A stretch of 63,318 nucleotides of DNA, the filler included, from Octopus bimaculoides (Eukaryota): the NCBI RefSeq assembly GCF_001194135.2. It is 8 parts of 8 records of this genome, joined end to end, with 100 filler letters (N's around TTAATTAATTAA, not from the genome) between each part and the next. Parts side by side here need not be neighbours in the genome. Positions count along the whole stretch, not along the records: positions 29,230 to 55,240 come from NC_068994.1; 7 more parts are not named here. The stretch is one strand, 5' to 3'. Under the pieces are notes generated by a model. That model ran no database searches. It was not told the DNA's origin and was given only the letters and a program-made list of their open reading frames with translations. Every line of letters begins with the position of its first letter. The first letter of the stretch is position 1. Positions 1-63,318 of this stretch are shown one piece after another. A program made the position numbers and the translations under genes.

Positions 1-169
1 ATATATACTGATATGTTTCAATTTGTCAATATAAGTTATAATTAAATTATAATCAATACTGTATTTATTTTACGAAGTCATGTACTTAATGCCTTTTTCT
101 CCCTTCCACAGGCGGGCGCGCACAAACACGCATAGATATATGCATGTGTGTGTACATACAAGTGAATGT

Positions 170-491
170 ATAATTATGCATATCTATGTACGCACATACA
201 CACACAAACTCATAACCACATATATGTATGTGTGTGTGCGTGTGTGTGTTTGTATATAAATATATATATATATTTCGGTGCGAATATATATATATATATA
301 TAAATATATATGCAAGAGTCTGTACGTATGTATGTATGTATGTATGTATGTATGTATATACATACAAATGCGAGGCTTGACACAACAGTATAGCGAAAAT
401 GTCCACTTTTTACGTTGCCTTTGGGACATCACTCGAACATACATACATACATACATACAGACTCTTGCTTATATATTTATATATATATTCG

Positions 492-537
<46 letters not shown>

Positions 538-640
538 AACACACACACGCACACAAACATACATATATGTGGTTATGAGTTATGTATATATATTTATATA
601 CATATGTATATAAATGTATGTCTGTTTATAAATATATACA
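170..640. repeat. Mosaic (TA)n/(CA)n/(TACA)n microsatellite tract containing an inverted duplication
   Basis: Direct sequence. Unique anchors CAGACTCTTGC, ATTCGCACCGA and GTGGTTATGAGTT occur once on each strand. Confidence 0.85.
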
Positions 641-645
641 TATAA

Positions 646-875
646 GGCGGCGAGATGGCAAAACCTTAGCATGCCGAGCGAAATGCTTAGCGGTATTTCG
701 TTTGCCGTTACGTTCTGAGTTCAAATTCCGCCGAGGTCGACTTCACCTTTCATCCTTTCGGGGTCGATAAATAAAGTACCAGTTATGCACTGGGTCGATG
801 TAATCGACTTAATCCCTTTGTCTGTCCTTGTTTGTCCCCTCTATGTTTAGCCCCTTGTGGGCAATAAAGAAATAA
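646..875 (+). mobile_element. tRNA-head SINE, near full length
   Basis: GGCGGCGAGATGGCA head and GAGTTCAAATTCC B-box-like motif. The core GAGGTCGAC...TTTCATCCTTTCGGGGTCGATAAA recurs many times in the window. Confidence 0.8.
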
Positions 876-1439
876 TAAATATATACATATGTATGTATGT
901 ATGCATGTATGTATGTATTCTGTGTTACAAGAGTAAAAGTTTCCAGATAAATATGCCGTAACCTGAAATTTATTTTCCCATTGATTTTCACGTTATAGAG
1001 TGATAATGCTTTCCGACGGAGTTTCGAAATAATAACAACAATAACAATTTAAAAGAACAATGTACCACTTGAAAATAGAAATTTCTAAACATAAATAGTA
1101 CAATATGAGCACATAGAAATATTTGAAGAGAAATACATTAGGGAATAACTAAGAATCGTAATATCTTAACAGGGTACGTTCTTAGCACAAAAGACGTTGT
1201 GTGAAGTGAGGTGGAATGAGAGCTGCTAGGAGGGACACTGTTAACTATCTTATAGATTACCATCTTTATCATCAACATCTACCTGAGAGGCGAAGAGCTT
1301 ATCCAAAATTGTTTGATGTTTATAGCACATCATCACTTAATACAGTTAAATGTAGGAAACGAGTTCTTGTAAATTCATTTTCTAATTTTTATGGTATGTT
1401 TACAATCAGGGCTGTTATCAGAAAAAAAAAAACTTGCTG

Positions 1440-2190
1440 ACCTTCTTTTTATCAACTGCTAGGCCTTTAGCCATAATCTTGGGTGTCAAATCATGGGGAC
1501 AGCTTACTCATGTCTTAATGGTATCAGTTTCTATTTAGATAAAATTTCTCTATGGGAGACGAGCAGCACAACTATAATCCTCTACGATTTCTTCAAACCC
1601 TACATCATTTGCAAGTTTCACAATATGTTTCCGAATTTGATGTAGACTTTCTGCTTGTGGAGAACTTGTAAAGTCAGAGATGCAGTCTGGCACCACCCAA
1701 AGTTGAGATTTACACTTCATTCCATGACTCAGCTAGGTTATTCACAGTATTCATTACAACTGGAAACTCCTAGCTGTAGGTTCTATAAGTTGTCTGAAAG
1801 CTCTTTCAGATAATATACCTTGAAGTCATCTATCACACTTTGATGCATTGGCTAAAGCATAAAAGTTGCATTCTATGGGATATATCCTGCTCTCGCATTA
1901 TCACAAAGCTCATTTAAATTCACAACTGCATTGTCTAAAAAGAGCAATGCCACGTTGGAAATATTATGTCTGGGGAAACAGTTTGTAAACCACTTTCAAA
2001 ACGAATCATAGTCATCGTTGCTTTCTTATATGAGGGACAAATCAGAAGGAAATTAGATTTTGCATGACCCGTGGAGACCATTGGGTTTTCGAAGTAGTAC
2101 TCCAGTGGGGGCTCTATTTTCATATCAACAGCTGCATTTTCTCCCATTCGACGTATCAGGATATCGTTGGAAGCTTTAAATCCTGTTAAC
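1440..2190 (-). mobile_element. Decayed Tigger/pogo-like (DDE_1) DNA transposase fragment
   Basis: Minus-strand translation with stops and frameshifts gives GFKAS, WFTNCFP, LLFLDNA and YIP*NATFML*PMHQSVIDDFKVYYL, matching the pogo/Tigger LLLLDNA...LPPNTTSLIQPMDQGVI pattern. Confidence 0.8.
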
Positions 2191-2271
2191 TTTTCTTTTC
2201 GAGAAATAAAAGGTGTAACACATATTCACTTCTAGAAGAATGCAGTTTTAAACATTTATACTTGTTCTGAT

Positions 2272-2663
2272 GGAGGCGCAATGGCCCAGTGGTTAGGGCA
2301 GCGGACTCGCGGTCATAGGATCGCTGTTTCGATTCCCAGACCGGGCGTTTTGAGTGTTTATTGAGCGAAAACACCTAAAGCTCCACGAGGCTCCGGCAGG
2401 GGAAGGTGGCGAAGCCTGCTGTACTCTTCCACCACAACTTTCTCTCACTGTTTCTTCCTGTTTCTGTTGTGCCTATAATTCAAAGGGTCAGCCTTGTCAC
2501 ACTGTGTCATGCTGAATATCCCCGAGAACTACGTTAAGGGTACACGTGTCTGACGAGTGCTCAGCCACTTGCACGTTAATTTCACGAGCAGGCTGTTCCG
2601 TTGATCGGATCAACTGGAACCCTCGACGTCGTAAGCGACGGAGTGCCAACAACAAAATCAACA
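2272..2663 (+). mobile_element. Full-length tRNA-head SINE with target-site duplication
   Basis: Head GGAGGCGCAATGGCCCAGTGGTTAG...GTTTCGATTCCC and (CAA)n tail. ACTTGTTCTG is duplicated at 2260-2269 and 2664-2673. Confidence 0.85.
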
Positions 2664-2869
2664 ACTTGTTCTGGTGTATATCTCGCTTCAGCAAGTACTT
2701 ACACTTTTTCAGCTACTCAGGATTATCAACAGCAGCCATTGTAACAGCAGCCTTTGTAACAGCAGCACGAGCAGCTTCAGTAGTTATTTTTATGCTGTAC
2801 AGATTGAAGAGCTTTTTAGTTTGGCCCCTGTTGGTTAAGGAAATAAGTTATATCCACTTTTTGTATTGC

Positions 2870-3075
2870 TTTCAGGGCAACACCCGTATATACATGTATA
2901 CACTCATACATGCATACATACATACATACATACATACAAGCACTCGTACATACATACATTCAGACATACATTCAGACATACATACATACACACATATATA
3001 CAGACATATATACATACAAGCACTCATACATACATACATACGTGCATACATACATACATACATACATACATACCA
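2870..3075. repeat. (TACA)n microsatellite
   Basis: Direct sequence. Confidence 0.95.
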
Positions 3076-3338
3076 GCGTTTACTACTCAGAGAAGGTTTT
3101 TTTCTTATTATGTGTGTGTCCTTGTGTCGTTCCGTATGTATATATGTGTACATGTATGTACTATGATTATAGATTCTTTTTCAAATTAACTACTTTGATC
3201 TTAGCTTAAGCGCCGAGAAGTGGATTTTTGACTAATAAGAAAGTGTGGTTTTTAAATTCTGAAAATTTATCCGAATTTCCGTAAGAGTGAAATACTGTAA
3301 CCAGAGATAGCCATAACGCGGATCTTTCTTCCTCTTTC

Positions 3339-3371
<33 letters not shown>

Positions 3372-4319
3372 AAATATATATACATATACATATACATATA
3401 TATGTATGCATACACACATAAATATAAACATATATATATATATATGTGTGTGTATATGTATNNNNNNNNNNNNNNNNNNNNNNNNNNNNNNNNNNNNNNN
3501 NNNNNNNNNNNNNNNNNNNNNNNNNNNNNNNNNNNNNNNNNNNNNNNNNNNNNNNNNNNNNNNNNNNNNNNNNNNNNNNNNNNNNNNNNNNNNNNNNNNN
3601 NNNNNNNNNNNNNNNNNNNNNNNNNNNNNNNNNNNNNNNNNNNNNNNNNNNNNNNNNNNNNNNNNNNNNNNNNNNNNNNNNNNNNNNNNNNNNNNNNNNN
3701 NNNNNNNNNNNNNNNNNNNNNNNNNNNNNNNNNNNNNNNNNNNNNNNNNNNNNNNNNNNNNNNNNNNNNNNNNNNNNNNNNNNNNNNNNNNNNNNNNNNN
3801 NNNNNNNNNNNNNNNNNNNNNNNNNNNNNNNNNNNNNNNNNNNNNNNNNNNNNNNNNNNNNNNNNNNNNNNNNNNNNNNNNNNNNNNNNNNNNNNNNNNN
3901 NNNNNNNNNNNNNNNNNNNNNNNNNNNNNNNNNNNNNNNNNNNNNNNNNNNNNNNNNNNNNNNNNNNNNNNNNNNNNNNNNNNNNNNNNNNNNNNNNNNN
4001 NNNNNNNNNNNNNNNNNNNNNNNNNNNNNNNNNNNNNNNNNNNNNNNNNNNNNNNNNNNNNNNNNNNNNNNNNNNNNNNNNNNNNNNNNNNNNNNNNNNN
4101 NNNNNNNNNNNNNNNNNNNNNNNNNNNNNNNNNNNNNNNNNNNNNNNNNNNNNNNNNNNNNNNNNNNNNNNNNNNNNNNNNNNNNNNNNNNNNNNNNNNN
4201 NNNNNNNNNNNNNNNNNNNNNNNNNNNNNNNNNNNNNNNNNNNNNNNNNNNNNNNNNNNNNNNNNNNNNNNNNNNNNNNNNNNNNNNNNNNNNNNNNNNN
4301 NNNNATGAAATGTAGAGAG

Positions 4320-4366
<47 letters not shown>

Positions 4367-4854
4367 CATAGAGAGATAGAGAGAGAGAGAGAAAGCGAGC
4401 AAGAGGGATCTTTAACTTTATCACTATCATGCCGTGTGTAATCTAAGTCCTGAAGCGCCGAGAAGTTAAAGTGAGAAACTTCAGTGCATTTCTTAGTTCT
4501 TTAATCTTAACTTATCTAACTTTAAATTTCGGTTGCCTCCATAAACAAATTCTGGAAGTAAAGGCGATTAGATATATCTCTCTTGAGATATTTACGAACC
4601 TTTGAATATAACGACAATGTTTATCTCGGCATTTCCACCTTTGATATTTAATTGATCTGCTATTACTAACTACTTTTATTTATTGCCTTAGCAAGTAACA
4701 AGGATTTTCTCCATCATACATATACAGATACGAAGCCGGTGTAGGAATGTCAATTACGTTGGATTGTGACTGTTCGTACGAAATTTCCAATGGTTTCTTT
4801 TTACGTTGTTCAAGCTACTTCATTAATTTTCGTGACTGTAAACAGGTGATATGT

Positions 4855-5345
4855 ACTATATAGCGTTGAGGCTATCAACATCAAACATGACCTAGGATGG
4901 TCGGGTCATGTCTACTGCATGAATAGCACAAGATTGCCACGTCAAATCCTTTACAACAAACTCAGCACCGTTAAGAGACCACACGGGTTTCCCATGTGAT
5001 GCTACAAATACCAATTGAAACAGACCATGAAGAGACTCAACATTGATCATAAATCGTGGGGAGAACACGCAGATGACAGATCAGCCTGGTGTCATATCCT
5101 CAAAATGGGTGTAGAACATTTTCAAAGACATTGACAAAGAAATGAAGAAGACAAAGGGCGATGACAAAAGACCTGCACATTCTAAGCAAGGCATCAGCCA
5201 TCAAATGTAGACTAGTCTGTGGACTGGCGATGCATGCAAGATTCGGTTTTGCCAGCCATCAGAGGCACCGGTATAAATGAGGAAGCATTAACTAAGAAAG
5301 GAATATTCGGATTCGAGAAGTTGATGACGACGACGACTATATACA
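4855..5345 (+). mobile_element. RTE (BovB-like) LINE 3' fragment
   Basis: Translation LGWSGHVYCMNSTRLPRQILY...KSWGEHADDRSAW...ARFGFASHQRH matches the RTE ORF C-terminus. It contains stops. Confidence 0.85.
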
Positions 5346-6260
5346 GCTGACAAACAGCTATATGGTAGCATTGTAGGACGATGTCCGCTTGCAGCACCAA
5401 AGATTTGCCTCCACTCTCAACAACATGAATATCCTATGCACACAGAAGAGAAAAACACTATGTGTTACATACTATACAGTCATAAATGTTTACAAAACGC
5501 ATAGCAGACGCAGTAAAGACATGAAAACAAGGCACAAACAAATAACAATAACAGCTACTATATATATCGACAGAAGAAACAATGTATGTAAACAATAACT
5601 TCGATCCATCAGCACAACAAATCACTAGAAACTAGGAAGCACACAAACCAGGGTACTATAGACCATCACTGAGTTTACGTAGATCACGTTAGCTGCATAA
5701 CGGGGTGAGAACGTTAAAAACGAAAGATTTCCTCGACATGCGAGGGGCACAGTTTGTTACAGCATTAATCTCGACACACAAGTTCACCTTCAGAAAATTA
5801 CTCGAACAGCATCCAGAAAATATCATCTCAACTCAGGTAAACAAATAAAAATACATCCACAAAGAAATAACTGCGACACGTAAAAATATCTCTCACCAAA
5901 CCCAAACTCTGTACATTTTATTAGATTGTTCTAGTTGAAGGGCCTGTGCTTATAAACTTCCCAGGTCCTTCGTGGGCCACCTTTTCTTTCATTCTTGGGG
6001 CATAACTGAAGATACAGAAATATACTCGGGTCAACCCGGTCAAATGTTACTCTGTAGAAGTTAATGTGTTACTTGATAATCATTCAAATGAGTCAAAGTA
6101 AACTATTTAGCGGGATTCATAATTCTTCGGGCAATTGAACACGACCAGGTATCACAGATATGAAAATTATAAATTTAGCTGGTAAGAAGTAATTGATACA
6201 TCATGTGTTACCAGTTATGATATTCGAAATGTAATAACTTTTATGGCAGCTGTTTGAAGA

Positions 6261-6547
6261 TGCATGACCTAGTGTTTACAGTGTTACACTCACGATCTCA
6301 AGATCGTGGTTTCAATTCTCGCAATGAGCACTGCGTTGTGTTCTTGAGCAAAACACTTTATTTCACATTCCTCTAGTCTACTCAACTGTCAAAGAGTTTA
6401 CCCTGCGAAAGGCTGGCGTCCCGTTCGGGAAGGGTGTTGTGATCTCAGTCACTTGTACGCCATAGAAATCGGGTAACCGAACCTACAAATCCTAGAACTC
6501 GATACAGTGATGATCAAAGGGTGATGATGATGATGATGATGATGATG
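6261..6547 (+). mobile_element. Diverged tRNA-head SINE with (GAT)n tail
   Basis: A/B-box-like head, TTGAGCAAAACACTT core-like segment and GAT tail. Confidence 0.65.
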
Positions 6548-7374
6548 TTTAAACGAATGATATATTGCAAATGATCAGGAAAACTTTTTACCAGATGCTA
6601 CAACAGACGTTCTACCAGATGTCATAACATATACGATGAGTTAACGCGGGCTATTCTGCCCTATAAAGAATAAATTTTATACCAGATGCTCCAATACAAT
6701 ATCATGATGCACCAGATGTTTACTTTGATAATATGAATTACCATTCCAAGGTTATGCCATATGTTTCATTAATATTTTCTCTAGAATTTTGCACATGTCT
6801 ATGATATTCAAATATATACATTTTTTTCTAATATGCCAAGAGGATTTCTTTTGTGTTGTGTCATAAAAAGATTTAAATAATTAAAGATTTCGAATTTCAG
6901 TTGCAACATCTCTGAAGAATTAACTATAAAATGATATTTAATAATTAGCAGTTTAGTGCGTAAATGTAGAACTGAACTGGTCGAGTGAATAAGTTATCTT
7001 ATGAGTCGTGAATATAAATCAATTGCCAGCATTTCGTTGTGCATCTAGAGCAGGACACTTTATATGGCACGTTACGGTTGATTTAATTATTGTCTTAATG
7101 TCTTTGTCACCCTGATGGAATGACAACGACCGTCAGTTAGCTCCGATTCCTTCAAACTTAACCGGCATAATGTAAACGTCAATCATTCTAGTGTGACATT
7201 TGCAATTGAGGTATTTGTGGGAAGCTAAATTTAACGAGGCACATAAGATTACTCGTGCTAGTAAGGAGAAAGACAGAACGAAGCACCTACGTTGAGTTTT
7301 AACAAAGAACGTGAATGCTGTTGGTCCACAAAGCTTTTCGTCTCGCTAGTCTAGCTTTATTTTATTTTGTTGCA

Positions 7375-7503
7375 GTTATTGGAGTACGGCCATGCTGGGG
7401 TCACCAAATTGAAGGGTTAGAACAAATCGACCCCCGTATCTATTTCTTAGTCTGGTACTTATTCTAACGGTCAATTTTTGCCGGACAGGCAAATAGACCA
7501 GGT
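7375..7503 (-). mobile_element. SINE 3' part, truncated by a gap
   Basis: GGCCATGCTGG...AAATCGACCCC...GGTACTTATTC is shared with the copies at 43300 and 57381. Confidence 0.65.
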
Positions 7504-9509
7504 ANNNNNNNNNNNNNNNNNNNNNNNNNNNNNNNNNNNNNNNNNNNNNNNNNNNNNNNNNNNNNNNNNNNNNNNNNNNNNNNNNNNNNNNNNNNNNNNN
7601 NNNNNNNNNNNNNNNNNNNNNNNNNNNNNNNNNNNNNNNNNNNNNNNNNNNNNNNNNNNNNNNNNNNNNNNNNNNNNNNNNNNNNNNNNNNNNNNNNNNN
7701 NNNNNNNNNNNNNNNNNNNNNNNNNNNNNNNNNNNNNNNNNNNNNNNNNNNNNNNNNNNNNNNNNNNNNNNNNNNNNNNNNNNNNNNNNNNNNNNNNNNN
7801 NNNNNNNNNNNNNNNNNNNNNNNNNNNNNNNNNNNNNNNNNNNNNNNNNNNNNNNNNNNGCCCGGGGCAACTGTAGCAGAAGCCATGCAGTGGGACTGAA
7901 CCCGAGCTATGAATTGATTACATCTACCATAATCTATCATTAAAAAAAAAGAAAAGGAAAAGAAGTCTCATTTTGCAATAATTCCAAACATATTTTGATT
8001 TTAGATTAATTCATCACATACGCACGCGCACATGTGCGCGCGACGAATTTCCTCTATGAGTTAATTTCCCAAATCATTTTTCTGTTACATCGTCAAATTA
8101 TCCTACTTTAAGATAATTTCTTCAAATTATAGAGAGCCAAATCTTGAAAGATGAGTGGGATACGACGCATCGGCTGCTCGAATGATTGTCAGCTATCCCA
8201 TTCTATCTATCATCTGTGTTTCAAATGAAAATTTTACACCAACAAGAAAACTGCGGCTAAGCAGCATGGTAGTGGTGTCAGACGTGACATGCAGACCATC
8301 ATATAGTTTGCTTCACATGGCGTTTTTATTCTTCGCTTCCGTTTTACGAGTTCAGTGTGCATATGCGCATTGCGAGTTCATTCTTCTTTTACTGGTTCCA
8401 ACTCAAAACTCTTTACAGATCACAACCATCTCATGAACTGCGTTCGTAAGGAGCGCCTCGTGCTCCAATGTTTGTGAAAAAATCAGTTCACTGGAAAGTT
8501 AACATCAAACTACGCCGCCTATTCACCACAAGGTCCAGTTCTTGTGGTGTGATGGCTTGTGTGCCTCAATGACTTCGAGAGCTATTCTAACGGAACTCAG
8601 GCTCCTGGTAGAAACTTCCATGCTGGACAGATAAAAGAATAGAGGCCGGACTAATAGAGGCCTCTCCGCAAAGTAGAAAATAGAAAATTACAGAAGACTC
8701 GGTGACAAATCAAAGCAACAAAACCTGGGAGAGGAAGAAAAGAGAGCTCAGAGTCGGTGACAGAGAAGGACAGTCGTCAATGAATTCGGTTCCATGAGGA
8801 GAGAAGAGCTTCAGTAAGAAACAGCGCGTGTACTTTATTATTTTGTTTTTAAATTANNNNNNNNNNTAAAAAAAAAAAAAAAAAAAGACAAAAAACGTAC
8901 GCATCAATAAATGACCTGAAATTTAGGGTCTAAATTCTATTATTTGTTAAAGCTCATTAAAGTCAGCTTAACCCCTTAAGCCTTTGACAAGAAGTTTAGC
9001 CTTGTTGGTTAGTCAGAAATTATTAGCCAACGTTTACAGAAAGAGCAGTCTTCTTCGGACAAGGTTGAGGAAATAAAGGAAAAGATAAATCTCGACAGGA
9101 AGTAATCATTAAAGTTGATTATTTTTTTCTCATATCTACAGGTGTAATTTAGTTAATTAAACATTTTTGTTGCATTCAGTTATGTTAATCGGCTTCGTAT
9201 AGAGATATGTTCTTTATGCAGAAGAAAACTTAGTGAAAAATTTTCCCATTCGTTATTTGAAATTACCTAATCTGTGGAAGCCCTCAGCATCTTTATTCTC
9301 TCATTTGTACGGATCTTCGTGATGCTGAGGATGTCCAATAACTGAGGAACATATTCTAGGTCATCACCCTACTTTCCAAAGAGAAGACTCATTGTAAGAT
9401 TCCAATCAATGTTTAAATGAATATAGATCTCAGAGTTTGTCTTTCTTTGACAAGAATTATTCATTAAAGCAAAAGATTTTACTTCGTATATGCGCAATTT
9501 TGATTAACC

Positions 9510-9930
9510 ACAGGCGGAATCGTTAGCACACCTCACAAAATGCTTAGCAGCATTTCATCCGTCTTTACGCTCTGAGTTTAAATCCCGCCGAGGTAGACTT
9601 AGCCTTTCATCCTTTCGAGGTCGATAAATCACCGGTCTTGCACCAACATTTGGAACCAATTTTAATTAAACAATATATATTTATGCACAACATAGCGTTA
9701 ATTAGACATACTGAACAAAACATACTTGAAAGCCTCGCTCTGAAATTAATTACATATAATTATAATTAAAAGATAGTGAGCGGGTAAAATCGCTAGCAAG
9801 TCGGAGGAAATGCTTATTAGCATGTTCCTCCCGTATCTTTAGGTTTTGAGTTCAAATCCCATTCAGATTAACTTTGCCTTTCATATCTTCGGGGTCGATC
9901 AAATAAAGTACCGGTGGAGTACTCGACTAG
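9510..9930 (+). mobile_element. Two SINE fragments of the 646-875 family
   Basis: GCCTTTCATCCTTTCGAGGTCGATAAA near 9600 and GCCTTTCATATCTTCGGGGTCGATC near 9880. Confidence 0.75.
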
Positions 9931-10083
9931 TTCACTCCCGCTAAAATTGCTCGTCTTGGATCTTGCAACGGACCGGCATCCCGTTTGGTGAGATGTCGTC
10001 ATCCTGGTAATTTATACGCACGGAAGTCTGACAACTTATCATATGAGTTCTAGGGCTCAAAAAGGAATACACACACACATTCA

Positions 10084-10115
<32 letters not shown>

Positions 10116-10159
10116 NNNNNNNNNNNNNNNNNNNNNNNNNNNNNNNNNNNNNNNNNNNN

Positions 10160-10171
10160 TTAATTAATTAA
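10160..10171. other. Assembly gap linker TTAATTAATTAA (also 12651-12662, 14867-14878, 29174-29185, 55285-55296, 58736-58747, 61324-61335)
   Basis: The same 12-mer, with stops in all six frames, is centred in ~100-nt N placeholders seven times. Confidence 0.95.
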
Positions 10172-11119
10172 NNNNNNNNNNNNNNNNNNNNNNNNNNNNN
10201 NNNNNNNNNNNNNNNCACACATATGATGCGGAATATGAACGTAAATAAATTAATTAAAAAGTCTCTATCTGATCTGATATAAACGAAATTGTTACAAACA
10301 CACATATGGACGCACATACTTACATATAAGCACGAACACATAAGTGCGTGCACACATATGAGCGTGCACACATACGAGCTTGCACACACTCACATGCTCA
10401 TACCAAACAGTTTTGAAACAACGCCAGATCATATATTCAAAATAAATGGAAGTGGAGAGACAAGTTACTGAAGAGATTGCAAGAGTGCAATGAAATAATT
10501 TAACAAAAAACTATATAAATTAATAAAGGACTGAACCAGTGCGTGTGTTTATTACCGGCATAATGCCTCTCCCAAGGTTTAATTGTATCTTTATACATAA
10601 ATGCACAAAACCCATTTGCACACTGAAAACAATAATCATACATGTACATGCCTGCACACATATTTCATTTATGAATGCATTTTACGACTGCATTTCCATA
10701 TTTTCATGAGTTGTCATGGTCTTTTGTCATGAGGCACAAACAGCAACAGAAAAGAGGTTACCTATATTTTATGTTTGTGTGTGTGTGTGTATGCATACAT
10801 ACACATACAAAACCTATGCATGCATATTTATATGTATGTATGCATGTATGTAACTGTGTGGTTTCATTTTCTCTTTCTTTCTATTTGTTAGTTGACAACA
10901 ACCTCGCTCTCAATATTGATGGTGTCATATACTGTGCAAGCATATACAAGTTTCACGAAATATTGCACAATTTTTATAAACAAAAGTTGCTTGTAACCAT
11001 GCTTAGATTGTATATTTGTTGATGAATCAAAGGATTATTACCTTGCTTAGAAACATTGCTTGGCTAGGAAGGCATTTAGTCGAAGAAAATCTGCTTCAAC
11101 AAATTCTGTCTTTCTCATA

Positions 11120-11460
11120 TCATCATCATCATCATTTAATGACCAGGGCTGGTAAGCTGAGGGGCTGCACCGGACTCCAGTTTAATTTGGCATGGTTTCT
11201 ACAGCTGGATGCCCTATCTAATGCCAGCTACACCAAGAGTGTACTGGGTGCTTTTATGTGCCACTGGCATGGGGACCAGCTGCATGACACCATGACTACA
11301 ATTTCACTTGACTTAATGGGTCTTCATCTCCTGCATGGCATATTGCCATAGGTCTCTGTCATTTGTCATTGCCTCCTTGAGGCCCAACACTCAAAAGATC
11401 CTTTTTATGTGCTACTGGCATGGGTACCAGTTATACAACACCAGCATCAACCACATTGCC
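11120..11460 (-). mobile_element. RTE-3'UTR-derived repeat with (GAT)n tail
   Basis: CTACAGCTGGATGCCC motif and (CAT)n run shared with 12405 and 24950. Confidence 0.7.
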
Positions 11461-11899
11461 TATGGCTGATTGGTTAAAAGTTTGCTTTACAATCATGAAA
11501 TCCTAGGTTCAATCCCATTCCATGGTATTCAGACATGTATCTTTTACTGCCACCATTGCCTAAGATTCACGCAACCTCTGCATTTAATATTCAGTATGGA
11601 AGCCTAAACAAAAGGTACAACATTGTCATGCACCATGTCGTAGTAATTCAATATGAGAATTTCATTAATGGTATACACATCTACAGAATGCTCAGTTAAT
11701 TCCAAGCTAGTTCATTTAGCAGGTAATTTAGTTGGTTGAACAACTGAATCCTCATTGTTAAAATCAAAAGGTCCATTTACTATTATATACTAATGTATAT
11801 GAGTGAATGATCAAATGAAAGTAGCACTAACACATTAGATAAAACTTGCATATATTTATACTAACAGTTGACTGTTATGTGTGTGTGTGTGTGTGTGTG

Positions 11900-12370
11900 C
11901 ATAAAGACCTCCTTCAGTCAAAAATGACCATGGGATTACTCCTAGAAAGTTACCCTTTGAAGCACAAATTTGGGCATAGCTGTTTATGGAAGACAAGTAA
12001 TTGGCCATGTATACCAGCCATGTCACCAACGCTTTTCAGGAGAAAGGCAAAGGTCTGTACAGCTTGGCACCAGTGATGTCACAACTCATTTCTACAGCTG
12101 CGACCTGTGGCATATGTCACAAGGTTTGTAAAACAATACCCGGACTTAAGAGACATATGCTGGTTCACAGAAGCGTTTCCTTAGAATCAGATACCAGCGG
12201 GCAAGGATCGAGAGGCCTGAAAATTTGTCATCTATGCTGTAGACCTTGTCGCTCAGCAGCCAGACTTCAAAGTCACTTGAGGGCTCACCAACGGAGTGAT
12301 TGTACTGCGTGATATGTGTGGATTGTTGATGGGATGGCTATTGTCTGTCAAGATGGAGCAGTCATCATGT
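11900..12370 (+). mobile_element. RTE-type LINE 3' end encoding two C2H2 zinc fingers
   Basis: ORF 12001-12312 contains CGICHKVCKTIPGLKRHMLVH and CHLCCRPCRSAARLQSHLRAH. A short LINE-like 3' UTR runs into a TA microsatellite. Confidence 0.6.
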
Positions 12371-12404
12371 ATATATGTATACATATATATGTATATATCA
12401 TCAT

Positions 12405-12580
12405 CATCATCATCGTTTAACGTCCGCTTTCCATGCTAGCATGGGTTGGACGATTTGACTGAGGACTGGTGAAACCGGATGGCAACACCAGGCTCCAATC
12501 TAATTTGGCAGAGTTTCTACAGCTGGATGCCCTTCCTAACGCCAACCACTCAGAGAGTGTAGTGGGTGCTTTTACGTTTA
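12405..12580 (-). mobile_element. Young RTE 3' tail fragment
   Basis: Nearly identical to 24955-25130 (CGTCCGCTTTCCATGCTAGCATGGGTTGGACGATTTGACTGAGGACTGG). Confidence 0.85.
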
Positions 12581-12706
12581 TAACATGCGTTTACTCCATT
12601 CTTTAANNNNNNNNNNNNNNNNNNNNNNNNNNNNNNNNNNNNNNNNNNNNTTAATTAATTAANNNNNNNNNNNNNNNNNNNNNNNNNNNNNNNNNNNNNN
12701 NNNNNN

Positions 12707-12737
<31 letters not shown>

Positions 12738-14089
12738 GCACACTCTCACACTTACAAGCAAGTCAATACCTTAATCTCCATAGGATTTTTCTAAATCCCA
12801 AAAATAGAAGCCAAGTATATATCTCATCACATATTCTTTTCTTCCTAAATTTGAAAAATACATAACTTGTTGATTTATATTTCCTGTCTGTGTGCCTTAT
12901 CCTCCATTTCCTGCACCTTCGAGATTTTCAACAGTATTTTAAATGAAATACACAAAAATAAGGAACTAAACAGCAACANNNNNNNNNNNNNNNNNNNNNN
13001 NNNNNNNNNNNNNNNNNNNNNNNNNNNNNNNNNNNNNNNNNNNNNNNNNNNNNNNNNNNNNNNNNNNNNNNNNNNNNNNNNNNNNNNNNNNNNNNNNNNN
13101 NNNNNNNNNNNNNNNNNNNNNNNNNNNNNNNNNNNNNNNNNNNNNNNNNNNNNNNNNNNNNNNNNNNNNNNNNNNNNNNNNNNNNNNNNNNNNNNNNNNN
13201 NNNNNNNNNNNNNNNNNNNNNNNNNNNNNNNNNNNNNNNNNNNNNNNNNNNNNNNNNNNNNNNNNNNNNNNNNNNNNNNNNNNNNNNNNNNNNNNNNNNN
13301 NNNNNNNNNNNNNNNNNNNNNNNNNNNNNNNNNNNNNNNNNNNNNNNNNNNNNNNNNNNNNNNNNNNNNNNNNNNNNNNNNNNNNNNNNNNNNNNNNNNN
13401 NNNNNNNNNNNNNNNNNNNNNNNNNNNNNNNNNNNNNNNNNNNNNNNNNNNNNNNNNNNNNNNNNNNNNNNNNNNNNNNNNNNNNNNNNNNNNNNNNNNN
13501 NNNNNNNNNNNNNNNNNNNNNNNNNNNNNNNNNNNNNNNNNNNNNNNNNNNNNNNNNNNNNNNNNNNNNNNNNNNNNNNNNNNNNNNNNNNNNNNNNNNN
13601 NNNNNNNNNNNNNNNNNNNNNNNNNNNNNNNNNNNNNNGATCCAAACTCAGACTCTAATGTCTTTGCACAGGATTAATCATCAACGTGGCTAAAAAAGGC
13701 TATAAGATGGATCAGCTTGAACTGGTATAGTAACAGTTATGGAGNNNNNNNNNNATGGATCAGCTTGAACTGGTATAGTAACAGTTATGGAGATAAGCAA
13801 ATTATACACATCAAATATATTAAACGTATTAAATACATCAAACATAAAATGAGTGTATATGGATACATGCAAAATGAGAGGAAGTAAAAGGTGGANNNNN
13901 NNNNNNNNNNNNNNNNNNNNNNNNNNNNNNNNNNNNNNNNNNNNNNNNNNNNNNNNNNNNNNNNNNNNNNNNNNNNNNNNNNNNNNNNNNNNNNNNNNNN
14001 NNNNNNNNNNNNNNNNNNNNNNNNNNNNNNNNNNNNNNNNNNNNNNNNNNNNNNNNNNNNNNNNNNNNNNNNNNNNNNNNNNNNNNNNN

Positions 14090-14170
14090 AATCGAAGAAC
14101 TCTGAAATGTCAGTTTCAACCTCCTCCTGGCTTGCAAAATTTATGTTTCCCAATTGATTCTGTAAATTAT
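14090..14170 (-). mobile_element. Mariner transposase C-terminal remnant
   Basis: Translation LQNQLGNINFASQEEVETDISEFFD resembles the mariner C-terminal SLQN...F.S.EEV...L.EFF segment. Confidence 0.6.
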
Positions 14171-14723
14171 TACAGGGAGATTATTACATTATTTATAAAT
14201 ATTCTAACACCTTCATACACACACAAATACACACACACATACAAACACACACACANNNNNNNNNNNNNCTATACATTAATCTTTTTAGGATTTCTCTACT
14301 TGTGAAAAATAGAAGCCATGTCTACCTCCAATCATACATTATTTTCTTCCTAAATTTGGAGAATACATACCTTCTTGATTTGTATTGTGTTGATGTGTGC
14401 CTTGTTCTCCATTTTCACACCTTCAAAAATATTACCTTATTTAGAAACACACACACAAACATTATAAACAAGGCAATATATGAACCTCTCTAGAATTTCT
14501 CCACCTTCTTGAAGTAGCAGTCAAACCTACTTCTAATCATACTCTATTCTCTGCAGAAATTTACAGAACACATAGCATATGACATGAAAGATATACAGTC
14601 TCATTATAAGACAAGATAGAAACAAGTACAGTCACATATTGATNNNNNNNNNNAAAAAATGAAAATAAATGCAGTCCCTATGTTCTGTATTTTTGCCATC
14701 ATTTCTATCATTTTCTCTCTCAC

Positions 14724-14789
14724 CTTCAATACCTCCATTTGGTTGTGTGCCCTGATTTTTAGGTATTAGAGTTTCTCTTTCCTGAGTAT
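14724..14789 (-). CDS. Candidate 66-nt phase-1/phase-1 micro-exon (DTQERETLIPKNQGTQPNGGIEG)
   Basis: Acceptor TTTTGTATATTTTTTCTTAG|AT, donor GAAG|GTGAGA, and an open frame-preserving length. No homology recognised. Confidence 0.35.
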
Positions 14790-14922
14790 CTAAGAAAAAA
14801 TATACAAAAGTAATAAAATAAANNNNNNNNNNNNNNNNNNNNNNNNNNNNNNNNNNNNNNNNNNNNTTAATTAATTAANNNNNNNNNNNNNNNNNNNNNN
14901 NNNNNNNNNNNNNNNNNNNNNN

Positions 14923-14973
<51 letters not shown>

Positions 14974-15595
14974 AGAGAGAGAATGAGAGAGAGAGAGAAT
15001 GAAAGAGAGAGAGAAAAAGAGAGAGAAAAAGAGAGAGGAGGATGGAGAGGGAGAGAGAGAGAGAGATCTTGGAGCTTTCCTGTCGCTATCACAGATTTAG
15101 TAATTTTATAATTAAATGAACATTTTCAAATTTGGCATATAGACATACTTTTTCATGATGAATCCGAGTTTGTGGTTCATTTCCCCATTTATTCCATTTA
15201 GCAAAATGTTACAGAGGTTTAAAGTTTGATCATTTTTACCCAATCAGAAAGCGAAAGTAAACATTACAAGACGAAGTTTTAAACAAAACGTAGAAATGCG
15301 TGAGAGTTAATAGATATACAGACAATGTATAGTAAATATATAGAGGGAGAGAGAGAGTAATGGTGATGGACAGAGAGTGGGAAATTTGTCGATCTAAAAG
15401 TGAGTTATTTCTAGTACTAAACTGGGGTTGTTTTTTTTTTTACAGACGACATTGTGTTTGGGGTGCTGATTTCGAAAGTCAAATTTCTCAAGAATGCACT
15501 GTTTCAGAGAGTTTCGCGTTTATATAGTAGATGAACATATACAAGAGTTGTACTGAAAGGAATGCAAAAATATACAGAAATCAAAACGCACTTAC

Positions 15596-15848
15596 CACTG
15601 TAAGGATATGCACAAATAAAAACATCATCAGCTTTTTTCTTAAATGTAGAAATTCTTGGTAGACATTCCAAAAGTGAAGGAATTGGCGGATAGATGACTC
15701 CATCATGGCAAATAACAAATTTGCTATTTCCTTCTTCATCTTCTATTTTGGTAAAATGTTTAATTATATCATTATTTAACAAACCTTCCGTTGTTGATGC
15801 TGAGTTCATCAACAACGACATTAATGATGATGATGATGACGTAGACAT
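15596..15848 (-). CDS. First coding exon of a cytosolic sulfotransferase (Sulfotransfer_1)-like gene
   Basis: ATG in AAATCATG. Translation DGVIYPPI...RISTFKKKADDVFICAYPYSG matches the SULT N-terminus and 5'-PSB loop. Phase-1 donor G|GTAAGT falls at the loop glycine. Downstream exons were not found. Confidence 0.8.
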
Positions 15849-15954
15849 GATTTCTTGGTCGCGATGTTCTTAACACAGGGAACACAAGTTACCGACGACA
15901 GACAGAAATACGTTTGAATAATATTGTCTCTCACTCGCCTATATCATGAGCTTT

Positions 15955-16010
15955 CTCAGCTGAACTTCAGCGACAATCACGCCCCCACTCCTTATACCTT
16001 GTCTACGTCA
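15955..16010 (-). promoter_or_regulatory. Candidate core promoter of the SULT-like gene
   Basis: On the minus strand: TGACGT (16005-16010), TATAAG (15991-15996) and an Inr-like TTCAGCT about 33 nt downstream, roughly 110 nt upstream of the ATG. Confidence 0.4.
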
Positions 16011-16237
16011 ATGATTGAATAAAAGTTACAAGTCAGTGGCTATGTCTAATTCTAAAACTGTTTGCTTTCTTTTTTCTTTTTTCTTTTTAGTGTTCATAGC
16101 GTGAGTGTGTATGTGTGTTTAAATACATATATAAATACATGCATATGATATGCATTCAGTTATACAGGGGAAACAATACAATCACAATTGGTTGGCATTA
16201 AACTACACACATTTATGTATATCTTTTTTACAATCAT

Positions 16238-16295
<58 letters not shown>

Positions 16296-16729
16296 GCGTG
16301 GTTGTATGAGTGAAAGAGAGAGTGTGAGCGGGAAAAGAATGAGGTTGTGTGAAGAGGTGTTTATGTATGGTATGCCTGTCTATGTGCCTCATTACAGATA
16401 AAGACCTCTCAAGGAAAATATTTGCCAACTAATTTAGGTTATCTATTCTGTTTGTTTTTTTCTTTTCAGTTTTTGATGATCTTCTACCTGTTTATCTTAC
16501 CTGTTGGGTGTTGCCTTAAAGAGTACAACTATGACCATCACTCGCAAGACCGGATAACATGCTTTAGCTAAATTGTTGTTGGGTACTCATACAGTCATGA
16601 GAAGACACTGACATTTTCTCAGACCTTTCGCCCATTACATAGCAGAACATTGATACTTTAAGTAAGACTGTCTTGAGTTTTATGACTCATAGATCCAGTT
16701 AACTGGTTTCCAAGGCATTATAAGAGACC

Positions 16730-17005
16730 AAGATGATAACACTAGCCCTGAACATGTTTTGGCATATTTGTAGAAAATTTCACGAAAAAATATTAATTTT
16801 CCTGGAAGTTAAGAAGAATTTAAGTGGACTCTGTTGGAATTTCCGAAAATTGTCCCCCACCCCCATTCCAAAACACTTTCACCAGAAAGTTTTGTATATT
16901 CGGATTCTACATAGTAAATACTATATGCATAGCAAATTTCATTAAAAAATATTCATTTTTCTGAAAGTTATGACCTCCCAAAGTCTGGGAGGTAAAACCC
17001 TGTAG
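16730..17005 (+). mobile_element. Possible non-autonomous Helitron/Helentron-like remnant
   Basis: Internal direct repeats AATTTCA..AAAAAATATT.ATTTT.CTG.AAGTTA, plus a 3' hairpin ACCTCCCA/TGGGAGGT (16973-16993) followed by CTGTAG. Confidence 0.35.
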
Positions 17006-17086
17006 TTATGCCGTTTGTCCATCATAGGGTTAGTCATTTAAGGCTGAATAGACTACTCAAAAATATGACATACTGCCCAGTCTGTA

Positions 17087-17149
17087 TGTAGGGCAGGCAG
17101 GATTTATGACAGACGAACTGTAGACAGGAATTTCGTTGCGGGATAGTGG
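17087..17149 (+). repeat. Truncated 5' LTR
   Basis: TGTAGGGCAGG...GAACTGTAGACAGGAA...GCGGG matches the start of the 3' LTR. Confidence 0.85.
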
Positions 17150-20100
17150 ATGTACATGTGTGTATGTGCGCGAGTGTGTTTTGTTTTATATATGTGTATT
17201 CACTCACACGCGTGTGTGAGTGGGTGGCATTAATTTAATGTATTAAACTTATCTTTATTGAATTATACATAGATATATACAAGATCTGATATACACGTAC
17301 GTACATACATACGCGCATGCGCATGTCTTCTGCCACCCAAATCCTATTTTCTGATTGGATAAAGTTTGACACACAGAATAACTGCAGACCTAACGAAATA
17401 TTCATAAGTTGTAGCAGCACTGGGCGAAGATACGGCAACAAGAGTGCTGAACATTTTAACCCCACCCTCAGCAACGTGCAAAAATACCACATCAAAAGGC
17501 AGACTAGCGAATACATTCCAGCGCAGCGAACGAGAAGCGGCAGCTAAGATACTGGAGGAGAAATTAGGCGATTCTAAGCCTTCGGAGTTGATGGACAAGA
17601 TTTGACATTAACCCCCTCCCTCGGTGTGTCACCTTCCTTTTTTGTTTAGGAAAATATTCCTCTGCAAGTTACCACCCCAGATTCAGGCCCTCATAACTCA
17701 GACTGAGATCAAGTTAGTGAAAGCATCTGACAAGCATTTTTTTATCCAGTGATATTATAGTCAACGCAATAGGGTCAGCCCCAAGACATAGTAGAGTTAA
17801 GCAAGATGACCTGTACTTCTACCACACAAAATTCAGGAAAAAGGCTATGAAGTGGAAACAATTATGGAGCTTTAGGACCCCTTTATTATTGGCCCAGAGA
17901 AACTCCAGGGCCGGGCGCTATTGAATGCCCTGGTGGCTGGCAGACACGGTCAACTGCTTCTCTATGTTCGCGATCGGAGCTCTGGACATAGGTTCCTAAT
18001 CGACACAGGAGCAGAAGTCAGTGTCATCCCAGCATCAGCAAGGGATCTCTGTTACAGAAAGTGAGGCCATCCTTTAACAGCCACCAATGGGACCACAATT
18101 GAGGTGTACAGTCGCTGCATCCTTTCTCTCAATATCAGCTCACAAAAATACACATGGGCATTCACCATCACCGATGTCCATCAGCCCATTATCGGGGCAG
18201 ACTTTCTTCGAGCACACTTGCTACTGGTTGATTTACAGGGGAGACAACTCATCAACAGCAACACATACGCATCTGTACTTCTGGCAACATCAGCACATCC
18301 TCCCCTCCCCCCGCATAGCAACTGTCTCTCAGACCAAGAACAAATTTTCAAATCTCCTTGCAAGTCACCCCAATCTCACTACCCCAACATTCTCCAAACT
18401 TACAGCCTGTCACAGAGTGACACACCACATTCCCACCACTTCCCCCACACCCACCCAGTACACAGCCACACACATCATCCATCACCAGACAAACTTGATA
18501 TTGCAAAAGCTGAGCTTGACAATATAGAGGCATTGGGCATAGTTTGCCGACCAAGCGGTCCCTGGTCATTACCCCTGCATGTAACCCCGAAACCCAATGG
18601 AGGTTATTGACCTTGCAGAGATTACTACTGTCCCAATGCAGATATGACATCTAACTGCTACCCCATTCCACAAATAAAGGATTTCTCAGCCCAGCTAGCC
18701 AGGTGCTCAGTTTTCTCGAAGGTTGACCTCATCTGAGGTTACTACCAAATACCAGTACAAGACAACAATGTACCAAAAACTGCTTTCAGTCTGTATGAAT
18801 TTGTACATATACCCTTTGGCCTTGATAGACACTGTGTGTAGGGGTCTTGATTTCATCTTTGCATACTTAGATGATATCCTTATTGCAAGCCAAAATGCAG
18901 AGCTACACAAGAAGCACCTAGTGACTCTTTTTGATAGACTGGAACAGTATAGCCTAGTAATCAACCCTGCCAAGTGTGATTTTGGTGTTACAGAAATCAA
19001 CTTCTTGAGACATCGAATCACAGGTGCCAGTGCTACACCCCTGTCAAAAAAAGTGAAAGCTATCCTATATTTTCCATGCTCCACCACAAACAAGGCTCTA
19101 CACCAATTTCTGGCTGTAGTAAACTTTTATCATCACTTCATCTCTTCTGCAGCAAGAGTGATGAGACCCCTATACAAGACACTGTCAAAAGGTGGTTCAA
19201 AAAGACAGGTGGAGTGGGATTGTGCAATGACCTCAGCCTATGAAAACAGGCCCTGGCTAAAGCAACGATGCTGTCCCATCTTCATATGTCAACTTGAACT
19301 ACACTCACAGTTGACACCTCTGTCACAGCCATTGGGGGCATGTTGGAACAACATATCAATAGTCAGTGGCAATCACTTGCCTTCTTCAATTGACAATTAC
19401 GACCCCCTGAACAGAAATACAATGCTTTTGAAAGGGAACTATTGGCTATCCATCTAGGTATCCATCACTTTTGCTATTTCCTTGAAGGTTGCATGGTTAG
19501 TGTCCACTGACCACAAACCACTCACCTTTGCTATGAGCAAGCTCTCAGAGCCTTGGTCTGCACACCAGCAATGACAGCTATCAACCATTTCTGAGTACAC
19601 CACAGACATCCATCACATAGCCAGAAAGAGCAACCCAATCACTGATACACTCTCTCATGCTCCTGCCTGCTCTCACACCCACCTAGCCCCAATAACAGAA
19701 GGCCTGGGTTACAATACTATGGCTACAGCCCAACAGACAGATGACAAGATCAAGGCCCACCGCACTGCCATCACATCACATTCCTTGCAGGATGTGCACT
19801 TTGGCTCTAACTGGGGACCCACCACTGATTGTCCTATCAGCCTGGCACAGGAAAGTTTTCAACATCATTCACAGACTGTCCCACCCAGGTACTAGAGCTA
19901 CACAGCACTTGCTGTCAAGCAAATTTATCTGGCTTGGTATGGCCAAGGACCATCAGCACACCAAAGCAATCCTTGACAATTATGAACCACCACAGGCCCG
20001 TTTCAGCCGTACCAACATAGACCTTGTCACTCCCCCCCACCACCACCACCACCACCTCTAAAGGGTTGTTCGTACCTACTGACTTTGGCAGACCACTACA

Positions 20101-20963
20101 CTCATTGGCCTGAGGCCATCCCTCTCCATAGTACAGGAACACAAGAAGTCAGCTAAGCCTTCATCACAAACTAGGTCGCCTGTTCTGGTGTCCCAGACAG
20201 TATCTCATCCAATCAGGGTCTACAATTCACCTCAAAGCTGTGGAAAAACATGTGTGACTTTTTGGGAATCACAATGAACCACACAACAGCCTACCATCCA
20301 CAATCCAATGAGTTGGTGGAGAGATTTCACCACTGCCTGAAGGAATCTCTGACAATCAGACTTAAAGGGCCCAATTGGATTGATCAACTTCTATGGGTGA
20401 TGCTGGGAATCTGTACTGCCCCAAAAGAAAATCTCAACACTTTCTCCACAGAAATAGTGTATGGTACCCCTCTTACTGTGCCAGGAGAGTTACTTCCGAA
20501 TATGAAATCAGACTTGGATGTCAAAAGGTACCTCACTCAACTGAGGGACAATGTGGGTCAGTTGCACCCTATTCCCATGTCAACACACAATACATCCAGA
20601 TCATCCATGCCAAATGACCTCTGCATGGCTAACTTTGTGTTCATTCAACATGACACAATGAAAACCTTTCCAGTCACCCTACAATGGTCCATATGAAGTC
20701 ATATGTCCAGGCTACAAGTCATTTCAACTCCTAATTGGCAGATGACAAGACACAGTTTCCATTGATAGGTTGAAACTAGCCTATCTCAATACTGACAGCA
20801 CCATTCAAGTAGCCCAACCACCAAACAGAGGCTACCCCAGGCAGATCACACCCATGCTTGACAAGGAACAGTCACCAAAGAGCCAAGTAACCACATACAT
20901 GGGCAGGACAATTAAAACACCTTCCCAGTTCCAATGACAGTCAACAGTTCTGGTGGGGAGCTA

Positions 20964-21172
20964 TGTAGGGCAGGATTCATGACAGATGAACTGTAGACAG
21001 GAACTTTGCTGCGGGCTAGCTAGGGAGCTGGTCTGCAGCAAAGTAGACTTCCAGTTGAGTGGGCTTCAAGAGGCAGAAGTAACTGGCAGCTGTCGCCCTT
21101 ATGTACTTAAAGGAATAAATCTTTCACTAACACAATCTCGTCTCCATGAGTTTATTTGTGTGTAGCTTAACA
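20964..21172 (+). repeat. 3' LTR (TG...CA) preceded by a polypurine tract
   Basis: PPT GGTGGGGAG at 20952-20960. The LTR starts TGTAG, contains AATAAA and ends TTAACA. Confidence 0.75.
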
Positions 21173-22489
21173 AAGCTTTATGTGAATCAAAACCATGATT
21201 TTGGGGTTGTGAGTGCAACACAGAAACAACAGGATATATAAATTTTAGGAAGATCATTCTCTTATGTGTGCTATCTGTGCTAAAATGAAGTTGAACAAGT
21301 CACTGTCCAAATCAGTTCTTATTCATAATTACAGCTCTCCCAGACACATTAGAGGGCTATGTCTCATTCATGTGCACTCGTGTTGTCATCTCAACAACTC
21401 TACTGAGTTACTCTAGGTACATTTTATCATAGCACAAACACTAGAGACATTGCCATGTCTCAAAACAAGTTTAATGTGTCCACTCCCTCCTACATTAACT
21501 TCAATCATTCTCCAGCCATTTAATCATTGCACCAGTATTAATGAGGTCACCTTCTACTATGCAAGACTAAAGTGCTTTTTCTACTCTATGTTGTCTTCAT
21601 TCTTTCAAAGCAAACGACTAAAAGTGTGAATAAAAGAGAGAGTAATGACCCAATGTGTGAAAAAAGAGAGCTCTGAGCATGTGTGTGAGGAGAAGTAATA
21701 TGGAATAGAGGCAGTGATAGTTACATGTTAGTCGATGATGAGGAGACACATAGAAAAATGACATTAATAGCATGATGGGATAGCATAAAGGAAGATGATA
21801 AATAGCAATAGAGATGTGAGAATGATAGGTATCAATGAAGACTGAGAATGATGGCTAATGATATACAATGATGGTTTATAAGACAGATCGTATTTCATCT
21901 CATTACACAGGCATGATGGGAGAGAGAGACAAAGTGATGGAAAAGTGATGGTGCAAAAGGGGGAGGATGAATAATGATTGATGATAGAGGTATCAAATAT
22001 AGATGTATCAGATGTTATACAGGTACCGTGGTACAGTGAATAGGAGAGAGAGTGAGTGATAGATGAGAGGGTAATGCTGAGGGCAGTAGATGAAGATTTA
22101 ACAGAAATATGATGAAAAAGAGATATAATTGAGATACATGTATCTATCTCCTGTCACTACCAACATCACCATAAATATTTTAGCAACCATTTTGCTTTGT
22201 TTGTACCAGTGGGTCAGTCTTCATCAATACTATATGTTGCCATTCATTATGGTTTCTATGGCTGAATACCTTTCCTAATACCAACCACTTTTACAAAGTG
22301 TACTGGTGCTTTTTATGTGACACCAGCATAGGTGCTTTTTACATGGCAAGTGCTTTTACAGTAAGCCTTCACAACAAAATACATATTCCAATGGAGATAT
22401 AATAATCTCATTTCTTTTGAGATCTTAAACATACAGTCCTTGAATGCACCAAAGAATCTCATTTCAAGATTGAAGTACAAGATTGGACT

Positions 22490-22920
22490 TCTACAATTTT
22501 GTGCAAGCTTTGAACACAATACCTAACATTGTAGCAACCTTCTTGGCTGCTACAATACTAGGCCTAACAGCTATGATATTTCCATGCAACCTCCCATTCA
22601 CAAATAGCAAAACAGTGTTCCAAAAACTAAACTTCCTCTTTAGATCCAGAAAATATTTAAGTGCCAATCAGTTCCTGGTAATCTACAAATCTCGAGTACA
22701 ACTCACAATAGAATGCTGTTACCTACAAACACATTAAAATCTCTATTCTACAAATGCACTGTCTCATCCCTCTACCTATGCTGTCACTACTACAATAGCC
22801 TTTGCTTCTTGGAGCTTGTTACTTACTAGCTGCATCCAAGTTTAGTTGGCACCTGTTTCTCATCTTCCCATCATTTGTACAGTATCTCATCCTCAAATGA
22901 TTCACATTCACTACTATATC
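22490..22920 (+). mobile_element. CR1/L2-group LINE RT C-terminal fragment
   Basis: KLNFLFRSRKYLSANQFLVIYKSRVQLTIECC followed by a degraded VSSL...YYNSLC..EL segment. Confidence 0.6.
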
Positions 22921-22924
22921 TGAT

Positions 22925-23800
22925 GACCAAGGTCTGTGAGTGAGTGTCTGGTGTTACCTTCGAGAATTACTATCTTACTGACCTGGAGTGTGCAGATGAT
23001 ACCACCCTATTCAGCAACCTAATTGACCAGCTCAGGGATGCACTGACCATTTACAGAGAAGAATCAGCAAAACTTGGCCTTCAGGTGAGTTGGGCAAAGA
23101 CCAAGATAATGCATGCCATAGAGACCTTGGATCCTCCTCCTCTCTATATTGGCCACAATGTCATGGAATTTGTCAGCTCCATCAACTTGGGATCCACAGT
23201 CACCAACAATAGAGGCCTGACCCTGGAGATCAACTACAGATGTGTTCTGACCACTAGAGTCATGTACTCCCTATGGAAGCCCCTCTGGCACCACTGCTCT
23301 ATCTCCCAGAAGAAAAAGCTCCACACTGGCCCTCTCCATTCTCCTCTAAGGAGCATAAATGTGGCCCCTCCCAAAAATCCTGGCAAAGAAAATCAAGGGC
23401 TTTGATAACAGAACCCTGAGGACCATGAAGAACAACAGGTAGTACCATCATGTTAACTACAAGCAACTGCATGTGTGCACACATCAGCCTGCAGCCTCCC
23501 AACTTATAGCTATACATCGCATGCACTGGTTATGAACATGTCCTCCATCTCCTGCTAGATCATCCTACCAAGGCTTTACTCATTTGATGCCGCAGGTGCT
23601 GGCTGTAAGAGACCTCATGTCAAGCCCCACATCACATTGCTGGACATGATTAAAGACGATCTCCAGAGGTTCAACATTATTTTGGAGGATCAGAGGAACT
23701 GGCCACTAGCAATAGAGGGCATTGGTGGACCTGGTTGGCTTTGTGCATGATGATGTCTCTGGATCATTAACCTCGGATGGCCCCAGCCTCATCAAGTAGG
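22925..23800 (+). mobile_element. 5'-truncated RTE LINE
   Basis: LTDLECADD (YADD motif), GLQVSWAKTK, NLGS and IKGFDNRTLR, plus degraded WYGHV and GRP motifs. Confidence 0.9.
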
Positions 23801-24489
23801 AGTATGAAGCTAGCAAGCAAGCATGTGTGTGTGCATGTGCACACGTGCATGTGTGTGTACACTACATATATAGCTCTAGAATCTCCTAGAACTCACTTTA
23901 TGTTCCTGTCTTTTTTACTAGACATTAATTTGCAGATGTTTCATCTAAACATCAACCATGTCAGTCTCAGAAGACTTATGAAGGTCATGGTAACCCTTCC
24001 CTCTGTGTAATTCTTGAAACATTTTGTCAATGAGCTGTCCAGTCACTCTATATCGTTCTATTTTCAGTACCATAATTGATTATGCACATAGCAGGGCAAT
24101 GTCAACAAAATGCAGACATTGGACACATTACNNNNNNNNNNNNNNNNNNNNNNNNNNNNNNNNNNNNNNNNNNNNNNNNNNNNNNNNNNNNNNNNNNNNN
24201 NNNNNNNNNNNNNNNNNNNNNNNNNNNNNNNNNNNNNNNNNNNNNNNNNNNNNNNNNNNNNNNNNNNNNNNNNNNNNNNNNNNNNNNNNNNNNNNNNNNN
24301 NNNNNNNNNNNNNNNNNNNNNNNNNNNNNNNNNNNNNNNNNNNNNNNNNNNNNNNNNNNNNNNNNNNNNNNNNNNNNNNNNNNNNNNNNNNNNNNNNNNN
24401 NNNNNNNNNNNNNNNNNNNNNNNNNNNNNNNNNNNNNNNNNNNNNNNNNNNNNNNNNNNNNNNNNNNNNNNNNNNNNNNNNNNNNNNNN

Positions 24490-24950
24490 NGGGTTGGATG
24501 CCCTTCCTAACACCAACCACTCCAAAAGTGTAGCTGGTGTTTTTTTACATGCCACCAGCATGGGTGCCAATGACCTGACACTGCCATCAGCCACGACTAC
24601 GATCTCGCTTGGCTTGACAGATCTACACAAGCACGGTATATTGCCAAAGGTCTTGGTCACCTGTCACTGCCTCCATGAGGCCCAACACTCGAACAGTGCT
24701 TTTTACATGCCATTGGCATGGATGCCAGTCAGATGGCACTGGCATCGGCCATGACTACAATTTCACTCAGTTCAACAGGTCTTCACAAGCACAGCATATC
24801 ACCCAATGATTGAAGGGTGCTTTCAAAGGGCCAGTTACATGATACTGGCATCAGCCACAACTACAATCTCACTTGGCTTAACATCACTTGGCTTGAGGCC
24901 CAACACTCGAACAGGGCTTTTTACATGCCACCAGCACAGGTGCATCATTA
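24490..24950 (-). mobile_element. RTE-3'UTR-derived repeat with an internal duplication
   Basis: GGATGCCCTTCCTAA motif. GGCCCAACACTCGAACAG occurs twice (~24679 and ~24897). Confidence 0.7.
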
Positions 24951-26487
24951 TCATCATCATCATCATCGTTTAAACGTCCGCTTTCCATGCTAGCATGGGT
25001 TGGACGATTTGACTGAGGACTGGGGAACCAGATGGCTACACCAGGCTCCAATCTGATTTGGCAGAGTTTCTACAGCTGGACGCCCTTCCTAACGCCAACC
25101 ACTCTGAGAGTGTAGTGGGTGCTTTCATGTGCTACAGCACGAAGGCCAGTCAGGTGGTACTGGCAACGGCCATGCTCAAAATGGTGTATTTTACATGCCA
25201 CCTGCACAGGAGCCAGTTCAGTGGTACTGGCAACAACTTCGCTCGAATGTCTTTTCATGTGCCACCAGCACAAGTGCCAGGAAGGCGACGCTGGTAACGA
25301 TCATGCTCAAATGGTGCTATTTACGTGCCACTGGCATGGAAGCCAGACAGCTGCTCTGGCAACAATCATGCTCAGACGGTGCTCTTAGCGCTCCACTGGT
25401 ACAGGTGCCATCACGATTTTGCTTTCACTTGCCCCAACAGGTCTTCGCAAGCTGAGTTTAGTGTCCAATGAAGGAGACGTTGGCATGGGTGCCAGTCGTC
25501 GAATTTACTTCGATTTCGCTTTCACTTTCCTCAACAGGTCTTCGCAGGTGGAGTTTAGTGTCCAATGAAGGAAAGGTACGCATAAGTGGACTGGCTACAC
25601 TCCTGGCAGAGGTCTCGGATTATGGTCTCACTTGGCTTGCCGGGTCTTCTCACGCACAGCTTATTTCCAAAGGTTTCGGTCACTAGTCATTGCCTCGGTG
25701 AGGCCTAATGTTTGAAGGCCATGCTTCACCACCTCATCCCAGGTCTTCCTGGGTCTACCTCTTCCACAGTATCCCTCAACTGCTAGGGTGTGGCACTTTT
25801 TCACACAGCTATCCTCATCCATTCTCGCCACATGACCATACCAGTGCAATCATCTCTCTTGCACNNNNNNNNNNNNNNNNNNNNNNNNNNNNNNNNNNNN
25901 NNNNNNNNNNNNNNNNNNNNNNNNNNNNNNNNNNNNNNNNNNNNNNNNNNNNNNNNNNNNNNNNNNNNNNNNNNNNNNNNNNNNNNNNNNNNNNNNNNNN
26001 NNNNNNNNNNNNNNNNNNNNNNNNNNNNNNNNNNNNNNNNNNNNNNNNNNNNNNNNNNNNNNNNNNNNNNNNNNNNNNNNNNNNNNNNNNNNNNNNNNNN
26101 NNNNNNNNNNNNNNNNNNNNNNNNNNNNNNNNNNNNNNNNNNNNNNNNNNNNNNNNNACACATGCTTCATACAGTCTGCCTTTTACTCTGAGTGAGAGGC
26201 CCTTTGTCACCAGCAGAGGTAAGAGCTCTCTGAACCTTGCCCAGGCTATTCTTATTCTAGTAGCTACACTTTCAGCGCACCCACCGCCGCTACTAACTTG
26301 GTCACCCAGATAGCGGAAGCTATCAACTACCTCTAGTTTTTCTCCCTGGAATGAGACAGAAGTTGTTTCCTGTTTATTTACAGTGTTTATTGCACCTGAA
26401 CATCTGCCACATACAAAAATTATCTTCCCAGTTAACCTTCCTTTGATATTGCTGCACCTCTTATGTGTCCATAGCTTACACTAGGTT
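24950..26487 (-). mobile_element. Young 5'-truncated RTE-clade LINE with a long 3' UTR and (GAT)n tail
   Basis: Open translation CKLWTHKRC...LEVVDSFRYLGD...RIRIAWARFREL, then WYGHVARM...GRGRPRKTW...DRNLWK. A gap occupies 25865-26157. Confidence 0.92.
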
Positions 26488-26524
26488 TCTCTCTCACACA
26501 CTATCTTGCAACACGAAATACCTC

Positions 26525-26810
26525 AAGTCATATATATATATATATATTTCGTTTTTGGATTTGGTTTGCAAGATTTTTTATGTGATTTTGTGTGTTGAAG
26601 CATATTCGTGTGTTGAAGCATATTCTGTTGTGTCTGTTGTGCCTTAAAATCTAACACACTCACCGTTAAAATTTCCACTTATTTCTTATTTTTATTTTCC
26701 TAAAGTTTTCGTTGCGTCTTGCAACCTTTTCAATAGTCTTGACTCTGTCCGTTATNNNNNNNNNNCGTCTTGCAACCTTTTCAATAGTCTTGACTCTGTC
26801 CGTTATTTAC
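26525..26810. repeat. Interspersed repeat end attached to (TA)n, with a short internal tandem duplication
   Basis: GTGTGTTGAAGCATATTC occurs twice. Family not assigned. Confidence 0.45.
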
Positions 26811-27609
26811 GCTGCGTTCTGTTTTTGCTTTTGTTTGTTTTTGCGCATGTGTGTCTCAGTGTGTGTGTATGTATGCATGCATGTAAGCATGCATGTATGT
26901 GTGCATGTGTGTGTATGTATGTCTGTGTGTGTGTGCATATGTATATATGTATGTATGTGTGTGTATGTATATATGTATGTATGTGTGTGTTTGCATGTAT
27001 GTATGTATTCTGTATTTGTGTGTGTTTTTTTTTATGTGTGTGTGTGTGCATGTATGTATATGTATGTATGTACCTCTGTCTCCTTGTGTGTGCATGTCTG
27101 AGTGTGTGTGTGTGTGTGTTTTGCTGCTATGTACCATGTTTGTATGTATGGGTGCACATTTTCATATGTATGGACAAGTGTATGTGTATATGTGGCCATG
27201 TGTTTCAGTATCTATTTGCGTATGTGGTTGTCTGTTCATATATCCTATGTACCTACCCGTCTGTATGTAGACCTGTTGGTTTACATATACATACATGTGC
27301 ATGCACACACACACACACACACACCCACACTCACAGACATACATACATCTATCTGCATAAAAGCCCATTAACTGTTCTGCTTTACCTGTGTAAAATGTGG
27401 GTATGGGGGTATGATATCTATGTATATTTTCTATTTAGTATTGGGGAAGTTTCATTTATAAGGACGTACTCCCGTATTTGTCTTAGAGTTGGGTCTTTTG
27501 GGTGCTTGGATAAGATGCGGATGTCAAGTTGACCTAAGTTGCCTCCATGCTGGTCTTTGGCATGTTGGTAGAGTATGGAGGACTGTTTTTTGTCGTCATA
27601 TTGTCTCAT

Positions 27610-27780
27610 ATGTTGGTAGACGGAGGCATAGACAGCAGCGATGGAGGCATTGGCAGCAGCAGCAGCGGTGGCAGCAGCAGCGGTGGCAGCAGCAGCGGTG
27701 GTGGTGGCAGCAGCAGCAGCAGTAGCAGTAGTAGTGGTTGTATTAGAGTTATTAGTATTAGTGGTGATGCTATTAGTATC
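27610..27780. repeat. Degenerate (GCA/GGT/AGT)n trinucleotide tract
   Basis: Direct sequence. Confidence 0.9.
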
Positions 27781-27949
27781 AACATTCACTTCAGCTGCAA
27801 TCTTCGCTACCATCTACTTACATCTGGTAATTAGAATGTTGTTGGTCTTGCAAATTCTGTTGTAGTAATTGAGTTAAGCTGTACACTTAGTGATTTACAC
27901 ACATGATATCATATGTATAGAACCTTTATTACAAAGATCAATTAGGCAC

Positions 27950-28355
27950 AGGCATGGCTGTGGTGTTAAGAAGCTTGCTTTCCAATAATGTAGTCTTGAG
28001 TTCAGTTTCAATGTGCAGTACCTTTGATGTGTGTCTTCTGCTATAATCTTGGACTACAGTAGAAGACTTATGAGTGGATTTGTTAGTTGGAAACTAAAAG
28101 AAGCCTGTCGTACATATATATATACATCTGTGTATGTGTGTGTCTTTGTATTTCTGTTGTGTTTACCCCTTCCCACTACTTAACTGATGTTGGTTTGTTA
28201 ACATCCCTGTAACTAGTGGTTTGGCAAAAGAGAACAATCGAATAAATACTTGACTTTAAAAAATAAGCACTGGGGATGATTTGTTTGACTAAACTCTTCA
28301 AGGCAGTGTCCCAGCATTGCCACAGGCCAGTTACTGAAACAAATAAAAGATGTGT
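27950..28355 (+). mobile_element. Diverged composite SINE with an internal microsatellite
   Basis: Colinear with 55428-55826 (GTGTCTTCT.CTATA, GAAGCC.GTCGT, terminal GAAACAAATAAAAGA). Confidence 0.8.
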
Positions 28356-29089
28356 TGCCATATATATACAAATGCAAGATGACACAAATGTGTAATCACA
28401 TGTATTTCAACATTCAGACAACACAACAGCCATAGACTTTAAAAAGAGATTTTCACTATAATGACAAGTTGCTGTTGTTGTTTTGTAATTTGACACCATT
28501 AAACTGATTATCTAATTATTGTCTCTAAAGTGTTCAAACTCTACAGAAAGATAAGTGACAGATTAGCACCAGCATCTTACCTGCACCACCACCCTGCTCT
28601 CATGTGCAGAGTCCAATTTAAACCCAATTTAAAGAACTGGTGTCGCTGAACATACTGTCTGTCAGAATACTAACAAAGTGACATCAGTATCCTGTCTGCA
28701 ATACCTGAACCTAACAAAAAAATAAAACAACTGATGTCTCTTTTACAAGATAAACCGCTATGTGACCAGAACTGACCAATGAGAGCCTAAATGCCTAGAA
28801 GTCATTTTCGTTTCTTTTAAATTCTCTCTACTCTGAATATCTGACAAGGTGGGTGTGTCTTCTACTCATCCACAAAACTTTAAGTAATGAGGTTCTTGAG
28901 TCAAACTATTATTTTATATGTGTGTGTTTATACACACACACATATAAGTTATCTGTAGCTTCATGTGATAAAGTGTTTTCTGATAATCCATTGTTGTTGA
29001 GTATCTAGATGCACTTGGAATACATATTTCTCAACTTTAAACAACCATAGAGGAATTATAATATAAACTAGTGCCTATCCTTATTTTTT

Positions 29090-29129
<40 letters not shown>

Positions 29130-30497
29130 NNNNNNNNNNNNNNNNNNNNNNNNNNNNNNNNNNNNNNNNNNNNTTAATTAATTAANNNNNNNNNNNNNNN
29201 NNNNNNNNNNNNNNNNNNNNNNNNNNNNNTTTTTTTTTTCTCTTTTTGTTTAGCAATTATTAACAATGAAATTCTGTAGTCATTTCTGAAATCCTACCCA
29301 GGATATCTCCTCCCTCACCACAACTGTTCCAAACACATCTTTCCAAGTTCCAAAAATTTTTTTGTTCTTCTTCAGAAATGACTAAAGATTTGAATGAGTT
29401 GCTTAGTCGTCCTGCCTCGAATTATTATTATTATTATCATTATCATAATTGTTTTTTTATTTTATTTTTTTTTTGTTTTGCATTTTTTTTTCTTAATTGA
29501 TCATAGCAACAAATGTGAAGAAATGTTAAGAATATCAAACATATTTTGTTGATGATATTACTGTCTTAGTTTTGTTGTACTTATTCTTGTTCTGGTTTTA
29601 AAAGATTAAAAATATATAAAGTCTTTATTAATTATTCACTTCGGATACAATCACAAAGAATCCACATTTCTGTAATAAGAGTCACTCAGATATATATATA
29701 TATATCGACTGTTTACCAAGTTCAGAACAAATTGTCTTCTATTTTTTTCTTCTTCTTTCTTTCTTTCATTTTACCATTTCATAACTTTCCTTTTTCTTTC
29801 ATTTTTCCCCCTGTAATCTCGCAGAAACTCTGTCCAGATGATTAAAAGTAAAATTGAAAATATGAAGAAGGAGCCATCAAAAATATGACAATATTTCATT
29901 ATTTTCTTGCTGAGAGAAGATTATATTCCTTAAGATTATATGTATATAGGGAGAGCGAGAAAGAGAGAGAATGATATATGTATACATATATATATATATA
30001 TTTGTCATTCTTTTTTCTTTCCGAAGGCAATACATCGATTCCTTGCAGTATTAAAACGTATTAAAAAAATGGGGTAATTTCTTTTAAGATGAAACAAGGT
30101 TCAGAAGTAAAGATAAGTTTTGCCTTAGAAACACACAGACTTCAAATGAATGCGTTTGTCGTCGGAAATACATGGAACTCCAAGGTACGTTTTTGAGATA
30201 ATTGGAAACAACATCTTCCTAGTTTGGTTGTTTTGCATTGATATTCATTTGTCAGATTAGAAGACTTCAAATAATCATGTCACATCCTTTGAATTGGTAA
30301 GGAATTGTGCAGGTGTCATGTGTCGAAAGTTTCACAGCAGTAAGTTTCATATGAAATACCAGGCCAGTCGATGGTATTGTTGTGTGTTAATATATATTTT
30401 AAAAGTTGTCTGTATTCAATATTGATACCATACCAGATTATTAATTAAGGCAGGCCAACAAATAATACCTGGTTTAGTTATATTATTTGATATTCAA

Positions 30498-30539
<42 letters not shown>

Positions 30540-33500
30540 TTAAAATATTCGTATGATAAAGTTAGTGAAGATAATCTAATGATACAACCAGATCAAGGTC
30601 GCAATGTTAGCAATGTCAGAAAATAATCAGGTATAGTGTATGCGTGTATATATACATACATATACATACATGTACATATATATATATATATATATANNNN
30701 NNNNNNNNNNNNNNNNNNNNNNNNNNNNNNNNNNNNNNNNNNNNNNNNNNNNNNNNNNNNNNNNNNNNNNNNNNNNNNNNNNNNNNNNNNNNNNNNNNNN
30801 NNNNNNNNNNNNNNNNNNNNNNNNNNNNNNNNNNNNNNNNNNNNNNNNNNNNNNNNNNNNNNNNNNNNNNNNNNNNNNNNNNNNNNNNNNNNNNNNNNNN
30901 NNNNNNNNNNNNNNNNNNNNNNNNNNNNNNNNNNNNNNNNNNNNNNNNNNNNNNNNNNNNNNNNNNNNNNNNNNNNNNNNNNNNNNNNNNNNNNNNNNNN
31001 NNNNNNNNNNNNNNNNNNNNNNNNNNNNNNNNNNNNNNNNNNNNNNNNNNNNNNNNNNNNNNNNNNNNNNNNNNNNNNNNNNNNNNNNNNNNNNNNNNNN
31101 NNNNNNNNNNNNNNNNNNNNNNNNNNNNNNNNNNNNNNNNNNNNNNNNNNNNNNNNNNNNNNNNNNNNNNNNNNNNNNNNNNNNNNNNNNNNNNNNNNNN
31201 NNNNNNNNNNNNNNNNNNNNNNNNNNNNNNNNNNNNNNNNNNNNNNNNNNNNNNNNNNNNNNNNNNNNNNNNNNNNNNNNNNNNNNNNNNNNNNNNNNNN
31301 NNNNNNNNNNNNNNNNNNNNNNNNNNNNNNNNNNNNNNNNNNNNNNNNNNNNNNNNNNNNNNNNNNNNNNNNNNNNNNNNNNNNNNNNNNNNNNNNNNNN
31401 NNNNNNNNNNNNNNNNNNNNNNNNNNNNNNNNNNNNNNNNNNNNNNNNNNNNNNNNNNNNNNNNNNNNNNNNNNNNNNNNNNNNNNNNNNNNNNNNNNNN
31501 NNNNNNNNNNNNNNNNNNNNNNNNNNNNNNNNNNNNNNNNNNNNNNNNNNNNNNNNNNNNNNNNNNNNNNNNNNNNNNNNNNNNNNNNNNNNNNNNNNNN
31601 NNNNNNNNNNNNNNNNNNNNNNNNNNNNNNNNNNNNNNNNNNNNNNNNNNNNNNNNNNNNNNNNNNNNNNNNNNNNNAACTGTTATTAATCAAAGTAAAA
31701 TGTAATCCCAATGTGATAAGGGTCAGCATTCATCCCCCAGTGAAGGGCTCTGCCTGAAACAATATACTTAAAAAAAAACAAAGAGCACACCAGCAGCATA
31801 CTTATATTTTTGTGGGTTTTCTTTTAGCTTTTTAATATATTTTCTGTGGGTTTTTTTATTATTATTAATTAATGCATTAACGGTTTGGACAGGAACATCT
31901 GATAGGCGCAAGTTTAGCACACGTGAAAATGAAAAATAATAAAAAAATTTTAATTATATAAAAAAAAAAAAAACGAAAACGAAAGTAAGATTTTCTTCTG
32001 TAGAGAAGGGCATTGCCCTTCTTGAAAGGACACAGATTAAAATTTTTATTTTATGACATTATGGGGTTGGCAGGTGTGATAGGCAGCTGAGAGATTCTGC
32101 TCAATAGCGATTGATAACATCAACAAATATAACATACTGTATCATAAGCCATACATCTGCCTCACTATAGCTGGTTGTTATACATTATTAATATTATTGA
32201 TATTATTACTATTTTTGATGGCGATGGCGAGAGTGGTGGTGACATATCACTAACTCTGAATTCCATGTCTCAATGAAGCTGATATCACTTTTTCCATCTC
32301 CGACTTGCGAGGTTTAGCAATAAGCATCAACAATATACAGAAAGGAATTTATACATACGCATGTGTATATTATGTATGTGAGTGTAAATTTGTTTGTTTT
32401 TTTCGTTTTTATGACACTTTATTTTCCCATACTAATACGGATGAGACATACCGAGGCATTGTTTTACAGCTGGATGTCCTTCCTGTCACTAACCCTTCCT
32501 TTTGTTTTCCTTTTCACAAGTAACGGATCTCTCATTTCCCACGTCTTTGGAAGCATGACGTGAGCAGATCATTTGAGACCTGACAACAACAACAATAACA
32601 ACACCACTCACAGTGAACAACTTTCATAGGAGGCAAATGAAATCACAGATGTACACATATATCTATGTGTGAGTGACTTTGTGTTTCACTTGCATACACT
32701 TCACGTTTTGGTCCGATGCATGGTCAACATCAGATTACTACGAATGAGAATATTTGAAAAGATATTCTTATACCTCACTGTAAGGGAAAGACATGAGAGA
32801 TGCCATAAAACATAGCTTTCCCTTCACTTATAACTCCAGCCTTCACGCTCAAATAAAAAAGAAACAAGTTTTGACCCCCAAAAAATAGATTCCATAAATA
32901 ACTTCTATGTGTGATATTGGCAACATTAATTTCAAGTCGCAGAGCAAATAGGAAAGCTACTGAATGAGAAAACAACATTTCTTTTACTATCAAAATAAAA
33001 AGTGACTTTCTTACCTAAAATGAGAATTGTTGAATACAAGGCCAGAAATCTGAGGGAAGGGGAGCAGTCAATTATATCAAGTGTAGTACTTCATTAGTAC
33101 TTTATTTTATTGACCCAAGAGGGCGAGGAAATGAAAGATTCTAATATAAGCAAAACAAATTATACATAAATAGATTTTTATTTAAATTGCCATACATGTA
33201 AATTAGATTTCATAAAATCTTTAAAATTGAATATCTATTTATATATTTAATCGAACTAAGATTTTGGTCACAATCCAAGTCTCAAGCACACATTTTATAT
33301 ACATTGAAAATTTAGCAAGAAACTCAGTTCTTGCTACTGCCTCAAGTCGTCCGTAATTGTGATTCTATGAACTTGTACCACAATACTGTCAGGATTTCCC
33401 TCAACTAACACTCCATGTTAACAGCATCTTTTAGTGACACCTTCATATTTTAGTTATGTCCCTAAATCTTAGAACAGGATAATATCCTCCATCAAGATGT

Positions 33501-36500
33501 GGTCACCACAGCTTCAATGCCAATCAAACGAAGCTCAAGCAAAACTGAGCCACAGAGTACATCTCTTCATATTCTCTTCACTGGATGAACAACCAGTTAC
33601 TGATCAAGGGCCTTAACCCTTCCTTCTTTTTTCCTTCTCCACTACGAGTCTAAACACATTTATATACACAAACTGGAATATGTCAAATGCTGTTACATAA
33701 CGTTTAACTAATCAACACTATGCATCCTTTTAGTTAATACAACACCATAGTTTTCGTGTTTATACAGGTGTGTATTTTTGAATACACTTCACTTACACTG
33801 GCCTTACTGAGAATCAAAACGGAATTGAAGATTGTATCCGTTCTTATAGTGGCCGTGTATTTTCTTTTAATTTCACATTTTTAACCCTAAAATTTTCTTC
33901 ATTGGAAATTCACTCAGACAAAGTAATTCAGTCCATACATTGTAGAGTGTAATCTTTAATTGTGAGATGTTTTAGTGCTTTTAACCACTTCGTAACAGCA
34001 ACCCTTGCACAATAGGCCTGCCTTCTGCAGAAAGATCTGGCAGTGTAAATCCAACAACAAAGAATTAAACACTTCAAACTCCCAGAACAGAACCTAAAGG
34101 ATCACTTTCACAAAGGGTCTAATCTGCTAGCCACCTCGATACCCTAGCTGTCTTGGAGCAGAGGTGGCTAAAGTTACATAACAACAAAATTAAAGCTTCC
34201 AAATGGAGGTACTGGGTATACAAATGCATTCCTAGAATATAAGACATGTCATCCAACTATGTACTATAGTATCAGCCGACTCCATACTATAGTAGGTGCT
34301 GGACCTGTATCATAATAGGTATCTCTGTATATGCAGTATCCTAATACAGTCTGTTTGAATAAATCAAGGTCATAAACTACTTAAAAAATGTTTTTAAAAA
34401 ACCCTGAAAATTGCAAAACTGTCTTCATGTAACGGGGTCTGTTAGATATTGAGCTCATTTTTAACATTTTATTCAGAAAATTCTGTTTTTCGTTAGCAAT
34501 TCTAGAACTGTCTGCAGACAAATTAATTATATATATGAAACAATCTTCAGACAATGAATGATGGACACTGCAGCATTTTTCGAATGCCTAAGCCAGAAAG
34601 TACTATGTTACAGGAATTATACGAGCAGAATTGATCGTAACAAAGCAATAATATGATTGCTTCTTAACAATAGCTCAACTTGTTACACTTGCTTCTAAAT
34701 CTCTCTCAGCCAGAAAGTTCTGTGTTAGACAACAAAAGCAGAACAGTAGCACAATTATAATATAATCTTAGGAATAGTTAAAACCAACAAATAAATGATG
34801 TTGGAGCATTGATTATCACTAAAAAAAAAAAACGTCTTTCTTGCCTATCTCTTTCAATAAACGAATAAGTATACGAATCATAACAATTTCACCATAACAT
34901 AGTAGTACTCATTACTGAAACACATGTATAACTCATGGAATTTATGATTTCATAATCAAATAACTTAAACTAACTCTTGTTTTATTCTATACTAAATACG
35001 GTTTTNNNNNNNNNNNNNNNNNNNNNNNNNNNNNNNNNNNNNNNNNNNNNNNNNNNNNNNNNNNNNNNNNNNNNNNNNNNNNNNNNNNNNNNNNNNNNNN
35101 NNNNNNNNNNNNNNNNNNNNNNNNNNNNNNNNNNNNNNNNNNNNNNNNNNNNNNNNNNNNNNNNNNNNNNNNNNNNNNNNNNNNNNNNNNNGAACTTATA
35201 TATTTTTTAATATTTTAATTAAATTAATTTATTTATTTGTTTTAATAATTGATAATAATAATGATTAAAAATAATAAGTAGGAGTGGGGATTGATGAACT
35301 TTGAGAACAATTCATTGTATAATTTCTATCTTCAAAGTTTAATAATAATAATAATAATATTTTTAAAATAAAACAATCAAACAATGGAACAAACTAGAAC
35401 AAAACAAAATAAAACAAACAAATTGAAAAGAAAAAGAGGAACAAAAAAAACAAAAGAACAAAGAGAAAAATCGGTTGAAAATTAAAACAAAAAAGGGCAG
35501 ACAAATATCAAATATAAAATAATTTAAAATAATAATGACAAAAATTAAAAATAAAATAAAATTTAAAAAAACAATACAATGATAAGCATGAATCAATTTT
35601 CATTTTAGTTTTCTTCTTTTTTCTTTCTTTGTCTCAGTCTCCTTTCTTTCTTTCTCTCTTTCTCTTTCTTTCTCTCTCTCTCTCTCACTTACTCTCTGTG
35701 TCTGTCTTTAAATCTCAGAAACAAGGTTTCGAGCCATTCTGAAATTCTTGCAACAATAAATTTCGAAGCCAATTAATAACTTGGGCCAATTACCGATTCT
35801 GTATGTGTAGCAGAGGAAGGGGGATGGGGGAATGGGAAGATAATAGATGAAGAAGGAGAGGGGGACGGGCCAAAAAAGAGGAAAAAATTAAAATCCACAA
35901 ATATATTCATAGATGTGTTAGACGTTCTCTCACATATGGACACAGAGGTGTGTGGTGATGGGGAATACAATCAACCATATCCGAATTTCACATATATATT
36001 TACACACACACACAAATAACCCCCTCCCCCCACACACACATGCATACGCACTTTTTCCTAATTTCTTTAGAGGAAAAATAAAAATATATATATATAAAAA
36101 TCATATAAATGGCTAATTAATAATATTTTTACACTGGCATTTTTCAAACTTTAAAATCGATGTCATACAGTCTATTAATATATATACATACATACATACA
36201 TAAGCTAGAAGGCTACTAGTTGTTGCTTTTAGTCCCTTGGTCAACACTGAGTGGACCTTATGATCAAAGACTTTCCAGCAGTGACCATCACGTCAATTTT
36301 TAATTTTTATGTTATCAAACTGTGTATCGAGAACTACATTATCCAAAGACGGTTGGGTGGGATTTAAGGGAGACTTGGCTGCTATTTCTAGCAGGTCATG
36401 CGACCACCTAAAGGCTCTGTCTTTGGCTCTCATTATTTACTTTAGTATTTTTTTTTGTTTGTTTTCTTTTTATTGTAAAAATCAGCATCAGAAAATGTTT

Positions 36501-36955
36501 ACCCTACACCCAACCCCTTTTGGTTGCAGTTTTTGCCAATGGAATGGAATGATATAAATCAGATTTGATATACAGTCATACAGAAATACTGACACACTCT
36601 CAAACATACATATATATATTTATACACACACACATATACATACATTACATACACATGTATAAATATGCATATATATATAAATATATGTATATTTACACAT
36701 GTATAAATATGTATATATAGTTTTTTTTTTCTTATTCAAGCCTTCACATATTTGCAAATATTAATTAGTATTTGAGCAAAAACTTCTAAAACCCAAATTA
36801 TATATGCTCTTCTAACTGTTCCCACTCATAAAGAAAATACTGGGTACGACATTTCCACTGTTTTTATTTCTCTACAGAACAAACTCTTCCGTTTATTACG
36901 GACCACATTTACAGATCACAAAAGGTATTATATGTAGGGATTAACCAAATGATTT

Positions 36956-37166
36956 TCAAAGCTGGTGACAAACAACAAATCTGGTGTCAAGCTCAACCTG
37001 GTTAACATCAAGCTCAACCTGTCTCATGTCAAGCTCAACATATCTAGTGACTAGCTCAAAACATCTGGTGACAAGCTCTACATATCTAATGACAAGCTTA
37101 TCATCACATCTGGTGAAAAGCTCAATGCATCTAGTGACAAGCTTACGGAATATGGTCTGGATAAGA
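36956..37166 (-). CDS. Candidate terminal exon with a 21-nt repeat encoding leucine heptads
   Basis: LVTRCIE LFTRCDDK LVIRYVE LVTRCFE LVTRYVE LDMRQVE LDVNQVE LDTRFV. Acceptors TTCCGCAG| (37166) or TTATCCAG| (37156), stop at 36956-36958, and minus-strand AATAAA at 36863-36868. Confidence 0.4.
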
Positions 37167-37575
37167 CTGCGGAACTCAAAAATACCCAATATTATTTTGC
37201 TAAATTTATAGATTTCTTGGGTTTTTTTAGTTTTGGTTCCTTTATAACTACAGATACAAGCTAACCCCCCCCCCCAACTATTCGCCAAAAATTAATTTAT
37301 AGTATTTATCTTAACATTACATATTTTAAAAATTAATAAGAGTTTGTTAATTTAAAACTTGCCATAGGGAAAATCTGTACTGNNNNNNNNNNNNNNNNNN
37401 NNNNNNNNNNNNNNNNNNNNNNNNNNNNNNNNNNNNNNNNNNNNNNNNNNNNNNNNNNNNNNNNNNNNNNNNNNNNNNNNNNNNNNNNNNNNNNNNNNNN
37501 NNNNNNNNNNNNNNNNNNNNNNNNNNNNNNNNNNNNNNNNNNNNNNNNNNNNNNNNNNNNNNNNNNNNNNNNNNN

Positions 37576-37611
<36 letters not shown>

Positions 37612-37695
37612 CACACACATACACACACTCAATCACACTCAACGCATACAGGTCTATATACAGGCATGAGTGTGTGTGCACATGTATATATATAG

Positions 37696-37726
<31 letters not shown>

Positions 37727-39316
37727 CACACTCACTCATCACACATATGCATTTATACACACAATAATTGGTTCTCCATGTTTTCCAAACTAACAGCAAA
37801 TAACAGCAATTGAAAAAAATGTCTGCATTTTACAATATTTTCAATGATGATACTGAAAAGGATTATAATTATTATTATTATTATCATTATCATTATTACA
37901 ATTACTGCTATCGTCATCATCATCGTAATAATCATCATCATCATCATAATCATCGTCATCGTCATCATCATCATCAATACTGTTGCTGTTTAAAAAAAAA
38001 ACAAAAACAAATTCCCCCATACAAAATATTTTAGTTATTTTTGTATTTTGTTTTTCCTTTCTTTTGTTGTTTGATTTTTGTTGTTTTGTCGTTAATTCCA
38101 TTAATTTCAAATTTTTTCTTTTTTCCTTTTTTGTCAAAGCAATGAGATGGAATACGGACAAAAGACCGTATTGTTTTAATTTAAAATAATGATTATTAAT
38201 CATTATTTGTTTCCTTATGTATTTTTTGTTTTCGAGGTTTGTTCAATGTCAAAATAGTAATAATAATAATAATAATAATTGTTATCATTATCATTATTTT
38301 TATTATATTAACATCATTAAAAAAAAAAAAAATTAGGGTGGTATTTAATATTTCAGCACGTGTTGAGCCATAATCCATTAACTGGAATGGGTATTTGGTA
38401 AGTTACGATGTTTGTTCGGTATAGGTTTACCTGTTCATTTCCAGCATCAAATGTGAGTGTGTATGCACATGTGTGTGCGTATATACTTCATATATATATA
38501 NNNNNNNNNNNNNNNNNNNNNNNNNNNNNNNNNNNNNNNNNNNNNNNNNNNNNNNNNNNNNNNNNNNNNNNNNNNNNNNNNNNNNNNNNNNNNNNNNNNN
38601 NNNNNNNNNNNNNNNNNNNNNNNNNNNNNNNNNNNNNNNNNNNNNNNNNNNNNNNNNNNNNNNNNNNNNNNNNNNNNNNNNNNNNNNNNNNNNNNNNNNN
38701 NNNNNNNNNNNNNNNNNNNNNNNNNNNNNNNNNNNNNNNNNNNNNNNNNNNNNNNNNNNNNNNNNNNNNNNNNNNNNNNNNNNNNNNNNNNNNNNNNNNN
38801 NNNNNNNNNNNNNNNNNNNNNNNNNNNNNNNNNNNNNNNNNNNNNNNNNNNNNNNNNNNNNNNNNNNNNNNNNNNNNNNNNNNNNNNNNNNNNNNNNNNN
38901 NNNNNNNNNNNNNNNNNNNNNNNNNNNNNNNNNNNNNNNNNNNNNNNNNNNNNNNNNNNNNNNNNNNNNNNNNNNNNNNNNNNNNNNNNNNNNNNNNNNN
39001 NNNNNNNNNNNNNATTTGGTCATTATCATAACCATACTGTTGTAGCAGTTGTTTTTTGTTGGAGGAGGTTAGAATTTGCTAGTTCGATTCAAGGTTTGGA
39101 GGAACAAAGAAGTGATACGCATCAAATCACTTAAAGGTTCCCTGCTCCTTGCTTGGAATTAATGACAAGAGTTGCCTGTTTTGCAAACATCGATGCATGG
39201 AATTATCAAAGATAAGGAAAGACTTAATAAATCTGGCATTTAGATTTTTTTTTTCTTTTTTCTCTTTTCATGTCTGAAGCAAATTTTTAGCTTGAAAATC
39301 TCATTGGTGTATTACT

Positions 39317-40582
39317 TCATGCACTGGTTTCGAGTGCTGATTGAAACTTGGGTTGCATAACAGCTGTTGGTATACTACTTTGCATGCTTGTCTGCAGGCT
39401 AGGCTGAAGAGTGTTCTGCAGGCTAGGCTGAAGAGTGGTCTGCAGGCTAGGCTGCATGCTAGGCTGCATAGTAGACTGCATGCTAGGCTGCAAACTGGTC
39501 TGCATACCTGTCTGCAAGCTCTGAATGGGCTGCATTGCCTGGATAACCTGGACTGGCTGCCGCTGTGGTTGGCCTTTGCTTGGAGTGGGCTGGGGAGGAT
39601 GGTAGGGAGGAGGCGGGTAGTCGTCGAAGATGTATGTCGTATGCGTTCGGTGCTCTTTGGCGAGGGTCGCGTGCGTACGCAGGCTGTGGTGGCGTTCTGC
39701 TGTCGATGCAGCCTGTGCACTGATGCTTTCATAGCTTCTTCTTTCCGGGATCACCTCATAGTAGTTCTCCGAACTTGACTGCGAGTAGTCGGCCTGCTCG
39801 CGGTCAGAGAGCGAATGGTTCACGTAGAATATGTCATGGGTCATAGTTGCTTGGCTCGAGGTTACTGAGCCACTTGTTTTACGCCGGACAGCTACGCACC
39901 ACAATGAGAAGAAAAGAACAGCCAAAATCAACATCACGCCGGACACAACACCAAAAATAACAGCATAAAGGTTTGTACCATTGTTCTGTTTGGGAGGAAT
40001 ATAAGTCTTGGAGAAAGACAGGGCATCTTCTTCACAGGTTCCATAGAATCCTGTAATATTAAAGAAATAGTTTAAGTTTAAGTGGGTTTTAGAACTACAA
40101 CGACTTATAGCAAAATACCAGGTTCGGGCACCAGTTGATCGAAATGTCCGTTCGCCAATACACACATAAATTGATTTACCTGTTTCGTTCGATATTTTAC
40201 AACCTACAGATTTGTGATTCCCCGTGTAGAGGGGTATAATTTGGTTATTATCTGCAGGTAAAATACGTTCCCTTTCTGAACACGACATTTTGTCGTTGAG
40301 TGTACGCAACTGGTCGTCATAATAAATCAGCAGGTTTGCACAGCATTCACTGACCGGGTACCATAACTGGTACTGAATTTTTGCCATGTCTCTGTGGAAT
40401 GTCTTTTGAATTAAATAGCCGTACCACGGCAAACGAGTGTAGATGCACCCCTTGACGATGCAAGGCGGTTGCTGAGCATTAGCCAGTCCAAGAACACAGA
40501 CAATCAGCACAAACAGATCAATGTAGAACGGTCGAGAAAAAGAAATGGTAAACGCTAATGGTTTTTCTTTATTTACTGCCAT
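39317..40582 (-). CDS. Type I single-pass membrane protein (421 aa) with a TMEM145/GPR180-like N-terminal ectodomain and a Tyr/Pro/Gln-rich cytoplasmic tail
   Basis: Long uninterrupted ORF with Kozak AAACATGG at 40582 and a signal peptide ending ANA|QQ. The motifs YPVSECCANLLIYYDD, NNQIIPL and RTFRS..RTWYFAISRC resemble TMEM145 YPEAKCCQNILLYFDD, NNQVINL and RSFRS..RWWYIALSKC. One hydrophobic helix is followed by RRK. A splice acceptor TTTTATTTGTCAG| at 40638 implies an upstream exon. Confidence 0.88.
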   Translation of the reverse strand: MAVNKEKPLAFTISFSRPFYIDLFVLIVCVLGLANAQQPPCIVKGCIYTRLPWYGYLIQKTFHRDMAKIQYQLWYPVSECCANLLIYYDDQLRTLNDKMSCSERERILPADNNQIIPLYTGNHKSVGCKISNETGKSIYVCIGERTFRSTGARTWYFAISRCSSKTHLNLNYFFNITGFYGTCEEDALSFSKTYIPPKQNNGTNLYAVIFGVVSGVMLILAVLFFSLWCVAVRRKTSGSVTSSQATMTHDIFYVNHSLSDREQADYSQSSSENYYEVIPERRSYESISAQAASTAERHHSLRTHATLAKEHRTHTTYIFDDYPPPPYHPPQPTPSKGQPQRQPVQVIQAMQPIQSLQTGMQTSLQPSMQSTMQPSMQPSLQTTLQPSLQNTLQPSLQTSMQSSIPTAVMQPKFQSALETSA

Positions 40583-41391
40583 GTTTGCTGCAATATCGGT
40601 TTTTATGATTCTAATAAATTCTTCGGTGTTTTTCCTTTCTGACAAATAAAATATGTTTCCAAGTTTGAAAAATTCCTTGTTTAGATTGGATTTGGTTTAA
40701 TTTAGTTTGAAGAAGGTTTGTTGGCAAGTTTGGATTTTAATGTTTTTTTTTTATTTTTCCCCTCTTTGACTCCTAGTAAAAAAACCAAGTTTCCTTGAAG
40801 AATTAGTAATTAATAATATCCATTTAGGTATAATTGGTAAAAATGGTAAATAAAATCTGTACTCCACGTGGTTCCTTTTGAGATGGGTAAATCCTTTTGA
40901 GGCTCTGAATATTAGGAAATGGTGAGGCAGAGATTGAAAGCAACACAGAATCAGTCACATTGCGATATTCAGCAACTACAAATTGAAACTTTTTGGATAG
41001 CTAAAATACAAGAAAGCAACTTGCTCCGAACCCTATGAATATAAATATATATATACCTTAGCCCTTAATGAACCTAGTGTTTTTATGGTGTGTTAAACAA
41101 AAGAGAAAGGGAAAAATAATATATGAATTTAAAATAATATATAAAGTTTATAGATAAGTGTTTGTGTTATATAGACAGTGTCATATAGACATGTGTATGT
41201 GTGTATGCATGTATGTATGTTTGAGTGTATACAAAGAAATACAAAAGAATAGGACTACATTTCTGCAAAATATAAACTTAAAAAATGGAAAAAAAAAAAA
41301 TCCTCCACAAAAACAATCGAAAATGACAAAAGACTTTCTGGGTTTTTTTTTCAAATCTTAAATTTCATTGCATCAAACACACACATATATG

Positions 41392-41465
<74 letters not shown>

Positions 41466-41480
41466 TTATATATATGTGTG

Positions 41481-41513
<33 letters not shown>

Positions 41514-41526
41514 ATGTGTGGGAGTG

Positions 41527-41574
<48 letters not shown>

Positions 41575-41765
41575 TTATATATATATATTATATATACATA
41601 TATAGTGTATGTGTGTGTATGTATGTATGTATGGGAATGCCTGATGCTTTTGTGTATGTGTGTGTATATGTGTGTGAGTGGATGTGTCTAAATGTGTGGA
41701 TGGATATAGAGGAAAAGAAAGACGAAAAATGTAGCAAATGGAATCCTTAAGCCGTTATTTCACAG

Positions 41766-41802
41766 GTGAATGAAGGTTACTTAGAAGATCCATGTTTGAA
41801 AG
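41766..41802 (+). CDS. Candidate 37-nt micro-exon (VNEGYLEDPCLKG), phase 0 to phase 1
   Basis: Near-consensus acceptor TTATTTCACAG|G and donor AAG|GTAAGT. Only one frame is open. Confidence 0.45.
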
Positions 41803-41863
41803 GTAAGTACGTTCCTTTGGTAAATATGCCACGTTGCTTCTGGTGTTTTTATAGTTGTTGTTG

Positions 41864-41897
<34 letters not shown>

Positions 41898-42158
41898 CCT
41901 CGTTGTAAAGTAATAACAAAAGAATCGGTAACATTGAACCAGATAGGTAGCAAGCCGCCAGGTCTGCAAACAGCAAGATGAGGAGAGTTCTTTCTCGGTT
42001 CTTTAGCAACAGACAAAATATTGCTAAATCAGTGCCAAGCCTGGAAGTAAAAAAAAGAAAAATGAAAGTCGTTAATAGTTTTTCTTAGTAAGAAGAATGA
42101 ATAATAGTTGTGGATGTGTGTGTACACACACACACACACATATACATACATATATACA

Positions 42159-42295
42159 TACATGAAGAGTGCTGAAAAGTTCTTGGCTTGAAGGATGTCA
42201 TGAAAGGTCTAGTTGGGGACCCATCCTTCCAAGATTTTTTTCAGGGCTTAAGAAAACTGAGGGACTGCTGCAATAATCCTGGTGTGGATTTAATC
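42159..42295 (+). mobile_element. Mariner-derived non-autonomous remnant
   Basis: TA followed by TIR-like CATGAAGAGTGCTGAAAAGTTCTTGGC and a transposase-end-like GGGCTTAAGAAAACTGAGGGACTGCTGCAATAA. Confidence 0.55.
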
Positions 42296-42543
42296 AACTG
42301 ACCCTCCTTCTCGCGGACTTATTGGCCTTGTGCCAAAATGTGATGCCAATTTTAATTTCATGCTTCTGAAAATACACATCATGCTGTACAAGCTTGTCTG
42401 ACCATTGTATTTTCAGAGACATGAAACTAATATTAGCTAACAGTCTAATGCTGTGTATATTTAATGATATTTATCTCTCACTGGATGGAGTACTTTTCTT
42501 GTTGATGCTACCAATAATGTAACAGTACACTTTATGAATATAT

Positions 42544-42590
<47 letters not shown>

Positions 42591-42738
42591 TACATACAGA
42601 TATATATAAATATATAAACATAAATATATACATATATATATACAGATATATATGAATATATATATATATATATACATATTCACACCTATATATATATATA
42701 TATANNNNNNNNNNATACATACATACACATATATGTGA

Positions 42739-42793
<55 letters not shown>

Positions 42794-42946
42794 GCACACA
42801 TACATATGTGTGTGTGTGTTTGTGTGCATGCACGTATCATATATAAAGAGGTTTTCATCTGTTCGTAAAGTGGGGGGTATAAATTTACGTAGAGGAGTGC
42901 CTGAGCTCAGTGAGTAAGTTCACTGATACGCAACAGCAGCAGCAGC

Positions 42947-42983
<37 letters not shown>

Positions 42984-43299
42984 ACAGTTCTGTTCATCAA
43001 AAAAATATATATATACCAAAGCTGCTCCCACCGCATCCACCCTTCCATCCCTACAAATCCACCCACCAACCAACCAGCCAACCATTACTCATGGAATTTC
43101 ATCTTTCTATTACTACTACAACACTAAGAAAGGCAGAATAAGTTCTATGGCTGGTTCATTGTCTGCTGCTGCTGCTGCTACTGCTACTGCTGTTGTTGTT
43201 GTTGTTTCACAGTTTAATCAGAGAAGGAGGGAAAGGAAATGGGGAGAGTCCTTCCTGTTTTTTTTTGTTTTTTTTTTTTTTGCTTTACTCAATATTTTT

Positions 43300-43470
43300 T
43301 GTCTTATTTGTTTCAGTGATTAGACTGCGGCCATACTGGGGCACCGCCTTGAAGAATTTTTAGCTGATTGAATCAACGCCAGTAATGTAAATTTTTTTAT
43401 TGTTTTTAAGGCAGGTACTTATTCTATTAATCCCTTTTGTCGAACCGCTAAGTTATGGTGATGTAAACAT
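43300..43470 (-). mobile_element. SINE 3' half
   Basis: GTTTCAGTGATTAGACTGCGGCCAT...GAACCGCTAAGTTA is shared with 57490-57640. Confidence 0.75.
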
Positions 43471-44139
43471 ATCATGTGACTTGCAGAAAATACCAATTCT
43501 ATTTAAATATTTGTTTTTGTTTTTTTTTTGTTTATTTTAGTAGATATCTAACATCGTCACTGGAATAACCATGAACATTAATTTTACAGTTAAAGGATTC
43601 AATACAGGGTGTCTAGAACTATAGTAATCAAAGCAATGATGATGATGATGGCATTGGTGATGATGATGACAATGATGATGATGTTAATGGTGATGAGGAT
43701 GATGACGACGATGATGATGATGATGACTACAATGAAAATGAAGACAAACACTACAATAACGATGATGATGATGGGCTAGCAAACACTGAAATCAAGAAAT
43801 TAAGTTGTTTTTAATTAAAAACAGAGGTGCTCAACCCCTAAACTCTCTCTCCCTCTTTTAAAAAAAAAATGAGATAAAACAAAGTTAGTCTAAGGCGTCA
43901 GCACCAATAGGCTGAGGTCAAAGGTCACTGGTAATTACAGCGCTGAAATTAACTCACGAAAAACTTGGAGACACTTCATCACTCTCACTCGCATTGTTCT
44001 CTTTCATATTTTAGCAAGATAAAAATAGAAAAAAAAAGTCTCATTATTGTCCCTAAAGGGCCTTTAGACAATCTATAAAGATATTATTATAATTATCATC
44101 ATCATCATCATCATTATTATTATTATCATTATAATATAA

Positions 44140-44345
44140 GGTGGCGAGCTGGCAGAGTCGTTAGCAAGCTGGACAAAATGCTTAGTGATGCTGTCATGAC
44201 ATTCTGAGTTCAAATTTCACCAAGGTTGACTTAGCTTTCCATCCTTTTCGGAGGTCAATAAAATACATACCAGTTATGCACTGAGGTCAATGTAACTGAC
44301 TACCACCTTTACAGCAAAAGTTCAGACCGTATGCCTATAGTAGAA
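44140..44345 (+). mobile_element. SINE of the 646-875 family
   Basis: GGTGGCGAGCTGGCAGAGTCGTTAGC head, GAGTTCAAATT and core motif. Confidence 0.8.
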
Positions 44346-44957
44346 AGGATTATGATTATTATTATTCTATCCCTTAGTTGGTTGGTTTCCCAACCTCTAA
44401 CTCACACAGAAATAAATAAATATATATATATATTTGTGTGCTTGTACTGCGGATTTCCGCTTGTGATTCAAGACAAAAATTTGCACGAGTCTCGGCTCGT
44501 ACAGCAAATTACTTGTACAATGGGGCAGTTGTACTGCAAGGGTCTACTGTACATGGAAAGAAAGAAACTTCAAAGGAGAAACATCAGAGTAGCTGCACCT
44601 CAACCAATTTCCTATTCCCATCTGTTCTTTGAGAACCTCTAGCAAAAGAGCCAGTCTGTTGGTGCAAGAATTCAGACACAGTCTCTTTAGTTCTGTAATT
44701 CAATATCTCTTTGCACTGCTCTTTCTGATTCTGCGATGGTACTTGGGTCTCTACCAACCCTTGTTTTCCTTTCCAGTCTCTCTACCAAATGTTATGAACA
44801 CTGACTGCTCTTTCTTTGCACTGCTAAGCCGGAGCGTGAAATTATTTTTTAATCCGTGTCATGAAATGAAGCAGGCAAGGAACATGTTGCACGCTGTATC
44901 AATTACAGATCTACGGGGAAACCTAATGAAAGACTAATTCTAACTTATAAGTGTGTG

Positions 44958-45001
<44 letters not shown>

Positions 45002-48000
45002 TGTGTGTGCGTGTGTGTGTTCTGTGTTATGCTAAGACGCAGTGTGTAATATCAGAATTTTGAACTTGAGTCAAATATATAAAAAATTATGGCAAATCGT
45101 TGTTAGAAAAATATTTTAACTGAGGAAGGTCTTATGTAATGGATGCATCTCGTATTATATATTATTACACACCTGAAACATGTTACTACGCCTGATCAAG
45201 TATCACAGAAGCATTAAACTATTATTAGTTCTCTTGGTTGTGTATTTAAATTGATAATTGTCTCTCACAGTTCAGAGTACATTTTTTTTTTGTTGATTCT
45301 ACTTCAATTGGATTTTTAAACTATTCCCTTCTCCCTTAGCCCCTATGCCCTCTTCAACTCCTCCCCTTCCCTACTATGTGATCGCTGTCCAGTTCAGGCA
45401 TTGTCGTCCTTTTTCTGGCTGGCTGGCTGCCTTTGAGGTCAGTCACAGCTGTTCTGTCCTGTCCTGCCACCCAGTCTCTTAAGATTTTTCCATTTCCATT
45501 TTCCTTGCACCAGCTTACTACCATTGTTTTCCTTTTGTTGTATAACCAAAACGTGTTTGCCCATTCTATATTCTATAATTCTATATATAGTCATGCAAAT
45601 CGACTCCAGAACTTATGATTCTTAGTTTGGTACTTCTTCCGTGGCTATCTTGCCAAACCATGAAGTCACAAAGACATCCATCTGTCGCTAAGTTCTGAGT
45701 TCAAATTCCACCAAGGTCTGACTTTGCCTTTCATTCTTTCAGGGTCAACAGATAATACGTACCAGTTGGACACGGAAGGGGGGGGGGTAACAAATGACTA
45801 GTACCCTCCACCAAAATTCCAGGCCTTATAACAGAATGAATTATTCGCATGAATGCCAGTTATATTGGTAAGATGGTTAACATTGGGTTTGCAGACTGGA
45901 TTATGCACCAGAGAAGGTTCTGCCTTTTGGCAGCTTAGTTTCTCAACCTTGTAACATGGTTCCCCCTTTTAATTATGGTAATTTCATTCTGATTAAGTGT
46001 AGTGTACGATTTCCTTTCTTACATCAGATTATGTTCCGGCATTCCTGGTTTAATGTATTCTCAGGAATGTCTACCAAGAAATAAAAAAATCAAACAAAAA
46101 ATCCTTTACAACAAAATTATATAAAGAAAGAAAGAAAGAAAGAAAGGAGGNNNNNNNNNNNNNNNNNNNNNNNNNNNNNNNNNNNNNNNNNNNNNNNNNN
46201 NNNNNNNNNNNNNNNNNNNNNNNNNNNNNNNNNNNNNNNNNNNNNNNNNNNNNNNNNNNNNNNNNNNNNNNNNNNNNNNNNNNNNNNNNNNNNNNNNNNN
46301 NNNNNNNNNNNNNNNNNNNNNNNNNNNNNNNNNNNNNNNNNNNNNNNNNNNNNNNNNNNNNNNNNNNNNNNNNNNNNNNNNNNNNNNNNNNNNNNNNNNN
46401 NNNNNNNNNNNNNNNNNNNNNNNNNNNNNNNNNNNNNNNNNNNNNNNNNNNNNNNNNNNNNNNNNNNNNNNNNNNNNNNNNNNNNNNNNNNNNNNNNNNN
46501 NNNNNNNNNNNNNNNNNNNNNNNNNNNNNNNNNNNNNNNNNNNNNNNNNNNNNNNNNNNNNNNNNNNNNNNNNNNNNNNNNNNNNNNNNNNNNNNNNNNN
46601 NNNNNNNNNNNNNNNNNNNNNNNNNNNNNNNNNNNNNNNNNNNNNNNNNNNNNNNNNNNNNNNNNNNNNNNNNNNNNNNNNNNNNTTTGCTTTCAATGGG
46701 TCTTAAAAAGCTTTTTTCCTGAAACAATAAAACCAGGAATGTAACGATGGTTTTTGCAAATTAATTATATATTAAATGACATTTGGATAAGTTTCTCTCC
46801 AAGGCAAAAGCATGTGGAATGGTGGTGTGCTTAAGAAACTTGCTTCCCGACCATGTGTTCTTGAGTTCAGTCCCAATGAGCAGCACCTTGTGCCAATCAA
46901 AACCTTGTGATAGATCTGGCAGATGCTAACGATTCTGCCAGCTCGCCACCTTTTAAATGGTTTATCTTAAAGAATAAGGGCTCTCTCAGCTGGAGTCGGT
47001 AGACTCTGACTCCAGCTATCCCTTAATTGTTTCTGACTCTGACTCCACAACGCCAACTCTGACTCCCCGACTCTGACTTCATAGTCCTGGTTAGTGCCAC
47101 TATAGATTGCACCCAGTGGCCTCTGTGAAATCGTTGGTGAATGGAGATAACGTTTGAGATAAAGGACGTTTCAGTGTTGCCAAGAACGTGACAAACTTTC
47201 TGGTGCCGGTGCCAAAATAAAATGCACCCAGTGCACTCTAGAAAGGTGTTGGTGTCAGGAAGGGAATGGAACTATAGAAATCCTGGTAGAAATGGAATCC
47301 AGGAGTGAGATACCATACCAATATATCAAGGATGTGACAGATTCAAGATGTGACAGTTAAAAGGAAGCTTGAAGCCATTGTAGTAGAAGTAGGAAAGGTA
47401 GAGAGAGTATACACAGCACATTTATGAGTCAGAGGTAGATGTGTGTTGGTGAATGCTTCATCAGAGCAATTCTTAGCATAGAGCAAAATTCAATAATTCA
47501 TATTAACCTCTGCCACAGTAAAAAGAAGTGCTTCATATACACATGTGTACATATTAGTATGTGTATACCTACATATATATGTGTGTGTGTATGTATGTGT
47601 GTGTATGTATGTGTGTATATGAATATGCGTATATATATGAATATATATATGTATATATGTATATATAAATATGTATATATGTGTGTTTGTGTGTGTGCAT
47701 GTATATATATATATGTGTGTGTGTGTATATATATATGTATATATGTGTATATATATATATATGTATATGTGTGTATATGTACGCATATATATGTATATAT
47801 ATATGTGTATATATATAAATAAGTATATATGGGCATGTGAGTGTATGTATATATATATTAGATGCTATCATCTCTTTAACAGATTAATTACCACACTATT
47901 GGAAGAATATTCACTTTATTTGTTTTACGTCAATTATTTGTTTCTTTCATGTCAATTTAATATTTCATTTTATTGTATGTTTTACTTATCGACCACTTCT

Positions 48001-48254
48001 ATTGAAGGTGCACCATCACCAAAGAGCAGCTGATGAAGGAAATGTTCTCTATGTGGCCTGTGTGCTTTCTGTACCCTGTTTATCATTTTGTCCATGGTTT
48101 TTGCAACGTCATGTACCCAGATATGCATCTATATATACATGTAGATGAAGGTATGTTCATACATGTACATATATATGCATATACGCATATATTATTTGTA
48201 TTACACGATCGAACGCACGCGTTACCCTTACAAGTAGCTTCTTCCAAGCATCAA

Positions 48255-48650
48255 TAGACTCTTATACTACACAGAATCTGACTAAGGCACTGGAAAGAGG
48301 AAAGAAAACTAGATGGAACATACATAAGAATTCTGAGAGCAGAATTTAACTTGAAATGACAGTCCCATATAACGAATCAGGTGCTTTATGGTAATCCCCC
48401 AAGAGTTACCTCCATCATAAAGGAACAAAGACTGAGATTCTGTGGACACTGATTTCATAGCAAGGACAAAATATTGAGTGAAATGTATACGTGGGATCCA
48501 CTACACAGAAAACATCTGAGGGCATTTATTGACCAACTGGGTGATGAAGACACTGGTCTACTGAAATGTGACCTGCCAAGAGCAATGCAGGAGAAAGAAT
48601 TCTGAAGACAGCTGGTTGACAGTGTTTATCAGAAGACAACACGACAGATA
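48255..48650 (+). mobile_element. RTE LINE 3' fragment
   Basis: DGTYIRILRA...TNQVLYGNPPRVTSIIKEQRLRFCGH...AMQEKEF, with stops. Confidence 0.8.
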
Positions 48651-50829
48651 GAAACATTGGCACAGTTGTCTCCCTCTTCCATCTTTGCACACATACATCG
48701 CAATTCAGAAAGGAAACTAACATTGATACAGTTATCTCCTCCTCCACCTATACACACATATATCGCAATTTAAAGAAAAAAAATAATAACGCTAGTCATA
48801 AAACTAATGGTATTTTCCTTTTACCGTCATATCTGATCTTCATTTCAGTTTATAATATTATTCCGAACATTAAAATTTCGGCTTTTTAATGTTTAAACTA
48901 TAAACAAACCTTTCATCTATGTAACGTCCTAATTACCATACAGATGGTGTCTCGTAAAAAAAGACGGAAAATAATTTGACCTTTCAGAGTTATTCCGGTT
49001 TTTTTTTGTTTTTTTTTTTTCCTTTTCTCAATGCCAACAAACATACATTTTAGTAAATTTACTTGATAATTTGATCGCCAATATTTCACTAAATTACATG
49101 TGGGACTGCATTTCTGCTGAGCAACTCCAGCACCATGAAATACGATAGAGTCATTTCACATAATTGCCAATGTAATTGAAACGAAAAGCAAAAGACAGTA
49201 GGCCATTAACTTNNNNNNNNNNNNNNNNNNNNNNNNNNNNNNNNNNNNNNNNNNNNNNNNNNNNNNNNNNNNNNNNNNNNNNNNNNNNNNNNNNNNNNNN
49301 NNNNNNNNNNNNNNNNNNNNNNNNNNNNNNNNNNNNNNNNNNNNNNNNNNNNNNNNNNNNNNNNNNNNNNNNNNNNNNNNNNNNNNNNNNNNNNNNNNNN
49401 NNNNNNNNNNNNNNNNNNNNNNNNNNNNNNNNNNNNNNNNNNNNNNNNNNNNNNNNNNNNNNNNNNNNNNNNNNNNNNNNNNNNNNNNNNNNNNNNNNNN
49501 NNNNNNNNNNNNNNNNNNNNNNNNNNNNNNNNNNNNNNNNNNNNNNNNNNNNNNNNNNNNNNNNNNNNNNNNNNNNNNNNNNNNNNNNNNNNNNNNNNNN
49601 NNNNNNNNNNNNNNNNNNNNNNNNNNNNNNNNNNNNNNNNNNNNNNNNNNNNNNNNNNNNNNNNNNNNNNNNNNNNNNNNNNNNNNNNNNNNNNNNNNNN
49701 NNNNNNNNNNNNNNNNNNNNNNNNNNNNNNNNNNNNNNNNNNNNNNNNNNNNNNNNNNNNNNNNNNNNNNNNNNNNNNNNNNNNNNNNNNNNNNNNNNNN
49801 NNNNNNNNNNNNNNNNNNNNNNNNNNNNNNNNNNNNNNNNNNNNNNNNNNNNNNNNNNNNATATATCATCAGCAGCAGCAGCAGCATTTAACTTCATCAT
49901 CATCATCATTTAACATACATACATGCATGCATGCATACATATATATATTCATACATACATACATACATACATCCATACATAGACAGGTAGATAGATATAT
50001 ACATGTCCTTTCAGATTTAAACCAACCATATGTTAGGTGCAAATATATATATATTCTACCTGTTTTGTGGTCAAACTGACCAGATCCAGGCTCTCACACC
50101 TACCCTGCTGCATCATTCTAAGATTAAGACAATCACATCATTGAAATCTGAAAGCTATGAGATAATGGGGTAGTTGGTTTATAGTTGGTTTATAGTCACA
50201 AGGTTCTGAGTTCCATTCCTCATTGGTGCACGACACTTTACTTCACATTGCTCCACTCCACTCAACTGGTTAAAATGAGTAGGACCTCTATTTCAAAGCA
50301 CAAACCCTGTTGCATTCTGTGTCGTGCTGAATCTCCATGAGAACTATGTTAAGGGTACACATGTCTGTGGTGTACTCAACCACTTACATGTTAATTTCAT
50401 GAACTGGCTCTTCCATTGATTGGAACACATGGAACACTTGTCCTCATAACTAACAGAGCACCAGTTTTAAAATATTTAAAAACAAAATTATCCATGAAAC
50501 ACTCACAAGGCTTTGGTTGGCCAAGAGCTATAATAGAAGACATATGCTGAAGGTGCCACACAAAGGGACTGAACCTGAAACTGTGGTGTCACAAAGCAAA
50601 CTTCTCACCACACAGCCACAGCTGTGCCTTTCGTAGGTTTTGTTCATTTTTTTTTTTTCATTTTCCTTTATTTTTATTATTATTATTATTATTTTGTTCT
50701 CATTTTCAGTCCTTCCAACTAAGACAGAACAGAGACAGGAATGAATGAATGAATGGTTGAATATAACAAGGCCACTGACTGCTGATGTATATAATGGAGA
50801 TGTGTCCTAACAAAATATATAAACAATAG

Positions 50830-51080
50830 GATGGACAAAGGACAAAAGAGATAAAGACAGAAACAAAGAAGAAGAAGAAGAAGAAGAAGAAGAAGAAGAA
50901 GAAGAAGAAGAAGAAGAAGAAGAAGAAGAAGAAGAAGAAGAAGAAGAAGAGTATCCATTGGAGAAAGAGAAATGCTTAGATCTGATCGATGAAAAGAAAC
51001 AGGTTTCTTCGGCTTTCATCCAACACAAGAAACATGTCCGAACTCGTAAGGATGAAGAAAGGAATTTGGATTTCCTATGA
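50830..51080 (+). CDS. Candidate phase-1 terminal exon with a poly-Glu tract
   Basis: Open frame GWTKDKRDKDRNK-(E)28-YPLEKEKCLDLIDEKK...RNLDFL*, with AATAAA at 51109-51114. The acceptor is weak. Confidence 0.25.
50868..50948. repeat. (GAA)27 microsatellite
   Basis: Direct sequence. Confidence 0.95.
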
Positions 51081-51305
51081 TGAGTTTTATTAATTCAATA
51101 CCGGCCTAAATAAAGACGTATACATTATCTCGTTCGTTCTCTTTCATTCCAGCCTCACCACCAACCACCACTTCACCATCAAATATGCTTTTCAGATTTC
51201 CATAATTATTTAACCAAGAATTACACTTTTGAATATGATGACGATGACAACGATGACGACAACAAACAACAGCAACAACAATAACTCCTCTCTTTCTACC
51301 GTAGT

Positions 51306-51455
51306 CACATGGCCTGAAATTTTGAGGGAGGGAGATAATTGCTTACACAGGCCTCAGAGTTCAACTGGTACCATATTTCGTCAACCCTGAACGAATGAAA
51401 GGCAAAGTCAACCGCGGCAGAATTTGAACTCAGGACATGAAGATGGACGAAATAC
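51306..51455 (-). mobile_element. SINE fragment
   Basis: GAAAGGCAAAGTCAACC...GAATTTGAACTCAG is the reverse complement of the SINE core and head. Confidence 0.7.
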
Positions 51456-51685
51456 CAATCAACCAACCACACTCACTGTACAATGTCTTTCATTACATTT
51501 GCAAACAGAGAAAAACTGGACACATTTCCTTGACAAAGGAGGGCAATGGGTCAGTTTTCATGACTTGGATAATAGTTAAGCCTGTCCTGTAATTGAGAAT
51601 AGCTGCTCTATATAATCTTATAAATCATCAATTCATGGACATTGAACTAATACATGTACATACACATATATACATATATATATAT

Positions 51686-51720
<35 letters not shown>

Positions 51721-51853
51721 CATATATATATACACACACATACATATATATATATAAATACATATNNNNNNNNNNNNNNNNNNNNNNNNNNNNNNNNNNN
51801 NNNNNNNNNNNNNNNNNNNNNNNNNNNNNNNNNNNNNNNNNNNNNNNNNNNNN

Positions 51854-51894
<41 letters not shown>

Positions 51895-53113
51895 GATATT
51901 TTATTAAAGCCCAAAAACAAACTGGTCTAGGCTATCACAAGTGCCTAATGAACAGTCGTGTGAAACTCTGAGTAGCATTTTGTGAAGTTTTCTTCGGCTT
52001 TAATAAAATACAATTTTACTCACCCTTCGGCAAAAAAATATTTTAAGAATTTTGGAAAAGGTATTAACTCTACAAGACAACCCTACCATGCCCAACCAAA
52101 ACACACATAGGGTGACATATATTACAACAGTCGCTTACTTTGCTCGGAAGTGTGCACCTGTTGTCCTGAAGGGTGTCAATGTTAATACTTAATATGTTAA
52201 ACAAGACAGGGAGGGGTACATAAGGTACATGTGGACGCTGTGCAGCCACAAAGTGGGGTTAGGGAGAAGAAAAGGGGGGCAGTAAAGTGCAGAGAGCAAG
52301 CTGAGAGAAAAGTGGGAAGAGTAAACTTAATGGTGGCAATATTACTAGGAAATGTGGTCATGGAAGGAGGAGTGCCGGGAAGGGATAAAGGGCTGAGGAA
52401 GGGGGCAGGCAATGAGGAAGAGGCAATGGGATGAAAGGATGGGTGCAGTGAGTGAAACAGACAACGCTAGCCCCTTTCTTTATAATGGGGTTTAGGGAGC
52501 TTAAGGAAGGNNNNNNNNNNNNNNNNNNNNNNNNNNNNNNNNNNNNNNNNNNNNNNNNNNNNNNNNNNNNNNNNNNNNNNNNNNNNNNNNNNNNNNNNNN
52601 NNNNNNNNNNNNNNNNNNNNNNNNNNNNNNNNNNNNNNNNNNNNNNNNNNNNNNNNNNNNNNNNNNNNNNNNNNNNNNNNNNNNNNNNNNNNNNNNNNNN
52701 NNNNNNNNNNNNNNNNNNNNNNNNNNNNNNNNNNNNNNNNNNNNNNNNNNNNNNNNNNNNNNNNNNNNNNNNNNNNNNNNNNNNNNNNNNNNNNNNNNNN
52801 NNNNNNNNNNNNNNNNNNNNNNNNNNNNNNNNNNNNNNNNNNNNNNNNNNNNNNNNNNNNNNNNNNNNNNNNNNNNNNNNNNNNNNNNNNNNNNNNNNNN
52901 NNNNNNNNNNNNNNNNNNNNNNNNNNNNNNNNNNNNNNNNNNNNNNNNNNNNNNNNNNNNNNNNNNNNNNNNNNNNNNNNNNNNNNNNNNNNNNNNNNNN
53001 NNNNNNNNNNNNNNNNNNNNNNNNNNNNNNNNNNNNNNNNNNNNNNNNNNNNNNNNNNNNNNNNNNNNNNNNNNNNNNNNNNNNNNNNNNNNNNNNNNNN
53101 NNNNNNNNNNNNN

Positions 53114-53170
<57 letters not shown>

Positions 53171-53243
53171 GTATGTATGTATGTATACTTCAGAAAACAA
53201 GTTTCTTACCACACACCATGCTCGCACCTATATTTGGTGTAGT

Positions 53244-53317
<74 letters not shown>

Positions 53318-53804
53318 TAGTAGTAGTAGTCAAGCAGACCTGTGACTGTAGAGGATCCAGCCATGACCCCCCCACTCTGAAGGTGTCAGTCTTTTGTCCC
53401 AACACATCTGTCTATATTAACTTAAGGACTTTTGTCTACTATCCCGTTTCTTTTTTATCAAATATGGTAAGCTAAAGACTGAGGGATATTTAGCTGCTAT
53501 TTCTATTCATAAACATATCTTATTCCTTCTTTTATTGAAGCACCATCCATCTGAAAGTGGATGAGGCAAACTGTCCTTCCCTTTGTTTAACACAATAGTC
53601 TGAAATATGCTGGAAATTTGGCTGCTATTTCTAATATCAACCATCTCTGATTCCTGTCTTTACAGTTCTATATTTAAGAGATGAGGTATTATGTACATTA
53701 TTTACATTATTTACGGATATTTGTTCTCATCTTGTTAGGTGTTAACAACAAACAAGATGAGGACAAATATCTGTCGAATATAAATAATGTAGATAATGTA
53801 AATA

Positions 53805-53935
53805 ATGGTACTTTATTTATCGACCCTGAAAGGATGAAAGGGAAAGTCGACCTCGGCGGAATTTGAACTCAGAACGTAACGGCAGGCGAAATGCCATTAA
53901 GCATTTCTCCCAGCGTGCTAACGATTCTGCCAAGG
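53805..53935 (-). mobile_element. SINE 5' part (646-875 family)
   Basis: TCGACCCTGAAAGGATGAAAGGGAAAGTCGACCTCGGCGGAATTTGAACTCAGAACGTAACGGC. Confidence 0.85.
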
Positions 53936-54053
53936 CAACACAATATATACATACATATATACACATATTTATATAGACTGAGATAGATAGATAGATAGAT
54001 AGAGAGAGAAAGAGAGAAAGGAAGGGAGAGAGACATCCCTGTATAACACCTGG

Positions 54054-54385
54054 TATTATTATTGTATATAACACAGATCAATAGTTGAAGAGAATAGATA
54101 TATGGTGTTATTGATTATTACACACATGCACGCACATCGTTACAGCAGCTAATTTCAAACTCATTAATTGGAAATCTACTACAGAGGCCTTAGCACTGTT
54201 GCAAAATTTAAATGGAAACATTAGCAAAAAGTATATATGTATGTATGTATGTATTCGAATTTTACAAGAAAATTTTTGATAGTGACTTCGAAGTGTAAAA
54301 ATCTTCTACTCTACAAAATACCATTGAGTAATTTTTCCGTATAATGTGAAATTGTTTTTGTATATAATCTGACATGAGAAATATT

Positions 54386-54432
<47 letters not shown>

Positions 54433-54725
54433 ATATTTGTATATGTGTTTGTTTATATATGTAGTTTTGTATATATGTGTATGTGTGTGTGTGTGCATGA
54501 GTGCATATGTGTTTGTGTTTATATGTGTGTATGTGTGTGTTGTGTGTGAGTGTGTGTGTCGTGTGTGTGTGTATGTGTGTGTGTGTATTATGTACATGCA
54601 CATACACAGAAACTGTGATAAATAAATGCTTCACACATATACATGTACATATACACAAACATACACATATATATACATAAATATATGCATATNNNNNNNN
54701 NNNNNNNNNNNNNNNNNNNNNNNNN

Positions 54726-54766
<41 letters not shown>

Positions 54767-55185
54767 ATATATGTATATAAATATATGTATATAAATATAT
54801 GCATATATATGCATATGTGTGTACACACGCATATTTATATATACATATATGCATGTATATGTGTCTGTCTGTACACACACACACACATGTATATACATAT
54901 ATACATATGCATAAAGAGAAATAGAGAGAATGATAAATATTACACACATTTACAGACATAAATACACATATACATACACATATACTTATACACACACACA
55001 CACACACAAACACACACTTTTTGCTAATGTTTCCGTTTAAATTTTGCAACAGTGCTAAGGCCTCTGTAGTAGACTTCCAATTAATGAGTTTGAAATTAGC
55101 TGCTGTAACGATGTGCGTGCATGTGTGTAATAAATCAATAACACCAAATATCTATTCTCTTCAACTATTGATCTGTGTTATATAC

Positions 55186-55195
<10 letters not shown>
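54054..55195. repeat. Long inverted repeat with ~180-bp arms (54054-54232 and 55016-55195)
   Basis: The arms are reverse complements with about four differences by manual alignment. Confidence 0.92.
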
Positions 55196-55229
<34 letters not shown>

Positions 55230-55427
55230 TAATAATGATANNNNNNNNNNNNNNNNNNNNNNNNNNNNNNNNNNNNNNNNNNNNTTAATTAATTAANNNN
55301 NNNNNNNNNNNNNNNNNNNNNNNNNNNNNNNNNNNNNNNNTATTATTATTATTATTATTATTACGATGACAATGGGAAAAACGATTTATAATAAAACCTT
55401 TGTCATCTCATTTTTTTAACATATATA

Positions 55428-55826
55428 GGAGCAGGAGGTGGCTGAGTGCTAAGTAGCCTGCTTACCGACCACATGGTTCCGGTTTCAGTCCCACTGTAGG
55501 GCGCCTTGGGCAAGTGTCTTCTACTATAGCCTCGGGTTGACCAAAGCCTTGTGAGTGGGTTTGGTAGACGGAAACTGAAAGAAGCCCGTCGTATATATGT
55601 ATATATATGTATATGTTTGTGTATCTGTTTGCCCCCCCACCCAACATCACTTGACAACCGATGCTGGTGTGTTTATGTACCCATAACTTTGCGGTTCATC
55701 AAAAGATACTGATAGAATAAGAACTAGGCTTACAAAGAATAAGTCCTGGGGTCGATTTGTTTGACTAAAGGCAGTGCTCCAGCATGGCTGCAGTCAAATG
55801 ACCAAAACAAATAAAAGAATAAAGAA
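55428..55826 (+). mobile_element. Full-length composite tRNA-head SINE with an internal microsatellite
   Basis: Head GTGGCTGAGTGCTAAG...GGTTTCAGTCCC, core TTGGGCAAGTGTCTTCTACTATAGCC and (AAAGAAT) tail. Confidence 0.88.
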
Positions 55827-55844
55827 TATATATGTATATAAGCG

Positions 55845-57005
55845 CAAGAGTGACTGTGTGGTACATTGCATGCTTCACAACCGCATGGTTCTGGGTTCAA
55901 TCCCACTGTGTGGCACCTTGAGCAAGTGTCTTCTACTATAGGGCTTTCCTATAAGTAGGTTATCTCCCTTGGCTAGGCGGCGCTCCATGTAGATAATTAA
56001 ACTTCCGGAGGCTAACCCACGCCATTGATATTGTTTTACGTCTTATCATGGATATAAAGCAGCTTAATGATTCAGCTATCGAAGTACTTACTGTGCCTGA
56101 GTTAAAGAAATATTTAAGATTATATGGACAGTATGTTACTGGAAGAAAGGCGGACCTGACTGAAAGGTTGAAAGGAATAAAAATTCTGTCGATGAAGAAT
56201 GTCAACAAAGTANNNNNNNNNNNNNNNNNNNNNNNNNNNNNNNNNNNNNNNNNNNNNNNNNNNNNNNNNNNNNNNNNNNNNNNNNNNNNNNNNNNNNNNN
56301 NNNNNNNNNNNNNNNNNNNNNNNNNNNNNNNNNNNNNNNNNNNNNNNNNNNNNNNNNNNNNNNNNNNNNNNNNNNNNNNNNNNNNNNNNNNNNNNNNNNN
56401 NNNNNNNNNNNNNNNNNNNNNNNNNNNNNNNNNNNNNNNNNNNNNNNNNNNNNNNNNNNNNNNNNNNNNNNNNNNNNNNNNNNNNNNNNNNNNNNNNNNN
56501 NNNNNNNNNNNNNNNNNNNNNNNNNNNNNNNNNNNNNNNNNNNNNNNNNNNNNNNNNNNNNNNNNNNNNNNNNNNNNNNNNNNNNNNNNNNNNNNNNNNN
56601 NNNNNNNNNNNNNATGACATAATTACCTCGTGCTACGGAAGAAAGCAAAGCAACAGTTAAGGAGTGGCATATTTTACCACGACAGACACGTACACAGCAT
56701 CGAATACCACGATGTGAGTGAAAGCTGCCCTCACTGTATTGTCCGGTGTCTGGTAATCCCTTCGATACCGACATCAAACCAAAAAAAGAATCCTGACCAC
56801 AGAGTGTGGGTAACTATGTCAAAGGTCACTGGCAATGTGCATTCAGCTGATTGCAACTGTTAAAGCAAGTCACTGAGCATGCGTACATGTCATACGGGAG
56901 AGTTCCAATCAGGGGTGGATAACACCTTATAGGAAAGCCCAATAGCCTAGGGCTGACCAAAGCCTTGTGAGTGGATTTGGTAGACTGAAACTGAAAACGC
57001 TGTCC
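55845..57005 (+). mobile_element. SINE interrupted by a DNA transposon insertion
   Basis: ...GTGTCTTCTACTATA (to 55940) resumes as ATAGCCTAGGGCTGACCAAAGCC (from 56942). Confidence 0.85.
55941..56940 (+). mobile_element. Non-autonomous TIR DNA transposon carrying a SAP-domain plus truncated SWIM-finger ORF
   Basis: Perfect 15-bp TIR GGGCTTTCCTATAAG / CTTATAGGAAAGCCC. The ORF from 56048 has SAP-like LTVPELKKYLRLYGQYVTGRKADLTERL, and after the gap (56213-56613) reads ...VWVTMSKVTGNVHSADCNC*. Confidence 0.88.
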
Positions 57006-57380
57006 AGTATTTTCTCAGATGAACAGCGCACACACGGACACAAAACATATTCAGCTTTGACCCTAGCATACCCACAGATGTATCCTGTCGATTTCTTCCC
57101 CAGCTCAAAGCAGTTGGCAACAAATTGATGTAATGAAAACTTGTGTATAACACCATCAACTACAAGTGCAATTTAAATAAATCATTTAAACTACAAAAAT
57201 ATGTTATTCATTTGTTTAGTTTGAAGGCATTCACTTGCCTATCACATCTGTTACCTCAACACCTTCTGATGCAGGCCTTTTCCATTACATATATATATAT
57301 ATATACTCAGTAAAAGACATACTATATTAACCAAGGATTAGAGACAAAGTTAACCTCTTTGGGATTTGAACTCTGAATAC

Positions 57381-58365
57381 AAGCTCTTACTCTTTTACTT
57401 GTTTCAGTCATTTGACTGTGGCCATGCTGGAGCACGGCCTTGAAGGGGTTTAGTCAAACAAACCAACTCCTTTTACTCTTTTACTCTTTTACTTGTTTCA
57501 GTCATTTGGCTGCGGCCATGCTGGAGCACCCGCCTTTAGTCGAGAAAATCGACCCCCCCAGGACTTATTCTTTGTAAGCCTAGTACTTATTCTATCAGTA
57601 TCTTTTTGCCGAACCGCTAAGTTACAGGGAAGTAAACACACCAGCATCGGTTGTCAAGCGACGGTGGGGGGACAAACACAGACACACAAACACACATACA
57701 TACATGNNNNNNNNNNNNNNNNNNNNNNNNNNNNNNNNNNNNNNNNNNNNNNNNNNNNNNNNNNNNNNNNNNNNNNNNNNNNNNNNNNNNNNNNNNNNNN
57801 NNNNNNNNNNNNNNNNNNNNNNNNNNNNNNNNNNNNNNNNNNNNNNNNNNAGCTCTTACTCTTTTACTTGTTTCAGTCATTTGACTGTGGCCATGCTGGA
57901 GCACGGCCTTGAAGGGGTTTAGTCAAACAAACCAACTCCTTTTACTCTTTTACTCTTTTACTTGTTTCAGTCATTTGGCTGCGGCCATGCTGGAGCACCC
58001 GCCTTTAGTCGAGAAAATCGACCCCCCCAGGACTTATTCTTTGTAAGCCTAGTACTTATTCTATCAGTATCTTTTTGCCGAACCGCTAAGTTACAGGGAA
58101 GTAAACACACCAGCATCGGTTGTCAAGCGACGGTGGGGGGACAAACACAGACACACAAACACACATACATACATGTATATATAAATATATGTACATATAT
58201 ATGATGGGCTTCTTCCAGTTTCCGTCTACCAAATCCACTCACAAGGCTTTGGTCAGCCCGAGGCTATAGTAGAAGACACTTGCCCAAGGTGCTATGCAGT
58301 GGGACTGAATCCGGAACCATGCGGTTAGTAAGCAAGCTACTTACCACACAGCCACTCCTGCGCAC
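57381..58365 (-). mobile_element. Composite SINE; 57381-57706 is duplicated at 57851-58175 across a gap
   Basis: Reverse complement of the 55428-55826 family. The duplicated segment looks identical on both sides of the N run. Confidence 0.85.
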
Positions 58366-58791
58366 TCCAAGCAGGGACAAATATACCACAAAGTATTTTG
58401 TACAAAGTTCAAGAAGCCAGAGGTCAGAAGCCAAAGCAAAAAACAACAAAAACAGCATCTCTTACCATTCCTGAGGAAATTACGTAGTAGTCATCCATTG
58501 ACAAGAGAAGCCCTGGGTATGAAGAGAAGGTTATCTTCCGTCCGGGAACAGTAACTGGAATGGTTGAAAAGAAATGAGAAATTAGGGGATAACTTCATTA
58601 TTTAGATGAGGAAACAATATTTTTAAGGAAATAATATCTCAAACTGAAACGTTCAGGTTTATAGTATAGAATTACACACACACACACACACNNNNNNNNN
58701 NNNNNNNNNNNNNNNNNNNNNNNNNNNNNNNNNNNTTAATTAATTAANNNNNNNNNNNNNNNNNNNNNNNNNNNNNNNNNNNNNNNNNNNN

Positions 58792-58942
58792 ACCAAAAAA
58801 TAAGCAATATATTTACCGAAAGCGAGGGAATGCAGCTTTCAAAATTAATCTCTTAAAAACATTTAAGTTAAATGTTTTTAAGAGATTAATTTTGAAAGCT
58901 GCATTCCCTCGCTTTCGGTAAATATGTTGCTTATTTTTTGGT
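58792..58942. repeat. Near-perfect palindrome with 75-bp arms and a 1-nt spacer
   Basis: 58792-58866 is the reverse complement of 58868-58942 with one mismatch. Confidence 0.95.
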
Positions 58943-61379
58943 AGTTTTTGACATATTTAGTCCCTCGAAGCGTGAGGCGTTACTACACAGTTAATGCCCT
59001 TTATATAAATTATATATATTTATGGAAAAAAATGAATTTATTTTCATTATGAGGTTTTTTTCACGCTGACTACTTGATAAATTCTTATAAAGATTTTATC
59101 CTATATTATATTATATATATATGCATAGAACCAAAAATAGTATTAATAGTGAGGATGTATTCATATTTACGTATACCTACGCATACACATAGATATGAAC
59201 GTGTAACAGTATGTATGTGTATAAATATTCGTGTCTGTGTCTATGTTTGTCCCCCACCATTGCTTGAAAACCGGTGTTGGTTTGATTAATTTAGTCGACA
59301 TCGGCGGAATTTGAACTCACAACGTAGTGACAGGCGTCCTTGTTTTTGTATACATTCGCTGCTTTCTTCCAAGGAATCTAATGCTCTTAGCTTAGTTTTT
59401 CGTTGGGGCTGGCCAGATTGGAGCAATATCGAGAATAACCAGCCGAAATTACAAGGATAATCTGGATCTCGACTGAAGAGAGAAAACTCCGAATGACCTA
59501 TCCGTGTTTTCTTTGTATCGTCTATCTGGATGTTTTGCGTCCTTGTCCCATTCTNNNNNNNNNNNNNNNNNNNNNNNNNNNNNNNNNNNNNNNNNNNNNN
59601 NNNNNNNNNNNNNNNNNNNNNNNNNNNNNNNNNNNNNNNNNNNNNNNNNNNNNNNNNNNNNNNNNNNNNNNNNNNNNNNNNNNNNNNNNNNNNNNNNNNN
59701 NNNNNNNNNNNNNNNNNNNNNNNNNNNNNNNNNNNNNNNNNNNNNNNNNNNNNNNNNNNNNNNNNNNNNNNNNNNNNNNNNNNNNNNNNNNNNNNNNNNN
59801 NNNNNNNNNNNNNNNNNNNNNNNNNNNNNNNNNNNNNNNNNNNNNNNNNNNNNNNNNNNNNNNNNNNNNNNNNNNNNNNNNNNNNNNNNNNNNNNNNNNN
59901 NNNNNNNNNNNNNNNNNNNNNNNNNNNNNNNNNNNNNNNNNNNNNNNNNNNNNNNNNNNNNNNNNNNNNNNNNNNNNNNNNNNNNNNNNNNNNNNNNNNN
60001 NNNNNNNNNNNNNNNNNNNNNNNNNNNNNNNNNNNNNNNNNNNNNNNNNNNNNNNNNNNNNNNNNNNNNNNNNNNNNNNNNNNNNNNNNNNNNNNNNNNN
60101 NNNNNNNNNNNNNNNNNNNNNNNNNNNNNNNNNNAATTTAAAATGAAAAAAAGCAAATAAAACGAAGGTATGGAGATTAAATACGCTTTACACCGCTTAA
60201 TCAGCCAAAGGAGTAAATATAAACAACTGAATACTTGTCAGTGATTGGTTGAAATTATCGAAATAAGACAATTTTTTACATGAAATAAATTCGAATACAA
60301 AAATATTTTTCTGTTCTATAACACAAAATAGATAAGTATACGAAGTTTGAAAGTCTTTCCGTACCAAAAACACTACGTAAAACATTAATGAAAAATGTGG
60401 CCCCCGTTTTAAAATAGATCCAAAATTAGTCCTGGAATCGATTCATTTCCACTAAGAATTCTTCAAGGCAATGCCTCAGCATGGCTGCAGTCTAATGATT
60501 GAAGCAAGTAAAAGATACAAGAATCATAGACACATACTTCTATGTATGTACATGTGTGTGTATACTCACATTTACAGTAAGCCAAAGAATCCGATTTGAA
60601 CATACGCCAAAACAAACGTAATACGCACTCACATTCATTCATTCATACATACGTACGTAATCTCGTTTGAGATGTCCTGTACAGACACAAACGCCCGTAC
60701 ACACACACACACNNNNNNNNNNAATCTCGTTTGAGACGTCCTGTACAGACACAAACGCCCGTACACACACACACACACACACAAACACGCGCGCGCGCAA
60801 ACATAAACTAACGCATACGTTTTAGCTACGCGCGTGCACAAACTCTATTTCAGCACCTGTACATACACATACACACACATTCTTTTTCTTATCACCTTTC
60901 TTCCCCCCCTCCCTCTGTTTGTCTATCTGTCACTACATATACATACATACGTACACACACACACACACACACACAAATATAGGCTTACATATATTCAGAC
61001 ACAGGCACATATCTATTTAAACAGATACGTATAGCAATATTTGCTCACGCATACCTATACACAAATCCACACATAGCTCTAAATCTATACAAACACACAT
61101 TCTCTCTCACTCTCTCTCTCTCTCACACACACACACACATTCATTGTCTCACACACGCACTTATCCTTTCTTTCTCTCTCTCTCTCTCTCTCATACACAC
61201 AAATACACACCTCTGTTTCACAGACGCATTCTCTCGCTGTCTCTCACACACATTCTTTCTCTCTCTCTCTCTCTCTCTCNNNNNNNNNNNNNNNNNNNNN
61301 NNNNNNNNNNNNNNNNNNNNNNNTTAATTAATTAANNNNNNNNNNNNNNNNNNNNNNNNNNNNNNNNNNNNNNNNNNNN

Positions 61380-61387
61380 ATATATAA

Positions 61388-61421
<34 letters not shown>

Positions 61422-61630
61422 GTGTGTCTGTGTTTGTCCCCCCAGCATCGCTTGACAAACGATGCTGGTGTGTTTACGTCCCCGTAACTTAGCGGTTCGG
61501 CAAAAGACACCGATAGAATAAGTACTAGGCTTACAAAGAATAAGTCCTGGGGTCGATTTGCTCGACCAAAAGGTGGTGCTGCAGCATGGCCACAGTCAAA
61601 TGAGTGAAACAAGTAAAAGAGTAAAAGAGA
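61380..61630 (+). mobile_element. Composite SINE 3' half
   Basis: Colinear with 55615-55826. Confidence 0.85.
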
Positions 61631-62544
61631 AAGAGAGTAAAGAGAGAATAAGAATCAATTTTACGTCAATACGATGGGTTACTGCATACTTTTGTAGAAT
61701 ACAAACGTATTATTCTTAAGCAAGAATATTATTGACAGTGACTTCAAAGTTCCGGTAAGCTAAGCCATCATCCAACTGGTATTTAAATATACAGTAGTGG
61801 ACAAAATTAGAGAACACGAATAAAAAGTAAAAATATTTACATTTCTACTTCATTTTTCCGAAGGGGATTTTTACTGTAGATGTTCAATATTTACAATAAA
61901 TTTTGTAGGAAGTTTGTTCCCCTAAATGATTTATAATAGAAAAAAAATGTTTATTTGAAAAATGCAAGATGAACAAAATTAGAGAACGTATGATGTAAAA
62001 TTCAAGAAATCAAAATTTTGCCAAAGATTTTTACAATCGACATCAATATATTAATAGATGTGTACATTCCCTTATTTCTAATGATATCAGCATGTCTCCG
62101 TCCACAAGATTTGACCAATTTCTCACATAATGTCTAATTTTATTACCTAATTTTATTCCATCCTTCCTGAAGTTTTCCCCACAAAACCGTAACGTTCACA
62201 GGTCATCGCTCTCCGATCTTATCACCAAGTATCTCGTAGCTACATAATTAGGAGACTTATTTACATAAAAGCCATTAGAAAAATACATATGATCAGTAGG
62301 GTAGAATATCATAGAAAGGAACAAATAGTTTAATCACCAAAAACATGATGAAGTCAGACTAACTAGGCAGGATTATCCATGGGATAGTAATCACGTGTAG
62401 CATACCACATAACATAACATGTAGCTTATAACATATGCAATGCAATTTAATTCACCATATAGCTCAATATCCCATGATTTTATTATATATAATACGAGAG
62501 GGTAAGTTTTGGTGTCGTATCTGATGTGAACTCATCTTCTAGTA

Positions 62545-62760
62545 TTATCTTACATATTAAAACTGAAAACGTGTGTGTGTGTGTGGGCATGTCCTCATTT
62601 TGCGCCAAAACGGCTCGATCGATTTTTCTTAAACTTCACACGCACATTGCTTATGTGTCTGGAGAGGTTTTAAGTATAAATTGATTTCGAAAAAATGTCC
62701 GGGTAAACTGCGGGAGGAATAACATTTGGGCGCGGTTGAACGGCGGGTGTAATTATTTTT
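62545..62760 (+). mobile_element. Probable non-autonomous Helitron-like 5' fragment
   Basis: TCTTACATATTAAAACTGAAAAC-(GT)n...AAAACGGCTCGATCGATTTTTCTTAAACTT resembles the 5' ends of invertebrate Helitron-N elements. Confidence 0.5.
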
Positions 62761-63318
62761 AAGCTTCCAAGGGAAATAACCCATATCCTCTTTCGTAAAT
62801 TATTTGGTAAAATGAAATTGAATATAAGTATTTCTTAGTACAAGGCTTAAACAAGTTAATACTATTCTCCTAAACAATAGATTCACTTATTTCGCTTAGT
62901 GACTTATTCACGAATATACCAACACTAGCGCTGCTGAGGGTAATATTCTCTGGGAATGCACAGAAGCTTTTTTCACAGTTAATTACTTTGAATTGTTATT
63001 ATCTCATATCTGATTAGACTGTTATTACATAACATGTTTCATGATTTTAGTATACATACCTCAAAAGTATTTCCTCCTATGTTCTATATACTCTGGGAAC
63101 ATATTAAAGCCCTTTTCAGGGCTAATATATTAATTCTTACTATAGGGTAATTAATTTCATGTTATTACATAACTGACTTCGCAATTTGGGTATTTATAAC
63201 TTATTGGGAATTCCTAAAAACAAGATCCTTGGTAAGACAGTTCGGTATTCTCAATAGATACACCAAAACCGTTTTAAGGGCTACATACTTTGTGTTGTTG
63301 TTACTGGATTAGCGAAAC

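Follow-up and report, generated by a model that had tools for sequence, protein, structure and literature searches.

A mollusc protein family with a TMEM145_N ectodomain, a single transmembrane helix, and conserved motifs in the cytoplasmic tail, as seen in an Octopus bimaculoides gene

The GOST family consists of TMEM145, GPR180, GPR107/108, TMEM87A/B, WLS, and TMEM181, in which a GOLD-type luminal domain at the N terminus is followed by a seven-transmembrane (7TM) domain (PF10192 in the TMEM145/GPR180 branch). GOST proteins are poorly understood, and opinions differ on whether the GOLD domain can act alone or only with the seven-helix cavity. They have been proposed to be trafficking chaperones; the GOLD domain of WLS contacts Wnt, and GOST proteins, which are mostly Golgi localized, are regarded together with p24 proteins as cargo or trafficking receptors (PMC11605061). 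Stereocilin can be co-precipitated by the GOLD domain of mouse TMEM145 without the rest of the protein (PMC12789471). The crystal structure of the N-terminal GOLD domain of GPR180 (9FOW) revealed eight strands in two sheets, decorated with small helices (PMC11605061).

In the present study, we analyzed an octopus gene that encodes a domain homologous to the N-terminal domain of TMEM145. In the following sections, we describe the architecture of the encoded protein, the distribution of its relatives, and the roles suggested by its cytoplasmic tail.

Architecture of the octopus protein

The window analyzed was a stretch of 63,318 nucleotides, filler included, made of eight joined parts of the O. 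bimaculoides assembly (GCF_001194135.2), of which positions 29,230 to 55,240 (a 26-kb piece) come from NC_068994.1. The gene and its features are as follows.

39317..40582, minus strand: complete single-exon coding sequence (CDS), 421 codons plus TGA, encoding protein P0001 (open reading frame [ORF] listing and translation)
40475..40582, minus strand: signal peptide, residues 1-36, with h-region LFVLIVCVLGL and predicted cleavage between ANA and QQ (hydropathy; AF2 helix at residues 17-33)
40067..40456, minus strand: TMEM145_N (PF21892) GOLD-like beta-sandwich, residues 43-172 (Pfam, identity to fish TMEM145, and AF2)
39971..40066, minus strand: stalk and final portion of the ectodomain (residues 173-204), carrying an invariant FN[IV][ST] sequon (N175), C183, and an NGT sequon (N201); F174, N175, and C183 are invariant columns
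39887..39970, minus strand: single transmembrane helix, residues 205-232 (28 residues), followed by RRK (positive-inside) (hydropathy peak of 2.83; AF2 helix at residues 201-236)
39812..39868, minus strand: tail motif 1, SVTSSQATMTHDIFYVNHS at residues 239-257, in which a Ser/Thr cluster is joined to a YxN tyrosine motif (consensus of the family, SVTSSQATMTQDIFYVNPS; invariant columns)
39722..39775, minus strand: tail motif 2, residues 270-287, SSENYYEVIPERRSYESI, with two YxxI motifs five residues apart (family conservation)
39593..39625, minus strand: tail motif 3, residues 320-330, DDYPPPPYHPP (PPxY; family conservation)
39332..39583, minus strand: Q/S/P-rich low-complexity segment, residues 334-417, lineage specific in length and sequence (TRF; no conservation in the alignment)
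39320..39331, minus strand: ETSA at the C terminus (residues 418-421), similar to a PDZ ligand (consensus of the family, ET[S/T]A-COOH; 76 relatives)

The reading frame runs without interruption from a start codon in a good context (AAACATGG) to the TGA codon. An exact look-up placed it on chromosome CM046614.1 of GCA_001194135.2, where the gene call covers a single range of 1266 nt, and the oyster orthologue is likewise called as a single uninterrupted CDS (1698 nt). The remainder of the 26-kb piece holds microsatellite-derived pseudo-ORFs and ten N runs, with no other convincing coding sequence. Two ORFs that overlap the gene (39301-39732, minus strand, and 39341-39778, plus strand) were dismissed as by-products of the tandem repeat within the CDS.

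The nearest cluster members of the octopus protein are from O. sinensis (XP_029645299.1, "uncharacterized protein LOC115219277") and O. vulgaris (CAI9732666.1), and a decapod (Sepia-type) orthologue is 78 to 80% identical to it. In the comparison with the decapod orthologue, pS was saturated (0.75 to 0.9), and pN was 0.085 for the ectodomain and 0.04 for the tail core. Judged from this divergence of coding sequences, both parts are under strong purifying selection, with the tighter constraint on the tail core. Logan contigs carrying the decapod orthologue were dismissed as proof of transcription: they end in microsatellites, bear no poly(A), and could be genomic. The CDS and protein features described here are known from genomic sequence, and the gene model is a predicted one.

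Kyte-Doolittle hydropathy analysis identified exactly two hydrophobic segments in the protein. The first (approximately residues 18 to 37) is N-terminal, ends in ANA|QQ, and is also present in the orthologues; cleavage is predicted at this site because it fits the -3/-1 rule. The second is the transmembrane helix. The octopus protein is a type I membrane protein, with a luminal or extracellular ectodomain, one helix, and a cytosolic tail of about 190 residues. A reading of the gene as encoding a GPI-anchored protein was rejected in view of the 189-residue tail that follows the helix.

The ectodomain matched Pfam TMEM145_N over the whole model (residues 43 to 172; model positions 1 to 131 of 131; E = 4.4e-33) and well above the gathering threshold (114.8 bits versus a cutoff of 28.1). 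No other significant Pfam family was found in the protein, and the 7TM family PF10192 and EMP24_GP25L (PF01105) were absent even at an E value of ≤10. In a BLASTP comparison, the protein was 31% identical to Poecilia latipinna TMEM145 (P0130) over 165 residues (E = 1e-23). Four pairs of motifs occur in the same order in this alignment (octopus/fish): CCANLLIYYDD/CCQNILLYFDD, NNQIIPL/NNQVINL, RTFRS/RSFRS, and WYFAISRC/WYIALSKC. The two proteins thus have homologous N-terminal domains with a shared Cys framework and shared motifs; each carries a signal peptide, and in each the domain is oriented to the extracellular or luminal side. Of the nine Cys residues in the octopus ectodomain, eight are conserved family-wide. 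An extra Cys (Cys46) and the loss of an NxT sequon at N122 are private to the octopus. Sequons are present at N132 (NET), N175 (NIT), and N201 (NGT).

A preliminary description of the locus had named a signal peptide, a Cys-rich domain, these three sequons, one transmembrane helix, and RRK, all of which are present in the translation and hydropathy profile. The motifs that it listed for TMEM145 and GPR180 (CCxNxLxYxDD, NNQxIxL, RxFRS, and WYxAxSxC) are those that align in order with the fish protein, and the profile match that it anticipated, TMEM145_N with the 7TM domain missing, is what Pfam returned.

The structural comparison, which the same description had also proposed, was less decisive. 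With the family alignment, AF2 modeled residues 40 to 180 with a pLDDT of about 90. A model of the ectodomain alone (pLDDT, 91; pTM, 0.86) contained eight main strands with small helices inserted after strand 4, and this predicted layout agrees with the eight strands and small helices published for the N-terminal domain of GPR180 (PMC11605061). Foldseek searches of the PDB with the full-length and ectodomain-only models gave no match at an E value of ≤0.001 (best E values, 0.003 and 0.017), and GPR180 (9FOW) was absent from the best 50 matches. The matches to GOLD domains were sub-significant (SPF, 1o6u; SEC14L4, 4tlg; ACBD3, 6hlw; TMED1, 7rrm; p24gamma2, 5gu5); their probabilities were 0.5 to 0.99, but their TM scores were ≤0.47, and they were mixed with generic jelly rolls. 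Sequence searches of the PDB with the octopus protein and with a profile of 62 family sequences retrieved no relevant match, GPR180 included. The PDB sequence matches that did appear, for example, to VAMP2, NETO2, and a protein that binds methane clathrate, were low-complexity or transmembrane noise. The label "GOLD-like" for the ectodomain is supported by the Pfam homology to TMEM145 and by the predicted secondary-structure layout.

To look for the seven-helix domain, we used a profile of this region made from 12 canonical members; as a positive control, the profile recovered 40 canonical proteins at E values of <1e-5. Against the six-frame translations of positions 29230 to 55240 and of a 21-kb genomic locus (L001), in which the N runs are unreadable, it found nothing (best E = 0.22). 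We therefore saw no sign of splicing into downstream multi-transmembrane exons, which the preliminary description had raised as a possible objection and which the single CDS in octopus and oyster and the ETSA end also oppose. The octopus gene almost certainly encodes a TMEM145_N ectodomain on a single helix, with no seven-helix domain. At the sequence level, the protein has the N-terminal domain of the GOST family, through its homology to TMEM145, but only one hydrophobic segment after the signal peptide in place of the 7TM domain. Because the 7TM domain fails to follow, the protein, as read from its sequence, is a relative of the GOST family rather than a strict member of it. It differs in the same way from GPR180, which belongs to the same family as TMEM145 at the Pfam clan level.

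Relatives in molluscs and annelids

A search of 5.8 billion proteins revealed 76 relatives. Every named one was molluscan, and four classes were represented: cephalopods, many gastropods, many bivalves, and a chiton (Liolophura). The relatives are 340 to 690 residues long; PF21892 is the only Pfam domain among them and is carried by all the full-length ones. In two bivalve-type proteins of about 680 residues (P0003 and P0004), the ectodomain is duplicated internally, with the same tail behind it. The architecture and C terminus of the octopus protein recur across some 70 species and assemblies that are independent of one another. On these sequence comparisons, the octopus gene belongs to a pan-molluscan family whose conservation goes back to the molluscan ancestor.

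Among 1.84 billion representatives, an exhaustive search with the profile retrieved 366 proteins at an E value of ≤0.001. The tail part of the profile was matched only by the mollusc family and its fragments, and there was no tail-only match from outside the family among the best 150 (at least 65 bits). When a tail-only profile was run against the 5.8-billion-protein collection, the matches listed were four exon fragments of mollusc genes, and known family members were missing; this search is silent either way on tail relatives outside molluscs because low-complexity words had evidently displaced the known members.

The next tier of matches (E values of 1e-58 to 1e-37) was made up of proteins in which PF21892 occurs once or twice in tandem, followed by a short hydrophobic end; with neither a 7TM domain nor a tail, they are laid out as GPI-anchored proteins are. 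A profile search of the ectodomain for named relatives found 14 short proteins among the matches listed. The named non-7TM members were annelid (Dimorphilus gyrociliatus CAD5117537.1, Paralvinella palmiformis KAK2141031.1, and Capitella teleta ELU03865.1), with the taxon names taken from cluster look-ups and most matches nameless. Like the mollusc family, these annelid proteins have PF21892 and lack PF10192; unlike it, they have a hydrophobic end that resembles a GPI signal or a minimal transmembrane helix, and they lack both a cytoplasmic tail and all the motifs found in the mollusc tail.

Canonical proteins with PF21892 plus PF10192 scored more weakly against the mollusc profile (E values of about 1e-27 and weaker). 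A midpoint-rooted neighbour-joining tree with 113 domains, which had no bootstrap support values and is indicative only, placed the canonical 7TM proteins in one clade and the mollusc family in another, nearer to the non-7TM groups. By profile score and by this tree, the mollusc family lies closer to the annelid proteins than to the canonical 7TM proteins. The mollusc family lacks the seven-helix domain of TMEM145, and TMEM145 lacks the invariant tyrosines, PPxY, and C-terminal motifs of the mollusc tail.

The survey of molluscan and annelid relatives bears on the earlier suggestion that domain shuffling had produced a type I receptor or cargo adaptor. The type I architecture stands, but shuffling confined to molluscs is too narrow an account, given that annelids also have TMEM145_N proteins with no 7TM domain. 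Database names for the family include "uncharacterized," "hypothetical," and, in UniRef, "GPR180-like N-terminal domain-containing protein"; a few entries are named "transmembrane protein 145" or "rho GTPase-activating protein gacZ-like," and these two names are misleading. A full-text literature search found no paper on the mollusc single-pass TMEM145_N family, in line with the preliminary description, which did not know this architecture as functionally characterized. What is new is an architectural variant of a known domain, not a categorically new system.

Conserved motifs of the cytoplasmic tail

Family alignments of 20 and 62 members revealed three near-invariant islands within an otherwise variable tail, for which motif counts were made over the 76 relatives. 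The islands lie in residues 236 to 333, the first approximately 100 residues of the tail, whose motifs are more strongly conserved than any other part of the protein. The tail had previously been described as about 190 residues of low complexity; this holds for approximately residues 334 to 417 (the last 88 or so) and not for the segment with the islands. The AF2 model gave the 189-residue tail a pLDDT of <50 (<50 to about 65 in the PPxY region), and the tail is predicted to be disordered.

Island 1 has the form SVTSSQATMT-QD-IFYVNPSLSDRE, in which SVTSSQATMT and YVN[PH] are both found in 76/76 relatives. Two changes in it are private to the octopus (YVNP to YVNH and TQD to THD). Island 2 (SSENYYEVIPERRSYESIN) contains ENY[YC]EVIP in 75/76 and SYESI in 71/76, and the spacing from EVIP to SY is 3 residues in 72 of 73 sequences. 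Island 3 reads [ED]DYPPPPYQPP in the family, and its PPPPY core, present in 74/76, falls in a putatively cytosolic segment of low pLDDT. The string [DE]DYPPPP also resembles Ena/VASP EVH1 ligands as a sequence pattern.

Behind the islands, part of the Q/S/P-rich segment is encoded by a 12/24-nt tandem repeat (39381-39520; TRF), and the distance from PPPPY to the C terminus varies from 44 to 245 residues across the family. The C terminus itself is conserved. Among the 76 relatives, 68 end in ET[S/T/A/I]A (ETTA in 43, ETSA in 22, ETAA in 2, and ETIA in 1), and the ET[S/T]A end is common to cephalopods, gastropods, bivalves, and a chiton. Bivalves share an additional conserved ending, AKLLxxAYRIQQFETTA (32 sequences). 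The octopus stop codon marks the native, ancestral C terminus because the ETSA end matches that of 68/76 relatives. These 68 sequences have the pattern of a class I PDZ ligand, with Thr at position -2 and Ala at position 0; Ala is an uncommon, atypical P0 residue in such ligands.

Putative role and rival explanations

By established consensus rules, YxxPhi motifs are read by the mu subunits of AP complexes, pYxN by the SH2 domain of Grb2, PPxY by WW domains of group I, and S/T-x-Phi-COOH by PDZ domains of class I. PPxY and YxxPhi motifs are typical of post-Golgi and plasma-membrane proteins. Shisa/PRRG-type adaptors, which regulate the trafficking and degradation of partner receptors, combine a small Cys-rich ectodomain and one transmembrane helix with a tail that is disordered, is rich in Pro, and bears PPxY motifs and, in some members, a C-terminal PDZ ligand. 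Their resemblance to the octopus protein is a functional analogy only; the ectodomain folds are unrelated, and no homology was detected.

These patterns suggest that the octopus protein may serve as a receptor or cargo adaptor at the cell surface or in endosomes. We give the whole statement, architecture and role together, a probability of about 0.55; for the functional part, which draws on sequence motifs and on analogy, the chances fall slightly short of even. The ectodomain would bind a secreted or membrane-associated protein ligand, by analogy to TMEM145 with stereocilin, Wntless with Wnt, and p24/TMED proteins with their cargo. The tail would be a hub that uses short linear motifs to direct the protein and its bound partner to their destination. 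YEVI and YESI could be YxxPhi sorting signals for AP complexes and, once phosphorylated, docking sites for SH2 domains; YVN fits the pYxN consensus of the Grb2/Drk SH2 domain; [DE]DYPPPPY may be a PPxY ligand for WW domains of the Nedd4 family (or of the Yorkie/Kibra type); and ET[S/T]A-COOH may be a class I PDZ ligand. Abundance and position would then be controlled by tyrosine-motif sorting, ubiquitination by WW-E3 ligases, and PDZ anchoring, with phosphotyrosine signaling as a possible extra output. Several points weigh against the receptor or adaptor role: the matching motifs are short, and the reader domain cannot be identified from conservation alone; Ala is atypical at the P0 position of a PDZ ligand; and the octopus has YVNH in place of YVNP.

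The tyrosines of the tail are also the basis of a different proposal, in which signaling is the principal output. The protein would be a phosphotyrosine receptor, immunoreceptor-like or similar to a substrate of receptor tyrosine kinases, whose invariant tyrosines are acted on by Src/Syk-type kinases after ligand binding; YEVI/YESI would be an ITAM-like tandem site for SH2 domains, and YVN would lead through Grb2/Drk to Ras-MAPK. Four invariant or near-invariant tyrosines in acidic contexts, the fixed spacing of the YxxI pair (72/73), the invariance of YxN (76/76), which octopus retains despite the loss of the Pro behind it, and the tighter constraint on the tail core than on the ectodomain are consistent with this proposal. 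However, the YEVI-YESI gap of 5 residues is shorter than the 6 to 8 residues of a canonical ITAM, and a gap of 6 is obtained only by counting YYEV, which puts Val at +3. A canonical ITAM, YxxL/I-x(6-8)-YxxL/I, is excluded because the gap in YEVI-PERRS-YESI is 5 residues (fixed in 72/73), and the pair is at most ITAM-like. The same motifs also fit unphosphorylated YxxPhi sorting signals, and neither a kinase domain nor an associated kinase is known. Signaling of this kind is the chief rival to the receptor or adaptor reading, but we consider it unlikely as the main role.

Cycling between the endoplasmic reticulum and the Golgi apparatus as an early-secretory cargo receptor similar to p24/TMED proteins appears quite improbable. 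The overall topology is that of p24 proteins (type I, with a luminal GOLD-type beta-sandwich and one transmembrane helix), there is weak structural resemblance in the Foldseek matches to TMED1 (7rrm) and p24gamma2 (5gu5), and the GOST relatives reside mostly in the Golgi apparatus (PMC11605061). Against this, Pfam indicated no sequence homology to p24/TMED proteins, with no EMP24_GP25L match at an E value of ≤10, and there is no coiled-coil stalk. The tail of p24 proteins is short (about 12 residues) and carries COPI/COPII signals, whereas the octopus tail is motif-rich, has 189 residues, and ends in ETSA, without a C-terminal KKxx or FF signal; its PPxY and YxxPhi motifs are of the post-Golgi or plasma-membrane type.

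An artefact or decayed gene is scarcely credible. On this view, the sequence is what is left of a TMEM145, and its 7TM exons have disappeared, fall within assembly gaps, or escaped annotation. In its favor, ten N runs are present, one of which (38501-39013) lies 300 bp downstream of the stop codon, and some databases call relatives "transmembrane protein 145." Against it, the architecture recurs with its C terminus in about 70 independent species or assemblies, the in-frame stop directly follows the conserved ETSA, six-frame translations carry no 7TM signal, the oyster CDS is also uninterrupted, and purifying selection over the whole CDS, tail included, together with the conserved C terminus argues against a truncated TMEM145 pseudogene.

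A role as a surface or endosomal receptor or cargo adaptor is thus the reading that we prefer, and it can be extended further. The mollusc and annelid forms may represent an old lophotrochozoan branch of TMEM145/GPR180-type GOLD proteins without a 7TM domain that, in molluscs, became wired to SH2 proteins (of the Grb2, Src, or Syk type), WW-E3 ligases, and PDZ proteins and would constitute an unrecognized class of signaling receptors. We regard this extension as speculative and rather unlikely. If it is true, the GOLD domain of orphan GOST proteins would be an autonomous ligand sensor, and the simpler non-7TM proteins would offer a tractable route to the class of ligands bound by TMEM145 and GPR180.

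The locus is a clean case for re-annotation and a useful lead for researchers working on GOST proteins and lophotrochozoan receptors. The tail motifs give cheap and concrete predictions about AP, WW, PDZ, and SH2 binding, and the ectodomain is a small, confidently modeled bait for ligand screens. The mollusc family provides a natural experiment in which a TMEM145-type domain is used as a portable module.

Sequence features around the octopus gene

The 26-kb piece that holds the octopus gene (window 29230 to 55240) contains 10 runs of N, 10 to 981 bases in size, which represent gaps in the assembly or else repeats that were masked. Among them is one lying 300 bp downstream of the stop codon of the gene, and the 3' UTR is therefore only partly readable. 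These runs and the repeats of the piece, with the open reading frames (ORFs) that overlap the repeats, are as follows (window positions).

30697-31677, 35006-35191, 37383-37575, 38501-39013, 46151-46685, 49213-49860 and 52511-53113, plus shorter ones: N runs
39381-39520, inside the coding sequence (CDS) at 39317-40582 (minus strand): 12/24-nt tandem repeat encoding the (S/T)(L/M)QP repeats of the tail
39301-39732, minus strand, other frame: spurious long overlapping ORF, a by-product of the 12/24-nt tandem repeat
39341-39778, plus strand: spurious long overlapping ORF, a by-product of the same repeat
41360-41690, 47440-47880 and 54265-54630: TA/CA-type microsatellite tracts forming long pseudo-ORFs

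The long ORFs of the last three tracts, whose translations contain many Y, I, C, H, and T residues, are not genes. In the oyster Crassostrea virginica, a Kunitz_BPTI-domain gene lies on the opposite strand about 9 kb downstream of the orthologue (positions 21057 to 21698 of locus L005); no equivalent was seen within the octopus 26-kb piece.

Gene structure and changes private to the octopus lineage

In octopus and oyster, no intron interrupts the CDS. In contrast, gene-call fragments from snails and one bivalve (P0127, P0247, P0248, and P0161) end exactly after ENYYEV or DIFYV and continue into unrelated sequence, which suggests that introns lie at these sites in some lineages. Changes private to the octopus lineage were observed in both the tail and the ectodomain. 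Within a near-invariant tail motif (window 39812 to 39868), YVNP has become YVNH and MTQD has become MTHD. Residue 46, an otherwise near-invariant Arg, is Cys (window 40445 to 40447), giving an unpaired ninth ectodomain Cys, and the otherwise near-invariant NxT sequon at N122 has been lost.

Relatives with and without the tail

Several members of the mollusc tail family carry misleading public names in the match table of the homologue search with the octopus protein: "transmembrane protein 145" (Elysia and Plakobranchus), "TM145-like protein" (Mya), and "rho GTPase-activating protein gacZ-like" (Biomphalaria). In the bivalve-type proteins P0003 and P0004 (~680 aa), the ectodomain is duplicated internally, in tandem, and is followed by the same transmembrane helix and tail as in the rest of the family. 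Because both copies group inside the bivalve clade in the neighbor-joining tree (no bootstrap), the sequences suggest that this duplication was recent.

The sister of the tail family in that unbootstrapped tree comprises P0102, P0251, and P0263, single-domain proteins with 45 to 46% identity to the octopus ectodomain, a Ser/Thr-rich stalk, and a hydrophobic C-terminal end. The profile search also revealed a sizeable group (P0097 to P0112 and P0114 to P0128) lacking both the seven-transmembrane domain and the tail, with one or two tandem TMEM145_N domains and a short, GPI-signal-like hydrophobic C-terminal segment. All named members of this group are annelid (P0262, Dimorphilus; P0264, Paralvinella; P0120, Capitella). 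This one- or two-domain group appears to be uncharacterized.
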